DNA of 63,647 nucleotides, counting the filler, from Intoshia linei (lineage: Eukaryota > Animalia > Orthonectida), in assembly GCA_001642005.1 (NCBI GenBank). It is 6 parts of 6 records of this genome, joined end to end, with 100 filler letters (N's around TTAATTAATTAA, not from the genome) between each part and the next. Parts side by side here need not be neighbours in the genome. Positions count along the whole stretch, not along the records: positions 52,252 to 58,806 come from LWCA01001659.1; 5 more parts are not named here. The stretch is one strand, 5' to 3'. Positions 1 to 63,647 of the stretch are shown one piece after another. Both the position numbers and the translations under genes were made by a program. Under the pieces are notes generated by a model, which worked only from the letters and a program-made list of their open reading frames with translations, ran no database searches and was not told the DNA's origin. Position 1 is the first letter of the stretch, and the number at the start of each line of letters is the position of its first letter.

Positions 1-24
1 TATAATATAATAATATTATTTTGT

Positions 25-2172
25 TACCTGAATAAAATTTGCAAACGAATATTCCTACAGGCAAATTTTCCATCAAAATAAATTTCCCTAGGTCGTTATA
101 TATCGTAATACGTGGCCATTTTGAACGAATCAAATCAACAATTCTGAATAATTATATTTTAATGTAAATTAATATTACTTGTAGCAGTATGTATATTTTT
201 TCCAGTATAATTTTGGTAAATTTGTTAGATGGTATGTTTCAACTAAACTGTTATTAATTGAACGTGGGTTATATTCATCCACGACATGAGAGTAAATGCT
301 TATTAATGAGCCACATTTTGATATTATCATAAAATTTGGAATTTTTTTGCGATTTTTTAAAAACTCGACCAATAAATGTGAATCTGGTATCAATTTTATC
401 TAAAAAGTCTGTAATTATATAAGGAATATCTTACTCTAGCACTGTTAGTTTTTTTATCAAATTTATACATTCCGTCAATATTCAAAGGTTTTGTTGGTTT
501 GTTAAATGTACAATTTGAATAATAGGAATTTGTATTGTTTACATTTTTGTAACTCGTTGATTCATTGAAAGATGGTAGTGTTAAATCTACAGGCATCGTG
601 GAAACACCGTGAATTACCGATCCAATCCTTACTGGTGGCAATATGTCGACCCTCATATTAAAATCATTGGACAGTTGATAATTGTCATCAGTACTGTAGT
701 ACCTTTTTGAGAAAGAATTGTTTTGAAAATTAAGGTTTGCGTTTTGTAAGGAAGATGTGCTGCTATGTTGATGAGACATACACTTACTACCTGTACTACG
801 ATTTTCATGCTTGGAGCTATGTGAGGATGGTATAAAATTTCCAATATTTGAACTACTAACATTAATGTTTGAGTGTTTGTTAGAATTGGTATTATTGTTT
901 TTAAATGAACTAAAAGAGACATTTATAAATAGAATATTAAATTACTTTTCAAAAATGATCGGAGATTCTTCAGTTTTATACAATCCAGTATTCACATCTG
1001 CACCGTTTGACGATCCATTAATTGTATACCTACCGCTATCCATCGATCCATTAAATTGTTTCTATATTTAACATGTATAATGTATAATGAACATTACCAC
1101 ATTCATTTTGTGCAAGTTTTGAGTTAAAAATGGATGTTTCAATATATCTAAATATCAATAATTAGTTCAAGTACAAGTTTACCATTAAGTAGGATTCTGT
1201 CATCTGGATCTGTTTTAAGTAAAGATGCTATAAGAGATTGTGCATGGTACGATATATAATTGGGCATAGTGAATTTCCCGAGGATAACCTTTTTTAAAGT
1301 TACACGCACATCTTTCATGTCGAAGGGTGGACACCCCGTCAGCATGGTGTATAACATTATACCGAGTGACCATACATCGGATTCTAAACCGTGTGCATTT
1401 TTAGAGGCGACTTCTCTACAAAAAAAATATTAAAAATTAAATAATTAACTACGGTGAAATGTAATTGGGAGTACCACAAATGGTAAACTTTTTACTGTTC
1501 GACTCATCTAACAATGTGGCTAATCCAAAATCAGCTATTTTCTAAAATTATGATTACTTAGTCATAATATCAATTACAATATTCTTGTCTTTAGTCATTA
1601 ATAGATTTGATAATGACAAATCTCTATGTAACACTTTATGAGTGTGAAGGTACATTACACCTTGTAAAATTTGTTCAAAGAATTTTGCAGCTATTAAATA
1701 ATATAAAATGTTTAACCAGGTATACTACCTTCCATTTCTGATAATTTACCATCTGGTAATTGTCGCAAATAATGTAAAAATTCCCCTATGGAACAATATT
1801 CCAATATTAAGTAAACGTAATTAGTATCTTGAAACACGTCATAACACTAAACATTTTATTATATACTTTAATGTAATTAATACCTCGCAAATAGATGGGT
1901 GTTTTAATCTACAATGGATTCCAACTTCTTCTTTCACTCGTTTCATCATATTATTCATTCTCATTTTCTTAATATCAATCTAAATTTAAGTTAAAATGTA
2001 AGTGAAACAACAAAACCATTTTAATGGCTACGTTAACATTAGTTATTTTGTTTTTTGCCAGATAAACATTGGCGAATCCACCATAACCCAACAGATTCTT
2101 GGTCTCAAAATCCTAAAAAATATAATTAGAGTTAATATTACAAGATCAAACTTCTATAGATGATGGAGCCAT
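25..2172 (-). CDS. PLK4: Polo-like kinase 4 (SAK), multi-exon; 3' end continues off the window start
   Basis: Spliced translation [27 protein letters not shown]...[36 protein letters not shown] (kinase domain). C-terminal [30 protein letters not shown] matches the PLK4 cryptic polo box. ATG at 2172. Confidence 0.93.
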
Positions 2173-2414
2173 CAAATTAAAATGAAAATAATATTTTTTC
2201 GTTTAAAATATGGTAAAATTTAGATGCATATATAGCATTTGAGACAGTCTCGATGTATTTCTAAAATTCTATTATTATGTTAGGTTTTTGTCTACATCTC
2301 ATTCATGATATTCATTTTTATCATTGACGATAGTAAATTTTGCTATGTTGATTTTCAATGTATGCTGTTCTGGAGTTGTCCCAACAATTTATTCACACAT
2401 ATCAACGTATAATA

Positions 2415-2481
2415 TTGGCGCCAAGTTGAAATATTATGAAATTGTCAACTTTATTTTGTTACTATACATTTGAAATTCAAA
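2415..2481. promoter_or_regulatory. Candidate E2F site (TTGGCGCCAA) and CHR-like palindrome (TTTGAA-A-TTCAAA) upstream of PLK4
   Basis: Perfect palindrome ttggcgccaa at 2415-2424 and tttgaaattcaaa at 2469-2481, 245-310 bp upstream of the PLK4 ATG. Motif match only. Confidence 0.35.
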
Positions 2482-3852
2482 TTTTTAATTGATATTTTCT
2501 CAAATTCATTACGATCAATTAATGACAACTGATTGATTACGAGCACTACCGGCTTATTACTGAATAATAAACAAAACGTAATTGCGTTGATATATTCTTA
2601 AAATAGACGAAATTAAAAATTTTTTTATTGTTAAGTGTTCATGTCTAAAATTCGAATTGTATCCATTAATTAATAATTTATCAATATATTCAGAGAGGAA
2701 CCTACCAGGCTCGTGTTAACCTAAAAATGAAAAATTTAAACTAATTTAATCTACAATTTCTATCAACATTTAATATTATTAACTATCATATAAACCTACT
2801 GACATTTTAATATTAAATAGTTATGATATTCAAGAATATAATTTTGTTAAATGATCAGTTTGGAAAAATGACGTCCCCTAATTTCGTCTCTGAATGGATT
2901 AATTGATTTTTTGAACTAATTAAGTGTTACACTTATTATTTAACTAACATTAATTTAAATTAAAAATCAATATATATTATGGTTACATGCATTTTTGGAA
3001 AAATAAAAGAGTATAATATGACACGAAATGAGATGTAAGAATTTACGGATTAACAATTAATTATTAATTGGCAATTAAATACAAAATAATAATATAGGTA
3101 TAACCGAATTTATTAGCAAACTTACTGCATTTTCTCAATATTTATTTTATGTTCATACTAAACTTGGAAAGTTTTTACGTTTTCTTACAAGTTAACTGTA
3201 ATCTATTGAATGTAGAACTACAGTAGATACCGTTGAAAATATTGATACTTTAGTTTAAATTATGCATTTTCATAAATAAATTATAATACAAAAAAATAAA
3301 ATATAATCATTTTTTAAATCCTGCACTAATTTGTGGGATTTGTTTTCTTATACAATTTATATACGTTGATTTATAAAGTTTCAAGTATAATTTCAATAAA
3401 TTTGAATTAAAACTTTTTAACCAATTACTTGGTTAATTGATTGGAAATATTTTAAATTTCAATTAATTGATTGGTAACAATGAATTAATTCCAATCCCTG
3501 ATTTTAATATATCCACGTTTGTTATATATTTTGCTTAGATATTTAATGTTAAGTGGTTCAGGTAAAATATATCCGAACCTCTTGGAAAAAATTGATGTAT
3601 GACTAATATTTATTGTAGCGTATAATGTATTCTCAAGAGTATAGTACAATACATATCTACAATACTATATATTACGATAAAATTTGCATATTGACAACAA
3701 ATAATTAAACGAAATTAGTGTAATACATCAATTAATTTTTAAATGAAGTCGTCAGCTGTCATGTAATATTTGATTTATGAATGTTATAAATATGATTTTT
3801 TATATTCGGTTCATACGCAAGATTTTGTAATTACTGTAAGAATTATTTGACA

Positions 3853-5386
3853 ATGAGTTTGTTTAGGTTTTGTATATTTTTTTTATTCACAATGGACGTA
3901 TCTACATCTAATGAAAAATTAATCAAGGAATACATTCTTAGGAATTATGATTCTTCGATAAGACCAGTCAAGAATATATCACAAACAATGGACATTAAAG
4001 TTGCTATGTCTCTTTATCATATTTTGGACACTGTAAGATTTCTGATTACCGTTAATAAATGATTTAGAATGAAAAGGAACAAACTTACACAACCTTACTG
4101 GCGATTCGAATGGTAAAATTATATTAAAAAATACTTCGATTTTCGTTTTAGAAATGGTTTGATGAATATTTTGTTTGGAACAATACAGAATATAAAAACA
4201 TCAAAGAAATCAATATACCCCAAAAATTTGCTTGGAAACCCGATATAGTTGTATCAAATTTGTAATTATGTTACTGTATTATTTTAATTATATTTACAGT
4301 GCGGGTGGCAATTTTGGTCAAAGTTATGAAACCACTTTAATAATAAATTCTAATGGGTGGGTTTTATGGATGTACCCAATCAAAGTTAAAACATACTGCA
4401 CCTATGATGTTTACCGCTTTCCTTTTGATTTACAAAGTTGCAATATAACACTGATATCTTGGACTCACAACGGCTATCAACTTAACTTGTCGTATTCCGA
4501 AGAATTTCCAAACAGCAGTAATGTAGATTAAATTGTATATATCTTTTAGTATACTATCGAAATGAGTACAATGAATGGGCCGTAACATCAATAAAAACAA
4601 CCAGAAACGTTTTGTATTACGCATGTTGCAAGGAACCTTATCCAGATGTAACCTTTACAATAGAAATGAAACGTGGCTCCATGTTTTATATATTTTATTT
4701 CATTATGCCTTGTTTATTATTTTATTTCATTACAATATTTGGATTTTTTGTTCCAGCAAACTCAGGAGAAAAAATAACTATTGAAATAACTGTATTCTTG
4801 TCAATAGTGATATTATTATTGATGGTATCGGAAGAAATGCCTCCAGTATCGGAGTATATACCTGTTTTAGGTAATATATTATTAATATGTATAATTTACA
4901 TTGTATATAGGTATGCTTTTTGGAGCTACTATGGCATTATCGGCCCTGGCCGTATTTATGAGTGTAGTAACCTCAATGTTGTACGGCTTACATGTTAGCA
5001 CCTATGAACCACCAATTTGGCTATATGATTATTCAATAATTGTTTATCTAATATGGAACTCGTGGTATTCTCGTAGAAAATTGAAGGATTTAAAAGCTTC
5101 CTTTAAATTTAAAGAAAACAGAATTGATGGTGATTCTACAATTACTAGATTAAATAGTTGCATATCAGATAGACTTACAACTCAAAGAAAAGTATCAGAA
5201 CATATTCATGAAGAAACGAAAGATAATTTATCGGAAAGATTTTATGATCGCACAATATTTCATTCATTTACTTTATCCCGAAAGTGGATTTTAATAAGTT
5301 CTTCTGTTAATTGGACATTGTTTTGTATTTTTGTTGTATTTAGTGTACTTGTATACGTTATTATCACGTCTTTGTGGTTTATTTAG
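3853..5386 (+). CDS. Nicotinic acetylcholine receptor alpha-type subunit (Cys-loop cation channel), 6 exons
   Basis: Signal peptide, YDSSIRPV, WKPDIV, Cys-loop CTYDVYRFPFDLQSC, loop B SWTH, vicinal cysteines YACCKEPYPD, M1, GEK before M2, M3 and M4. Confidence 0.95.
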
Positions 5387-5997
5387 TCAATAAAAATTAT
5401 ATTGTAATTTATAAAATACATTAGCAAAATTATCATTTTTTAAAAATATTTGTTGGGTGTTTAAAAATTTTTTACAATAACAAAAAAAGTTAATATAATA
5501 TGTAAAAAAATAAAATTTGTTCATTGAAGATGAGTGATCTAAAAGCACGAAAAAATTTTTTTCTGTATTAGGGACATTAAATATTTATAAATTTGAAATT
5601 TTAGTGTTTCTCTCAATCTCTAGAGAAAATTAAATCTAAAAGCTTACTGCGTTGAAACTAGAATTTACACTTTAGATGCGCTGTTAGATAGTTTTGTATC
5701 TATCGAAAAGTATAAATGCATATAAAGTATTATTAAATTTGAGTGCGAAAAGACTTAAATATAAAATACTGTAAAATTTCTAATGTAGTTGAAATCGAGC
5801 TGAAACATTGAGAATTATTGAACAGAATTAGGTAAACCCAATTCTAAGAGGTACCTCTAACAAAACGATTTTGTAGTAAAATCTTTAATAACGATAATAT
5901 TTATTCCAATAAGACATTTTTTATTAATTTTCAATGCACTTTTATGGTAGAATTTATTGATAGGTATGTATAAAGAATAAACTCTTTTAACGAGGTA

Positions 5998-6698
5998 TTA
6001 AACTTGTTGGCCTTTTTGAACTGGTAGGTAGAGTTTAAATTCTGGAGGCAGTTCCTCTTCGGAATATAAACGATCAGAAAAGTAAACTCTACGTATTCTG
6101 CAATTTGCATGGATCTAAAATACAATAAACATGTACAAAAAAGTAAAAATTTACAAATCTAAATAGACATAACGTTTACAATAAAACAACTTCTTACCTG
6201 CACTTTTAACGTTTCGATATAGTTGGTTCCATAAGCACGTCGCGTAAAGTCCGAAAGATTAAATTGGATTTGGTTCCAACCATCATCAAGTCTCATGGGC
6301 ATAGTGCAAATGAAAGGTTTAACTCGTGTTGTGCTTTGATAATTACTAGCTCGAAATCTTCTGCGTACGTTTTTATCATCAACTACTTGCACTTCAAAAG
6401 TAAAATACTTTTTCATGTTTTTGATAATCATTACCAAAAATGGTAATTTGATGCCGAGTGTTTTTTTTGGGTCGTTAGGGCAAGTTATGTATGTGGTACT
6501 AACGTTGGATCCCACAATCTCCAAAACCAGAGACTGTATATCGTTGTCAGTTATGCGTTTTATGTGACCATTTCGAACCTGCATTAAATTGTAAAATTTT
6601 CTTAAATTTAAAACCTTTTTTTCCCATATTTGCAGTGGCTTGTTTCCTATACTGTACAAAATCGACAAGAATCCCGACTGAAATGTGTTTTTAAACAT
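5998..6698 (-). CDS. CFAP20: Cilia- and flagella-associated protein 20 (BUG22), 3 exons
   Basis: [18 protein letters not shown]...[11 protein letters not shown]...[22 protein letters not shown]; last exon [33 protein letters not shown]. 36-nt intron at 6579-6614. Confidence 0.98.
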
Positions 6699-7004
6699 TA
6701 ACGGAGTAGAATCAAATAAATCAGACCCTAAAACAATTTTTGTTGTCCAAATTGAATTTAAATTGGGGATTTAAGTAACAGTGTTTACTATAAACAAACT
6801 CTATGGAAATTTCAATTATTTCTATTTATTTTCATGTTGTCAACCTATACCTATTAGAAACGGCTAACATACGAAACGTCTAGCTTTTAAACAAAGCGAT
6901 AAATTACAATGTTCCGTTTGGAATTTAAGATTACGCAAAAAGGCATTAAAATTTTAATTTGATACAACAGTAGTAAATTGCATATGCATGTGTAACCTTT
7001 TTAA

Positions 7005-9897
7005 TCATGTGACAGTTTCTTTGTCTTTGTCAGAAGTCAACTCTAGGTATAAATTATTTCGTCAAAAATTACATACCTTTTATAAAATCAGACATGGAGG
7101 GAGGCATCATATTTAGGATGTTTTTAATGTCTTCATCTTTACTATCTAGTTCAAAATCCATGCCTTTTGCCAAACCCATTTGTCGCAATATTTCTACATC
7201 ATCGTGCACTTGGAAGTTTTGGTTGAATTTGAAAATATATTCTGTTCTGTAAAATAGATGTAAATGAAGTATATAACCTAAAATGTTACTTGTCGTTAGA
7301 AATACTACAGTCGATTATTGTAGACTTTTCTGTGCTAAGGCATATAAATGGCAATTTTACTGTTGTGCTTTGAAGTGGTGGCCCATTTTTAGATTCTTCA
7401 TCAGCATTCCGTTTAATTAAATTTTTTAATGCAACATGCTAAATAAATTTATAAATTACAATTTTAATTTAATTTTAAATGCGGCTTAAGTGATAAACAT
7501 TTTCAATAATATCGGGTGGATAGACCAGGGACGAATGGAAATTGTACGTCCATACATATTTTTTTTTTAAAAATTGAAAATCTATACATTGCTTAATGGG
7601 TCGTTCATTATCTAAAAATTAAAAATAATCGTTGGAAATCGCATTGCTTATCGATTATTTTTTATTTATTATTTTCCAACATTACCTATTAACACTATGC
7701 GTGTGGTAACATTTGAAATTTGTTAGCATTTCTATATTTTCCAACTACTACATATGAAGTATATAGCACGCAGTGTTAATAAATTAAAAAGTAGGCTCAT
7801 CGTGATTGTAGGTCCGGTCCATATGACCCTATCCACTCTCCAGGGTCCTGGTAAGGTACAATACGGTAAATTGATAATTTAAGAGTTTTAACATTTTTTT
7901 AGAATATAGGTTTTGAAAATGTATATTAAAATACACATAATTAAAATTTTTTATGTAGAGAACCTTCCAATATAATCCTATACAAAATTTAGTTAAAATA
8001 ATTCCATAAACACCTTCAAAAATTTGAAGTTAAATCTAATACTATACAAGTGGTTATAAATCAAGAATTAAAGAGAAAAATTTTATTTATAAATAAAGTA
8101 ATTTATTCTCACTTAGCTGTAATATGAGTTACTATTTCGGGTAGACACTATGCGACTTTTGTAAAACAAAAAAAAAGTACATTAGTGTTAAAATTAAAAG
8201 GGTGTGCTTTATTTCCACTACCTTATTACATAACTTTTGCCTTTCATTGTCATACATATCAAAATGTTTTAAGTAACTACACCACGTTTATTATTTCTAA
8301 TTAACCACTATTCCAAAAAATATTTTATGTGGTATTTATTGACTGCAGGACAATATTCCCCTATTTTCAATACTATCTGAAAAATAATTATGAAATATAT
8401 ATATGTAAATATTATTTTATAGGTTTGCTGGTAATCATATTTATAAAAATGTACTTGTATAATGAGTTCTCGTAACTTGCTTCGTCTACTAAGAATTCTT
8501 TCATATCTAACTCTACATTCATTTTCTAGGCTAGCACACTCCTGTAAAGATGTAGTTGGAAGTCCGACCCATTTGATTTCTTTTTTTTCCTAAAATCGAT
8601 TAAAAATATTATATAATAAATAAATATTACTTTGGTTATAATATTCATAGCCATAAGAACATTTAATGCATCGTACACCCGTCTACGAATATTTTTATAT
8701 TCGCATCCAGGATCCGGGCTAAACCCAGCAAATTCATTCAGTTCAGAAATTAATTCATCTGCAACTTCGTTGTATGTAGTTGTGCCTTTTTGTTGGACCT
8801 TTTCGCATACTTTTCTAGAGAAATGTCTTAAACCTTTACAAATCTTTTCGGACCCATGAAATTTTTTCCTAAAAAAGATAAATTAAATTTTTTACAAATT
8901 ACGAATCGTTGGTCTTTAGTTTAGGACACGATAAATGTCCATTTGACAAATATTTTTTCATAATAGTTGGTTTTTGACTGTTATGTGTAATTTTTGGTTC
9001 ATCAAAACTTAATTTTGTTTTTTTAAATGGTGCATGGGAAGCAATATTTCCCATTGATATTCCAGGATAAGTTTGTGGTGAGGAATTGCTGAAAACTTTT
9101 ATATTTTTCATCTTTACATTGTTCGTTATATCTGTGTTAATATTATAATTATTTGTACGAAATTCTTTGATTATGGGGGTAGTTATAGGTATTATGCCAT
9201 TATTTATAGTATTCATATGTTTGGTAATAATTTGTATTTTATGGTTTGAATTCGAAAATCCATCATTGCGTATACTTTCATTCTGCATAGTATTTAGACT
9301 GGTTGAAACTTGACAATTTTGATAAGGCTGTTAAAATTAAAATTCATTATACAGTAAAACCTCACTTAACGAACTCCCACATCAACGAACAAATTAAAAT
9401 ATATAAAACTAAATAGAAAAATGGCCAAAAATTAATTTCATAAATGTAAATTAGACTCTCGCTTAACGAACAAAAACTTAGAATGAATTGGTTCGTTAAA
9501 GTGAGGTATTACTGTATATAAAAATTAAAATTACTATAGATTGAACATTATTAGATCTTCCAATTGTGATTACCTTGATGGGACCTTAATAATTTAATGG
9601 ATATTTTTATTTAATTTAAAAACCTTTCATACTCTGTTTAGTAACAATTTTTGTCATGAGCTTGTTACCTATTTCCTGTATATTTGCTCCTTTCGTTTTA
9701 TTCTATAACAATATAGAAAATTTAAAAATATATAACTTCTATCGACGGTTTGATAGGTTTATCTTCCGTAGTTATTGCATTATCCTCTTTTAAATGAATT
9801 ATTCTTTGAATCGGTTTTATTTCATTTAAATCTAAATTTCGAAATGTTTCAAATTCAAATTAATTTAGTTTATAATACCATTTTCTATACTACTCAT
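7005..9897 (-). CDS. TFDP1: E2F dimerization partner (DP) transcription factor, multi-exon
   Basis: [29 protein letters not shown]...[33 protein letters not shown] (DEF box) and DP domain [10 protein letters not shown]...LPFI...[16 protein letters not shown]. Start codon is approximate. Confidence 0.93.
9352..9514. mobile_element. Tc1/mariner (pogo/Tigger-like) MITE in a TFDP intron
   Basis: TIRs cagtaaaacctcacttaacgaac / gttcgttaaagtgaggtattactg flanked by TA on both sides. A related end occurs at ~27720-27743. Confidence 0.8.
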
Positions 9898-10934
9898 TGA
9901 GTAAAATGTAATTCACAGTAAAATTAAAATATATGTTTAAATTCACTAAATTCTCATTAAATTAGTGATACGTATATTTCATTTATTTTAAACTCGTTGC
10001 AAAACAAAAACGCGCGTAGCTTCCCGATAAGATATAAATAAAGTTATTTGTTTACGTTGCTATTTTTCTAATGATACAATTATTTTTTTATGAATTTAGC
10101 CTAAATTTAACATTTTTATTAGAATTTTTATCATTAATATTTTTAGAGATATTTGATTAATTAACATTTTATTTATATCTATGAAACACGCAGAACCGAA
10201 CTTACCATGGTCGAAGCCCCACGTAAATTAAATTTTAAGGTTTTTGTAGACAAAAATATTAAATTGATAAGTTACAACAACGTATTTGACGGCCGACATT
10301 CCCTTTACTTAAATTAAAAAATGGTGCACTAAAGAATATCTTTTAGTAGATATCGGTTATTGTCTTTTTTCACCGAATTTATTAACCCTTGATTTCATGA
10401 ATGTAAGAGTGTCAATCGTACGTTGTTATAGAAAAAATTGCATAAAATCAATTTTTTAAGTAAATAGAAAATTTCCCAATTATATGGCATAATGCAATGT
10501 AAGAAAAAAATTCAGGCCCTTTTTTGATATTAGGTGCCTCCAGCATGGTAGATTATGTTTGGACTACCATTTCTGTGCGCATCATCGGTAATAATTTTAT
10601 GTCTCACTATTTTTCGGCAGACAGTTTACTTACATATAATGTTAAATACTCTGTATAAATGGCATCTTTTACACAAAAAAGAAATTGTCGACTTTAATCT
10701 GACGAAATTGTAGTTTCATACATAAAATATACGATATACTTTGTGATTTTTGAATAATTGGCTATATACTTATAATAAGGTCACTGGTATGATAATACTA
10801 TGATACGGTCTAATTATTCAACATTATTATTTAAATGTTAAAGAATTGAGTCTATCCATAACATTTACGGTATTATAAAGTATTACGTTACCAAAACAAA
10901 ACTAGTTATTAGTTAATATAAGTCTGACGTTTAA

Positions 10935-12396
10935 ATGAGCGTATTTCTAATAGACAAAAATTTTCAAAAACCCTATAATCGAAAAACAAAAAATAATGTA
11001 TTTGAAATTGATAAAATATTACTCCAATTGGACTTTGGTATGGTGGCAAAGATTATATGTTCCTTTCCGGCTGTCGCTTTAATCACGTGTATGATTTTAA
11101 GTATATATTTTAATTCAAAGGAAACCTTCAGTAATGACTGCAGTGGGGTAAGTTTGTGATTTAGACCTTTTTAATATTAAATGTAGTTGGCAAAAAACTT
11201 TATACCAACTATAAGTGGAGCTATAGGCGTTGCACCTCAAAGTTATATTTGGAAAATAGCCATTGCTATGCATTCTGGAGTTAGATTTTTAATTATACCT
11301 CTTGTATATAGACTCCCAAAACATTACACTAATGTAAAAACCAATCCAATAATTATATATATGATAAATATTTCTGTTGTATGCTACTTTATCGAAAACT
11401 TTACCTTGGTTTGTGTCAGTATTATTGGAAATAAAGACAATTTTTGTAACATCATTATGTTAAAAATTATCATTACTAAATATATAATAATTAATTAAAT
11501 AAGATTATCATTTTTTTAGACTTGCACGAAAAACTGTTTATTACATTTATTGTCAATTCTTTATTTTATCAATTATTAACCATTATTATTTATAAGAATA
11601 TACAAGAAAGACAAAATAAAGTAAGTGTTATATGTTGTAGGTTATTAATATTATTGTTTCATATTTATTAATATGTAGTGGTTCCAAAATGTGTTAGGAT
11701 GATCAATATAATAGATCCATTTATAATTATAGATATTTTACAAACTTGTGATGGTAAACACACATTTATGCATAAAAATCACTGAATTACGGTATGCGAC
11801 GATTTGGTGTACTTCATTTTTTTCTATCGACGCATAATGTAGCCACTGATGTATACTCTGTTAAATTTTTTTTAATTTAGAGTTTTCCATCGTATTCTCT
11901 TAGAATTCAACTTTTTATTGTTAATTTGATTCTTGTTGTATTCATTGCCTTTTTTATGACTATCCATAGAAGATATTGCGCTCATTACGGTATATCAATT
12001 GCATAATAAGTCCCTTAATTAAATTTATTTTATAAAGTTAAAAATGTTTTATTATACAATTTATTGAAAAAAATTTTGTGGATCTGCCATATTTTTATCT
12101 TTTTGTAGTGACCCCTAAAAAAATCCCTGATATATTGTTAGAAAAGCTTTTAAATAAAAAGTTATGAGTCTATTCCTATTTTTCAGACGGTTCCAATCCC
12201 GTCACGATTAAAATTGACATTTTTTTTAACAATCACTTGGTTCTCTATATATTAATTTGAATATTTAGCACTATCTTTTTTTTCTCTCTGTGAATGCTTT
12301 TTATGTTTCAGCATAATTGGATACCATTACCTAATATGCTATGACATTCAGAAATACGATATTATGATTGGACACCCAAAAAGAAAAATTATTTAA
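10935..12396 (+). CDS. PGAP2: Post-GPI attachment to proteins factor 2 (FRAG1/DRAM/Sfk1 family), multi-exon
   Basis: C..NFIPTISGAIGVAPQSYIWKIAIAMHSGVRF, LHEKLFITF, HRRYC, FFSLCE...YH; several TM segments. Confidence 0.85.
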
Positions 12397-12464
12397 AATG
12401 AAGATTGTCTAATGAAGTGTCAATAAATTTAATCAATAAATGAATGTACAATATATAAAAGTAG

Positions 12465-14680
12465 TCAATCCAATTCTTCGAGAACACTTAATTGTTCTTT
12501 GATAAGAGTTACAACTGATGATACTTGATGATAAAAGAGTAAATAAGCATCGGGTGATTGTATTTTATCAATCTCTACTGCATTTTTAATGACATCATCG
12601 TACATAATCCAATCTTCAAAATAATGGTACAGGGATTTAAATAAAAATAAAATTACCGTTTTCCATAGAATATTTTCGAATAAAAGCTGTGTAATGACCA
12701 TGATTCGTTCTTGGACCGTGGTGTAAAACCACACAATTTAAATTATATTGAAAGTGAGCATCATTCTTTTCTGATATATCAATACTGGTAAATTGTTTCA
12801 TATTCAAATTGCTAAATAAACCGTAAACCTCATTAATAACAATAAACTTACTCTATGGGGTAACTCATGAATGTTTGATCTTTATTAAAACTTTTGACGT
12901 GGTCTGTATTTCTTTTCCACTGAATTATTAAAACTTTGGGTAATTTGCTTATTTCCAAATGCTTGTGAATTGAAGAAATTTCTTGACAATTTGAACAACG
13001 CCACCCTGAAGTATAAGAAATGTACTCAACATCTAAATAATATTATATATTATTATTATATAAAATAAATTAACCAAAATATTTTTTCAAGCTATTTGAT
13101 AAATTCAACTGGTTCAATAAAGATATATTTAGACTCTTTGGACTGATATCAAGAGGTATGGTTTCTATACTGTAAAAAGTTTCAGATTGTTTATTTTTCC
13201 ATACGCTATATATGGTTTTATTTGAAAGATACTTCCATTCATTTTCATTTTTTCCCAAATGTTCTTTTATTTCCTGATTAGACGACTTTTTTGCGTAAAC
13301 ATGACACAATTCAAAAATATTGGAAGCCGAAATATCATCAAATTTGATTTCTTGAGAATCCAAAAATTGAGGTTCTGTACAACTAATTTCATTTGTTTTA
13401 GGTTCAAAATTTTTTCTGGATATTACGACTGTTTTGTCAGCCAAATTTAGCAGTTGATCATTAAGATCGTTTTTTGTCATAAAGTTAATATGCTCCTTTT
13501 GAATATTTAGTATTTGAGGATAACCAATAAAAGAAAGAAGAGGACTACAATTTTTTGTGTGTTTTACATAATCAACCTCCTGACACTTTTTTGAACAGTA
13601 CATAATATTACGGCAGTTGGCACACAAACTAGATGCTTTTTCTTTACAATAGGCACATATTGCCGGAATATTCCTATACCAAGCAACTTGTTGTACAGGA
13701 ATTTGATAGCAATCCTTTACTTTACACGGAGATTCATAACTTATAATTTCGTAATTTGAATTAATTGATGCAATTGTATTGGAAGGATTAATGAAACTAA
13801 CAAACCTGCCACGATTTGCATAATAAAATAACAAATTATCCGATTCCACTTTGTATTGGTTTGAAAAAATATTTAATAAATGTTGTACTGTGTCATTTAA
13901 GAAAAATTTCGAGTTAATTTTTTCAATAATGCCACTTTGAAAAATTAAAATAACACTCAAGCTTCTAACTTTTAATATGTTGGTGGCTAAACTGCAAAAA
14001 TTTTCTTTGTTTACATGGTCATAATTACAGTTTATACATGTAATGGTGGATGTAACTTCACCCTGGAAAATATTAGATATGGGAGATTCGTAAATAATTC
14101 GTTTCATTGAAGTAGATAGTTTTTCATTTTTAAATTTGGTAACTTCGTCCAAGTCGTCCAACAAATAAGTAATAAATTCGTGAGCATCCATTTGATCCAT
14201 ACTACAAAAATTTTGATGTCTAATAGAAATAGCATGTCTCAATTTTCCTGCATCGCAGTAATATTTATCGTTCCAAAGTTGATGAAGTAAAACAATGAAA
14301 TTATGTAAAATTTTAGAATCTTTCGAGTTATTCTGGTCGTTTATGATTAAATTGTCAAATGACATTATGCTATTTTGATAATAACGACGAATCTTTTGAA
14401 TAAAATCTTTTTTGATGAAATCACAATTAGATAGGCATTGCATTATAGCATTCATATAACATGCATTATTCATATTGACAAGTCCGCATGTATCATTTCT
14501 ATATATCCGCAATTTGTTAATTTCCATTTCAGACTGAAAAAAAGATCCAACATATCCATTTGTTAAAAAATTAGTTGTGCTCATAATGCTATTTATGAGA
14601 TGTCCAAACAGATTAACAGTTGGTTCATAAATAAATTTTTTTACTATCAAGTAAATCTCCGTTTTTATAAAAACTAACAA
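12465..14680 (-). CDS. Ubiquitin-specific protease with an inserted MYND zinc finger (USP19-like); start uncertain
   Basis: Cys box GLVNMNNACYMNAIMQCL, QMDAHEF, IFQG..C..C, MYND CAYC..CANC..YCSKKCQ..H...C, His box VVLHHG..HGHYTAF, WIMYDD, AYLLFY. Confidence 0.88.
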
Positions 14681-14929
14681 GTCTATTTTAAAATACTAAC
14701 CTTGTCCAGTGTTATAATGATATTTAAATTGATGAGAGCTATTGATCAGTACAAAAGTATCGTTTCAGAGTAAAATTTTTTTGCAAAATAATTACACATA
14801 AATGAATATTCATTTTATTGTCATGTTTACACAATAACAAGATATTTTTATTCTTAATGAATGAATACTATAGAAACAGTAATTTATATATTTATTTCAA
14901 TATCGTGTTATTGAAAGTTTATTTACGAA

Positions 14930-16378
14930 ATGAATACATTCAAACTATTAGATCTTGTAGCCAAAAAAAATCCTGAAATAATATTACCCACTCATAAAGA
15001 TGAGCTACGTGCACTTTCAAAAACATACTCATTATATTTAAAACCCATAAATGTTATTCTTATAACTGTAAAGTTTCCAGCCTTTGAACAAGTCTCCAAC
15101 AAATTGGACTGCTTATCAATATCCAACTGGGAAATTATGGAAAGCCTTAAGAAAATGACTGGAGAGCATCTCAAAAATTTAAAAGTGGTGGAATCACACA
15201 GAGAATATATTATAATTGAATCAGAATTTGAAAATGAAAGTTCATTACAATCAATTCATAAATATTTGAATAACCGAAAAATAAAATTAAAGGGACTTTC
15301 AAAAAAAAGTATAATTACGGTAGCAAAGAAAACAGAAAACGCAAAATTTGATAATTCCTGGATTAAGGTTTTTGGAGATCCTGAAAAATTTGACACCCTC
15401 GATTTTGGAAAAAGAGCAGATACTGTTCTTATCGAAAATTTGCCAATTAAATGGTTTACTAAACATGATTTTCACGCGACCGACCGTAAATTAGATGTAC
15501 TACCTTCGATGCACATTACTCGAAAGGTTTTTAGTAAATTTGGACAAATTCGTAACATTGAAATACCTATAATCAACCAAAACATGTTGGATATTATTGT
15601 TAACCGTACCAAAAATGTTTCAGACCAATTGGATACTCTCAACCGTGTCAGAGTAAATTTTAGACCATTATCGGAAATCATACCAACTAACCATTTACTT
15701 TTGACTTTCGATGTATATATCCAGTATAAAAAATATAATGATTTTGTAAATGCTATACAATCATTATCAAACTGCAAAGTGGTGTACAAATCGATTCGAG
15801 AATACACTGCACCAATTCACGTAAACTGTATGTTTTCAAAATTTATTGTTGTTTAGATTTCATTTGACAAAACTCACTATTTAACTGATGCAAATATCAT
15901 TAAAAGGAAACGAGAATTGCAAAAAATGATTGAATTTGAAACTGATCGATATAACACCCTTTGTGAACAATTAAATAATAAGTATTTTTTTATTAATGTG
16001 TTTATAATGTTTAGACTTTTAGACCACGAACAAAAAAACGACAGTACAGAAAAAAGCTCAAGTTCGGATTGTGACAGTGATAGTTCACTCATTAAGCCTA
16101 AAAAAGTTAAACTTTCAAAAGAAGAAAAAGCTGCCATCAAAGAAGAGTCCGAAAAAATGTTGAAAATTATAAATACCAACGAATTCCAAAGTGAAACTGG
16201 TCAAAATAGTTCACTTATCGACATGGAAAAATATTTAAGAATTAAGTTGTTAACAAAGCACAAATTGAATGAAAAGAAAAAACTCCAAGATGACGATTTT
16301 GAACAAAATAGACACAAAACTCTCAGAAAAATTAAAAACAAAAAAGTGAGAATATCTAGCCATGTTTCCAAAAAGTAG
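14930..16378 (+). CDS. AKAP17A: A-kinase anchor protein 17A / splicing factor XE7-like
   Basis: LYLKPI..ITVKFP...SISNWEIMESLK, RADTVLIENLPIKWF, VFSKFGQIRNIEIP, FDVYIQY..Y, ISFDKTHYL; charged C-terminus. Confidence 0.87.
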
Positions 16379-16758
16379 ATATTTTCTGTTAAATACCGAA
16401 AAACTGGATGTTCTTACAATTTAAGTGTGTATAAATTTTTGTATATGCAGACATAGATTAATAAAATATTTATATACATGTTCATTGTTATTTTAACCTT
16501 TACATAAAATAGTAAATACAAACTGGACAGTGTCCAGTGGACACATCAAATTTTTAATAACCAATTAAAATATAAAATCAAGTTTTGATGGAAGGTGGTA
16601 GCCTGAAAATGTTAATATTATTAGACTAATATAAAAAGGGTCGTCTACTTTGAATAAAAAAATTCGGATCAGGGAAGCTATCTACATATTAGCATTACAA
16701 GGTAGTGAGAGGAAATAAATGATTTAATATTGTGTTTTTATAAAGATGGATTGATTAT

Positions 16759-17431
16759 TTATTTATCATATTTAACAATCTTGTCTACATCATTGAAAAC
16801 TGTATTATAATCAACGGAACACTCTAATTCTGGTTTATCATACCCCAACTCTTCAGGTGTATTCATACCCAATTCATCTAAGGTAGGTTGAATTTGTTTT
16901 AAAATGTAAGGCCAATAAAGTTTTTTATACGAGCTGCATTTCCTCTAAAATATAATGAACAACCGAATAGAAAACCATTATTTTTATCAAAAATGTAAAT
17001 AAATTTACCTGAACACATTCCAAATAGCGTATGGTCATTGAATATTCATTTATTCTTCTACATGCACGAAGAACGGATATAATAATAGGAGGAGTAGGAA
17101 TTTCATCCAGACACTGCATCAACAAATAGTAATAAAAAAATAAAAACTTACAGCAAAGTCATTTATTCCTTGTCTAACGTCCCACACGTCGTGCTTTTCA
17201 TTATTGAAAAAATTAACATAAGTTTTCTCAATTTCTTCATCGCCCATTAGCCACGTCTCACTTTGTTTAGGGTAACCTGTAACTGGTCTCGTCGGATTAG
17301 CTAATAACATAAAATCATAGGGTTGATGAAAAATTACTCCTTAGCGGCAAAGTTTTACTTAATAAAATGCTTCTGTTGCGTTGAGTCACAACAGAACGTA
17401 ATCTAAAACATCTTTGCAAATTATTCATCAT
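16759..17431 (-). CDS. COX5A: Cytochrome c oxidase subunit 5A, mitochondrial, 4 exons
   Basis: Arg-rich presequence MMNNLQRCFRLRSVVTQRNR; DVWDVRQGIND, P.PPII..LRACRRINEY..IRYLE, YILKQIQPTLDELGMNTPEELGYDKP. Confidence 0.93.
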
Positions 17432-17802
17432 ACAATTTCAACTAATATTCAATAACAAAGTTTGGATAGTCAATATTATTACCAGGGGTGATTATTATAT
17501 TTTATTTATTACAAATTGTGCAATGTTATTTTCACGAAATATAAACGTTACAGTTTCGAAAGTTATCTTTCCAATGTTGGCCGTTTTAATGTACAAGTGC
17601 TTAAATTGACATACAGTCTTGTTTAGATTAATATTTTATTCTTATATTTCAAATAAAAGCCAAACGTTACCTAAAACCAAGCTAAACATGGTTTATTTAT
17701 TTTTCCAACTGTCTACATTTGGAACTGGTCTGGTATCTTACTTGATTTTAAGATATTGTAAACGCAAATCCGATGTATATTAAATTTTACAGAATAATTT
17801 TA

Positions 17803-19878
17803 TTATATGAAAGTGTAATTTACAAAAAAATTTAAAACATTTTCTTCTGGAGGTGGACCCTTTGGGTCATGCAATGCATATATTTTTGTATGTGTTGTAG
17901 TTATTTTTTCGTAATATGCTTTTCGCAATAAATTCTGTTGGTTACTTGTATGTATTACATTTGCCATAGAACCATATTGACTGAGTTCCAGATATGGTAA
18001 TTTCTGCATACTATTGAGAAAGTGAACTTGAATATCATAAAATTTGTTGTCTCGTTTCATGACACTGTTGTTTTTGTTTATATGGCTTGATTTCTGGTAT
18101 AGATTACAATTATTTTTACAATTAATGTTATCATTTTGATCCTCTTCATATTCAAACATTGAATATTGGTATATTGATGTATCTGTAATATTTAGAAACT
18201 TTTTAGATTTCATGATTAACCCATCACTTGTTTGCATATCTTTTTTACCCTTATTTGGTTTTATGAATGCTGGGATTGCATACGGTGGAGCTTGAGTGTT
18301 GGTAGCTATAAGAGGAAATCCATATAAAGTGTTAAGTTTTTCGTCGTATTGATGAGAAAGCCTATTAATTTCAATGGTAAGTTGTGATACCACGTCTTGT
18401 TGTCTCACGGGTGATGTTTTTAATTTGTTTAATAACTTTTGTACAAGATTCCAAAAATCATAGAGCATAGACAATACCGTGCTGTACACCGTAGGGCAAA
18501 TGGAAATGTACCTAAAAAGGCTAAAATTAAATAATAGAAAATTGTACCTTTTTATTAAACTGTATGAAAATGCCACCGGTAGAAAGCACAAAGAAACTGT
18601 GTATCGGGTAAGTCGATATAATTTGTAATTTTCGTAAATATACTTGCTTTGGTTCAATTTTGCGCAAAAATTATTCACACCTAATGTAACGTAAATTATA
18701 TATTATGATGGAATCATTACATTCTTGTAGGTGTAATGGAAGTTTTTGGTTTTTTGTGTCAGTGTTGCACAATTCCCTACAATCTCTGCATAGTCGGCAC
18801 TGTCGAAAGTCAAATATACTGTTTACTTTGTATTCTTGGGCATGTTTGCTACACATGGGTAAAACTAAACATTATTATTTATAACTATAAACAAACCATG
18901 GTCTATGATGTACTTGTAACAGTTGTTGTATCCACTCGTAAGTTGTCGGACCATTTCATTCAAAGATGGAGCTTTCAGTGCACACACTAACCTTTTCAAA
19001 TTACTGAATGATATGTCACTGGTGGTGTTATTGAACAGATTTAAAGACAATAAACTAGCTTTTTCATCGGGACAAATTAAGGCATCTCCCGCTATAGGAG
19101 AAATTGTAATTGTCCGTGTTCCGATAGATGGTAAATTGTTTGTAATTCCCCCATCAATATAATACTAAACGATATAAAACAGATTCTTCTTTTTTTTACT
19201 TGATTTTTGAATTTAGGAATGTCTACTCCACTGAATATTGGAATGAATGAACTACACCCGATAGCCTATTAATTGTAATTAATACTGTTGCATAATTCTT
19301 ACGTCGACTAGTTCTTTTTTATTCTGTAAATTTTGGAGCATTTTATTTTTGAACGGAAACAAAGTTGTTACAGATACAATTATTCTTTTCAAATCACCTT
19401 TAGAAATTTCGTCCGGAATAACTTTTAAGCACGCATCTTTAACTCTTTCAGCTGGTCGGTACGAAATGTGAAAGGAACCAAGAGGGTGCGCATGTGCTGC
19501 ACAAGTATTTTTGAGTAATTCAGTTACACAATCTTCTACATGAAATGTTAAGAATATAAATTATGTATTTACCTATAGATATTTTGGGAAGTAATGCACA
19601 AATGGATGCTGCCATTGCACCAGCCGAAACACCAATACATTTCGCTTTTGTTAAATATGGAGCAATATCATTCATACAAGAAACAACACCCATGTGATAA
19701 ATACCAAGAAACCCACCTATGATAAAGTGTAACAAAATAAATAAATAAAAATACCTCCAGAAAAAGACAAATATGGAAGATTGCTAGCAGTGTAATCTAA
19801 TCTCAAATCGTTACATTCTTGCTCTGATATTGTAGATACTTTATGCCTTTTCCAATTCTCTTCAATTCTCTCTAGCAT
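17803..19878 (-). CDS. Patatin-like phospholipase domain protein (PNPLA2/ATGL/brummer-like lipase); 3' end uncertain
   Basis: LSFSGG/GFLGIYHMGV (oxyanion GxGxxG), GVSAGA (catalytic Ser), SSFIP, YIDGGITNNLP (catalytic Asp), TITISP..G...ICP. Confidence 0.9.
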
Positions 19879-21396
19879 CTGAATTAAAATTCAGTATTAT
19901 GAATAATAAAATGTCTGCAAATTTAACAATATTATAGTAAATGAAAATGAGTAACAATATTGCGTATATGTAAATTGGAAAATTTCCAAACAATCAAAAT
20001 TATTATAATTTTGTATCAATTTGGAAAAACTTCCAAAAATTTTTCGTGATAAATTAGCGTAGGAGTGAAATTATTAAAATTTATAACTGTAACGAAATGT
20101 ATGTCAGCAATGTCCATAAATATAACGTATACATTGATTTGGATTAAATCCTAGGAGAACTCAGAAATTAAGTAACGTTCTAGATTATTCTCAGAGTAGA
20201 TTCAAAATAACCAAATAAACGTTTTAAATAATGAGTAAAATTATTTTACTAAAATATACTGTTGCATTTATTTTCATTTGTAGTCGTTTTTATTTTTGAG
20301 AAAGGAATTGTTTACTAACATATATAAAATGATAATCATAATAAAATGAAGTGCGCCATATCGCACCATCTTTGCCTGATAGTTCGTTGAATTCATCCAT
20401 TTTATGAGACTTAAATTTATATAGATCTATGTTATGTTTATTGATTATTTGGCGCGCTTTAATTTGTTACTTTACAGACTACTACATATAAATTTTCTTA
20501 TTTTCCTAAATATGAAATATGAAGTTCTCATAATTTACGTAATTAATAATAATTAACTGATGCATTTAAGTTTAATCGGATTAATTGTATCAAATATAAT
20601 TATATTATAAAGATTTCAGTGCATTTTATAATAATATAATGTCAAGTTATTTTTTTCATCAATCGCGAGACGCGACTCATTATTGTATTTTTAATAATAA
20701 TGATTGTTAGAAACATTGATACCGATATATTGCAATGGTGTAAATTTCTACTACATTGTATGATATTATGTACAATTTAGTTGTGCACTGTAATTTAAAT
20801 TTCATATAAATGTAAATACATTTTAGAATAATTGAACTGCACAGATCAACCCTAGTTTGAAATGTTTCGTGAATTTTTTTGAAACGTAATGAAGGTACGA
20901 AAAACAAATGTACGTATAATAGATGATGCAGTGATTTATCAAAAATAAAACATTATTAACAAGTTTTCAAGCAGTAAAATTTAATGATTAAACATTACTA
21001 TTAACCACAAGTAATTAATACAGTATGTTAGAAGGTCAATTTATCAAATATTTAATTCAACCTCATAATAATATATTGATCAGTGATTTCCAATGTCTGT
21101 GATACGTAACCTGAGGCTAGATAATTATCGCGATTATTCACGGACGACGCAACACTTGAGATAAAAAATATCAATTTTACCATTAGAACTAGCATTACAG
21201 TAATTAATGTGAATAAAATTAAAAAATTAAGTGACGCCATCTGAAAAGAGGATATGCTAATGCGAAGGTATTCTCATTTATAACATTCCGAATTTAGATT
21301 TACAAAAATTTTAATTAACAATAATCAAATTTAAGATATATAATAAGCTGATATAATTTCAAAATTTTGACGTCATAAATAAACATTGAATATAAA

Positions 21397-24300
21397 TTAA
21401 ATTTTCTGGGAAATTGTTGTGCATACATTCTTGTGTCGTTCCCAATCACTGATTTGACATTTTCTATATTTTTTAAATTGAAAGTAGTTTTTAAAAAATT
21501 AAACCTATTACAGTAATATTCTGATTTACAAGATGAACATTTTTTTACGACATCTTCAGCGCCACAATGTGAACATTTTCTGTCTTGTGGAATTAAACTT
21601 TGTAATTTTTCAATGTCATAGGTTTTTGCCAAACTAAAATTCATTTATTTAATATTATAATATTATCACCTTTGAATTGTACTGGCATCGTCTTTTTCAG
21701 AATTAAAATAATTTTCAATTTGATATTTAGCGATAGCATCAATGTCAATTTTAATTGAATCAATAAATTTTGTTTTTAATTCTGGAATCTACATTATTTA
21801 TTAAAATTGTATATCGTATGGGTATCGTAGTTCTTACAATTTGTCGAGAAAAAAAAACTCATACTGTTAGTAATACAATAAAAATTTTTAATTATGAAAA
21901 AACCTTAATTACTTCAGTTTCAAAATTGTTAATATTATTGAAATAATGAAGATTACAATCTGGTATTAATTGGTTGATAACTTTAAAATTTTAAATAAAA
22001 TATCCACAGTATGAGAGAAATGCGATTTATTTAACATTTTGTATCATCACAAATTCCATATATAGGAATCAGTACAATATTTTAGTCATTTTTGAGACTA
22101 ATAAAGATGTATATTCAAATATTTTCTATTTTTAAAACTGGTCCACTCATGAAATGATATTGACAATTTTAAACCATTACATTTTATCGCATTCGTTGTC
22201 TTCTGATTTTTTCAAAGTAACTGTTTACAAGATTCATAACAAAATTTTGAGATTTAGACAAGCCTTTTTTTTCGAATAAAATTTGATCTGTAACTTGGTA
22301 TATGGTTAATCCATTGTACGCAATCAATTATACCTTCAACCCTTTCGGGGCTATCATCATTTTTTTAAATACACTGTCAATTTGGGATTTTTTATTTGTT
22401 TTTTTTATTGACAGGTTCACTCAATGATTTAAGCATAGAATGTACGTGTGTTAAGTGACGATGTAAACCAGTTGTAGAAGAATTTTTATAATTCATCATT
22501 TTATCACAAATAGTACATTTTTGCATTTCGTTTTCTCGTTTAGAATAGTCTTATAAATTTTCATAGAACCGAGCGGTAATCTTAAAGAGAAACAATCTAA
22601 TACCAAATTAATCAATGAAATTGTAATGATTGTTATTAAGGATTTACAATATACGTTTAATAATAATAAGAAAATAATGTGATTCTCAAAATTATGGTCA
22701 ATAAACAAACAGTTTTGATGACCCCTAGATAATATGATACTTTTTATTTATCTTAAAAAATCGAATGTACTATTTACTTTAAAAGTTAATACGTAGCTAG
22801 AAAATTATTGCGTTTACAACGAATAAAAATATAATAATTAAAAATTTAACCTGTTCTATGAAAAATCCTGTTTTTCCCAATGGAGGATTCGATATTGTCA
22901 ATCTATCTAAATATTCTTCTAAAGTTTCGAGAGCTGGAATTTGAGCTATCATTGATTGATTTAAATACCCTCTAAGCTTCATATCGTTATTTTAATCTTT
23001 TTTATAAATAAATACCCTTAGAATAATATTTTTTCTATAATTATTGAGTGCATATTTATTTGAATCAACTATGAGCATTTGATATAAACAAATCCATAAC
23101 TAAATTTGCATAATTTATTTGAGAGATATCATTATAATTACTTGTCCTTCTATCTTTGTTAATTTCATGTCGTCTACCTTTTGCATATTTGTCCATTTAT
23201 TCTCCATAAATTTCCATACCTTATCTAATTCTTAAATTAAATAATTACAATAATCAGTTACCATCATGTATGCACTTCCATGGAGGGTTTTCAATTAGGT
23301 ATATGTATAACATTGGAATATCGTGAACATTAAAAATTCTATGAGCCACTGAAGTATTCAATCTAATAATATATTTAATTATTTATCAAAGATTCATAAT
23401 TTGATAATAACGCTCAAAAATTTCATATATAAATCAATAATTTAAGATAATAAAATAGCTATAATATGAGGCTTTATTTACTGGTTTACATACAATTTAT
23501 TATTATTATCGTTACAAAGTACAAATTAAAAAATTATAATTATTTATGATTAAATNTTATTATCGTTACAAAGTACAAATTAAAAAATTATAATTATTTA
23601 TGATTAAATTACATTTTCAAGTTGTCAACAATGTATCTAATAATTGTGATACATTTGAGCATTATTTCATAGTCTATTCTTTTAGTATAAAAATATTTAT
23701 CTCCCTTATTTCTCTAAAAAATTATAATTTTATAAATCTTGTAAATTTTTTGAAATAATTAATATATATATAACTAAAATATTACCCCTTCCTTATAAAA
23801 CAAAAAGATGGCTTCTATATCTTTTTCCGAACTAAATAAAAATGTAAAAAAAATATTTTTTTTACCTAGTCGACCAATAATTTAGTTTTTGATAGCAATA
23901 ATCAACTAAATCTAATAATACTTTATCCATTTGTTGAATAATATCTCCATGAAACATTAAAGTTTCAAAAAGATTGATTAATGTAGCTTCATGATAATTC
24001 TATACATTTTTTTATATGAGTATTTTTAACAATTACAGCCATATAAAAATTGATGGATATATTTTCAATTTCTATTATCTTATGAGAAATTTTTTCTTTC
24101 CACACGTGCACAGATATTAAATCAGCTACCAGAAGAACTATCTAAATTGTAACAATTTAAATTTTTAAAATAAAAAAGTACTTGATTGTTTGACAAAAAA
24201 ATATCTCTAATTATTTCATTTGATTGAGTTTGGGCATTCATAATAGCTTCCATATTTAATTTTTCAATGTTTTCATGTTGTTTAAGCCACCTATGTTTGT

Positions 24301-24418
24301 TTTGAAATTAAATTTTTTTTGTATTTTTATACTCGATCGAGCCAATATGTTTGATTTCAAAAGCCTTTAAGTTATCAACTATAGATTCCGCTTCTTGATA
24401 ACACACTATATTTTCCAT
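21397..24418 (-). CDS. ZMYND10: Zinc finger MYND domain protein 10 (BLU), dynein arm assembly factor
   Basis: EAESIV..L..F.IKHIGS/W.KQHENIEKLNMEA, HEATLINLFETLMFH, LLDLVDYCYQKL, HDIP..LIENPPW, TKIEGQV, C-terminal MYND CSHCG..KKCSSCK..YYC/RKCQISDWERHKNVC. Confidence 0.94.
21900..22560 (-). pseudogene. Decayed hAT transposase fragment in a ZMYND10 intron
   Basis: BED-finger-like YKNSSTTGLHRHLTHVH and LSISFHEWTSFKNRKYLNIH (cf. hAT S.T.DEWTS motif), with stops and frameshifts. Confidence 0.7.
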
Positions 24419-24639
24419 TTTTTATAGATTTGGTTGTTAATTTTATTTGTAATAAACAAATTTTAAGCATGACAATATGAAAACAGTAAACGTTATAAAT
24501 GTAAAATTTAAAATGTGTTTTAAATTAGTAACTAATTTCAAAAAATTTGATACACATTTTTTAGCGTTGTAAGTTACGACTTGTAATATATAAATGAAAT
24601 GAAACATTCCAATTTAATGTATACCATATCTTTGTTTAG

Positions 24640-25007
24640 ATCAAGAATAAAACGTAAAACGTTTCCTAAAAATCAAAGAAAAAGTATTGCAGCATATTCT
24701 AATTCCACTCAAAATCGGTTGACTATTAAATTAAAATTACTAATCTACTGTATTATAATATAATTATTAATTATACAATTTCAGATTGAATTTTAGCAAT
24801 GAAACAGAATTGAAGTTAATAACCGAGGAAATTGAAAAAAACTATTCTATAAACAAAATAATGATTCCTTACACAATATTATTAGAATTATACGATATCG
24901 TGTTTGATTTATTAAATACACTGAAGCGAAATAATAAGAAATATTATGGAAAAGATAGCAAACATTATAAAGACATTTGCAATTATATTAAATTTGTATC
25001 TGAATAA
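24640..25007 (+). CDS. Possible small hypothetical gene (two visible exons), divergent from ZMYND10
   Basis: AG-preceded open segments at 24640-24718 and 24785-25007 with a plausible GT-AG intron, and AATAAA after the stop. No recognisable domain. Confidence 0.3.
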
Positions 25008-26741
25008 ATGTAAAATAAACATTAAAGTCTACTAAATCTGTTATCTCGGTATTTCCCACATTTGAAAAAATAATTCTGCTTAAAAATGTAATATAATTCA
25101 AACTTTTTTATATTAGCGCCATTGTTTCACTAAACATTTTCTTACCATTCCTTAATAAAATGAAAATTTAATAAACTGTTTATATTCTATAATGTATTAT
25201 TAATATAATACGTAATTTTGATTTAATTTTAGTTATAATTTCTTGGTTCAAAATCATTCGGTACTACTCCGCAACTTTTAAACCATAAAGATAATTAAAT
25301 TTTCGAGTATCATATCAACGCAATAACAGGATTTACAGTTCTGAAATATAGATAATGAATTTATACATTACTGTTTTATGATATTTATTGATCATATTGT
25401 TCAATGATATTGGTAATATCGCTTATTGTTACGATTTTAATGAATACTGTATTTATATCTATACAACTGGCAATAAAACATTAATTTTTATGATATTTGC
25501 GGTATAAAATTAACTTTACATTTTTCTATAACACCTACAATATAGGTAGATATACAAAAACGTTAATTATGCGATAGAATATAATTAGGTAATTTTAAAA
25601 ATTATTTATGTCGATTTGAGGGTTCTGAATAAGTTGATAATTCAACATTTAATAAATTGTATCTTAAATATAATTTTTTATTAAATTTGTCTGGAAAATG
25701 TTATTGACAATGTATCATCTTCAAAACTTAACCAATTTATCATATTATGAAAGCCATCAAATTGTTAATCCAATTAGTAATTTCTTGGGACCCTGTAGGT
25801 CACTGCATCTCAAGCTCATTTTGTCTAGCGCCACCTTTTTATCAATATATATAGTGATATCATTCTAAAGATGTTTGTCCATATGCTCATAAAAATAATT
25901 CATTTATATGTTAACATTCACATGTAATTAAATATAAATTAGATCCTAGTTAATATGAGACAAAATTATAGAACCCCATCCATAGAAGAGAATAAAAAAT
26001 TAAATGTAATACATGTACATTGAATCAGATAAAATGTGAATATAAAATAAAAAATGGATATGGATTAATATCGCATTAGTGACATTTCTTAGTTCAGTAT
26101 CGATCAAAATATTTTCGGTAATCAGTCAGAAATTTTTAAACATTTTTAGCAAGAAATAACTCAACTTTGTTACATTAAGAAATTTTTAAGGGGTCGACAA
26201 AAATGTTTGGATGATTTCTGGCCTTTGATGTTTGAGAAGAACTGCTATAGAACAGTTCAGAGATAGAATTGAAATGTTGACCTTTTTATATAAATTTTTT
26301 ATTAAAATTAAAATTAGTAATTTACACCATTTTCGTGAGAAATTTATAGGTTGTGAGCAAAGGTGTTACTAGCATTGCAGGTAAAAATTTTATTACCAGA
26401 ACATGTTGGTATTGGTACCAGCATTTATTTTTGTATTACCAGTAAAATTAATAAATTAGTTCTGTAAAGTCGATTATTCGAATAGGTGTTTAATTATACA
26501 ATGATAATTTAAAATAATAATTAAGATTCTTGGACAGTCTAGTAACATATAGTATCAATATATATTTAGTAAATAGTAAATATCTATGGATATTTATTAC
26601 ACCTCCCTACATAAGAGAAATGTGGGGCAAAAAAATTTTTTTCATCAATGTAAGGATTATCGGACAGGCCAATATTTTCGCTAAGAAAAAAGTCGAGTAT
26701 ATACTCGTAGTGCATTTGACACTGCTCGTTTAAACCTGGTT

Positions 26742-26841
26742 NNNNNNNNNNNNNNNNNNNNNNNNNNNNNNNNNNNNNNNNNNNNTTAATTAATTAANNN
26801 NNNNNNNNNNNNNNNNNNNNNNNNNNNNNNNNNNNNNNNNN
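26742..26841. other. Assembly gap linker (N44-TTAATTAATTAA-N44); same at 39145-39244, 52152-52251, 58807-58906 and 61655-61754
   Basis: Identical 100-nt spacer carrying stops in all six frames, repeated five times; artificial. Confidence 0.97.
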
Positions 26842-26896
26842 TATATATATATATATATTATATAGTATTATATACAATACATTTATTTAAATCTAG

Positions 26897-29800
26897 CATG
26901 TGGATAACACTAAATACGATATTCAAATCGATTACACGATAGATAATAATTTCCAATTTACGTTAATTAGTGATGGCATAAAATCGGCGTGGAATAATAT
27001 AGACACTCATTCCGTATATGAAGCTATTAACGTATTTGCTATTACTGACTGCACTATGACGTACGAATCACATATTATACCCGCAGCTCTACCACCCGCC
27101 TGCGGAAATTTGCAATTAACCACAACTATGAATACATGCGGTAATAGTAGAATTTTACAGAGTCAAACCTCAATATAACAAGTATCAACAAAATTAATGT
27201 TCGTTAAAAACCAACAAACATTATTTTTTTTTTTTAAAAAATAATTTTTGTAATGTATTCTTTGGTATATTATCTTTTGCAACTTGTAATCCAATTAACC
27301 CTTTTAATTTTTATCAAAAAAAATATCCTTCTATTTTATCTATGTATTCAAGCTTCCATTCGACTAATATTTTTTGATGAAATCTGGAGATATTTTTTTA
27401 GAGTGTAATGTAATCATGTATAATATGTATCTATAGTCACCATTTTTAACATATAGTTTAATATATTGAATTTTATGTACAACTTTAAATATTTCTTTGG
27501 AACAAGATAACATAATCAAAATATTATAATTGATAATAAAATTGATAATAAATATATCAAACTATTCAATATTCCATAAATTTTCTTCTATATTAATTTT
27601 AGGGTAAAATAGGATAATAAAATGGGTAAAATTGTATTATATAGGATTAACATCGACTTACTTATGTCTACCAATTAAGAGGTGTAGGCAGGTTTATCCG
27701 CGTATTGGTTAAATGAAGTGTTCGTTAAATTGAGGTTTTACTGTTCTTAATTTATAATCATTATCATTAGAATTAAACAATTAGTGTTTATTAAAACACA
27801 GTTCATTTTTACAATATAAACAAGTAGTTTGACAGTTTTCCAATAACTTCCGTCGACTGATTGTTTTAATTTCACCAAAAAATTTCATATTCCATTACCA
27901 TAAAATATATTTTTATTGGGAAACTTTCTTATATATCAGAGAAAACGGGTATTATAGGCCGTGTTTACATGAATATGATAACAATTTTAGTTTGGTGTCC
28001 TCCTGGAACATTCAAAGCTGCGGGTACTTGTACTGAGTGTCCAATAGCAACATATTCCAATGGAAGAACCGCTACGTGTACACTTTGCACTAACGATTAC
28101 ACGACAATAGGAACAAATTCAAAATCTATTGAAGATTGTCTACGTAATTTTAATTATTTAAAATACTAACATGTATATCTTGTATCTTGAATATTATGTA
28201 TATCGTACAAAGGTAATTATTCATATTAATTATATTACATTATTTTATTGATACTTAATTTTATTTTTTTTATGAATAATTTTCATATTTCATTCGTTAA
28301 ATCAAAACTATTAATACTTATACATATACAATATTGGTACATTTATAAGTTAGTTTTTCATGTTGAATATTAGATTGTATTTGTAATTCAAAAATATTTC
28401 AGAAAGTCTCATCTGTTAATTTCAAGTGTATACACCATTATATACACACACATATACACCATTTAATTATATAATAATTTATTTAATTAAATGGTGTATA
28501 CGTTGAAATAAAAATTTTTCTTTGTTTGTACCGGAACAATTATTTTATTGTGATGTAGGACGAGGCTTAAAATCTTTTAGTAGTAGAATTTACATTTTTA
28601 TTTTTTTAACATTACTATTGTATATTTTCTAAGTAAAATTAATAAGTTAAAAAAAATTGTTAAAAACCCCCTTAAAAGTTTGGTTAAAATAATTAACGTA
28701 TATAAAATAATTTTAAAAACAATAATTATTTTATATTTAATTTAATTTTGATTATTATTTCAATAACCCTGAAATGAGAATAAATAATTACATATTGTAA
28801 ATATATTTTATGTAAAATTATATACATATATCTTATGGAGACCGGATAATTCGAAAATTTGAAAAACCGGTTATCGAATAATTCCAGTTATTTGAACAAC
28901 GATTATCCGATTAATCGAAATTCAAAATTTTTAACATAAAAACCAATAATCCTTACTTATATAATATGCTACGCGATTTTTGTTTGTGTGTGTATGTTCC
29001 ACTTTATTTAAATAACTACCCGTCTTAGAATTTCATAAAGTCCACATTTCAGTGACAGTTTTTACCGGGGGTGTTCGCAAAATAAATTTCAACATCCCAA
29101 AATCACATCTTATGGGTTAAAAACCCCAATTGTTTTTTTTTTTGAAAATCAAACAAGCTGGAGAATTTAAAAAAAATATATATGCTGATGCAGATTTTAA
29201 AATTATAAACATTATCATAAATTTCAAAATAATCTTCAGGGCCAAAACTCTAAATTACTAAATTTAATTAATGTTAACAAACAAAAAATTAAGATGAAAT
29301 AATTCACTTTAAAGTAAAAAGTAATGTGATTTATGACTTCAATGATATATTTATGAAATTTTTGAAAATCCGATTATTCAAAATATATTTTTATTATTTT
29401 TCTCCGATTATTCTAAGCGACTAACCGGGTTTACGATTAATCGATTAATCGGATATCATTCCCTAATATATATGTATAAATATAAATTTATATTCCCATT
29501 TTTTATATATTTTTTGCAATAAATCCATTTTAAAGTAATTTCTGTTATGATTTAACTTTATTATTAGAATTTGTTTTTTTATAATTGTAGGTCTGGTTTG
29601 AAATTAAAAATTAAAGGACCATTGGGGTTTTAACCTTGAATGACTAATTTTCTGAAATTGAAATTTGCGATTGAAAATCTATCTGGAAAAACTGTTATAT
29701 AAATATGGAATTTGTAAAACTTGACTCCCCTTATTTTCTTAAATAAATTGGAACAAATAAAAACAAATAATAAAATAAACAATCATATATTTTTAACTAT

Positions 29801-32800
29801 TTTACTTTAAATAAGTAAGGATTATAGTTAATATATTCTTATTAATATTGCTTCGTTCATTATTTTCATTAATATTCATATGGTAAAAATAATTGTATTA
29901 TATATACTATAAATATCCGATCTATTAGAATTCATATTGTACATAAACCACAGTATATTCAAAGCACTTTAAACGTATAGAAAATGAATTGAAGTTGTGA
30001 AATCGTATGACCAAAGTATTTTCAATTTTATCTCTATAGAAAATGGTACGATAGACTGCTGGGCAGCCCCAGATCATAAAAATGATTCCTACCGGTGACG
30101 GTATATTTCCCGTGCATACCACTCGTAAACGCAAACGTATAAGGTTTGATATAAGTAATATTACAGAGGTAAATTATAAGCACCCTTGGTTCTTAGAGTT
30201 GTGAGCACTCTAATCTACAGCACAATAAAATAATACAATTTTAAGTACATAATAATAGTGTTATTATGACTAGTCTGTAGAAAATAGTTTAAATTACTAG
30301 TAAAAATAGTTTTTTTAAAAATTTGTTTACTAATAAATTTTTTAAACTTGGCACTATTATATATTTGATATGTTAGTGCAAACATAATTGTCACAAAAGT
30401 AATAAATATTTATGACATCGCATAAAAAATTATAATTTACTTTACAGTCCTACACTTATCTTTATTAATACGATTTTGATAAAAATTATCAAAACTTCTA
30501 AAACCAACTAGTAAACTATTTTCTACATACTACCTATGACCTACTACATATGCTTTAGTTTTTAATAAAATTTTTATTTAATTTGTTTAGCAAAATGTGT
30601 ACATATAAGTATGGTAGGGAACGGCATTCAAGATTGTATTTTTTGTGCAGAGAACGAGAAGTTTATTACCGACACTAATGTGTGTGAAACATGTACAGCT
30701 GGAACTAAGGTACATAGAAATCCAACAGAATGTACACCACAGTGTTTACCAGGAGAATATTCGGATAATGGATTCACAAGTTGTGTTTCATGTCCAATAA
30801 GTTATTACCAAAATCTATATGGTTCAAAGGAATGCATCTTATGCCCTTCAAATTCAGTTACTCTCGTTGTTGGAGCCAATATTGATACATTATGCGTGAT
30901 TGTAGGAACTGATTGTAATATATTATTTTTATTTAATTTAATATACATGCATTACCATTGAGCAGGGTCTACTCTCTAACTATATTACATTCTAATGAAT
31001 ATAATCATTCACGAGATATTAAGATAGTAAGTAAAAATTTTTAAGTTTAAGTAAGCAATTTTTTGTAGTCCTAAATATATTTAAATATACTAAAATTTCT
31101 TATCTCTTAAAAAGTTGTCGTTTCAGTGCGAACAATGTACATTATAAAATTTACATATTTACATTACTAGGGTGTGATATTTTTTAAAAATTTGGTCATT
31201 TATTTAGCTCTAGTGTAGATTTGGTGTATTCATGAAATATGAATATAATAATTGTATTTATTTTAAAAACAATCGTCTATTCGAGTTGCGCACACCATTT
31301 TAACATTGTCACATACAAATATTAATGAAAAATTGAAACTAAACTTTAATTTACTAAATTTGATGCAATATTACTTTAATATTCGTTTCGATAGCTCTAG
31401 TGCGTTTGGTTTGTTTACCTTATTGGTTATATTTTTTATTTTTTAAAATTAATTTCTATATTTATTATTGTGGATTTTACGAAGGTTAACCCTAGAACTA
31501 CAAGCGGTGGTTATTTTAACCAAGCTAATTTTATCTATACAAGCCAAAAATAATTTACAATAATAATTGTTAATAAAAATTAAATAAATGCTATTTCACG
31601 ATAGAATTAGTATAATCGACAATTTATTTATTTAAAAACTATTCATATATTGAACGATAAGTTAAACGTGAAATAAACCGTAAATTTAAATTTCAAGTTT
31701 GAATATGATATAATTAGTCCCTAATAGTTTACAAAGTACCTAAAAATCCAAGTTAAAACTGAAAAACTGCAAAATCAACAAATATTACAAAATAAAAACA
31801 TTTTATTGTGTTTACACCAGAAAATCTTTTCCAGAGAATTTATAGCCGATTTACTAAATTACTAAATATTGTTTCAGTTTATAGTCAATTCATTATTAGT
31901 TTCTACCTCAAATCCAACTTAAAATTTTAAATATAGCATAATTTATAATAATACAAATGTAATATAAATGAGTGCTTTCATATGTCTATTAAATTTTTTG
32001 GGAATTTACCTTTATTGATTGAATATTTTAAAACTGACCAAGTACAATGTAAGTACATTATATTAGTACATCATATGTATTTTTGAATAGAAATCACGAT
32101 TTTAAAAACCGTTTTCTAAAAATATTGTTAATGAAGTTGCGCTTATCAATAAGTAAATAGCAAAACATGGCTAAATTTGAAAAATAGGAAAATTTAAAAT
32201 AAATTTTACAGCCTAATGCAGTGGTTTTCAACCGGGGGTCGCCAAATTTAATAGTAGGTTGTAAAAATTTGAACACTGTATAAAATATAAATAAAACTGA
32301 ATATGCTTTTTTAATATTTTAATTTATGTGAATTGATAAGATGTTTGGAGTATATAGAAAATTTTTGGGTCGCGAAATTTTTTTATGTTTATAAGGGGGT
32401 CGCGAACACAAAAAGGTTGAAAACCACTGCCCTAATGTGTATCTTGTTATAATTAATGGACGTAGTGTAGTTCACTACATCATACTTTTATAAATCCGAA
32501 AATGGTAAATTTGCAAAAAATTTAGAAAAAACAATTCACTGTTTTTAAACTGAACAGTTCAATTATGAAATTTTAAGCGACTTTTCTGTGGTCATCGTCT
32601 GTCGACACGACTATTATAATTGCATATTATATTTTTTTCGGGTGGCCTCGCGGTTGGTAGGCTTAATTCTGTTTTCGCGCTCCATTATGTTTAATTAGTT
32701 AACATTTAAGTGGTTTTAGATAATTTATTATATTTATTTTTATTATTTAAATCGTACTATTATAGCTTGCCCAGCGATTTGTTCAACAAATTGTAATATA

Positions 32801-35800
32801 GTTGGTAATGTTCCAACATGCATCACTTGCCAACCTAATGAAAATGGTCCCAATTGTGAATCATTTGATTTGTGCACGGTAACGAATTGCAATGGAGGTA
32901 CATGTACAAGTACAGGAAGTGTCTTTACATGCAATTGCGATGATACAAGTAAAATTTATGAGCCTATTTTATTTCTTTAGTGTTTAGTGGTATAAATTGT
33001 GATGTATACGAAAACAACTGTTTGGGAGTTATTTGTGAAAATGGTGGATCTTGTCTGAATAAATCAGTTGGTTATACATGTCTTTGTATAAATGGATATA
33101 GCGGTACACAGTAATTAATTTATTATTATTTATTCAAATCATAATAGCTGCGCAAACCCTGATGACTATTGTACCATAAATTCAATTACATGTAGTGGTC
33201 ACGGCAGTTGCTTTAATTATGCAATTCGAGGTGTTTGTAAGTGTAATACAGGATATGAAGGCTCACTTTGTCAAAATTACGTAGGTATAGTTTTGTTACT
33301 AGTCATAACAGTATTAGATTACTTATTACTTTAATATGAATAATCAAATACTTTGAAATAATAATAAATAATCATTGATTTAATATTCATTTAAGGTCAA
33401 TGTGCAAATGTATATTGTGAAAGTACCAATCAAAAATGTGATGAAACAAACGGACAGTGTAATTGTCTCGATTCATATGAAAATGGCGGTGAACTTTCAT
33501 GCCTGCAGTTGACAGATTATTGCAGTGCTAATGGTTGTGGCGATGATTTTTGTCTATCCAATTATGTGAATAAGAAATTTTATTGCATTTGTCCGACAAA
33601 TTATTTTTCAAGTAATTTCTTATTGATTGAGCTGTCAATATCCACTCAATATTGTCCATCTAATTATTAGACATTTAATTAGACTAATCTCGTAGGTAGA
33701 TATTACGATCTAATTGAATTGAAATAGTTAATTTCGTTAATACGCAAATAGCTTAATCCACTTAAATTATTGTTATTAATAATAACCATAACTTATTATT
33801 ATTTATATAACTAAAATGACTAAAATAAGTGAAATATTAAAACCAGTATTGATTGTGTCTTAGGCGTCACATTTAAAAAACTTTTAAAGAAATATAAAAA
33901 AATTACAATTGATAAATTATTTAAAAAAGTGATAACCTAATACTAAATCTGAAAATGACTTATACACGAATGTGCGTTGATCAATTATGTAATTATTCAA
34001 AATATTAGTAAATTTTAGTTTATTTTTATAATTGTAACGATAAGTTCTGTACGAAGGAATCTGGAAGATTGTACAAGTTAAAGATTTCGAAGAATTTATT
34101 AAATTATGAACTTATATATAAAGTTCACTTCTCATAGTGATTATATCACTACAGTAATTTAATTTAAAAGTTTCTATAAATTGATCAGTAGGATTCTACA
34201 ATGTATATTAAAAATTTGAAAATATTTTTGAGAACCCCGAATATAAATTTCATTTTTTTGCACAATCTTATTATTATTTTCAAATTATATATTAGAAATT
34301 CATTTATATTACACTACTTTTTACATGCTGTAGAACTATATATAATAATAAATAATAAATAAATTTAACTTATTTTTGAAAAATTTTATATTAATGTCTT
34401 AGTTTGAATTAGTTTTAAATCATTAATTTCTAAATTTTCAATTTCCCCCAGATGAAAATCACTGATATACAGTATAATCTCCTGTATTTGATCAAGTAAA
34501 TACTGTTTTGTAAATACGGCAATACGTAAATTTCTGAGTTGAACTAATAAACTAACAAAACATTTTGTATGAGTTGATAACTGAAACTGAAAGTTATATG
34601 ATTTTGTATTAACAATGATAATTATCAATGATTATAACACTGCCCAACAAAATAACAACTTTCTTGAGGTGCAAGAATAAAATTTAGTGCACCTGGCAGA
34701 TTTTTATTCTGAACAAGACGGTATAATCAGTGTTTCTGCATCACGTCTAAATTTTTTTTAAAATACGCCTAAAGTTCGAAAAGGCGCCTAAAATGGACAT
34801 ATTTGAAGGTCAATAGAAATGTTAAATAAACTACATATATGGATTATTATATATAATTGGAAAGGGAAAATCTTTGCGTTATAACTTACGAAATTATTAA
34901 CAGAATTGAATACTATTGAACGAAATATAGCGGAATATATGAAAAAAATATAATTATAATATTCAATAAGCAAATAAATGTTAGTTTATTCTACATGTAT
35001 AATATAAATGTATAAGTTAGTTTTTTATTTTTTATTGAATATATATAAAAATAAATAATTAAATATAATATTTTTTATTAAACAAAATATAGTATGACAT
35101 TAATTAATATATTATATATGTATGATGCTACATAAAATACATAGTTGACGTTTCTAATTGTGTTTAAGATGGCTTTGAAAACCCCCTATTTTTGACATTT
35201 TTGCAAATTTACCGTTAATTAAAGAAAAATCTGGACGTGATTGAAAAATAATATTGTTATAGCTTTGACCAGTTCATTGAGACGAAAAAGATGATTTATT
35301 CATGATTCATTATTACATTACATATTACATTATTGCATGTTTTTGGTGTTGGGCAGTGTAATCATTGAATAATTTATAAAACTTATTTAAATTAAAAAGT
35401 TATGTAAATTAATACTTATTTATTTTATGTAATAATTAATTGATTAGAGCCAGTAACATATACTATTACGAATCAACCACTAATAGAAACACATTTTAAT
35501 GATGGTGCATGTGTGAGTGATACTTTGTGCGATCCTAATCCTTGTCAACATGGATCTCCTTGTATACAGATTAAACATGAATTTAGTTGTGACTGTTCCC
35601 AAACTGTATATAAAGGAAAACTTTGCGACGTATTAATAAATAAGTGCAAACCAAATCCTTGTAAAAATGGTGGCGTCTGTTCTACCCTTAATGGTGTTTA
35701 TATATGTGATTGTGAAGACAATTACCTTGTAGCAGACGATTGTCAAAGTATAAAAAATTTTTGCACCCCAGACAGTTGTGATGCTACTGGCAGTATTACA

Positions 35801-37372
35801 AATGGATGTATCGAATTAGATTTCATTTTTAACTATCAATGTACCTGCAATCTAGGATATTATGGCCAAGATTGTTCTGTAAATTTATATTATTATTTAA
35901 TTTATATTTGTAAAAGTGTTTTTTAGTATAATATAATATATTTACATTAGGGTGATACAACATTGAAGAATCGACTGAATTTAGAGTATGTTGGGTAGGG
36001 TGTTTACTTTTTACTAAGAACAAAAATACAGGGTTATACAGGATGAGAAAAATATTGTATATTTTATATTCAAAATTTGATCAGTAATTGCTAAAAATTT
36101 TTTTTTGTCATAAACGTTATATAATTAACATAAATCACTTTATGACCATCAGCTCAATGAAAAAATAATTATTATTTTTATATTCCAATCATATTATAAT
36201 TTTTTATGTTCCTCTATTTTATCTGTAAAATTAAAAGAACCATCAAGAAATGTATAAATAAAGGTTAACAGAAGTGTAGGTTAGCATCATGTAGATATCT
36301 TTGAGAAGCAACATGTTTGAAAAGCCTGTAATTCTTATATAAAATCTCACGGAAATTATAAAACCGGACATAAGGCCGATGAAATGTTAATGCAGGCAAA
36401 TTCGTAACTGTTGAACCCATACAAGTTGTATTGTTGTAAGTTGTATCATATAACCATTAAAAAAGTTTGTTGCATCATATTGATTTTTTTGCGCTGTTAG
36501 TCGTCCTACCATAGTTCACTCCTAAAAAGTAAACCTTTCCACTTATATTGACATTAACATCGTAAAAAAATTAATTTATACTATTTCTCAGTTTCTTTAC
36601 GAGGTGAATTAACAACAATATCATAAATACTGTAAAATATCTACAAAAATTAGATGGGTTACATACATTGACGATGAATTAGATAAAGACACCGTTAATC
36701 GACTTGAAATTAATCATAACCATAAAAAATAATATATATTGTGAAGTCGGTAACGAGATTAATCGTTTATAGGTTGACATTTATTGTAATAAGAAATATA
36801 CAAAATATACAAAATATACAAATTCAAATTTAGGTTTTCAAAATCACATTTTCAATTAGAACTATTTATACTGAACTTCTTTGAACAGCAGACTAGCAGA
36901 TGTGCACAATAACATACGTTATTGGCACTACATATATAAATTTCAGTTCAAAATATTATGGGTATTTTTAATTAGCAGAGCAGTTCAATGTTTTTGTAAT
37001 AATATTAAAAACAAACACTACTTCATTTTGTTCTATATTTTAAACATTCTCTATGTACCATCAATAGTGACACTTTTGATAAAATTTTTTTATCTTGTGA
37101 AAAAATTTTCAAATGTAAAATGTAAATGTATCACCCTAATTTATAACTTAGTAATAATTGATTAATAAAAAATCACTAGAAATCATACAACAAATGTCGG
37201 GCGAGTCCATGCTATCACTCTGGAGTTTGTAATCAAAATGCCATTGATTACACCTGTGGCTGTGTGTTACCATATGAAATCGGCACCCAATGTGAAAACG
37301 CTAATGATTTTTGTCAAACCAATACTTGTGCTAATGGGACTTGTAAAAATTTGTCTAATGCATATTTTTGTA
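26897..37372 (+). CDS. Partial large extracellular protein with GCC2_GCC3 (ephrin-receptor-like Cys-rich) repeats followed by tandem EGF repeats (SVEP1/Uninflatable-like architecture)
   Basis: Exons at ~26897-27140, 27991-28143 (CPPGTF..CTECPIATYS..CTLC..TT..SKSIEDC), 30591-30915 (CLPGEYS.NG..C..CPISYYQ), 32766-33612, 35448-35878 (CDPNPCQHGSPC, CKPNPCKNGGVC) and 37180-37372. Both ends are cut by or near assembly gaps. Confidence 0.85.
28950..29340 (+). mobile_element. Non-autonomous Helitron-family copy (5' part), nested in a MITE-like element (~28834-29464)
   Basis: A^TCCTTACTTATATAAT 5' terminus; body homologous to 43745-44020 and 58083-58460. The flanking element has repeated cgatta motifs and ends ...ttcccta. 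Confidence 0.65.
32219..32429. mobile_element. hAT (Charlie-like) MITE
   Basis: TIR cagtggttttcaacc / ggttgaaaaccactg, subterminal gggtcgc motifs, 8-bp TSD gcctaatg/ccctaatg. Confidence 0.88.
34033..34153. mobile_element. Probable solo LTR (121 bp)
   Basis: TG...CA termini with imperfect inverted ends tgtaacgata/tatcactaca and near-TSD ataat/gtaat. Confidence 0.45.
34638..35358. mobile_element. TIR element (MITE)
   Basis: Inverted ends cactgcccaaca / tgttgggcagtg; the inversion extends into flanking tcaatgatta/taatcattga. Confidence 0.65.
35948..37138. mobile_element. hAT-like non-autonomous element filling an intron of the EGF gene
   Basis: TIR tagggtgataca / tgtatcacccta; near-TSD atttacat/atttataa. 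Confidence 0.65.
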
Positions 37373-37451
37373 GGTTAGTTATTAATTTTATTGTCAAATA
37401 AACATGCATATAAAATGTATATAATGCAGTTTTCGCTTGATAATTGCATAT

Positions 37452-38975
37452 TAGGGTGTGCACTTTTGACATTTTTTTTTTGAATTTCAAAAAGTATATT
37501 TGAGTGCAGATACATAATGTTATTTAGAACACAATGACGAAAAAAAATTTGAAAACGGTCGTGATTTCCTAAGGCAAAAAATTTGTACTTTGAAGTTTAT
37601 TTTTTTTAAATAATTTTAAAATTATTAATATAAATTATTTATTATTATTTATTTATATATTATTGNACATTGAAAATAACAAAATAGGTTTTTATAATTT
37701 TATTTTGTCTGGAATTTATGCTATTTTGACAAAATTTTTAATGAGTGTTTTTACTTTATTGTTAAGATTATACAACTCATTCTGTCTAATAAATTATCTG
37801 TTTTTACTTTATTTTTAATATTATACACACATTCTGTCTAATAAATTAAAAAAGTTTTAACTTTATTTTTAATATTATACACACATTCTGTCTAATAAAT
37901 TAAAAAAATGGGATAGTAATTGTTTTTAAAATTCTTTACGCAAATGTTAACAAAAAAAATTAAGATGAAATAATTCACTTTAAAATAAAAAAGTAATGTG
38001 ATATAAGAGATTCCACTTGAAACAAATTTGGGAACCACTCCTTTAAAGGATTATAATAGTAATAGTAGTATGTTGTAGTGAACTTATTTTTTTGGTATAA
38101 TAAAAGAGTGCCTTTGGCAGAACTAGGTGCTGTTTGTACGTAGTACAAAACAGCCATATAATAGTATATATTATATAGTATAAAATAGTATAAATATAGC
38201 TAGTATAAATATATTGTAAAATGTATATTTAGTGCAATTGAAATAAGTGTAAATGTAATGGAAATTTTATTGAAATATAACAACTGAACTCTACAGTATG
38301 TAGTAGCTGAGTATTAATTTAATATAGGTCAGTTAAAGAGTAGCGTAGAGTCACAGTTTTTATTTCAACAATCACAAAATCCACATTATACAATTGAATT
38401 GTATATTTTTAAGAAACTAACAGTAATTTTTATTAGAAACAAAATTAAATTAATGATAGATAACATTTGTTCCTGCATTAGAGATACTACGGTGCCAATA
38501 ACGCAAAAGATTAGCAAAAATTCAGATATGTCTCAAGAAGGTAGCATAATTATATGCTGCGCTGATAAAGATTTGGGATTAGCACAGAAATTACTGGGTA
38601 AATTGCCAAATATTTGACGAAAATAAAAAAAATTAGATGAATTACGAAAGCTAAATAAAACTTTCATTATGAGTCGAATAAGAAACGAAAAATCAATCAA
38701 TGTCAGTTCCACAATCGTTGACTGCAAGGTAATAAAAATTATCATAAATATAAAAAATACAATAAAACTGTTAACAGAGTTCATATTACATCTATAATAG
38801 GGTATGCACTTTTGAATTTTTTTTTTTTAATTTCAAAAAGTATATTTGAGTGCAGATACATAATGTTATTTAGAACACAATGACCAAAAAAAATTTGAAA
38901 ACGGTCGTAATTTCCTAAGGAAAAAAAGTGTACTTTGAAGTTTACTTGTTTAAATAATTTTACAATTATTAATAT
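37452..38975 (+). repeat. Two ~180-bp direct repeats (37452-37635 and 38798-38975), probably transposon ends
   Basis: Near-identical tagggtRtgcacttttga...aaagtatatttgagtgcagatacataatgttatttagaacacaatgac...ttcctaagg. Confidence 0.8.
37668..38157 (+). mobile_element. Helitron-family copy (3' part)
   Basis: Homologous to 44228-44748 including ~51-bp tandem units; terminal hairpin gctgtttgtac-gta-gtacaaaacagc at 38129-38154. Confidence 0.7.
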
Positions 38976-39244
38976 TAGCTATAAACATGTCTAAACTCAC
39001 TCTTCGAGTTCATGCATTCTGCCAAACTCGTATTGTAAAGTGAAAATTATAAACTATGACATGTAATTTTTTTTACTATTTAGTCTATTAAATCAAAATT
39101 TCAATTTTTGCATGTTGAAATATATAAATAATTTATTTTCAAAANNNNNNNNNNNNNNNNNNNNNNNNNNNNNNNNNNNNNNNNNNNNTTAATTAATTAA
39201 NNNNNNNNNNNNNNNNNNNNNNNNNNNNNNNNNNNNNNNNNNNN

Positions 39245-40596
39245 TAACGCACTTACAGTAAATATTCGTAAAGATATAATGATTTATAATAAAGTTACTA
39301 TTAAAAACGACTTAATATATATCTCTCGAAAATAAAGACCCATTTGAACTTAGCATTGATCAATTGAATGATGAAAACTGCATAGAAATTCTAAATTTCT
39401 TGGAAGGAAAAATCAATACAATTAAAACCGAAAACACACTAAAGAAATATGTTGATATTATTGAAAAAACCTTAAACAAAATTTTATTTATAAAAAATAA
39501 AAATAAATCAAAAGTGATAGTTTCACTTAGGAGTATAGAGAAATTACTACAAAACTTCCACACCTCAAAAACATCAAATCATCCTGGCATAAACAAAACC
39601 TATGAAATCATAAACTCATTCTACTTTTGGCCTCATATGCATAAAAAAATATAAAAGATTTTATAGGTAAATGGCATAAATGTAATATTGGTAAATCAGA
39701 AAACAACCCATGAAATCTATGTCAAGTAATAATTTCAAGGATATTTGGGAAATCGATTACCTGGGTCCACTAGAAGAAACCGAAAATGGAAATAAATATA
39801 TTTTATCAATGATTGACCATTATAGTGGCCGGAAGCAATGGCAGTACTTGAAACCACTGAAAAATGCATCCTTGAGGCAATAATCAGTAGATGGGGAGTC
39901 CCACAACAAATGCACACAGATCAAGGGGTGCAATTTGAAGCAAATATTTTCAAAAACCTATCTATACTTTGTGAATTTAACAAAATCACTTGCTCTGCTT
40001 ACAAACACAATAGTATTGGTAAGATTGAAAGACTGAATAGAGATAGATAGATAGATACCTGAGAGATAAAATTAGAGTCAACACTAATAAATTTGGAAAT
40101 AACTGGGATAGTATTTTACCGCTATTCATGATGTCTATTCGAAACACGCTGACGTCAAAACATTGTATGTCTCCTGCAGAAATAATTTTCAATCGAAAAA
40201 TCACATTACCTACACACGATCTTAATGAACCATTGTCAAAAATGAACTGTTAATGAAAAACTCTAGCAAATATCAAAAACGTATGGTTTTTTTACTATGA
40301 CAAAAAAGCGTTAGAAAAACCAAGTGAACACAATAATAATTTTGAAATGAATCACCCTATCATTACTAAACAACAACAAATTTATAGACCCAAACGAAAG
40401 AGAAACCGTCCAAAAAGATTCGATGAGTTCCAGAGCTATGAATCTGATGATATGCTGAATCAATTGGGGGAATCGTAACAAGGAAACTTGTTAACAAATT
40501 AATAAAGAAGAACTTTATTACGAAATCAATTATCAACTTGTAATATATTTTACATTTTACAAATAAACATTCTTATTTGGACCTCGACTTGTTACA
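39245..40596 (+). mobile_element. Degenerate Ty3/gypsy LTR retrotransposon 3' end: integrase pseudogene, polypurine tract and 3' LTR
   Basis: H....HPGINKTYE...YFWP zinc-binding region, LGPL..T.NGNKYIL..IDHYS, WGVPQQMHTDQGVQFE, GKIERLNR, with frameshifts. PPT ggggggaa-like tract at ~40466-40472. LTR 40474-40596 with gtaacaag/cttgttaca inverted ends and AATAAA. Confidence 0.88.
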
Positions 40597-40787
40597 CATT
40601 GATCATACTTGTACTTTCAAACCAACTTTGCATGAATTGTAATTGAAAAATTACTACACTACTTACAAAAAATTGTATATTCAGGTACATCCCAGAAAAA
40701 TAAAACTCGATCGGTATCCCTGAAAACGTTTAATTTAATTTGTTTGATACATTTATATTAATTTATTTACTTTGTTACAATTTGAAA

Positions 40788-43700
40788 ATGAAACGCCTGT
40801 TAATTGCCAATCGGGGAGAAATTGCGTGCAGAATTATTAGGTTTAATTTACATTATTGATATGATTGAATTCAATATTTAATTTTATTTCTCCAATTTAT
40901 CGTCTTTAACCATATAATCTATGTTTTCTTAATCAAACAGCAAATTTAACATTTATTTAAACTCTGATTGAAAAATTGATTCAAATTTTAATTATTTAAT
41001 TTATTTGAAACAAAACTCAACACTAAAACAAACCTCCAATTTACTTCAAAACGGTCCGAAAATCGATTTTAGGATCATGTTAAAAAAATTTTTAAAGTTC
41101 TTGCTTCAGACCCAGTTTCCAGAGGCGAACTTACCAATCTCGTGGCCACCTTAAAATAAAAAAATAGTAAACGATTTGTATTATATAGCTTATGTCATAG
41201 TCATCATTGATGACTAGGGCAAACTTTTTCTAACCTATAAAATCGTCAAAATATAACCTATCAAAATAAAATTCTAACTTTTTTAACCTATAAAAAATAC
41301 ATTAGACATTTAATTTGGGCCCTCCTGTTAAAAATATTTTTTAACGTTACTAGATAAAAAATTTTTTTGTTTTGTGAGTAATTTCTTCAGCATGCTAAAA
41401 CTTATTTCTACATGTTCTTCCTTCTTGTCATGTCACCTTCCTAATGTATATTATGTCAAGAAAATATGAAATCAGACACAGACACGAAAACGGCTTAGCT
41501 ACCCCTATGGGAGAATAATAATAATAACAATATTTAATATTATTATTCATGCTAATTACAGGTTAAGGGAACCCATTATTAAAGGACATGTCATTTTAGT
41601 TATGTAAAAAAATTCCGATAACCAGGAATTAGCATGTACAATATTATTTTATCTTTTTTATTATAATAATTGAAATTAATAATATTAAAAATTTCAGAGA
41701 AATCATACTTATAATCACGTACAACATGTAAGGTTTTGCTTTTGTTGTCTTGATTTTTTTAAATTTTTTTATTTCTTTAATTTTTTCTTCAATATAAATG
41801 CAAGAAAAATTAACAGATTTTACCAATTGATTCAATACATTTGAAAAACAGTATGTATCATAAAATGTTTGATTATAAATAGGATAATATCCCATAATAT
41901 CTACGCTTTGGATTTTCTTGTCGAAATACACATTTCTAATTGTAGTGTAATAATCATTTTCACATAATTGTGTTTTTTTATTTTTAGTGTAACCAATTTT
42001 ACATGAAAAATATTTTGATAATCATTGAAAATTAAAATCCAGTTTTGGTTTTATTTCACTGACAGTGGTCATACATAATTGATTTGAATTTTTATTAATA
42101 TACATTATTAACCCATTTGCATTTCTACTGTAATTCTTTATAGTTAATGCTCAATTTGGTACATGTTTTAGAGTCAATTTAACACCTTGATACACATTTG
42201 TAAGATAAATTTTCACTTGTTTGTTTCTGGTATCGGAAAATATGTTATTTATTTGATAATAGTCCAATCTAAAATTTGGTATATTAGTGACAAACATTTC
42301 AGCCCAATATTTGCCCCCATTTAAAGAAATGAAGTAATTTACATCATTAATAGCAATAAACACATTTACAGACCTTTTATCGAAATTTTTATCTTAACTA
42401 TAATTATAATACGATTTTGTCCAATGTTTACCACCAAAACTAAGTAAATACATAAACTTTTCAATGCTAACTTGTTGGTTAGTGTCATGCTTAACCCTAA
42501 TTCATGGTAATTTTGTGAATATTTTACATACACGTCTTTTTTTCAATTTGTAATTTATTAAATGATTCGGTATTATTGTAAGACACAAAACTTTGATGTG
42601 ATTTGAAACTGATTATCAGATACATGAATATTCAAAAATACCATATGAAAGTGTATAGTCCGTTTCATCTTTGGGTAGATTTGATAGATTCATCTTTTTA
42701 TAATTTGAAAAATTGTCATCTCTTTATGTAAAATACTAATTTATTACATTTAAGTAAAAAAACCATTTTAAAATATCCGAAATTTCTTTATCACAGTATT
42801 AAATATTTACATCAATTTTATTAAAAAATATTAAAATTTACTCTTATTTCTAGAAATATTCGTTTTCTCAATTCCATTACACTTATTCGATAATCTAAAT
42901 AATTTAAATTATAATTACTATCGTATGTTAGCATTCGAGTTTCTTTATTTGGTTGGTTAATATAATATTTATTGTTGTAATCAAATATAAGAGCATTTTT
43001 AATTATATTAGAATATTTGATTCCACTTATATCTCCGACTTTCATGATATAATTTGATTCGCTGTCAAATTTAATTGGGTGTTTTAATTTATTCATGTTT
43101 TTTTAAAATCTAGAGTGTATTGTGTTTCATCATTTTGTTTTATAAACCTTTCCTTTTGAGTTTTTAAATAATATACCCTTGATTTATCAGTACAAAATAG
43201 AAATTTTTTTTTATTGAAGCAGTTTTTATTTTCAAATTTTATTTCCAGTTTAATTACTTCGAGTTGGCCACTCAATGTCAATAGTAAATTATTAATGACA
43301 GGATAGTTTTTCTTAGTTTAATAGAAATAATTGAAATTGGTTTAATTGCATTGATAATGAATAATTTTATGTCATCAAATTTGTGTTTACATATTGTTTC
43401 AAAGAATTTTTCATTAAATGTATTTTTTTGTACTAAAACGATGCCTTCTTCTGTGTCCATAATTATTCTACCGTAGGCTATACTGTATATCGTTTTATTG
43501 TGCAGTTTTAATCCTACATCTTGGAAATCAAATTCAACACCATATATTACTGCCAATTTTAGAGTTATAACTAGTATAATATATTGGGATAGTTTTAGCA
43601 TTTTTTCGTAAATGGATATCATGATTATAATGTAAATATTGTAAATTCGTATTTCATTTCTAGAATGTAGTAAGGGAAATTTTATTTAATAACTATTAAA

Positions 43701-46700
43701 TTATATCAATATTACATGTATAATATACATTGTATATTATGCATTGTGTGTGTTTATCATTTATTTCAATATATACCAGTTTTAGAATTTTATAAAGTCC
43801 ACATTTCTATTAAATTTTTTCCGGGTGATAGTAAGATCAATTTCAACCTCCCAAACTCGCATCTTACGGGTAAAAAATCAAAACTATCAATTTTTTGAAA
43901 ATCAAACGAGTTCGAAAATTTAAAAAAATACGGATATATTCTGATACAGTTTTTAAAACCATAAATATTCTCATAAATTTAAATTTAAAAAAAATATGTA
44001 TTCAGGGCCAAAACCACAAATAACCTTTTTTTTTAAATTAAAACTACAACAACGAATTACTAACAATAATACAACTTTGTTATTATCATTTTTATATTTA
44101 TTATAATGCTGAGCAATATTGGTAAAATTGACCTGAAATATATTTCTAAAGTGCTGATTCTGTTAATTATTGATACATAATTGGTATTTTTAAGTATTTA
44201 TTAAATTGGTACTGAATATATATTATCACATTGAAAATGACAAAATAGGATTTTATAATTTTTTTTATTTTTTCTGGAATTTATGCTATTTAGGGCAATT
44301 TTTAGGATTGGACTGTTTTTACTTTATTTTTAATATTATACACACATTTTGTCTAATAAAATTGGACTGTTTTTACTTTATTTTTAATATTATACACACA
44401 TTCTGTCTAATAAAATTAAAAAGTTTTAACTTTATTTTTAATATTATACACACATTCTGTCTAATAAATTAAAAAAATGGGATAATAATTGTTTATTAAA
44501 ATTAATTACGCAAATGTTAACAAACAAAAAATTAGATGGAATAATTTACTTTGAAGTAAAAAGTAATGTGATATGATGGTTCCACCTGAAACAAGTTTTG
44601 GAACCACTCCTTTGAAGGATTGATAATAGTGAATAGTAGGATTTATAAATTAGATTTTTTACATGAATTTATTTTTTTGGTAGAATAAAAATGTACCCTC
44701 GGCTAGGTGCTGGTGCTGTTTGTACGTAGTACATAACAGTCAACTTAGTTTATTATAATTGATGTTTGTTTTGTTGGAGATCAAATCTAAGTTTGATTAG
44801 AAATTTTCTCAATGCCTGTTCAATCTAATATATGTATTGTTATTGTAGAATTGAAAGACAAATGCATTTTTTTAAAGTTTCAAAGTGGTTGATGTTATAA
44901 TATATCTTTCCATGTCTTATGTTGAATAAATAACCCCTGTATAGCAGTGAAATTAATGTTTCAATAATTTAATAAACATTTTGATAGATTTTATTTTATT
45001 ATTATTTGGTGTATTATAATTATAAACCGTGCAAAAGTTTTAGGCACCTTAGATAAAAGATTCTCAGTACTAAATTACAACGTTTTTTTATGTTTTGTAG
45101 TATGTAAATATTAAAAACAGATTTCATTACATACCAAATTTTTTGAATTTCCAAATCAAATATTACCTTACCAATAAAATGTTATTAATAATTTTATAAA
45201 TGTCGCTTATAGTTTTGGTGTAAAAGTTTTAGGTACTTAGTTATCTTCATTGATACGTACATAATTTTAGTCATAAATTATTAGCTCAATTGTAAAAAAA
45301 TTGAGAAGAGTAGTCATTTAGTTTTTATTTTGAAGCCGTGTTAATGGGGTGTCTAAAACTTTTAAACGAGTCTGTATATTAAAATTATGAGGCCAAGACA
45401 TGTTTTAAAAAAAATTAATATTGGTAATATATGTATAACATATATAATAATGTAAACATAATTTAAATGTTAGAACTGCACGAAAAATGGAAATTGAAAC
45501 AGTTTCCGTGTTCAGTGATGCTGACAGAATATCTTTGCATACAAAAATGGTAACATTTTGATGAACCCTTTATATCAGCCATTCTCAACTGGGTCCATGT
45601 GGACCCCTTGGGGTCCACAGCACTTTTTTTGGGGGGTCTATGAAAATTATATACATTTATTACATATTATAGACATTTTCAGTAATATAAAGTCGTTTTT
45701 AAAACATAAAGGCTCAGAAATACTAATATAAAACGTGAAATCATGTAAAAGTAAATTCTTTGGTATTAAATTAAATTACTTACAAATGTAAAAACTTATT
45801 GGGAAACCTGCATTGTTCTATTTAAGGAGCAGCGGTTTTATTTAATTTTTTTTTAAATTTATGACCGAGCCAAGTTTCTAGTCATAAAAAAAAAACTTTA
45901 AATGTCAAATTGAAAATGGGAAAAAAAATCAGTCAATATTCATGATTCTATGAAACATCAATCAAGGGATATAAAATATTAATTCTTCACAAGGAAGATA
46001 AATAATATAGACTTTTTATTGATCTGATAAAATATGTAGTAAACAATTAATAATGTACTGTAAACAATACCTGAAAAACATGTTCCATTTTGGGAACATT
46101 GACGGTTTAAAGGTTAATATTAATAGTTCATCAAGTTTACCACCTTGCAAATATAGAGTACTCCATGTCTTTTAACCATCATTGTTTCACCCAAATGTAA
46201 TGATTTATTAAAAATTGTCATTATTATTAATTTTTTTGGGGGTACGCAGTGAAAAAGGGTTGAGAATGCCTGATTTATAGTTTTGACTTAATTGTAATAT
46301 GTATAAAATATGATTGTATGTTACGTGTATTGTACATATTGTACATACGTGTATGTTTGTATATATATATATATATATTTTGTGTATATATTGTTTCAAA
46401 TTATTTTAAAAACGAAAAGTTTTAGAATTAAAAAAGCACTAACACTAAAACCATTTTCAAACACTAAGAAACATCACACTCGAAAAAATTGATATGAATT
46501 TTGGTTTTAATTAATTTTAGGACTGAATTTTTTAGATAAACGGTAACAAACACCCACTGACACTGATATTCAATTTTAAATGACTGAAGGAAATTAATTT
46601 TTTTATCCATAAAATTTGTGATATTTTGCAATTTTTTGAAATTAATATTTGCAAATGAAGATTTAGAAGCTAAAAATTTTATCAATCGATATAATTAATG

Positions 46701-49700
46701 TAAATGATTAAATTTCTACTGAAAATTCAAAAGGGTACGTTTTATCTCTAATGTGCAGTCATTTTTGAATTTCAAAGTTTTGATTTGATTTAAATTTTGA
46801 AAATAAATTGAATTTATTGAACTAAAAATTAGGCAGACAAATCTGTATACATTGGAAATGCTCACCCTACACAGAGTTACTTGAAAATGGATAAAATCGT
46901 TGATGCAGCATTAAATAGTAATTGCCAAGCTATACACCCTGGATATGGATTTTTATCAGAAAATGCAAATTTTGCCGAAATGTGCGAAGGTGTAGGATTG
47001 ATATTTGTTGGTCCTCCGGCAAATAGTATTAAAAAGATGGGCATTAAAAGGTATTGAGCACTATAACAAAATTTTAATTTTAATTGAATTTATTGTACAT
47101 TTAAGTACATCTAAAGAAATTATGGACAAAGCTGGTGTGCCAATAATTCCTGGGTATCATGGAATAGAAAATGACAATGAAATGCTATTCAATGAAGCTA
47201 AAAGGATTGGATTTCCTGTAATGATTAAAGCTGTTTTAGGAGGTGGCGGAAAGGTATAACATATTTATATTCATACAATTGTATTTGCGTATTTTAATTT
47301 TTAGGGCATGCGATTGTGTTTAAATGAATCTAGTTTTATTGAACAACTAGAATCAGCACGTTCCGAAGCATTAAAATCATTTGGTGATTCTAATATGCTT
47401 ATCGAGAAATATATTATTCAACCTAGGTAAATTTTAATTTTATTATATATTTTATTTTATTTTTTTTGTTCATAAATATTATTCATATCAAATCTATTTG
47501 TACCATTTTTTAAAATAAATTTACTTGTCGAGATTTTCGAGTCGAGTGGTTTTGTCCTTTTTCAACCTTTTTCATGAGTTTTATTGTATTTTGTATTTAA
47601 ATTTAAAAGATTTATTTGATGATGATTGTTTTACAATAATAATACATATGTTTAATGTAATTAATTAAAATATGAAATTTAACGGTTTATTATATTATTA
47701 TTGGGTTTCATTTTAGTTTAGATTTTTACAATAAATTAAAGGGATGAGTTTTAGAGTTTTTTTGTATAGTTAATAAGGTAACAGAGTTTAATATGGTTTT
47801 TCGAGTATTTTTTAAAATTTTTCTAAATTTAAGATTAATAAAATTACTTTGACTATTATTACATAGTACTTTTAATTGAAACATTTGAATAATTAAAATT
47901 ATTACACTTCTAATATTTTGTCTGTAATATATAACCTTGAAATCAATTATAAAATTTTATAAATTTAGAAATTTATAGTTTTTAGGCATATTGAATCACA
48001 AATATTTGCTGACAATTATGGAAATTGTGTTTATCTTTCAGAAAGAGATGTATTTATTTATTTTTTCATTCTATTATTATTTTACAATAGTGCTTTATTT
48101 ATTTCCATACATAATTTCGTTTAGTGCAGTATTCAGAGACGCCATCAAAAGGTAAAATAATTAAATTATGTACTAAGTCTTAGTAAGATGTAATAAATAA
48201 CAACATATTTTTATTATTTATATAATTAAAATTTTTTTCATTTTTTTATGGAACGTAATTAAGAAATTGCGTTCATAAAAAAACAAAAATCTTAAATTAT
48301 TTAAACAAGTTTGTTTTAAAAATATGTAGATTTTTTTGTCTGAATTTTAAAGTTAAAGAAATTAATAAGGTGCAACAAAACATTTCAGTTTTATACTAAA
48401 TGTTATCATATGGATTTTAAGGGTTTATATTTGGGAAGTGAATAAATCCCTTTAGAATTTATTTTATTTTGATTATAAAAATGTAATTGTGTTGTGTGTA
48501 ATTTTTAAATATAAACAGATTATTGATAATTATCAAATTATATACAAATTATAATTTGTATAATATAAAAATACCGTGGCTAATATTCATCCAATTTTTA
48601 TAAAATACATGCATACCTCCTTGATAGAGTGTCAGTGGTACCGTACCGCTAATGTACAATGTACATAATATTGATGTTATTAGTAAATATAATTTAGGTT
48701 ATCGAGGAAGCTCCGGCGGTAACTACACATTTAATAGTTAAAAATACAGGAAACTCGTAATTAGTGCGGTTCATAAATACTGCCAACATTTAAAATGATG
48801 AAGTTATCCGGTATACAATTCTCTCTTCGATTAATTCTTCTTTAAGTATCAATTGAAATTTTTGGCGTTGGTTTTGTATATTTTTACAATTTTAGTTATG
48901 TTTAATGATCATAAATTTAATATTATGATCAATTCTAAGCCGAAGGTGTCGCGAAATGTAAATTAAAAGTGTGTTAGCATATTTTTTTAATCGATTAGAC
49001 ATTCAAAGGTTTTGCTTTTATTTGTGGGTTACTTTGTATAATATTATACAATTTAAATATTTTCAGTCTAATAAGTCAAATATAAAACTAGTCTTCTCAG
49101 AAATTTATTTAGATTGGTACCGTTAAGTCTTAACAAATTAGTGTGCACAGATACATTTCCTGTATTTAATAAATCTAATATAAATGTACATTATAGCCTG
49201 GACTCGACTCTATTATTCAAATTAAAATTGGTGAAACTGCTGTAAAAGCAGCTCAAGCTGTAGGGTACACTGGAGCAGGTTAATATTAAAACTAAAATGA
49301 CATTTTATTATTATTATTAATATATTTTATTGTACTGTATATTATACATATGTATCCACTGCGTTCTAAGTTATTATGCAAACATTAAAAACATTAATCA
49401 ATTATATACGAGTTAATAAATTTGGTTAATTTTTTTATCATATTTATATATTCAACTAATAATACTTTAACGTCTCAAGAAAAATGTAATGTATTCAAAA
49501 AAAATGAATACACGAAGATTTAAGAAAATTTTGTGATTTTTGGTGTGCCAAATTATTATGCAAATAAATATTAAACAATTATTTCTTGTTAATACGTACA
49601 AATAAATTTATAAAAATATTTAAATAATATAATCCATTGTATTTTAAACCAAATTCAAGTAAAAAAATGTAATTAAACTTTACATATTAATATACCCCCT

Positions 49701-52075
49701 TTCCTGGATATTACAAGAAAAAGTCGTTTATCCATGGATTTTCTGATGTTTTTATTGTTTTTTCAGCGATTGTTTTGATTTCTTTCAAAATTGCATGCCA
49801 GATATCGTTTTTGATTGATATTGTTTATTCCCACTGTATATTTTTCTTTTAATTATGGATCATAGATTTTCAATACAATTAAGATCGGAAAACACATTAT
49901 TTTTTCTGATCCATAGCCATTGTAAGAAAGATATTCTTTTGTATGATAGGATGCGTGAGTTGGGATATTACCATGCATAAAAATGAAATTTTGAAGAAAG
50001 CTTTTTCCCCTTTTTTTTATCCACGAAAAAACTTTATATTTTAAAAACTCGCAGTATGTGTGAGAATTAATTTTGACTCCATCATCTAACTTAAAATATC
50101 CAATAATAGTGTTTTTCACAATTTCTGTCCAAATCATTATACTGTTACCTCCTGGATGCCGCCTTAAACGGTTTGGTGGTGATCTGTTATTCACTTACCA
50201 ACCCTTACTCCAAGAACCTGGCCAATATAAAGATATTCTAATTTCATGCTATATATTTACTTTACTATATTTAATTTATATGCCACATAATTTTTGTGGA
50301 AATAACAAAGTTTAATAAAATGGTATACAATGTGCAATATAATTAAAATGTAGGAACCGTTGAATTTATCATGGATCAGAATAAAAATTTTTATTTTATG
50401 GAAATGAATACTAGATTGCAAGTAGAGCATCCGGTATAGATTTTATGCATTTAATAATAATAATTTATTATTATTAAAAAGTTTGCACCTTTTTTATTAA
50501 TTTTAATTTACTTCTTTTGATTAATTTCTGTTTAATTTTCGCGAACCCTATTCAGTAGTGATTTCCAACTACGAAGATTTGAATTCATATAGTTTCATAG
50601 ATTTAGATATCATAGAGGTTTATATCATACTAAAAATAATCTTTTTCGTTTTTAATCTAAATAATCAATCTTTCTGACTTTGTTTACGGGTGTTTCAAAT
50701 TAAACCCATAAAACCAGCAAATAAAAATTAATTGTTGTTTCTGAATAAGACGATGATCATGCCTTTTTATAACTACAATTTTTATAAAATGATAACCAAC
50801 AGGTAAATCTTAGAATTCAATTTTCAATTAATTTTGGGCTAAAATAGGATTTACATGTAAATTGTAATTACTATTATTATATAATTGAAATTACTCCCAA
50901 AAATAAAACGATATAAAATATTAAATTATTATTAATCATAGAATTAATAGTTTATTTTTATTTGTATTATTAGGTAACAGAAATGATAACAAATTTGGAC
51001 TTGGTGGAATGGCAATTGCGGGTAGCGCGAGGAGAAGTATTGCCCATTGTTGATCAGAATAATATAAAAATAAATGGGCATTCTATTGAAGCAAGAATAT
51101 ATGCAGAAGATACTAATAATAATTTTATGCCGACACCTGGAAAAATTGGACAATTAGTGCCTCCTGAAATTAACAAAAATATTAGAATTGATTCCGGGAT
51201 TGTTCAAGGTTATTTCTAAAAATTTGAAATTACAAAGTTTGGACTCTAAACTTTGGATCAGTCCATTTATTCAATTTTTATTATTTTTTTAATTTAATCC
51301 TTATAAATGAAATCAAAATTGGTGTATTTTATAATGTTTAAATCTATATGTGGAAGCGTCCGACCTCAACAGTGTATTAAGGTTAATTAAAATGTAAATA
51401 AAAAAATATAAAAATTCAAATTATGTCGCGACCCTCTTTAAAACCGTTGTAATATGATGGGTAAGTGTAAACGTTGCCAATTTAGGTGATGAAATATCTA
51501 TTTACTATGACCCAATGATATCTAAAGTTATTGCAAAAGGTGAAAATCGCAATGAAGCTAAATTGAATTTAATTGATGCATTACAAAATTATCAGGTTTA
51601 ATTATAAAACACGTACATTTTTTATCGTTACATTATTATTAAATTGCGATTATTAGAAAGGATATATAATGATATAGTGGCATTTTAATCATTCAATCAT
51701 TAGATTAAAATGATTATAATCTTGATATTGCTTAATATATTCTGATAGTAGATGAAACAAATTTTAACAAACATTTTTAATATGCGAGTTTTTTGTTTTT
51801 TTATCTGAAACGCAAATCAAAATGTAACATTTAAGATAATAAACTATTTAGATTGGAGGTGTGACTACAAATCAAGATTTTCTGTTGTCTATTCTTCAGA
51901 ATAGTAAATTTGAACCGGAATATTTACAAACTGATTTTATTGACAAATTTGTTAAAAATGAATTGAAAGTTGATAAAAATGACATATCGAAAGAAACTGT
52001 TGATGAAATATCTCGGGTGGCTTGTGCTCATCATATCCATTTCTTGTCTCAAGTTAATCGTAATTTTTCTATACG
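40788..52075 (+). CDS. MCCC1: 3-methylcrotonyl-CoA carboxylase alpha subunit (biotin carboxylase domain, 13 visible exons); C-terminal biotinyl domain not seen in the window
   Basis: [41 protein letters not shown] (MCCA-type), [70 protein letters not shown]. Confidence 0.92.
41644..43622 (-). pseudogene. Disrupted intronless VPS10/sortilin-like membrane protein gene nested antisense in MCCC1 intron 1
   Basis: Signal peptide [21 protein letters not shown], Asp-box-like SFGGKHWT and [27 protein letters not shown]...YC, C-terminal TM plus basic tail. Several frameshifts and stops; collinear with the 670-aa ORF at 55836-57848. Confidence 0.72.
43720..44748 (+). mobile_element. Near full-length non-autonomous Helitron-family copy
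   Basis: Body homologous to the 28950 and 58083 copies; internal tandem repeats at 44307-44470; 3' hairpin ctgtttgtac-gta-gtacataacag then ...cttag^t. Confidence 0.72.
45023..45374. mobile_element. Tc1-like MITE remnant
   Basis: gtgcaaaagttttaggcacc, internal repeat gtgtaaaagttttaggtac and inverted gtgtctaaaactttt...ctgta. Confidence 0.5.
45576..46272. mobile_element. hAT (Charlie-like) non-autonomous element in MCCC1 intron 2
   Basis: TIR cagccattctcaac / gttgagaatgcctg; subterminal ggggtcca/gggggtacgc; near-TSD ctttatat/atttatag. Confidence 0.75.
49357..50240 (-). mobile_element. Decayed Tc1 transposon fragment in an MCCC1 intron
   Basis: [34 protein letters not shown] (degenerate QDNAP.H). 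The terminal region has a repeated ttattatgcaaa (IR/DR style). Confidence 0.8.
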
Positions 52076-52258
52076 TTATGTTACATTTTTGTAAAATTAC
52101 ATTTTTATTTTACTATACAGTGCCGGTCAAAAGTCTTGGACTCTCCCCATANNNNNNNNNNNNNNNNNNNNNNNNNNNNNNNNNNNNNNNNNNNNTTAAT
52201 TAATTAANNNNNNNNNNNNNNNNNNNNNNNNNNNNNNNNNNNNNNNNNNNNATTAAAA

Positions 52259-52960
52259 GTGAAACAAAGGCATGGCATATTATTGTCTATCACGACCGTA
52301 AATAAATGTTTTAAAAACTTTCACTATACATTTAAAAGGATTGTAGGAATAAAACAAAACATTAAGGTGGAATCTGTTCAAGAAGAACAACAGCGTTTTA
52401 AGAAATGTTATCAAAATATTGTTTTAGAGAAAGGCGCAGAAAAAGTTTTTTATATCGATCAGATTGGATTCAATGTATGCTTGCGATCAAAATCATTTAC
52501 TGGAGAATTAGCTAACAGTACCTTAGTTAGACTTACTTCTGGAGTTCGATTCAAAAATCGAATATTTTGTCTTGCTATAAATAAGACGGGTCACATTTAT
52601 TACAAGTTTCAGTCTATCGTTTATAACGCAGATACTTTTTACAATTTTATGGAAAGTTTTATCGAGTGGATTGCTGAAAAAAAATTAACAGATTGCATGT
52701 TTATTTTGAACAATGTTCAATTTCAACATAATTCCAATATAGTCCAACTTGTTAAAGATAACGGACATAGCATGGAATGTGTACCTTTTAGTGCTGACTT
52801 TAGCCCCGTTGAGATTCTTTTCAATAATTGGCAGACTAATATTAGAATGGCGAAACCGAATAATTTTGATGAATTGGATAAATTAATGATTCACGAGTTA
52901 AATTCAATAACTTGCGAAAATTGTGATACTTTTTTCTCCAATGTTTTTACACGTGTGTAA
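52259..52960 (+). CDS. IS630/Tc1-family (DDE_3-like) transposase-derived ORF, 5' end in a gap, catalytic motif degenerate
   Basis: HTH-like SITTVNKCFKNFHYTFKR, VFYIDQIGFN, FILNNVQFQH, VPFSADFSPVEILFNNW; 233 uninterrupted codons. Confidence 0.8.
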   Translation: MKQRHGILLSITTVNKCFKNFHYTFKRIVGIKQNIKVESVQEEQQRFKKCYQNIVLEKGAEKVFYIDQIGFNVCLRSKSFTGELANSTLVRLTSGVRFKNRIFCLAINKTGHIYYKFQSIVYNADTFYNFMESFIEWIAEKKLTDCMFILNNVQFQHNSNIVQLVKDNGHSMECVPFSADFSPVEILFNNWQTNIRMAKPNNFDELDKLMIHELNSITCENCDTFFSNVFTRV

Positions 52961-53090
52961 TTTACTTTATCTATTAAATATATGACTATTATTTACTTAT
53001 TTTTAATTCGCAAGTTATATAAATACCCATTTAACGGTGAAACGTATTACTGAATTATATGAAAAACGTGTATATATAGAGATCATAAAA

Positions 53091-53782
53091 TCCTTTACTT
53101 AAATAAAAATGAATGTCTGTGTGTGAAAGGATTGTAATATATATAAAAATGATAATAAAAAAGTTGTATTACTTATGGTAATTCGTTGTTGTAGTTTAAA
53201 TTTTAAAAATCGTTTTAAAATGAGAATTTAAAAATTGCATGGCAATAAAAAAAATTCCGAAAAATGGATTATATAGATTTTCACCCATATTTCTTTATTG
53301 GAAATGTGTAGACGTTCAATGCACACTTTTTTGAAATTGTAAGATCAATATTTACATTTTCATTTTTATTATTATTATTAACCGTTTAATAATTTTCGAA
53401 ATATTTGAAAAATATGTGTTGATATTATATTAAAAATTATTTTTCACCGGCAATGCGTCGATTTCTGAGGTTGAAATTTCGTATTTATATAAACTGAAAT
53501 AAGCTCTATAAGAATAATTTTTTTTTTAATTTTCGGACTGTTGATTATTTCAAATTTTTGCTTTAATAAAATATTTCAGATAAAAAATATATGAATATTA
53601 AACTGCTTTTTTGACCGTGAAGGTGTCACTTATTCAGATTGAAATTTTTTGTGTGTGTTAACAGGATACAACTGTACCTTTCTAGAGCTGTTTTTATTTG
53701 AAAAAAATTTAATTGGTATAATAAAAGAGTGCCTTCGGCAGAGCTAGGTGCTGTTGGTACGTAGTACAAAACTGCCAAGCTA
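53091..53782 (+). mobile_element. Rearranged Helitron-family copy (5' TC end, inverted internal segment, 3' hairpin end)
   Basis: a^tcctttacttaaataa start; 53395-53680 is the reverse complement of 58508-58806; 3' end ggtgctgttggtacgtagtacaaaactgccaagcta. Confidence 0.62.
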
Positions 53783-54469
53783 TTAATATATATAATTTTA
53801 GTGAGGTCTCTCAATACCGCTACTATTTTTTAAATTTGTAACAAACTTATAAGGAAAATTCTCAATACCGCCACATATTTAAAAAAATTTGTCAAATTGT
53901 GTTAAAATTTAACTTAAATTTTATACAAAAATATAGTAGCACTAGTTTACAATAAATTAGTTCGTTCTATATTTTACTTTATCGTTAATTCTACTTCATA
54001 ATTTATTCTATCCTCATTTAGAACAACTAATTTAAAGTTTACATACGATTTGTTATATAGTTAACTTTTTTAAAGCATAATAATGTTTTATAGAAAATGA
54101 GGAACAAAAAGAGATCTAGATTAAATTTCACAGAAAAATTTGAAATAATTCGATTTCTACAAATAAATAAAATTATTTACAATTTTTAGTTGTTTTTATT
54201 CTTAAGATAATTATATATCATTCATAGTATATTAATTTCATTCTATTATATTGTTTTGGTTACTTGAATTATCGTTTTTTCGTTATTTTAATGTATTTAT
54301 TGTTTATTGTTTAATTGTTATAGAAACGATTACGCTACTAGTAATTTTACTATTATATTAAATTTTTACCTACAAAAAAACGGCGCACTATCAAAAGATC
54401 GTAAAAATATACTAATGTTAGAATTTATAATTGAATTGGATAAAAAAATATATACTCTGGTGTAAACAC

Positions 54470-55500
54470 CAGTGGCGACACTGAGGTCAAAACGTTATTC
54501 GTGCTCAACACAGTACCATAAAAACGAAACATAAACTTAATATCACTACAATTAATTAACTTTAAATTAAATTTTATTATCTATAATTATTATTTATACA
54601 TATATTCTAATAAACGTGGTTTAATGGCAAACTCATCAAGAATCCGAGAATGTAGTTCTCCATTAATTTCCATTTCTTTTAACAATTTCTTCTCAATAGA
54701 TATTCTGGCAATACAGGAGAGTCTATCTTGCACCATTGTACAACTCAGATATAATCTAATTCTATTGAGCGTCGAAAAACTTCTTTCATTAGAAAACCGA
54801 AGTTATAGGGATGGTGAGTAATAATTCCATACATTTTATACTCTCTGGTAAGACATTTAATAGATCAGTTCTATATATATTGCAATAATTTCTGAATTGC
54901 GGTACATTTCTTAAAATCTTCATTTGCTAGTTAAAGATGATATATCAAAAATATCATGATATATTGAGTTCAACGCCGATATATGATGAGCCGGAAATAA
55001 AATAGAAAATTCATTGAATTTGGTGATATCAATTAATTCGAAAAAATTGTATTCTTCCATAAAAGCAAATCTTTCTCTTAAAGTAACTAGTACATTATCT
55101 ACAATTTCGAAAAATTTTGCTTTATAATTGATCTGCCTTCGTAGTAGTGTCACATGATAATCAATGTCATTAGAATTTAAAATATTATTTGTCCGTTCAA
55201 TAATACCTTCGAAATGTTCATTAGTACGTAACGCTTCAACAAATTTTTTGATTTTAGATGATCCAAATTTCATATTTAATTTTTTCATCTGTAATACGTC
55301 AAACAAAATGGCAGCATTAGACAATATATCATCGAAACAATTAAGAAAGAAAATAAAAGTAGAGTCGTTCAATTTTCCCAACAAAGTTTCAGCTATAAAT
55401 AAGGTATCATCATTCCATGATTGAGTATTATTAAGAAAATCTTGGAATACATTTTTTAATACATTTAAGGAATTCTTTATATATGATACTGTTCGGCATC
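54470..55500 (-). mobile_element. Decayed hAT transposon 3' end (C-terminal dimerisation domain) with TIR
   Basis: NERSFSTLNRIRLYLSCTMVQDRLSCIARISIEK (hAT dimerisation motif), FFEIVDNVLVTLRERF; terminus cagtggcg at 54470. Confidence 0.82.
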
Positions 55501-55835
55501 TTGTTTTTTTTAAAAATATGATTTACTTTTTAAATATAATATTTTAATATTGAAATAATCAAAGCAAAATGATTCTATCATAAAATATTGAAACGACAAT
55601 CACTATGCAGATATTATGTTTCGTTAGTAGATAAAAAATAAAATAGTAGATAAAGACTAGTTTATTTTTATTATCTACTTAGGTTCGTCTCTGGGTAGAC
55701 GGTACTGTAAAATTCTTTACAGACTGACGTCGATTTTGTTACAACTTACTATTTGTAATTTCAAGGGCCCCGATAACTTCTGGTAATCTTTTAAAACTGG
55801 AAAAAGCCATTTTCGAAAAAATGTGCTAAAATTTA

Positions 55836-57848
55836 TTAGTTTACATAAGATACATAATTTTTTCTCCTTTTATACCTTGTGAACAATAATAATAACAATA
55901 ATACAATGGGTATTAATATAAAAGTAATGTATATCCATTTTGATTTTGAATGAGTTCCCATAATGAAAGATTTATGTATTTGTAAATTTACTTTATTTTT
56001 ATTAAAATGTATGTCAAGCTCATGACAAGTCATATTATCCGAAACGAAATTAAACAGATTGGCCATACAGAACGACGAGTAATAATTTGAATCATAAACT
56101 TCTTCATATCCCATTGGGTCCAGTCTAACATTTTTTCCATTCAAACAAACTATACGTTTTCTATTACGATTATTGGGCAAATAGCACAATTTTGTTTTTT
56201 CTTGGATAACATATCCGTGAGCACAAGAGTAATCAGTGTTAAGACATTGACAGGTAATATTACGTTGTGCTACCAGTTGATATTTTGTCAGGTAGCAATA
56301 TTCGTAATCATAAATATTTTTATCTAAATTAACTGAATAAGTATACGTGTATCCATAATCGCAATTAGTGATAGTAGAAATGGAATTTTGTCGACATTTG
56401 TTGATATTCTTTAAGTGTATATGACGAGTAGTTAGATCGATTTTGTTAATTTGACTAATGATTAAATTTCCACTTTTATAATACGCGTAAAATGGTTCTT
56501 CAAAATAAAAATAGTGAATATAATTCGGAGAATAATTTTTCAAAATATTCCAAGAGCGACAACCATCAAACGAGACTACAGCATTGGTAGTAGTATACAT
56601 TAAAACCAGAGCCATATCATTGTTTACCATTATATTATAATGTGCCATTACGCCCTGATACAAGTTATTCACGTGATGAAAATTGTCAAAACTAAAATAT
56701 GCTTTGAAATAGTTCTTGATGGGTATTTGTATCATTGCATAGCTATATAGATAGTAATATTTCAATATACTGTTGTAGGAATTCTGGATATCAGACAATT
56801 TCGACCATTCATCTCCTTGTGAGAAACTTATATAATGTTTAGAATTTTTTCGTATCAGTATCATAGTGTTCATGGTATTGTGACCACTTTTGTCGTCGCT
56901 AAATTTAGATTGACCTAAAAATGTAAAATCACCACTGTGCGTACTCATTAATGGCATATACCTTGTCAAACTTTTATCACTTTTAAACCAATATTTTTTT
57001 TGTGTGCTATATATATACTTTTCTTGGGTGAATATAGATTTCACTAAGGCTAGCTTATCAATTTTTTGTTCTGTTGTGATAAAGCCGATTATTATCCTAC
57101 TTTGGCATATAATTATTTTAGTAATTTTAGTAGATTTGGCGTGAATTAATTTAGAAGTTTCAAAATTATCAAACTTTAATTTAGTCATATCTCCATATTT
57201 ATCGTGTACCAAGTATTCTTGACTAATTTTATCAAAAAAAAAATTTTGCTTTACAAAATTTTCTGGTCTTTTAATTAATTTCAGGTAACTATTTGATAAA
57301 TTGAATAAATAAACTTTACCTTTTGAATATAAAAATAACTGGTTTTTATGATACCAGTCAATTGAAATGTATTTAATATTTGGTAGATAAATTTTTTTGA
57401 CAAAATCATTAACATAATATAAATGTGTTTTACCTGCGCATAATATCGAATTGTTCACATATATCAGAAATAAATGTATGGGTACATAATAATTTACTTT
57501 CTTTACCTTCAAATCTTTGAAAAAATACATAAAATATGTGATATCTCGATTTTTCACTTTGCAATGCAATACTCCAATTGTATAATGATTATAAAATTTA
57601 CTTTGATCAATATAAGTGCGTTTGAATCGGATGGAATTTACATCTGCATAAACTTGCCATATTCTTTGAAATTTAGCATAATTGAATTTATATATACGTA
57701 CATAATGATCTGTCATGAAAATGAAAAAATTGGAAATTCTATGAAAGTTTGGATTTTGGTTTAAATATTTGTTTTCGGTTAAATAGAAATCTAGTTCAGC
57801 CATTTTTATACTTATAATTAAAATCGATACAAAAATTTTGATTAACAT
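55836..57848 (-). CDS. Intronless 670-aa VPS10/sortilin-like type I membrane protein, highly divergent
   Basis: Signal peptide; Asp-box-like YISFSQGDEWS, YFSFDNFHH, VVSFDGCRSWN; 10CC-like CQCLNTDYSCAHGY...C...C..G...GY; TM WIYITFILIPIVLLLLLLF; short tail RYKRRKNYVSYVN. Confidence 0.75.
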   Translation of the reverse strand: MLIKIFVSILIISIKMAELDFYLTENKYLNQNPNFHRISNFFIFMTDHYVRIYKFNYAKFQRIWQVYADVNSIRFKRTYIDQSKFYNHYTIGVLHCKVKNRDITYFMYFFKDLKVKKVNYYVPIHLFLIYVNNSILCAGKTHLYYVNDFVKKIYLPNIKYISIDWYHKNQLFLYSKGKVYLFNLSNSYLKLIKRPENFVKQNFFFDKISQEYLVHDKYGDMTKLKFDNFETSKLIHAKSTKITKIIICQSRIIIGFITTEQKIDKLALVKSIFTQEKYIYSTQKKYWFKSDKSLTRYMPLMSTHSGDFTFLGQSKFSDDKSGHNTMNTMILIRKNSKHYISFSQGDEWSKLSDIQNSYNSILKYYYLYSYAMIQIPIKNYFKAYFSFDNFHHVNNLYQGVMAHYNIMVNNDMALVLMYTTTNAVVSFDGCRSWNILKNYSPNYIHYFYFEEPFYAYYKSGNLIISQINKIDLTTRHIHLKNINKCRQNSISTITNCDYGYTYTYSVNLDKNIYDYEYCYLTKYQLVAQRNITCQCLNTDYSCAHGYVIQEKTKLCYLPNNRNRKRIVCLNGKNVRLDPMGYEEVYDSNYYSSFCMANLFNFVSDNMTCHELDIHFNKNKVNLQIHKSFIMGTHSKSKWIYITFILIPIVLLLLLLFTRYKRRKNYVSYVN

Positions 57849-58082
57849 TTGAAATATTTATAATAGTTGATAGAATTAATCAATCTTTTATTTATTTTGT
57901 AATAAATAATATTCAGTAAATATTGACATTACTGAAATATCATCTATAGTTCTTGAAATGTTTCAAATATAGTTTTATCTCTATACCTCGCCTTTCTTGG
58001 GCTTGGAATAAGTTGGTGAGATAGGGAATTTAAAACTATAAAAACAACAGATAGAACCTTTAAATTAGAGACTAAATTACAA

Positions 58083-59075
58083 TCCTTACTTATATAATAT
58101 GTTACGCAATATTTGTTTGTGTGTTATAAAGTCTACATTTCAATTACAGTTTTTTCCGGGACTTATAATAAGATAAATTTCAACCTCCCAAACTCACATT
58201 TTACGAGTCAAAAACCCCAATTGTCCTTTTTTGAAAATCAAACGAATTGGAAAATTTATAAAAATATATATGCTGATACGGATTTTAAAATCATAAACAT
58301 TATCATAAATTTAAATGCTGATGCGGATTTTAAAATCATAAACATTATCATAAATTTAAATTTAAAAAAATACACTGATGCGGATTTTAAAATCATAAAC
58401 ATTATCATAAATTTAAATTTAAAAAAATTATATTTTCAAAGCCAAAACCATAAATTACTCTTTTTTTTATTATGAAAACAGCGCTATGATTTAAAACAAT
58501 TAACAGGTGGTACAGTTGTATCCTGTGAACACACACAAAAAATTTTAATTCGAATAAGTGACGACTTCACGGTCAAAAAAGCATTTAAGTATTCATATAT
58601 TTTTTTTCCGAAATATTTTATGAAAACAAAATGTGAAATAATTAACTGTCTAAAAATTAAAAAAAATTATTATTCTGATAGAGCTTATTCCAGTTGATAT
58701 AAATACAAAATTTCAACCCCAAGAAATCAACCAGTGACTACTAGTGATTTTTGCGGTGAAAAATAATTTTTAATATATTATCAACCAATATTTTTCAAAT
58801 ATTTCGNNNNNNNNNNNNNNNNNNNNNNNNNNNNNNNNNNNNNNNNNNNNTTAATTAATTAANNNNNNNNNNNNNNNNNNNNNNNNNNNNNNNNNNNNNN
58901 NNNNNNCGGTTCCACCTGAAATAAATTTGGGAACTACTCATTTAAAGGATTGATAATAGTGAATAGTAGCATTCTTACATTAGATTTTCAACTTGAATTT
59001 ATTTTTTTGGCAGAATAAAAATGTGCCTCAGCAGAGCTAGATTATATTTGTACGTAGTACATAACAGTAAACTAA
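58083..59075 (+). mobile_element. Helitron-family copy spanning an assembly gap
   Basis: A^TCCTTACTTATATAAT start; three tandem ctgatRcggattttaaaatcataaacattatcataaatttaaat units; 3' hairpin tgtacgtagtaca near 59050-59066. Confidence 0.7.
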
Positions 59076-59662
59076 TAGTACATAAAACTGTAGTTATTAA
59101 CCCTTACACACCAAAATATTTTATGTGAGATTTTAAAAATGACGAATATATAAAATGTAAGTACAAAATGAGATTTCAATCTTAGGTATTAGAATATAAA
59201 CACGCTCATTTATCGATTATTTTTATCTTTTTTGATACACAAGAAATAATTTAAATTGATGACATACTATTTATATATAGTTACAAATACAAAATGGTTA
59301 TTTCATTTCGAAAGCTTCACAGTCACAGGCCGACAATAATTCTGTATTAAAAATTAGTGCAGTATATCTTTGGTTTTATCATATCTATAACTGGTTAAAC
59401 TAATAAAATTAAAATTTTCGTGTAACGAATATAATTTTCTTAGAACCAGAGATCAGTTGATTAACGTTAACGACGACTTTGACGACCTCCATAAAAGTAT
59501 TTAGCACATACTATATACAATATTAAAAAATTTTTTGATTAATATTGCCGAATCCGCTATTGAATTGTGCGTATCTAATGTAAACAAAACTCAATAATAT
59601 TTTACTTTTATAAACGACTTTAATTAAATCGGAGTGAAAATAGAACTACATTGTGTAAAAAA

Positions 59663-61531
59663 ATGCCAACAATTTCAATAAAAGGAGGAAAAACAATTCA
59701 GTTAACGGTTCGAACATTGTTTTCCTCTGAAATACATAAAATTGAAAAGTATCATAATTTATGGAAACCAAAACTTTACAATCGAATAAATCTAGTAGAA
59801 ATTGTGTAAATTTACCAATATATTTTATGTACTCTTGTTCCCATCCATGCGTTACTACTCGTAACGTAACTTACGAGGGACCAAAATCCAACTATTAAAT
59901 ATAAAAAATGGGACTTTTTTGGTTTGTATCAAAAAGTGAAAGATTTTGAGCAGTATTTATTAAAAAGAAAAAAATTTAAATAGTTTTTCAAAGATGGTTT
60001 CTAGATAATTGAGATAAAAATATTATAATTAAGATTGTAAAGTTATTTCGTAGTTAAAAATTAAATCGGTTATTGCGTAGGCTAGAAATCAAAAAAAGAC
60101 TTTATTTAAGATTTTTTATATCAAAGTGGGACTAAGGTTAAAGAACCGTAAGTAAACTGACAAAGTTGGGCATATCTACCTTATACCACCAGAATATTTA
60201 TTCAGAATAAATTTAAGAAACGATTCACAAAAAAATAACATAATAATAAAAACTACTCATTGTGAGCCAAAAAATCTTGACAACTGACTTTAAATAAACT
60301 TTGATCAGCAAGTAGTATCATTTTTTGTATAAACTATCCAAAGTTGTTGAAAAAAGATCATCATACTTTTTATTATGTCGCGTTTGGATGCGTTAAATAT
60401 TAACAATATACATTTATTAAGTAATTTAGTGAAAAATCAATCATTTCAATAGCATTAATTGATGAAAATGATAATGATAAAATATACGCTGTAGCCATAT
60501 TTAATTATAAACCAAATCGTTTTCCATACTCAAATAAATTATTAGAACAAGTAGGAAATGACGCTGAACCGAAATTTACGCAATTAAATAGTATATGGCT
60601 AAATTATTATGTGTCAGACCCAGTTTGTACGAAATCTCCTATTGCAGAATTATTAAAAGCACTTTTTACAATAAATTACGATGTTGAATATTGTGTTATG
60701 GACGTTTTACAAGAACGAATACGTATTAATTTTTATTATTAATATTTCAATATACATTTTATGTATTTATTTTAGTGACTAAAAGTGAAATAGAACAAGA
60801 TGATGAATTGAATGTAATTTATAAAAATTTTCAACCCATACATGAAATGGATACAATTGAGAAAGAATCAAATACCAATCAGTTAACCAAACATCATTTT
60901 GTTTTTTTAGTAGCTGTAAGAAACGATTTTATTCCTAGATTAAGAATTAGATCTGCAAGGGTTGAAGATAATGATGATCTTGTGCCCATTTTTAATAAAC
61001 AAACAAACATTTTAAGAAAAACGTACGGCGAATATTTTTTAGCAGAATTAATTGAAGCTCAAGACAATACCATGAAGTGTATAGTAGCTGAAGTTAATGG
61101 CCGAGCAATAGCATTTATGAGCATTTCTACTGAAGTTTCATATGATACAGTTAGAGACTGTTGTCTATTTAATACGTTTTATAAAAACAAAGAAGATGTT
61201 AAGCAACGTAAAAACAATGATGCTAATTTCGATAATTTCACTGATAATGTGAAAAATTGTGTAAGAAAATTAGATGATGCAAATATAACTGAGAAAGATA
61301 ACACAATACATAATAATGAGAATAATAGCATTGAAAATCATGATAACAGTAATAATGATGATATTGATATAATTAATAACTTTGATGATGTTATATCAAA
61401 TAAGGAAAACAATGAAACCAATATAGAAATTGAAAAAGATGTAAATATAGAAGATGAAATACATGAATATGAAATGAATGAATCAACTTCCCAACTATCT
61501 GAAAAATTACCTTCCAATGAACTTTCTTATG
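59663..61531 (+). CDS. CFAP61: Cilia- and flagella-associated protein 61 (C20orf26), 5' exons only
   Basis: IV/EKSIISIAL...AIFNYKPN; LRIRSARVEDNDDLVPIF....L..TYGEYFLAELIEAQD....IVAEV.G.AIAFMSI..EV followed by an acidic low-complexity insert. Confidence 0.9.
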
Positions 61532-61550
61532 GTTTATTTTTATATATTGA

Positions 61551-61654
61551 CTAGCTTGGCTGTTTTGTACTACGTTCAAACAGCACCTAGCTCTGCCGAG
61601 GGCACTCTTTTATTATATCAAAAAAATAAATTCACGTTGAAAATCTAACTTAAA
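61551..61654 (-). mobile_element. Helitron 3' terminus in a CFAP61 intron
   Basis: On the minus strand: gctgtttgaacgtagtacaaaacagc hairpin followed by caagCTAG^T, the canonical Helitron 3' end. Confidence 0.78.
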
Positions 61655-61754
61655 NNNNNNNNNNNNNNNNNNNNNNNNNNNNNNNNNNNNNNNNNNNNTT
61701 AATTAATTAANNNNNNNNNNNNNNNNNNNNNNNNNNNNNNNNNNNNNNNNNNNN

Positions 61755-61925
61755 TTTGTGTTTAACAGACGACCTATGACTCTGCACATCATATAATTTT
61801 TCAAATGAAACATCATAATTGCATTTGATACAAATTAATCTGCCGGCCTTCATTTTAAATTCATTTGGAAATATTCTTTAAATATTATTAATTTTTTATT
61901 GTCTCGACTTTGGAAATTTAGGCAT
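61755..61925 (-). pseudogene. N-terminal zinc-finger fragment of a CGGBP1-related/hAT-like transposase
   Basis: MPKFQ...FPNEFKMKAGRLICIKCNYDVSFEKLYDVQSHRSSVKH (C2H2/BED-like); frameshifted and cut by a gap. Confidence 0.6.
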
Positions 61926-62161
61926 TAACTGATTATTAGATTAAAATTTAGTGAAGATTCAGATTTGTAAAATTTAAATTTAATGTACATTGCTCTGTGC
62001 AATTGGCACATGTAAATAATTGAATATTTGAAAATCTAACTTTATTAACATTTGGAAAAAATTTTAATTAGTCAATTAATATTGACGATATTGGTGCCAT
62101 CCTGCTGGAAATGTTAAACTATTTAACATATCAAATTTTAACTTTCTGAAATTTGGTTTCC

Positions 62162-62506
62162 CTAGTCATCACACTTGTAGTGATAAAAGATGTTGATGTT
62201 TGTATTTTGTAGCAACCAATTGTATCATATATTATCAGATAGGCCATCTGCAGCTTCTACATGCTAAATTATAGGAAATTTGTTTTATCATATTTCAGCA
62301 GTCAGACTGATTCAATATTGCCATTTTGGTATTTAATCATAAATTATCTGATTAATATATTTCCTGACTGCTGAAATATGATAAAACAAATTTCCTATAA
62401 TTTGGCATGTAGAAGCTGCAGCCATCTGATAATATATGAGATGTATATGGTATGTGAGATATATATCTGAGATAACATTTTTTATCATTACAAGTGTGAT
62501 TACTAG
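62162..62506. repeat. Long imperfect inverted repeat (arms ~62162-62306 and 62364-62506)
   Basis: ctgcagcttctacatgctaaattataggaaatttgttttatcatatttcagcagtcag is mirrored at 62364-62422; ctagtcatcacacttgtagtgataaaa is mirrored at ~62479-62506. Confidence 0.9.
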
Positions 62507-62729
62507 AGTAGACAAAAGCAAGTAAAATGATCGAAATGATCTTTTACTCGACAATAATTGACATCTGCTCGTTTTAATAAAAATATTTTATGATTCTCGG
62601 AATGTGAAACTGTGTTTGTTTTTCATTTTATAGTGCTCGAAATTTTCAAAATTTAATTGCTTTTTTGTGTCTAGTAGATATATATAGATATATAATATTA
62701 CTGTCACTGTCCATCATATAAGTAAACAT

Positions 62730-63647
62730 TTTGTATTCATTACGACTAAATTTAAATTAAACATTGCATATTATGCAATAAAAACATGCGAGAAAGGATG
62801 TGAACAGACATCTAAACACATCAAAACACCTTATAAAATTTGATGATTTAAAGAAACGTATCCATTGAAATTACTACCTAAAAGTTCTTTTGGCAACCCG
62901 GATTGTAAGATTATTTACCCGGTTAAATATAGATTTTTTTGAAGCTTATAATCAAAAAATGTTATCTGTATCAGCCACAAGAAACATCGTCAAATATTTA
63001 GGAGATGTTGAGTTGACAAGAGTAAAATAGATCGTTAAAGAAAAAAATATATTTATGGTAGTTAATGAGTCTCGAATATCATGATTGTTGTAATTTCGGA
63101 TCCTTATAAAGTATATGCTTTTAAATGTATACCTTTGCAGAATTCAGTTAATGCAAATTTTGTGTGCACAGCCATCGATGATGTGATCCGAGAGTTACCA
63201 ATAGAACGAAAAAATTCGTATTATTAGTATCAGACGCAGCACCGTATATAATCTCAGCTACAGGTACTTTAAAAGTTTTATACAATAGCACCTACATTAT
63301 TCCTACATTGCATTACCTGCACTGGACATCTAGTGCATAATTGTGCCATGAAAGTAAAAGCTCATTTCTCTTACGTTGATGAATTAATTACGTCAATTAA
63401 ATTATCAATAATCAAAAATAAAACAAAAAAGCACTTTTTAAGGAAATTGGAAAACCTCCCGAACCTATCATAACAAGATGGTCAAGCTGGATTAAAGCTG
63501 CATTATGGTATTGCGATTAGCTTCTGGTTGTTAAAACTATTGTACAATCATATGAAGATTAGGGTGTCAACGGTATCTTAAATGCAATGCCGATCAGGAA
63601 TAATTAGATGCTTATATACATTTAAAGTGTTAATTCGTTGAAAAAAA
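62730..63647 (+). pseudogene. Decayed CGGBP1-related/hAT-like transposase
   Basis: FVLLVSDAAPYI, LHYTCTGHLVHNCAMKVK-like segment, KPPEPIITRWSSWIKAALWYC; many stops and frameshifts. Confidence 0.78.

What the first reader, a model, noticed from the sequence alone, without database searches (positions are those of the whole stretch)
55836..57848. Intronless, highly divergent VPS10/sortilin-like receptor: candidate member of a lineage-specific, fast-evolving surface protein family
Seen: a 670-aa uninterrupted ORF with a signal peptide, three Asp-box-like S-x-(D/Q)-G-x-x-W motifs, a Cys cluster CQCLNTDYSCAHGY, one TM helix and a short Tyr-containing tail. Every recognisable host gene in the window has multiple introns; this one has none. 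A second paralog at 41644-43622 shares only scattered motifs (DYSCAHGY..KTKLC vs [13 protein letters not shown]; PMGYEEVY..YSSFCMANLFN vs [19 protein letters not shown]). Known: an Asp-box beta-propeller plus 10CC module plus TM defines VPS10-domain cargo receptors, normally a small conserved family. Inference: two very dissimilar copies 12 kb apart, one dead, point to an expanded birth-and-death family, possibly diversified uptake or host-interaction receptors in a reduced or parasitic animal.
Basis: partly seen in the sequence, partly recalled or inferred. Interest (0 to 1): 0.8.

Follow-up and report, generated by a model that had tools for sequence, protein, structure and literature searches.

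The report
Divergent sortilin-like receptor family in an orthonectid
This intact, intron-free gene of the tiny parasitic animal Intoshia linei encodes a membrane protein whose outer part is a very diverged copy of the sortilin/VPS10 cargo-binding domain; it belongs to a family of at least a dozen very dissimilar, partly broken copies that I found only in this species.

Summary
The 670-codon ORF at 55836-57848 (-) is real. Shuffled sequence of this 26% GC contig gives ORFs of at most 138 codons. The piece is a whole 6,555-bp contig of Intoshia linei, where the gene is deposited as hypothetical protein A3Q56_07583.

The VPS10 reading holds:
- There are exactly ten Cys in aa 485-608, with sortilin's spacing.
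- Pfam Sortilin_C matches below its cut-off in this protein and 9 of 10 paralogs.
- A family profile hits solved sortilins at E 4e-10.
- A family-only AlphaFold model (pLDDT 57) has sortilin, SorLA and SorCS2 as its best matches (Foldseek E 3e-12; Z 8.3-10.5 over 314-411 residues).
- Blade number is unresolved, and the Asp-boxes are degenerate.

An exhaustive phmmer search of 1.84 billion proteins found nine relatives, all from I. linei. On their contigs I mapped at least 12 copies. Four look intact and the others carry stops, frameshifts or truncations. Identity between copies is 12-53%.

The cytoplasmic tails are 3-17 aa, basic and unconserved, with no sortilin sorting motifs. I therefore read these as binding receptors that do not use the classical adaptor route. 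That function is inferred, not shown.

The deposited gene model looks chimeric. Novelty is moderate.

The parts
55836..57848 (-). Complete intron-free ORF of 670 codons plus the TAA stop. It encodes a VPS10-domain type I membrane protein (deposited, with a different model, as A3Q56_07583).
   Evidence: ORF listing. ORF length versus shuffles. 96% match to P0001.
57789..57848 (-). Signal-peptide-like hydrophobic N-terminus, about aa 1-20. The deposited model omits it and starts at M16.
   Evidence: Hydropathy. An equivalent hydrophobic start is seen in L001A, L002 and L003.
56409..57788 (-). Beta-rich region, aa 21-480: a compact, diverged VPS10-type beta-propeller. Blade number is not resolved.
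   Evidence: AF2 strands. Structure matches to sortilin, SorLA and SorCS2 span model residues 41-609. The language-model search of aa 17-480 alone returns only Sortilin-Vps10 clusters.
56805..56828 (-). Asp-box position A, aa 341-348 (SFSQGDEW; the Asp is replaced by Ser).
   Evidence: This column is canonical in the paralogs. There is a weak sub-hit to the sortilin Asp-boxes.
56670..56693 (-). Asp-box position B, aa 386-393 (SFDNFHHV; degenerate).
   Evidence: Family alignment columns.
56550..56573 (-). Asp-box position C, aa 426-433 (SFDGCRSW; the Gly is replaced by Cys).
   Evidence: Family alignment columns.
56025..56396 (-). 10CC module, aa 485-608, with exactly ten Cys: 485, 496, 518, 533, 535, 542, 555, 568, 594, 608.
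   Evidence: Cys positions. Pfam Sortilin_C at E 6e-4, 20.6 bits. Family profile versus solved sortilin at E 3.8e-10, with seven Cys aligned.
55878..55937 (-). Single transmembrane helix, aa 638-657.
   Evidence: Hydropathy maximum of 2.87. AF2 helix 638-657. A TM follows the 10CC in frame in six paralogs.
55839..55877 (-). Cytoplasmic tail of 13 aa (RYKRRKNYVSYVN). It is basic, with no Y-x-x-hydrophobic and no acidic dileucine motif.
   Evidence: Regex. The tails of the paralogs are 3-17 aa and unconserved.

Best explanation
The ORF is a functional gene of the orthonectid Intoshia linei. It encodes a type I membrane glycoprotein with five parts: a signal peptide, a compact and strongly diverged VPS10 domain (beta-propeller with three degenerate Asp-boxes), a ten-cysteine 10CC module, one TM helix and a 13-aa basic tail.

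It is one member of a multi-copy family that I found only in I. linei: at least 12 copies, with 12-53% identity between them. The family evolves by duplication, rapid divergence and decay. This copy has lost the family's single intron. It probably heads a tandem array with two broken copies.

Inferred mechanism: the propeller and 10CC ectodomain binds protein or peptide ligands, as in sortilin. The tail is too short, and too variable between copies, to carry the adaptor-binding signals of sortilin or Vps10p. The proteins therefore most likely act as binding or uptake receptors at the cell surface or in the secretory pathway, not as classical Golgi-endosome shuttles.

Shown here: gene integrity, domain identity, family size, restriction to I. 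linei among the databases searched, and the decay of some copies. Inferred: localisation, ligand binding and the biological role.
For: Gene integrity:
- The ORF has 670 codons, against at most 138 in shuffles.
- The nearest paralog is only 38-45% identical, with dS saturated. The open frame is therefore old and has been maintained.

10CC module:
- Ten Cys are present, and the spacing of Cys3 to Cys7 is identical to sortilin.
- Sortilin_C is the best Pfam hit in this protein and in 9 of 10 paralogs, always on the same part of the profile.
- The family profile hits only sortilins in the PDB, at E 3.8e-10.
- Cys2 and Cys4 are lost together in four paralog lineages. This fits a 10CC-a disulfide.

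Propeller:
- The AlphaFold model was built from a family-only alignment (pLDDT 57).
- Foldseek's top ~25 hits are all VPS10 ectodomains, at E 3e-12 to 1e-8.
- VIA-align wide gives sortilin Z 9.7 over 390 aa, SorLA 9.2 over 347 aa and SorCS2 6.9 over 381 aa. These are ranks 1, 2 and 4 of 48,161 chains.
- The 15 best chains in the second look are all VPS10 domains.
- The ESM atlas returns only VPS10 clusters, both for the whole protein and for aa 17-480 alone.

Family:
- All nine phmmer hits in 1.84 billion proteins are from I. linei.
- The copies were mapped on loci L001-L010.
- Stops and frameshifts are seen in L001A, L001B, L004 and L005.

Tails: short and unconserved, with no sorting motif in this copy.
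Against: - No Pfam model reaches its gathering score, and Sortilin-Vps10 (PF15902) is not detected at all.
- The structural model is of low confidence (pLDDT 57, TM-scores 0.30-0.35). Blade number and any ligand tunnel cannot be read from it.
- There are no expression data.
- dN/dS against the nearest paralog (0.38-0.57) comes from saturated dS and from a partner that is itself broken.
- I could not test whether I. linei also has an ordinary sortilin.
- A 13-aa tail could still carry an unconventional signal.
Confidence: 0.72

Rival explanations
1. It is simply the orthonectid's ordinary sortilin/Vps10 ortholog, or one of a few. It does standard Golgi-to-lysosome cargo sorting, and its sequence is blurred by the AT-biased, fast-evolving proteome.
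For: - Domain order is the same as in sortilin.
- Orthonectid sequences are known to evolve fast (PMC6543705, abstract).
- The composition is extreme: Y, I, K and N each make up 9-10%.
Against: - There are at least 12 very divergent copies, several of them broken.
- The tail is 13 aa, with no Y-x-x-hydrophobic or acidic dileucine motif.
- Tails differ in every paralog, down to 3 aa in L002.
- No conserved furin-type propeptide site: RFKR at aa 74-77 is not conserved in the paralogs.
Confidence: 0.17
2. The ORF is a non-functional or decaying duplicate in a pseudogene-rich family that happens still to be open.
For: - Neighbouring and related copies carry nonsense mutations and frameshifts.
- The gene sits among transposon remnants and dispersed repeats.
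- There is no expression evidence.
Against: - It has 670 stop-free codons in 26% GC DNA, where chance gives fewer than 140.
- It is at least 55% diverged from every paralog, so the frame has stayed open over a long time.
- All ten Cys, the TM and the signal-like start are retained.
Confidence: 0.07
3. The gene is cargo of a mobile element, or is a virus-derived glycoprotein, and not a host gene family.
For: - It is flanked by inverted copies of a dispersed repeat (window 53397-53678 and 58509-58806, 83% identical).
- It lies next to a Tc1/mariner DDE_3 ORF.
Against: - The repeat occurs several times in every locus examined, regardless of the gene.
- Other copies lie between ordinary host genes.
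- Paralogs carry a spliceosomal intron at a shared position.
- GC content equals that of the host loci.
- No non-Intoshia relative was found.
Confidence: 0.03

Closest known systems
Sortilin (SORT1) and the Vps10p-domain receptors SorLA and SorCS1-3
   Same: - The order of parts is the same: signal peptide, beta-propeller with Asp-boxes, ten-cysteine 10CC module, one TM helix, cytoplasmic tail.
- The Cys spacing in the 10CC matches.
- These are the best structural matches.
   Different: - Only 11-14% identity in the structural alignments.
- The propeller is about 460 aa. I recall about 530 aa for sortilin's; that figure was not checked here.
- The Asp-boxes are degenerate.
- No conserved furin propeptide site.
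- The tail is 13 aa and lacks the YSVL-type and acidic dileucine signals that I recall for sortilin's roughly 50-aa tail.
- Many fast-diverging copies in one genome instead of a small conserved set.
- None of the extra domains of SorLA or SorCS.
Multi-copy Vps10 families of fungi and protists (yeast Vps10/Vth1/Vth2/YNR065C; ciliate and apicomplexan sortilins such as TgSORT)
   Same: - Lineage-specific duplication of VPS10-domain receptors.
- In parasites and ciliates they are used to route cargo to specialised secretory organelles (PMC11731604 abstract).
- Fungal Vps10 clusters are among the nearest language-model neighbours.
   Different: - Those proteins pass the Pfam thresholds.
- From my own knowledge, they have long cytoplasmic tails with sorting signals, and in fungi often two VPS10 domains.
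- None is known as a decaying family with 12-53% identity between copies in an animal.
Bacterial and eukaryotic BNR/Asp-box propellers (sialidase-like)
   Same: Asp-box motifs on a beta-propeller.
   Different: - They have no 10CC module.
- Such propellers score clearly lower than VPS10 domains in the structure searches: TM 0.13-0.24 against 0.30-0.35, and Z at most 7.3 against 8.3-10.5.

Membership tests
VPS10-domain (sortilin) receptors | 10CC module: ten conserved cysteines C-terminal to the propeller (10CC-a plus 10CC-b). | tested here: met
   - Exactly ten Cys lie in aa 485-608.
- Seven of them align with sortilin Cys2 to Cys8, with spacings 15, 2, 7, 13 identical and the next 13 against 14.
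- The family profile hits sortilin at E 3.8e-10.
- The ten columns are conserved across paralogs, with paired loss of Cys2 and Cys4.
VPS10-domain (sortilin) receptors | Ten-bladed beta-propeller. | tested here: inconclusive
   - The family-only AF2 model has sortilin, SorLA and SorCS2 as its best matches over 314-411 residues (Z 8.3-10.5).
- The model's pLDDT is 57 and only 34 strands are resolved before aa 480, so the blade number (9 or 10) cannot be stated.
VPS10-domain (sortilin) receptors | Asp-box (S-x-D-x-G-x-x-W) repeats in the blades. | tested here: met
   - Three family-conserved Asp-box columns exist.
- They are degenerate in this copy and canonical in several paralogs.
- There are weak sub-hits to the sortilin and SorLA Asp-boxes.
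VPS10-domain (sortilin) receptors | Curated Pfam thresholds for Sortilin-Vps10 (PF15902) and Sortilin_C (PF15901). | tested here: not met
   - PF15901 scores 20.6 bits against a cut-off of 27.
- PF15902 is not reported, even at E 10, on aa 16-490.
- Paralogs score 13.5-26.8 bits, all below the cut-off.
VPS10-domain (sortilin) receptors | Type I topology: signal peptide, lumenal VPS10 domain, single TM. | tested here: met
   - Hydropathy peaks only at aa 1-19 and 636-660.
- There are five N-x-S/T sequons in the ectodomain.
- The layout is the same in six paralogs.
- No dedicated signal-peptide predictor was available.
Sortilin-type sorting receptors (functional class) | Cytoplasmic tail with Y-x-x-hydrophobic and acidic-cluster dileucine signals for AP, GGA or retromer. 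| tested here: not met
   - The tail is 13 aa and neither motif is present.
- Paralog tails are 3-17 aa and unconserved.
Sortilin-type sorting receptors (functional class) | N-terminal propeptide removed at a furin site. | tested here: not met
   The only R-x-K/R-R in the ectodomain (RFKR, aa 74-77) lies in a predicted strand and is not conserved in the paralogs.
Sortilin-type sorting receptors (functional class) | Binding of peptide C-termini in the propeller tunnel. | not testable with these tools
   The model is too poor to examine a tunnel. This needs a structure or binding assays.

The most novel reading that the evidence does not exclude
Orthonectids have turned the VPS10 cargo-binding domain into a variable family of minimal-tail surface receptors. 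The copies duplicate in tandem, diverge to near-unrecognisability and decay. They would serve nutrient or ligand capture, or host interaction, by the parasitic plasmodium. That would make them an animal counterpart of the diversifying surface-protein families of protozoan parasites.
Probability: 0.25. Interest if true: 0.65.

Novelty: new variant of a known kind. Interest (0 to 1): 0.45.

Why it matters
VPS10-domain receptors are normally a small, conserved set of sorting receptors. Here a strongly reduced parasitic animal with roughly nine thousand genes (my recollection of the genome paper) keeps at least a dozen copies. They are so diverged that curated profiles miss them. Their tails cannot work like sortilin's, and there are clear signs of gene birth and death.

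If the copies are expressed at the parasite surface, they are candidates for the almost unknown molecular interface between orthonectids and their hosts.

There are two practical points:
- At least four deposited gene models of this family are wrong or suspect, through a missing signal peptide, a missing TM, a removed coding stretch or a chimeric fusion.
- A family profile combined with structure prediction recovers a domain identity that single-sequence tools miss.

Tried and rejected
- Single-sequence phmmer against the PDB found nothing.
- Single-sequence AlphaFold failed, with pLDDT 35.
- The word-based protein search returned only the deposited self protein, both with the ORF and with alignment A1. 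Its words come from the first 500 residues, which here are the poorly conserved part. I left the third search unused because it could not reach canonical sortilins.
- A MAFFT alignment that included N-terminal-only fragments (A2) misplaced them, so I discarded it for A3.
- I looked for an unspliced in-frame intron in the Q-specific insertion at aa 259-284. The only GT..AG candidates there are 12 and 38 nt, too short or not a multiple of three (read).
- I considered TGA or TAG recoding as the reason for stops at conserved Trp codons in two paralogs. I rejected it because the two stops are different codons (TAG and TGA), each one G-to-A change from TGG.
- I considered that the flanking inverted repeats mark a mobile unit. 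I rejected it because the repeat is ubiquitous in all loci.
- Rfam, tRNA and tandem-repeat scans of the piece added nothing relevant.
- Literature searches for Intoshia plus sortilin, and for VPS10 expansions in invertebrates, found nothing.
The pieces were used separately, by reference.
Full report
**What the piece is.** Places 52252-58806 are a complete 6,555-bp contig of the orthonectid Intoshia linei.
- The word-based protein search returns a single protein, hypothetical protein A3Q56_07583, seen on one contig of 6,555 bp.
- GC content is about 26%, the same as in ten other I. linei loci fetched later.

**The observation.** The minus-strand ORF at 55836-57848 has 670 codons.
- In 200 shuffles of the piece the longest ORF averaged 83 codons and never exceeded 138. 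The frame is not a chance product of AT-rich DNA.
- Hydropathy shows only two hydrophobic stretches: aa 1-19 (signal-like) and aa 636-660 (transmembrane, maximum 2.87).
- The 13-aa tail is basic and holds three tyrosines.
- Three Asp-box positions do exist, at aa 341-348, 386-393 and 426-433. They are degenerate here but canonical in paralogs at the same alignment columns.

**The deposited gene model.** The deposited protein (786 aa) starts at M16 and so drops the signal-like segment. It leaves the ORF after codon 619 and continues into a short exon and then the separate ORF at 54920-55384. Four points argue for the uninterrupted ORF instead:
- In six paralogs the 10CC module is followed in the same frame by a TM helix and a short tail.
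- The TM and tail of the nearest paralog resemble those of this ORF.
- An AATAAA overlaps the stop codon (sequence). This is weak evidence in AT-rich DNA.
- The downstream ORF has no family assignment and no similarity to any paralog locus.

I therefore take the deposited model to be chimeric.

**Domain identity by sequence.**
- Pfam reports only Sortilin_C: E 6e-4, 20.6 bits, below the cut-off of 27, at aa 494-584.
- Nothing is reported for aa 16-490 alone, even at E 10.
- The same sub-threshold Sortilin_C hit, on the same part of the profile, recurs in 9 of 10 paralogs.
- A profile of the family alignment A3 hits only sortilins in the PDB, at E 3.8e-10. Seven cysteines align, and there are extra weak sub-hits between the family's Asp-box and two sortilin Asp-boxes.
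- The ORF has exactly ten Cys in aa 485-608. The spacings Cys3-4, 4-5, 5-6 and 6-7 equal sortilin's as printed.
- Across paralogs the ten columns are conserved. Cys2 and Cys4 are lost together in four lineages (L003, L008/L007, L009, L006), with one exception in a decayed copy.
- I recall from the UniProt entry for human sortilin that Cys2 and Cys4 form one of the two 10CC-a disulfides. PMC5700061 confirms three disulfides in 10CC-b, and that a VPS10 domain is a ten-bladed propeller plus 10CC-a and 10CC-b. The exact pairing was not tested here.

**Domain identity by structure.**
- Single-sequence AlphaFold failed, with pLDDT 35.
- With the 16-row family-only alignment A3, which holds no canonical sortilin and so is not circular, the model reached pLDDT 57 and pTM 0.44. 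Blocks between aa 330 and 590 mostly scored 57-82.
- Foldseek against the PDB: the first ~25 entries are all sortilin, SorLA or SorCS2 ectodomains (E 3e-12 to 1e-8, about 670 alignment columns, TM 0.30-0.35). Other propellers have TM 0.13-0.24.
- VIA-align against 48,161 representative chains, independent of Foldseek: sortilin Z 9.7 (390 aligned), SorLA 9.2 (347) and SorCS2 6.9 (381), at ranks 1, 2 and 4.
- The second look at Foldseek's matches: the 15 best chains (Z 8.3-10.5, 314-411 aligned, model residues 41-609) are all VPS10 domains. The best non-VPS10 chain has Z 7.3.
- The aligned lengths far exceed the roughly 120-aa 10CC, so the propeller takes part in the match.
- The protein language-model search gives only VPS10 clusters for the whole protein (0.90) and for aa 17-480 alone (0.85-0.89).
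- Blade number cannot be read from this model.

**The family.** The exhaustive phmmer search of 1.84 billion representative proteins gave nine hits at E up to 0.001, all from I. linei. One of them is named 'VPS10 domain-containing' by UniRef. I fetched their contigs and mapped the copies by tblastn and stop-to-stop translation.
- Intact-looking copies:
 - this ORF;
 - L002, with two exons, 4367-5137 and 6493-7635, where the TM lies beyond the annotated end;
 - L003, with exons 10001 to about 10795 and 10849-12042;
 - the L008 piece 18026-19192, which the deposited model fuses to a carboxylesterase.
- Broken copies:
 - L001A, with a TAG at the Trp of Asp-box C;
 - L001B, with an in-frame TAA;
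 - L004, with many stops upstream of an open 10CC-TM piece;
 - L005, with frameshifts and a TGA at the Trp of Asp-box A.
- Truncated or incomplete copies:
 - L007, a 10CC-only duplicate 95% identical to L008;
 - L006 and L009, with no TM found;
 - L010, which is cut by its contig end.
- Divergence:
 - Pairwise identity averages 34% in the 10CC module (23-53%, apart from the L007/L008 pair).
 - It averages 21% in the C-terminal half of the propeller (12-38%).
 - The N-terminal halves are still significantly similar: z 17 to L001A, and 5.7-6.6 to L003 and L001B.
- Selection: Nei-Gojobori estimates against L001A give dN/dS of 0.38-0.57 with dS above 1. This is saturated and weak evidence.

**Introns.** I. 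linei genes have about five introns per gene, with a median intron length of 57 bp (PMC6543705).
- Family members L002, L003 and L001A share one interruption, at the position of Q aa 250-255.
- In L001A that interruption starts with GT, ends near TTTTAG and holds a repeat fragment.
- This ORF lacks the interruption precisely. 'Intronless' is therefore true, but it is a loss of one intron in a family that is intron-poor anyway.

**Surroundings.**
- At 52259-52960 (+) there is a Tc1/mariner-type DDE_3 ORF, cut by the contig edge (E 6e-8, above the cut-off).
- The first 54 bases of the piece are 100% identical to the reverse complement of the first 54 bases of locus L001 (contig LWCA01001662). 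There the neighbouring gene carries the matching HTH part of such a transposase.
- The two contigs are therefore probably adjacent; I put this at about 60-70%. Contig ends inside a repeat are ambiguous.
- If they are adjacent, this ORF, L001A and L001B form a head-to-tail array on one strand within about 12 kb: one intact copy and two broken ones.
- A dispersed repeat of about 0.7 kb lies at 53126-53795 and 58081-58806. Parts of the two copies are inverted relative to each other (83% identity). The repeat occurs several times in nearly every locus fetched, so it says nothing specific about this gene.
- No Rfam family or tRNA is present in the piece.

**How it most likely works.**
- Shown: an old, maintained ORF encoding a VPS10-type ectodomain on a single-pass membrane anchor. 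It belongs to a multi-copy family, found only in I. linei, that diverges quickly and decays.
- Inferred: the ectodomain binds ligands as VPS10 domains do.
- The 13-aa tail lacks the tyrosine and acidic dileucine signals. Tails in paralogs are 3-17 aa and unrelated to one another.
- Classical adaptor-driven Golgi-endosome shuttling is therefore unlikely for the family as a whole. A role as surface or secretory-pathway binding receptors with diversified specificities is the best guess. I give that functional part about 40%, and the domain and family identity about 85%.

**Rivals.**
- An ordinary fast-evolving sortilin ortholog (0.17).
- A decaying copy that is still open (0.07).
- Cargo of a mobile element (0.03).

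**Comparison and novelty.** The architecture is that of sortilin. Membership in the VPS10-domain superfamily is supported by the 10CC test, the Asp-boxes, the topology and the fold matches. It fails the curated Pfam thresholds and the tail-motif and propeptide features of sortilin-type sorting receptors. No paper in the searchable library links Intoshia with sortilin. I rate it a new variant of a known kind, of moderate interest.

**Limits.**
The pieces were aligned separately by reference.
- The I. linei genome itself could not be searched with a profile. The copy number is therefore a lower bound, and the presence of a conventional sortilin is unknown.

Noticed in passing
window 54920-57803 (-): The deposited model A3Q56_07583 starts at M16, splices out the TM, tail and stop after codon 619, and fuses the gene to an unrelated, unassigned 154-aa ORF at 54920-55384. 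It is probably a chimeric prediction.
   Followed up: partly
window 52252-52960 (+) and L001:1-1212: A Tc1/mariner-type transposase is split over two contigs: the DDE_3 part is here and the HTH part is in L001. The contig ends share 54 identical bases, which suggests the two contigs are neighbours and that three family copies lie in tandem.
   Followed up: partly
window 53126-53795 and 58081-58806: These are two copies of a dispersed repeat of about 0.7 kb. Copies at 70-93% identity occur several times in nearly every I. linei locus fetched. Parts of the two copies here are inverted relative to each other (83% identical).
   Followed up: partly
window 58262-58428: Tandem array with 45- and 57-nt periods (about two copies each, 94-100% matching) inside the dispersed repeat.
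   Followed up: no
L001:3648-3650 and L005:10808-10810: In two different paralogs the inactivating stop replaces the conserved Asp-box tryptophan (TAG and TGA). Each is one G-to-A change from TGG, as expected under AT-biased mutation.
   Followed up: yes
alignment A3, columns of Q Cys496 and Cys533: The second and fourth cysteines of the 10CC module are lost together in four paralog lineages. This is a covariation signal for a disulfide between them.
   Followed up: partly
L003:10343-10627: The deposited model of A3Q56_03469 removes this stretch as an intron. It is open in frame and aligns with aa 128-192 of the window protein at z = 6 over shuffles. The same model also stops before an in-frame TM helix.
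   Followed up: yes
L008:18026-19192 and L007:9956-10462: In L008 a VPS10-like half-gene with its own TM and tail is annotated as the C-terminus of a 1,334-aa carboxylesterase-domain protein (A3Q56_02741), which is probably another chimeric model. L007 holds a 10CC-only partial duplicate that is 95% identical in protein.
   Followed up: partly
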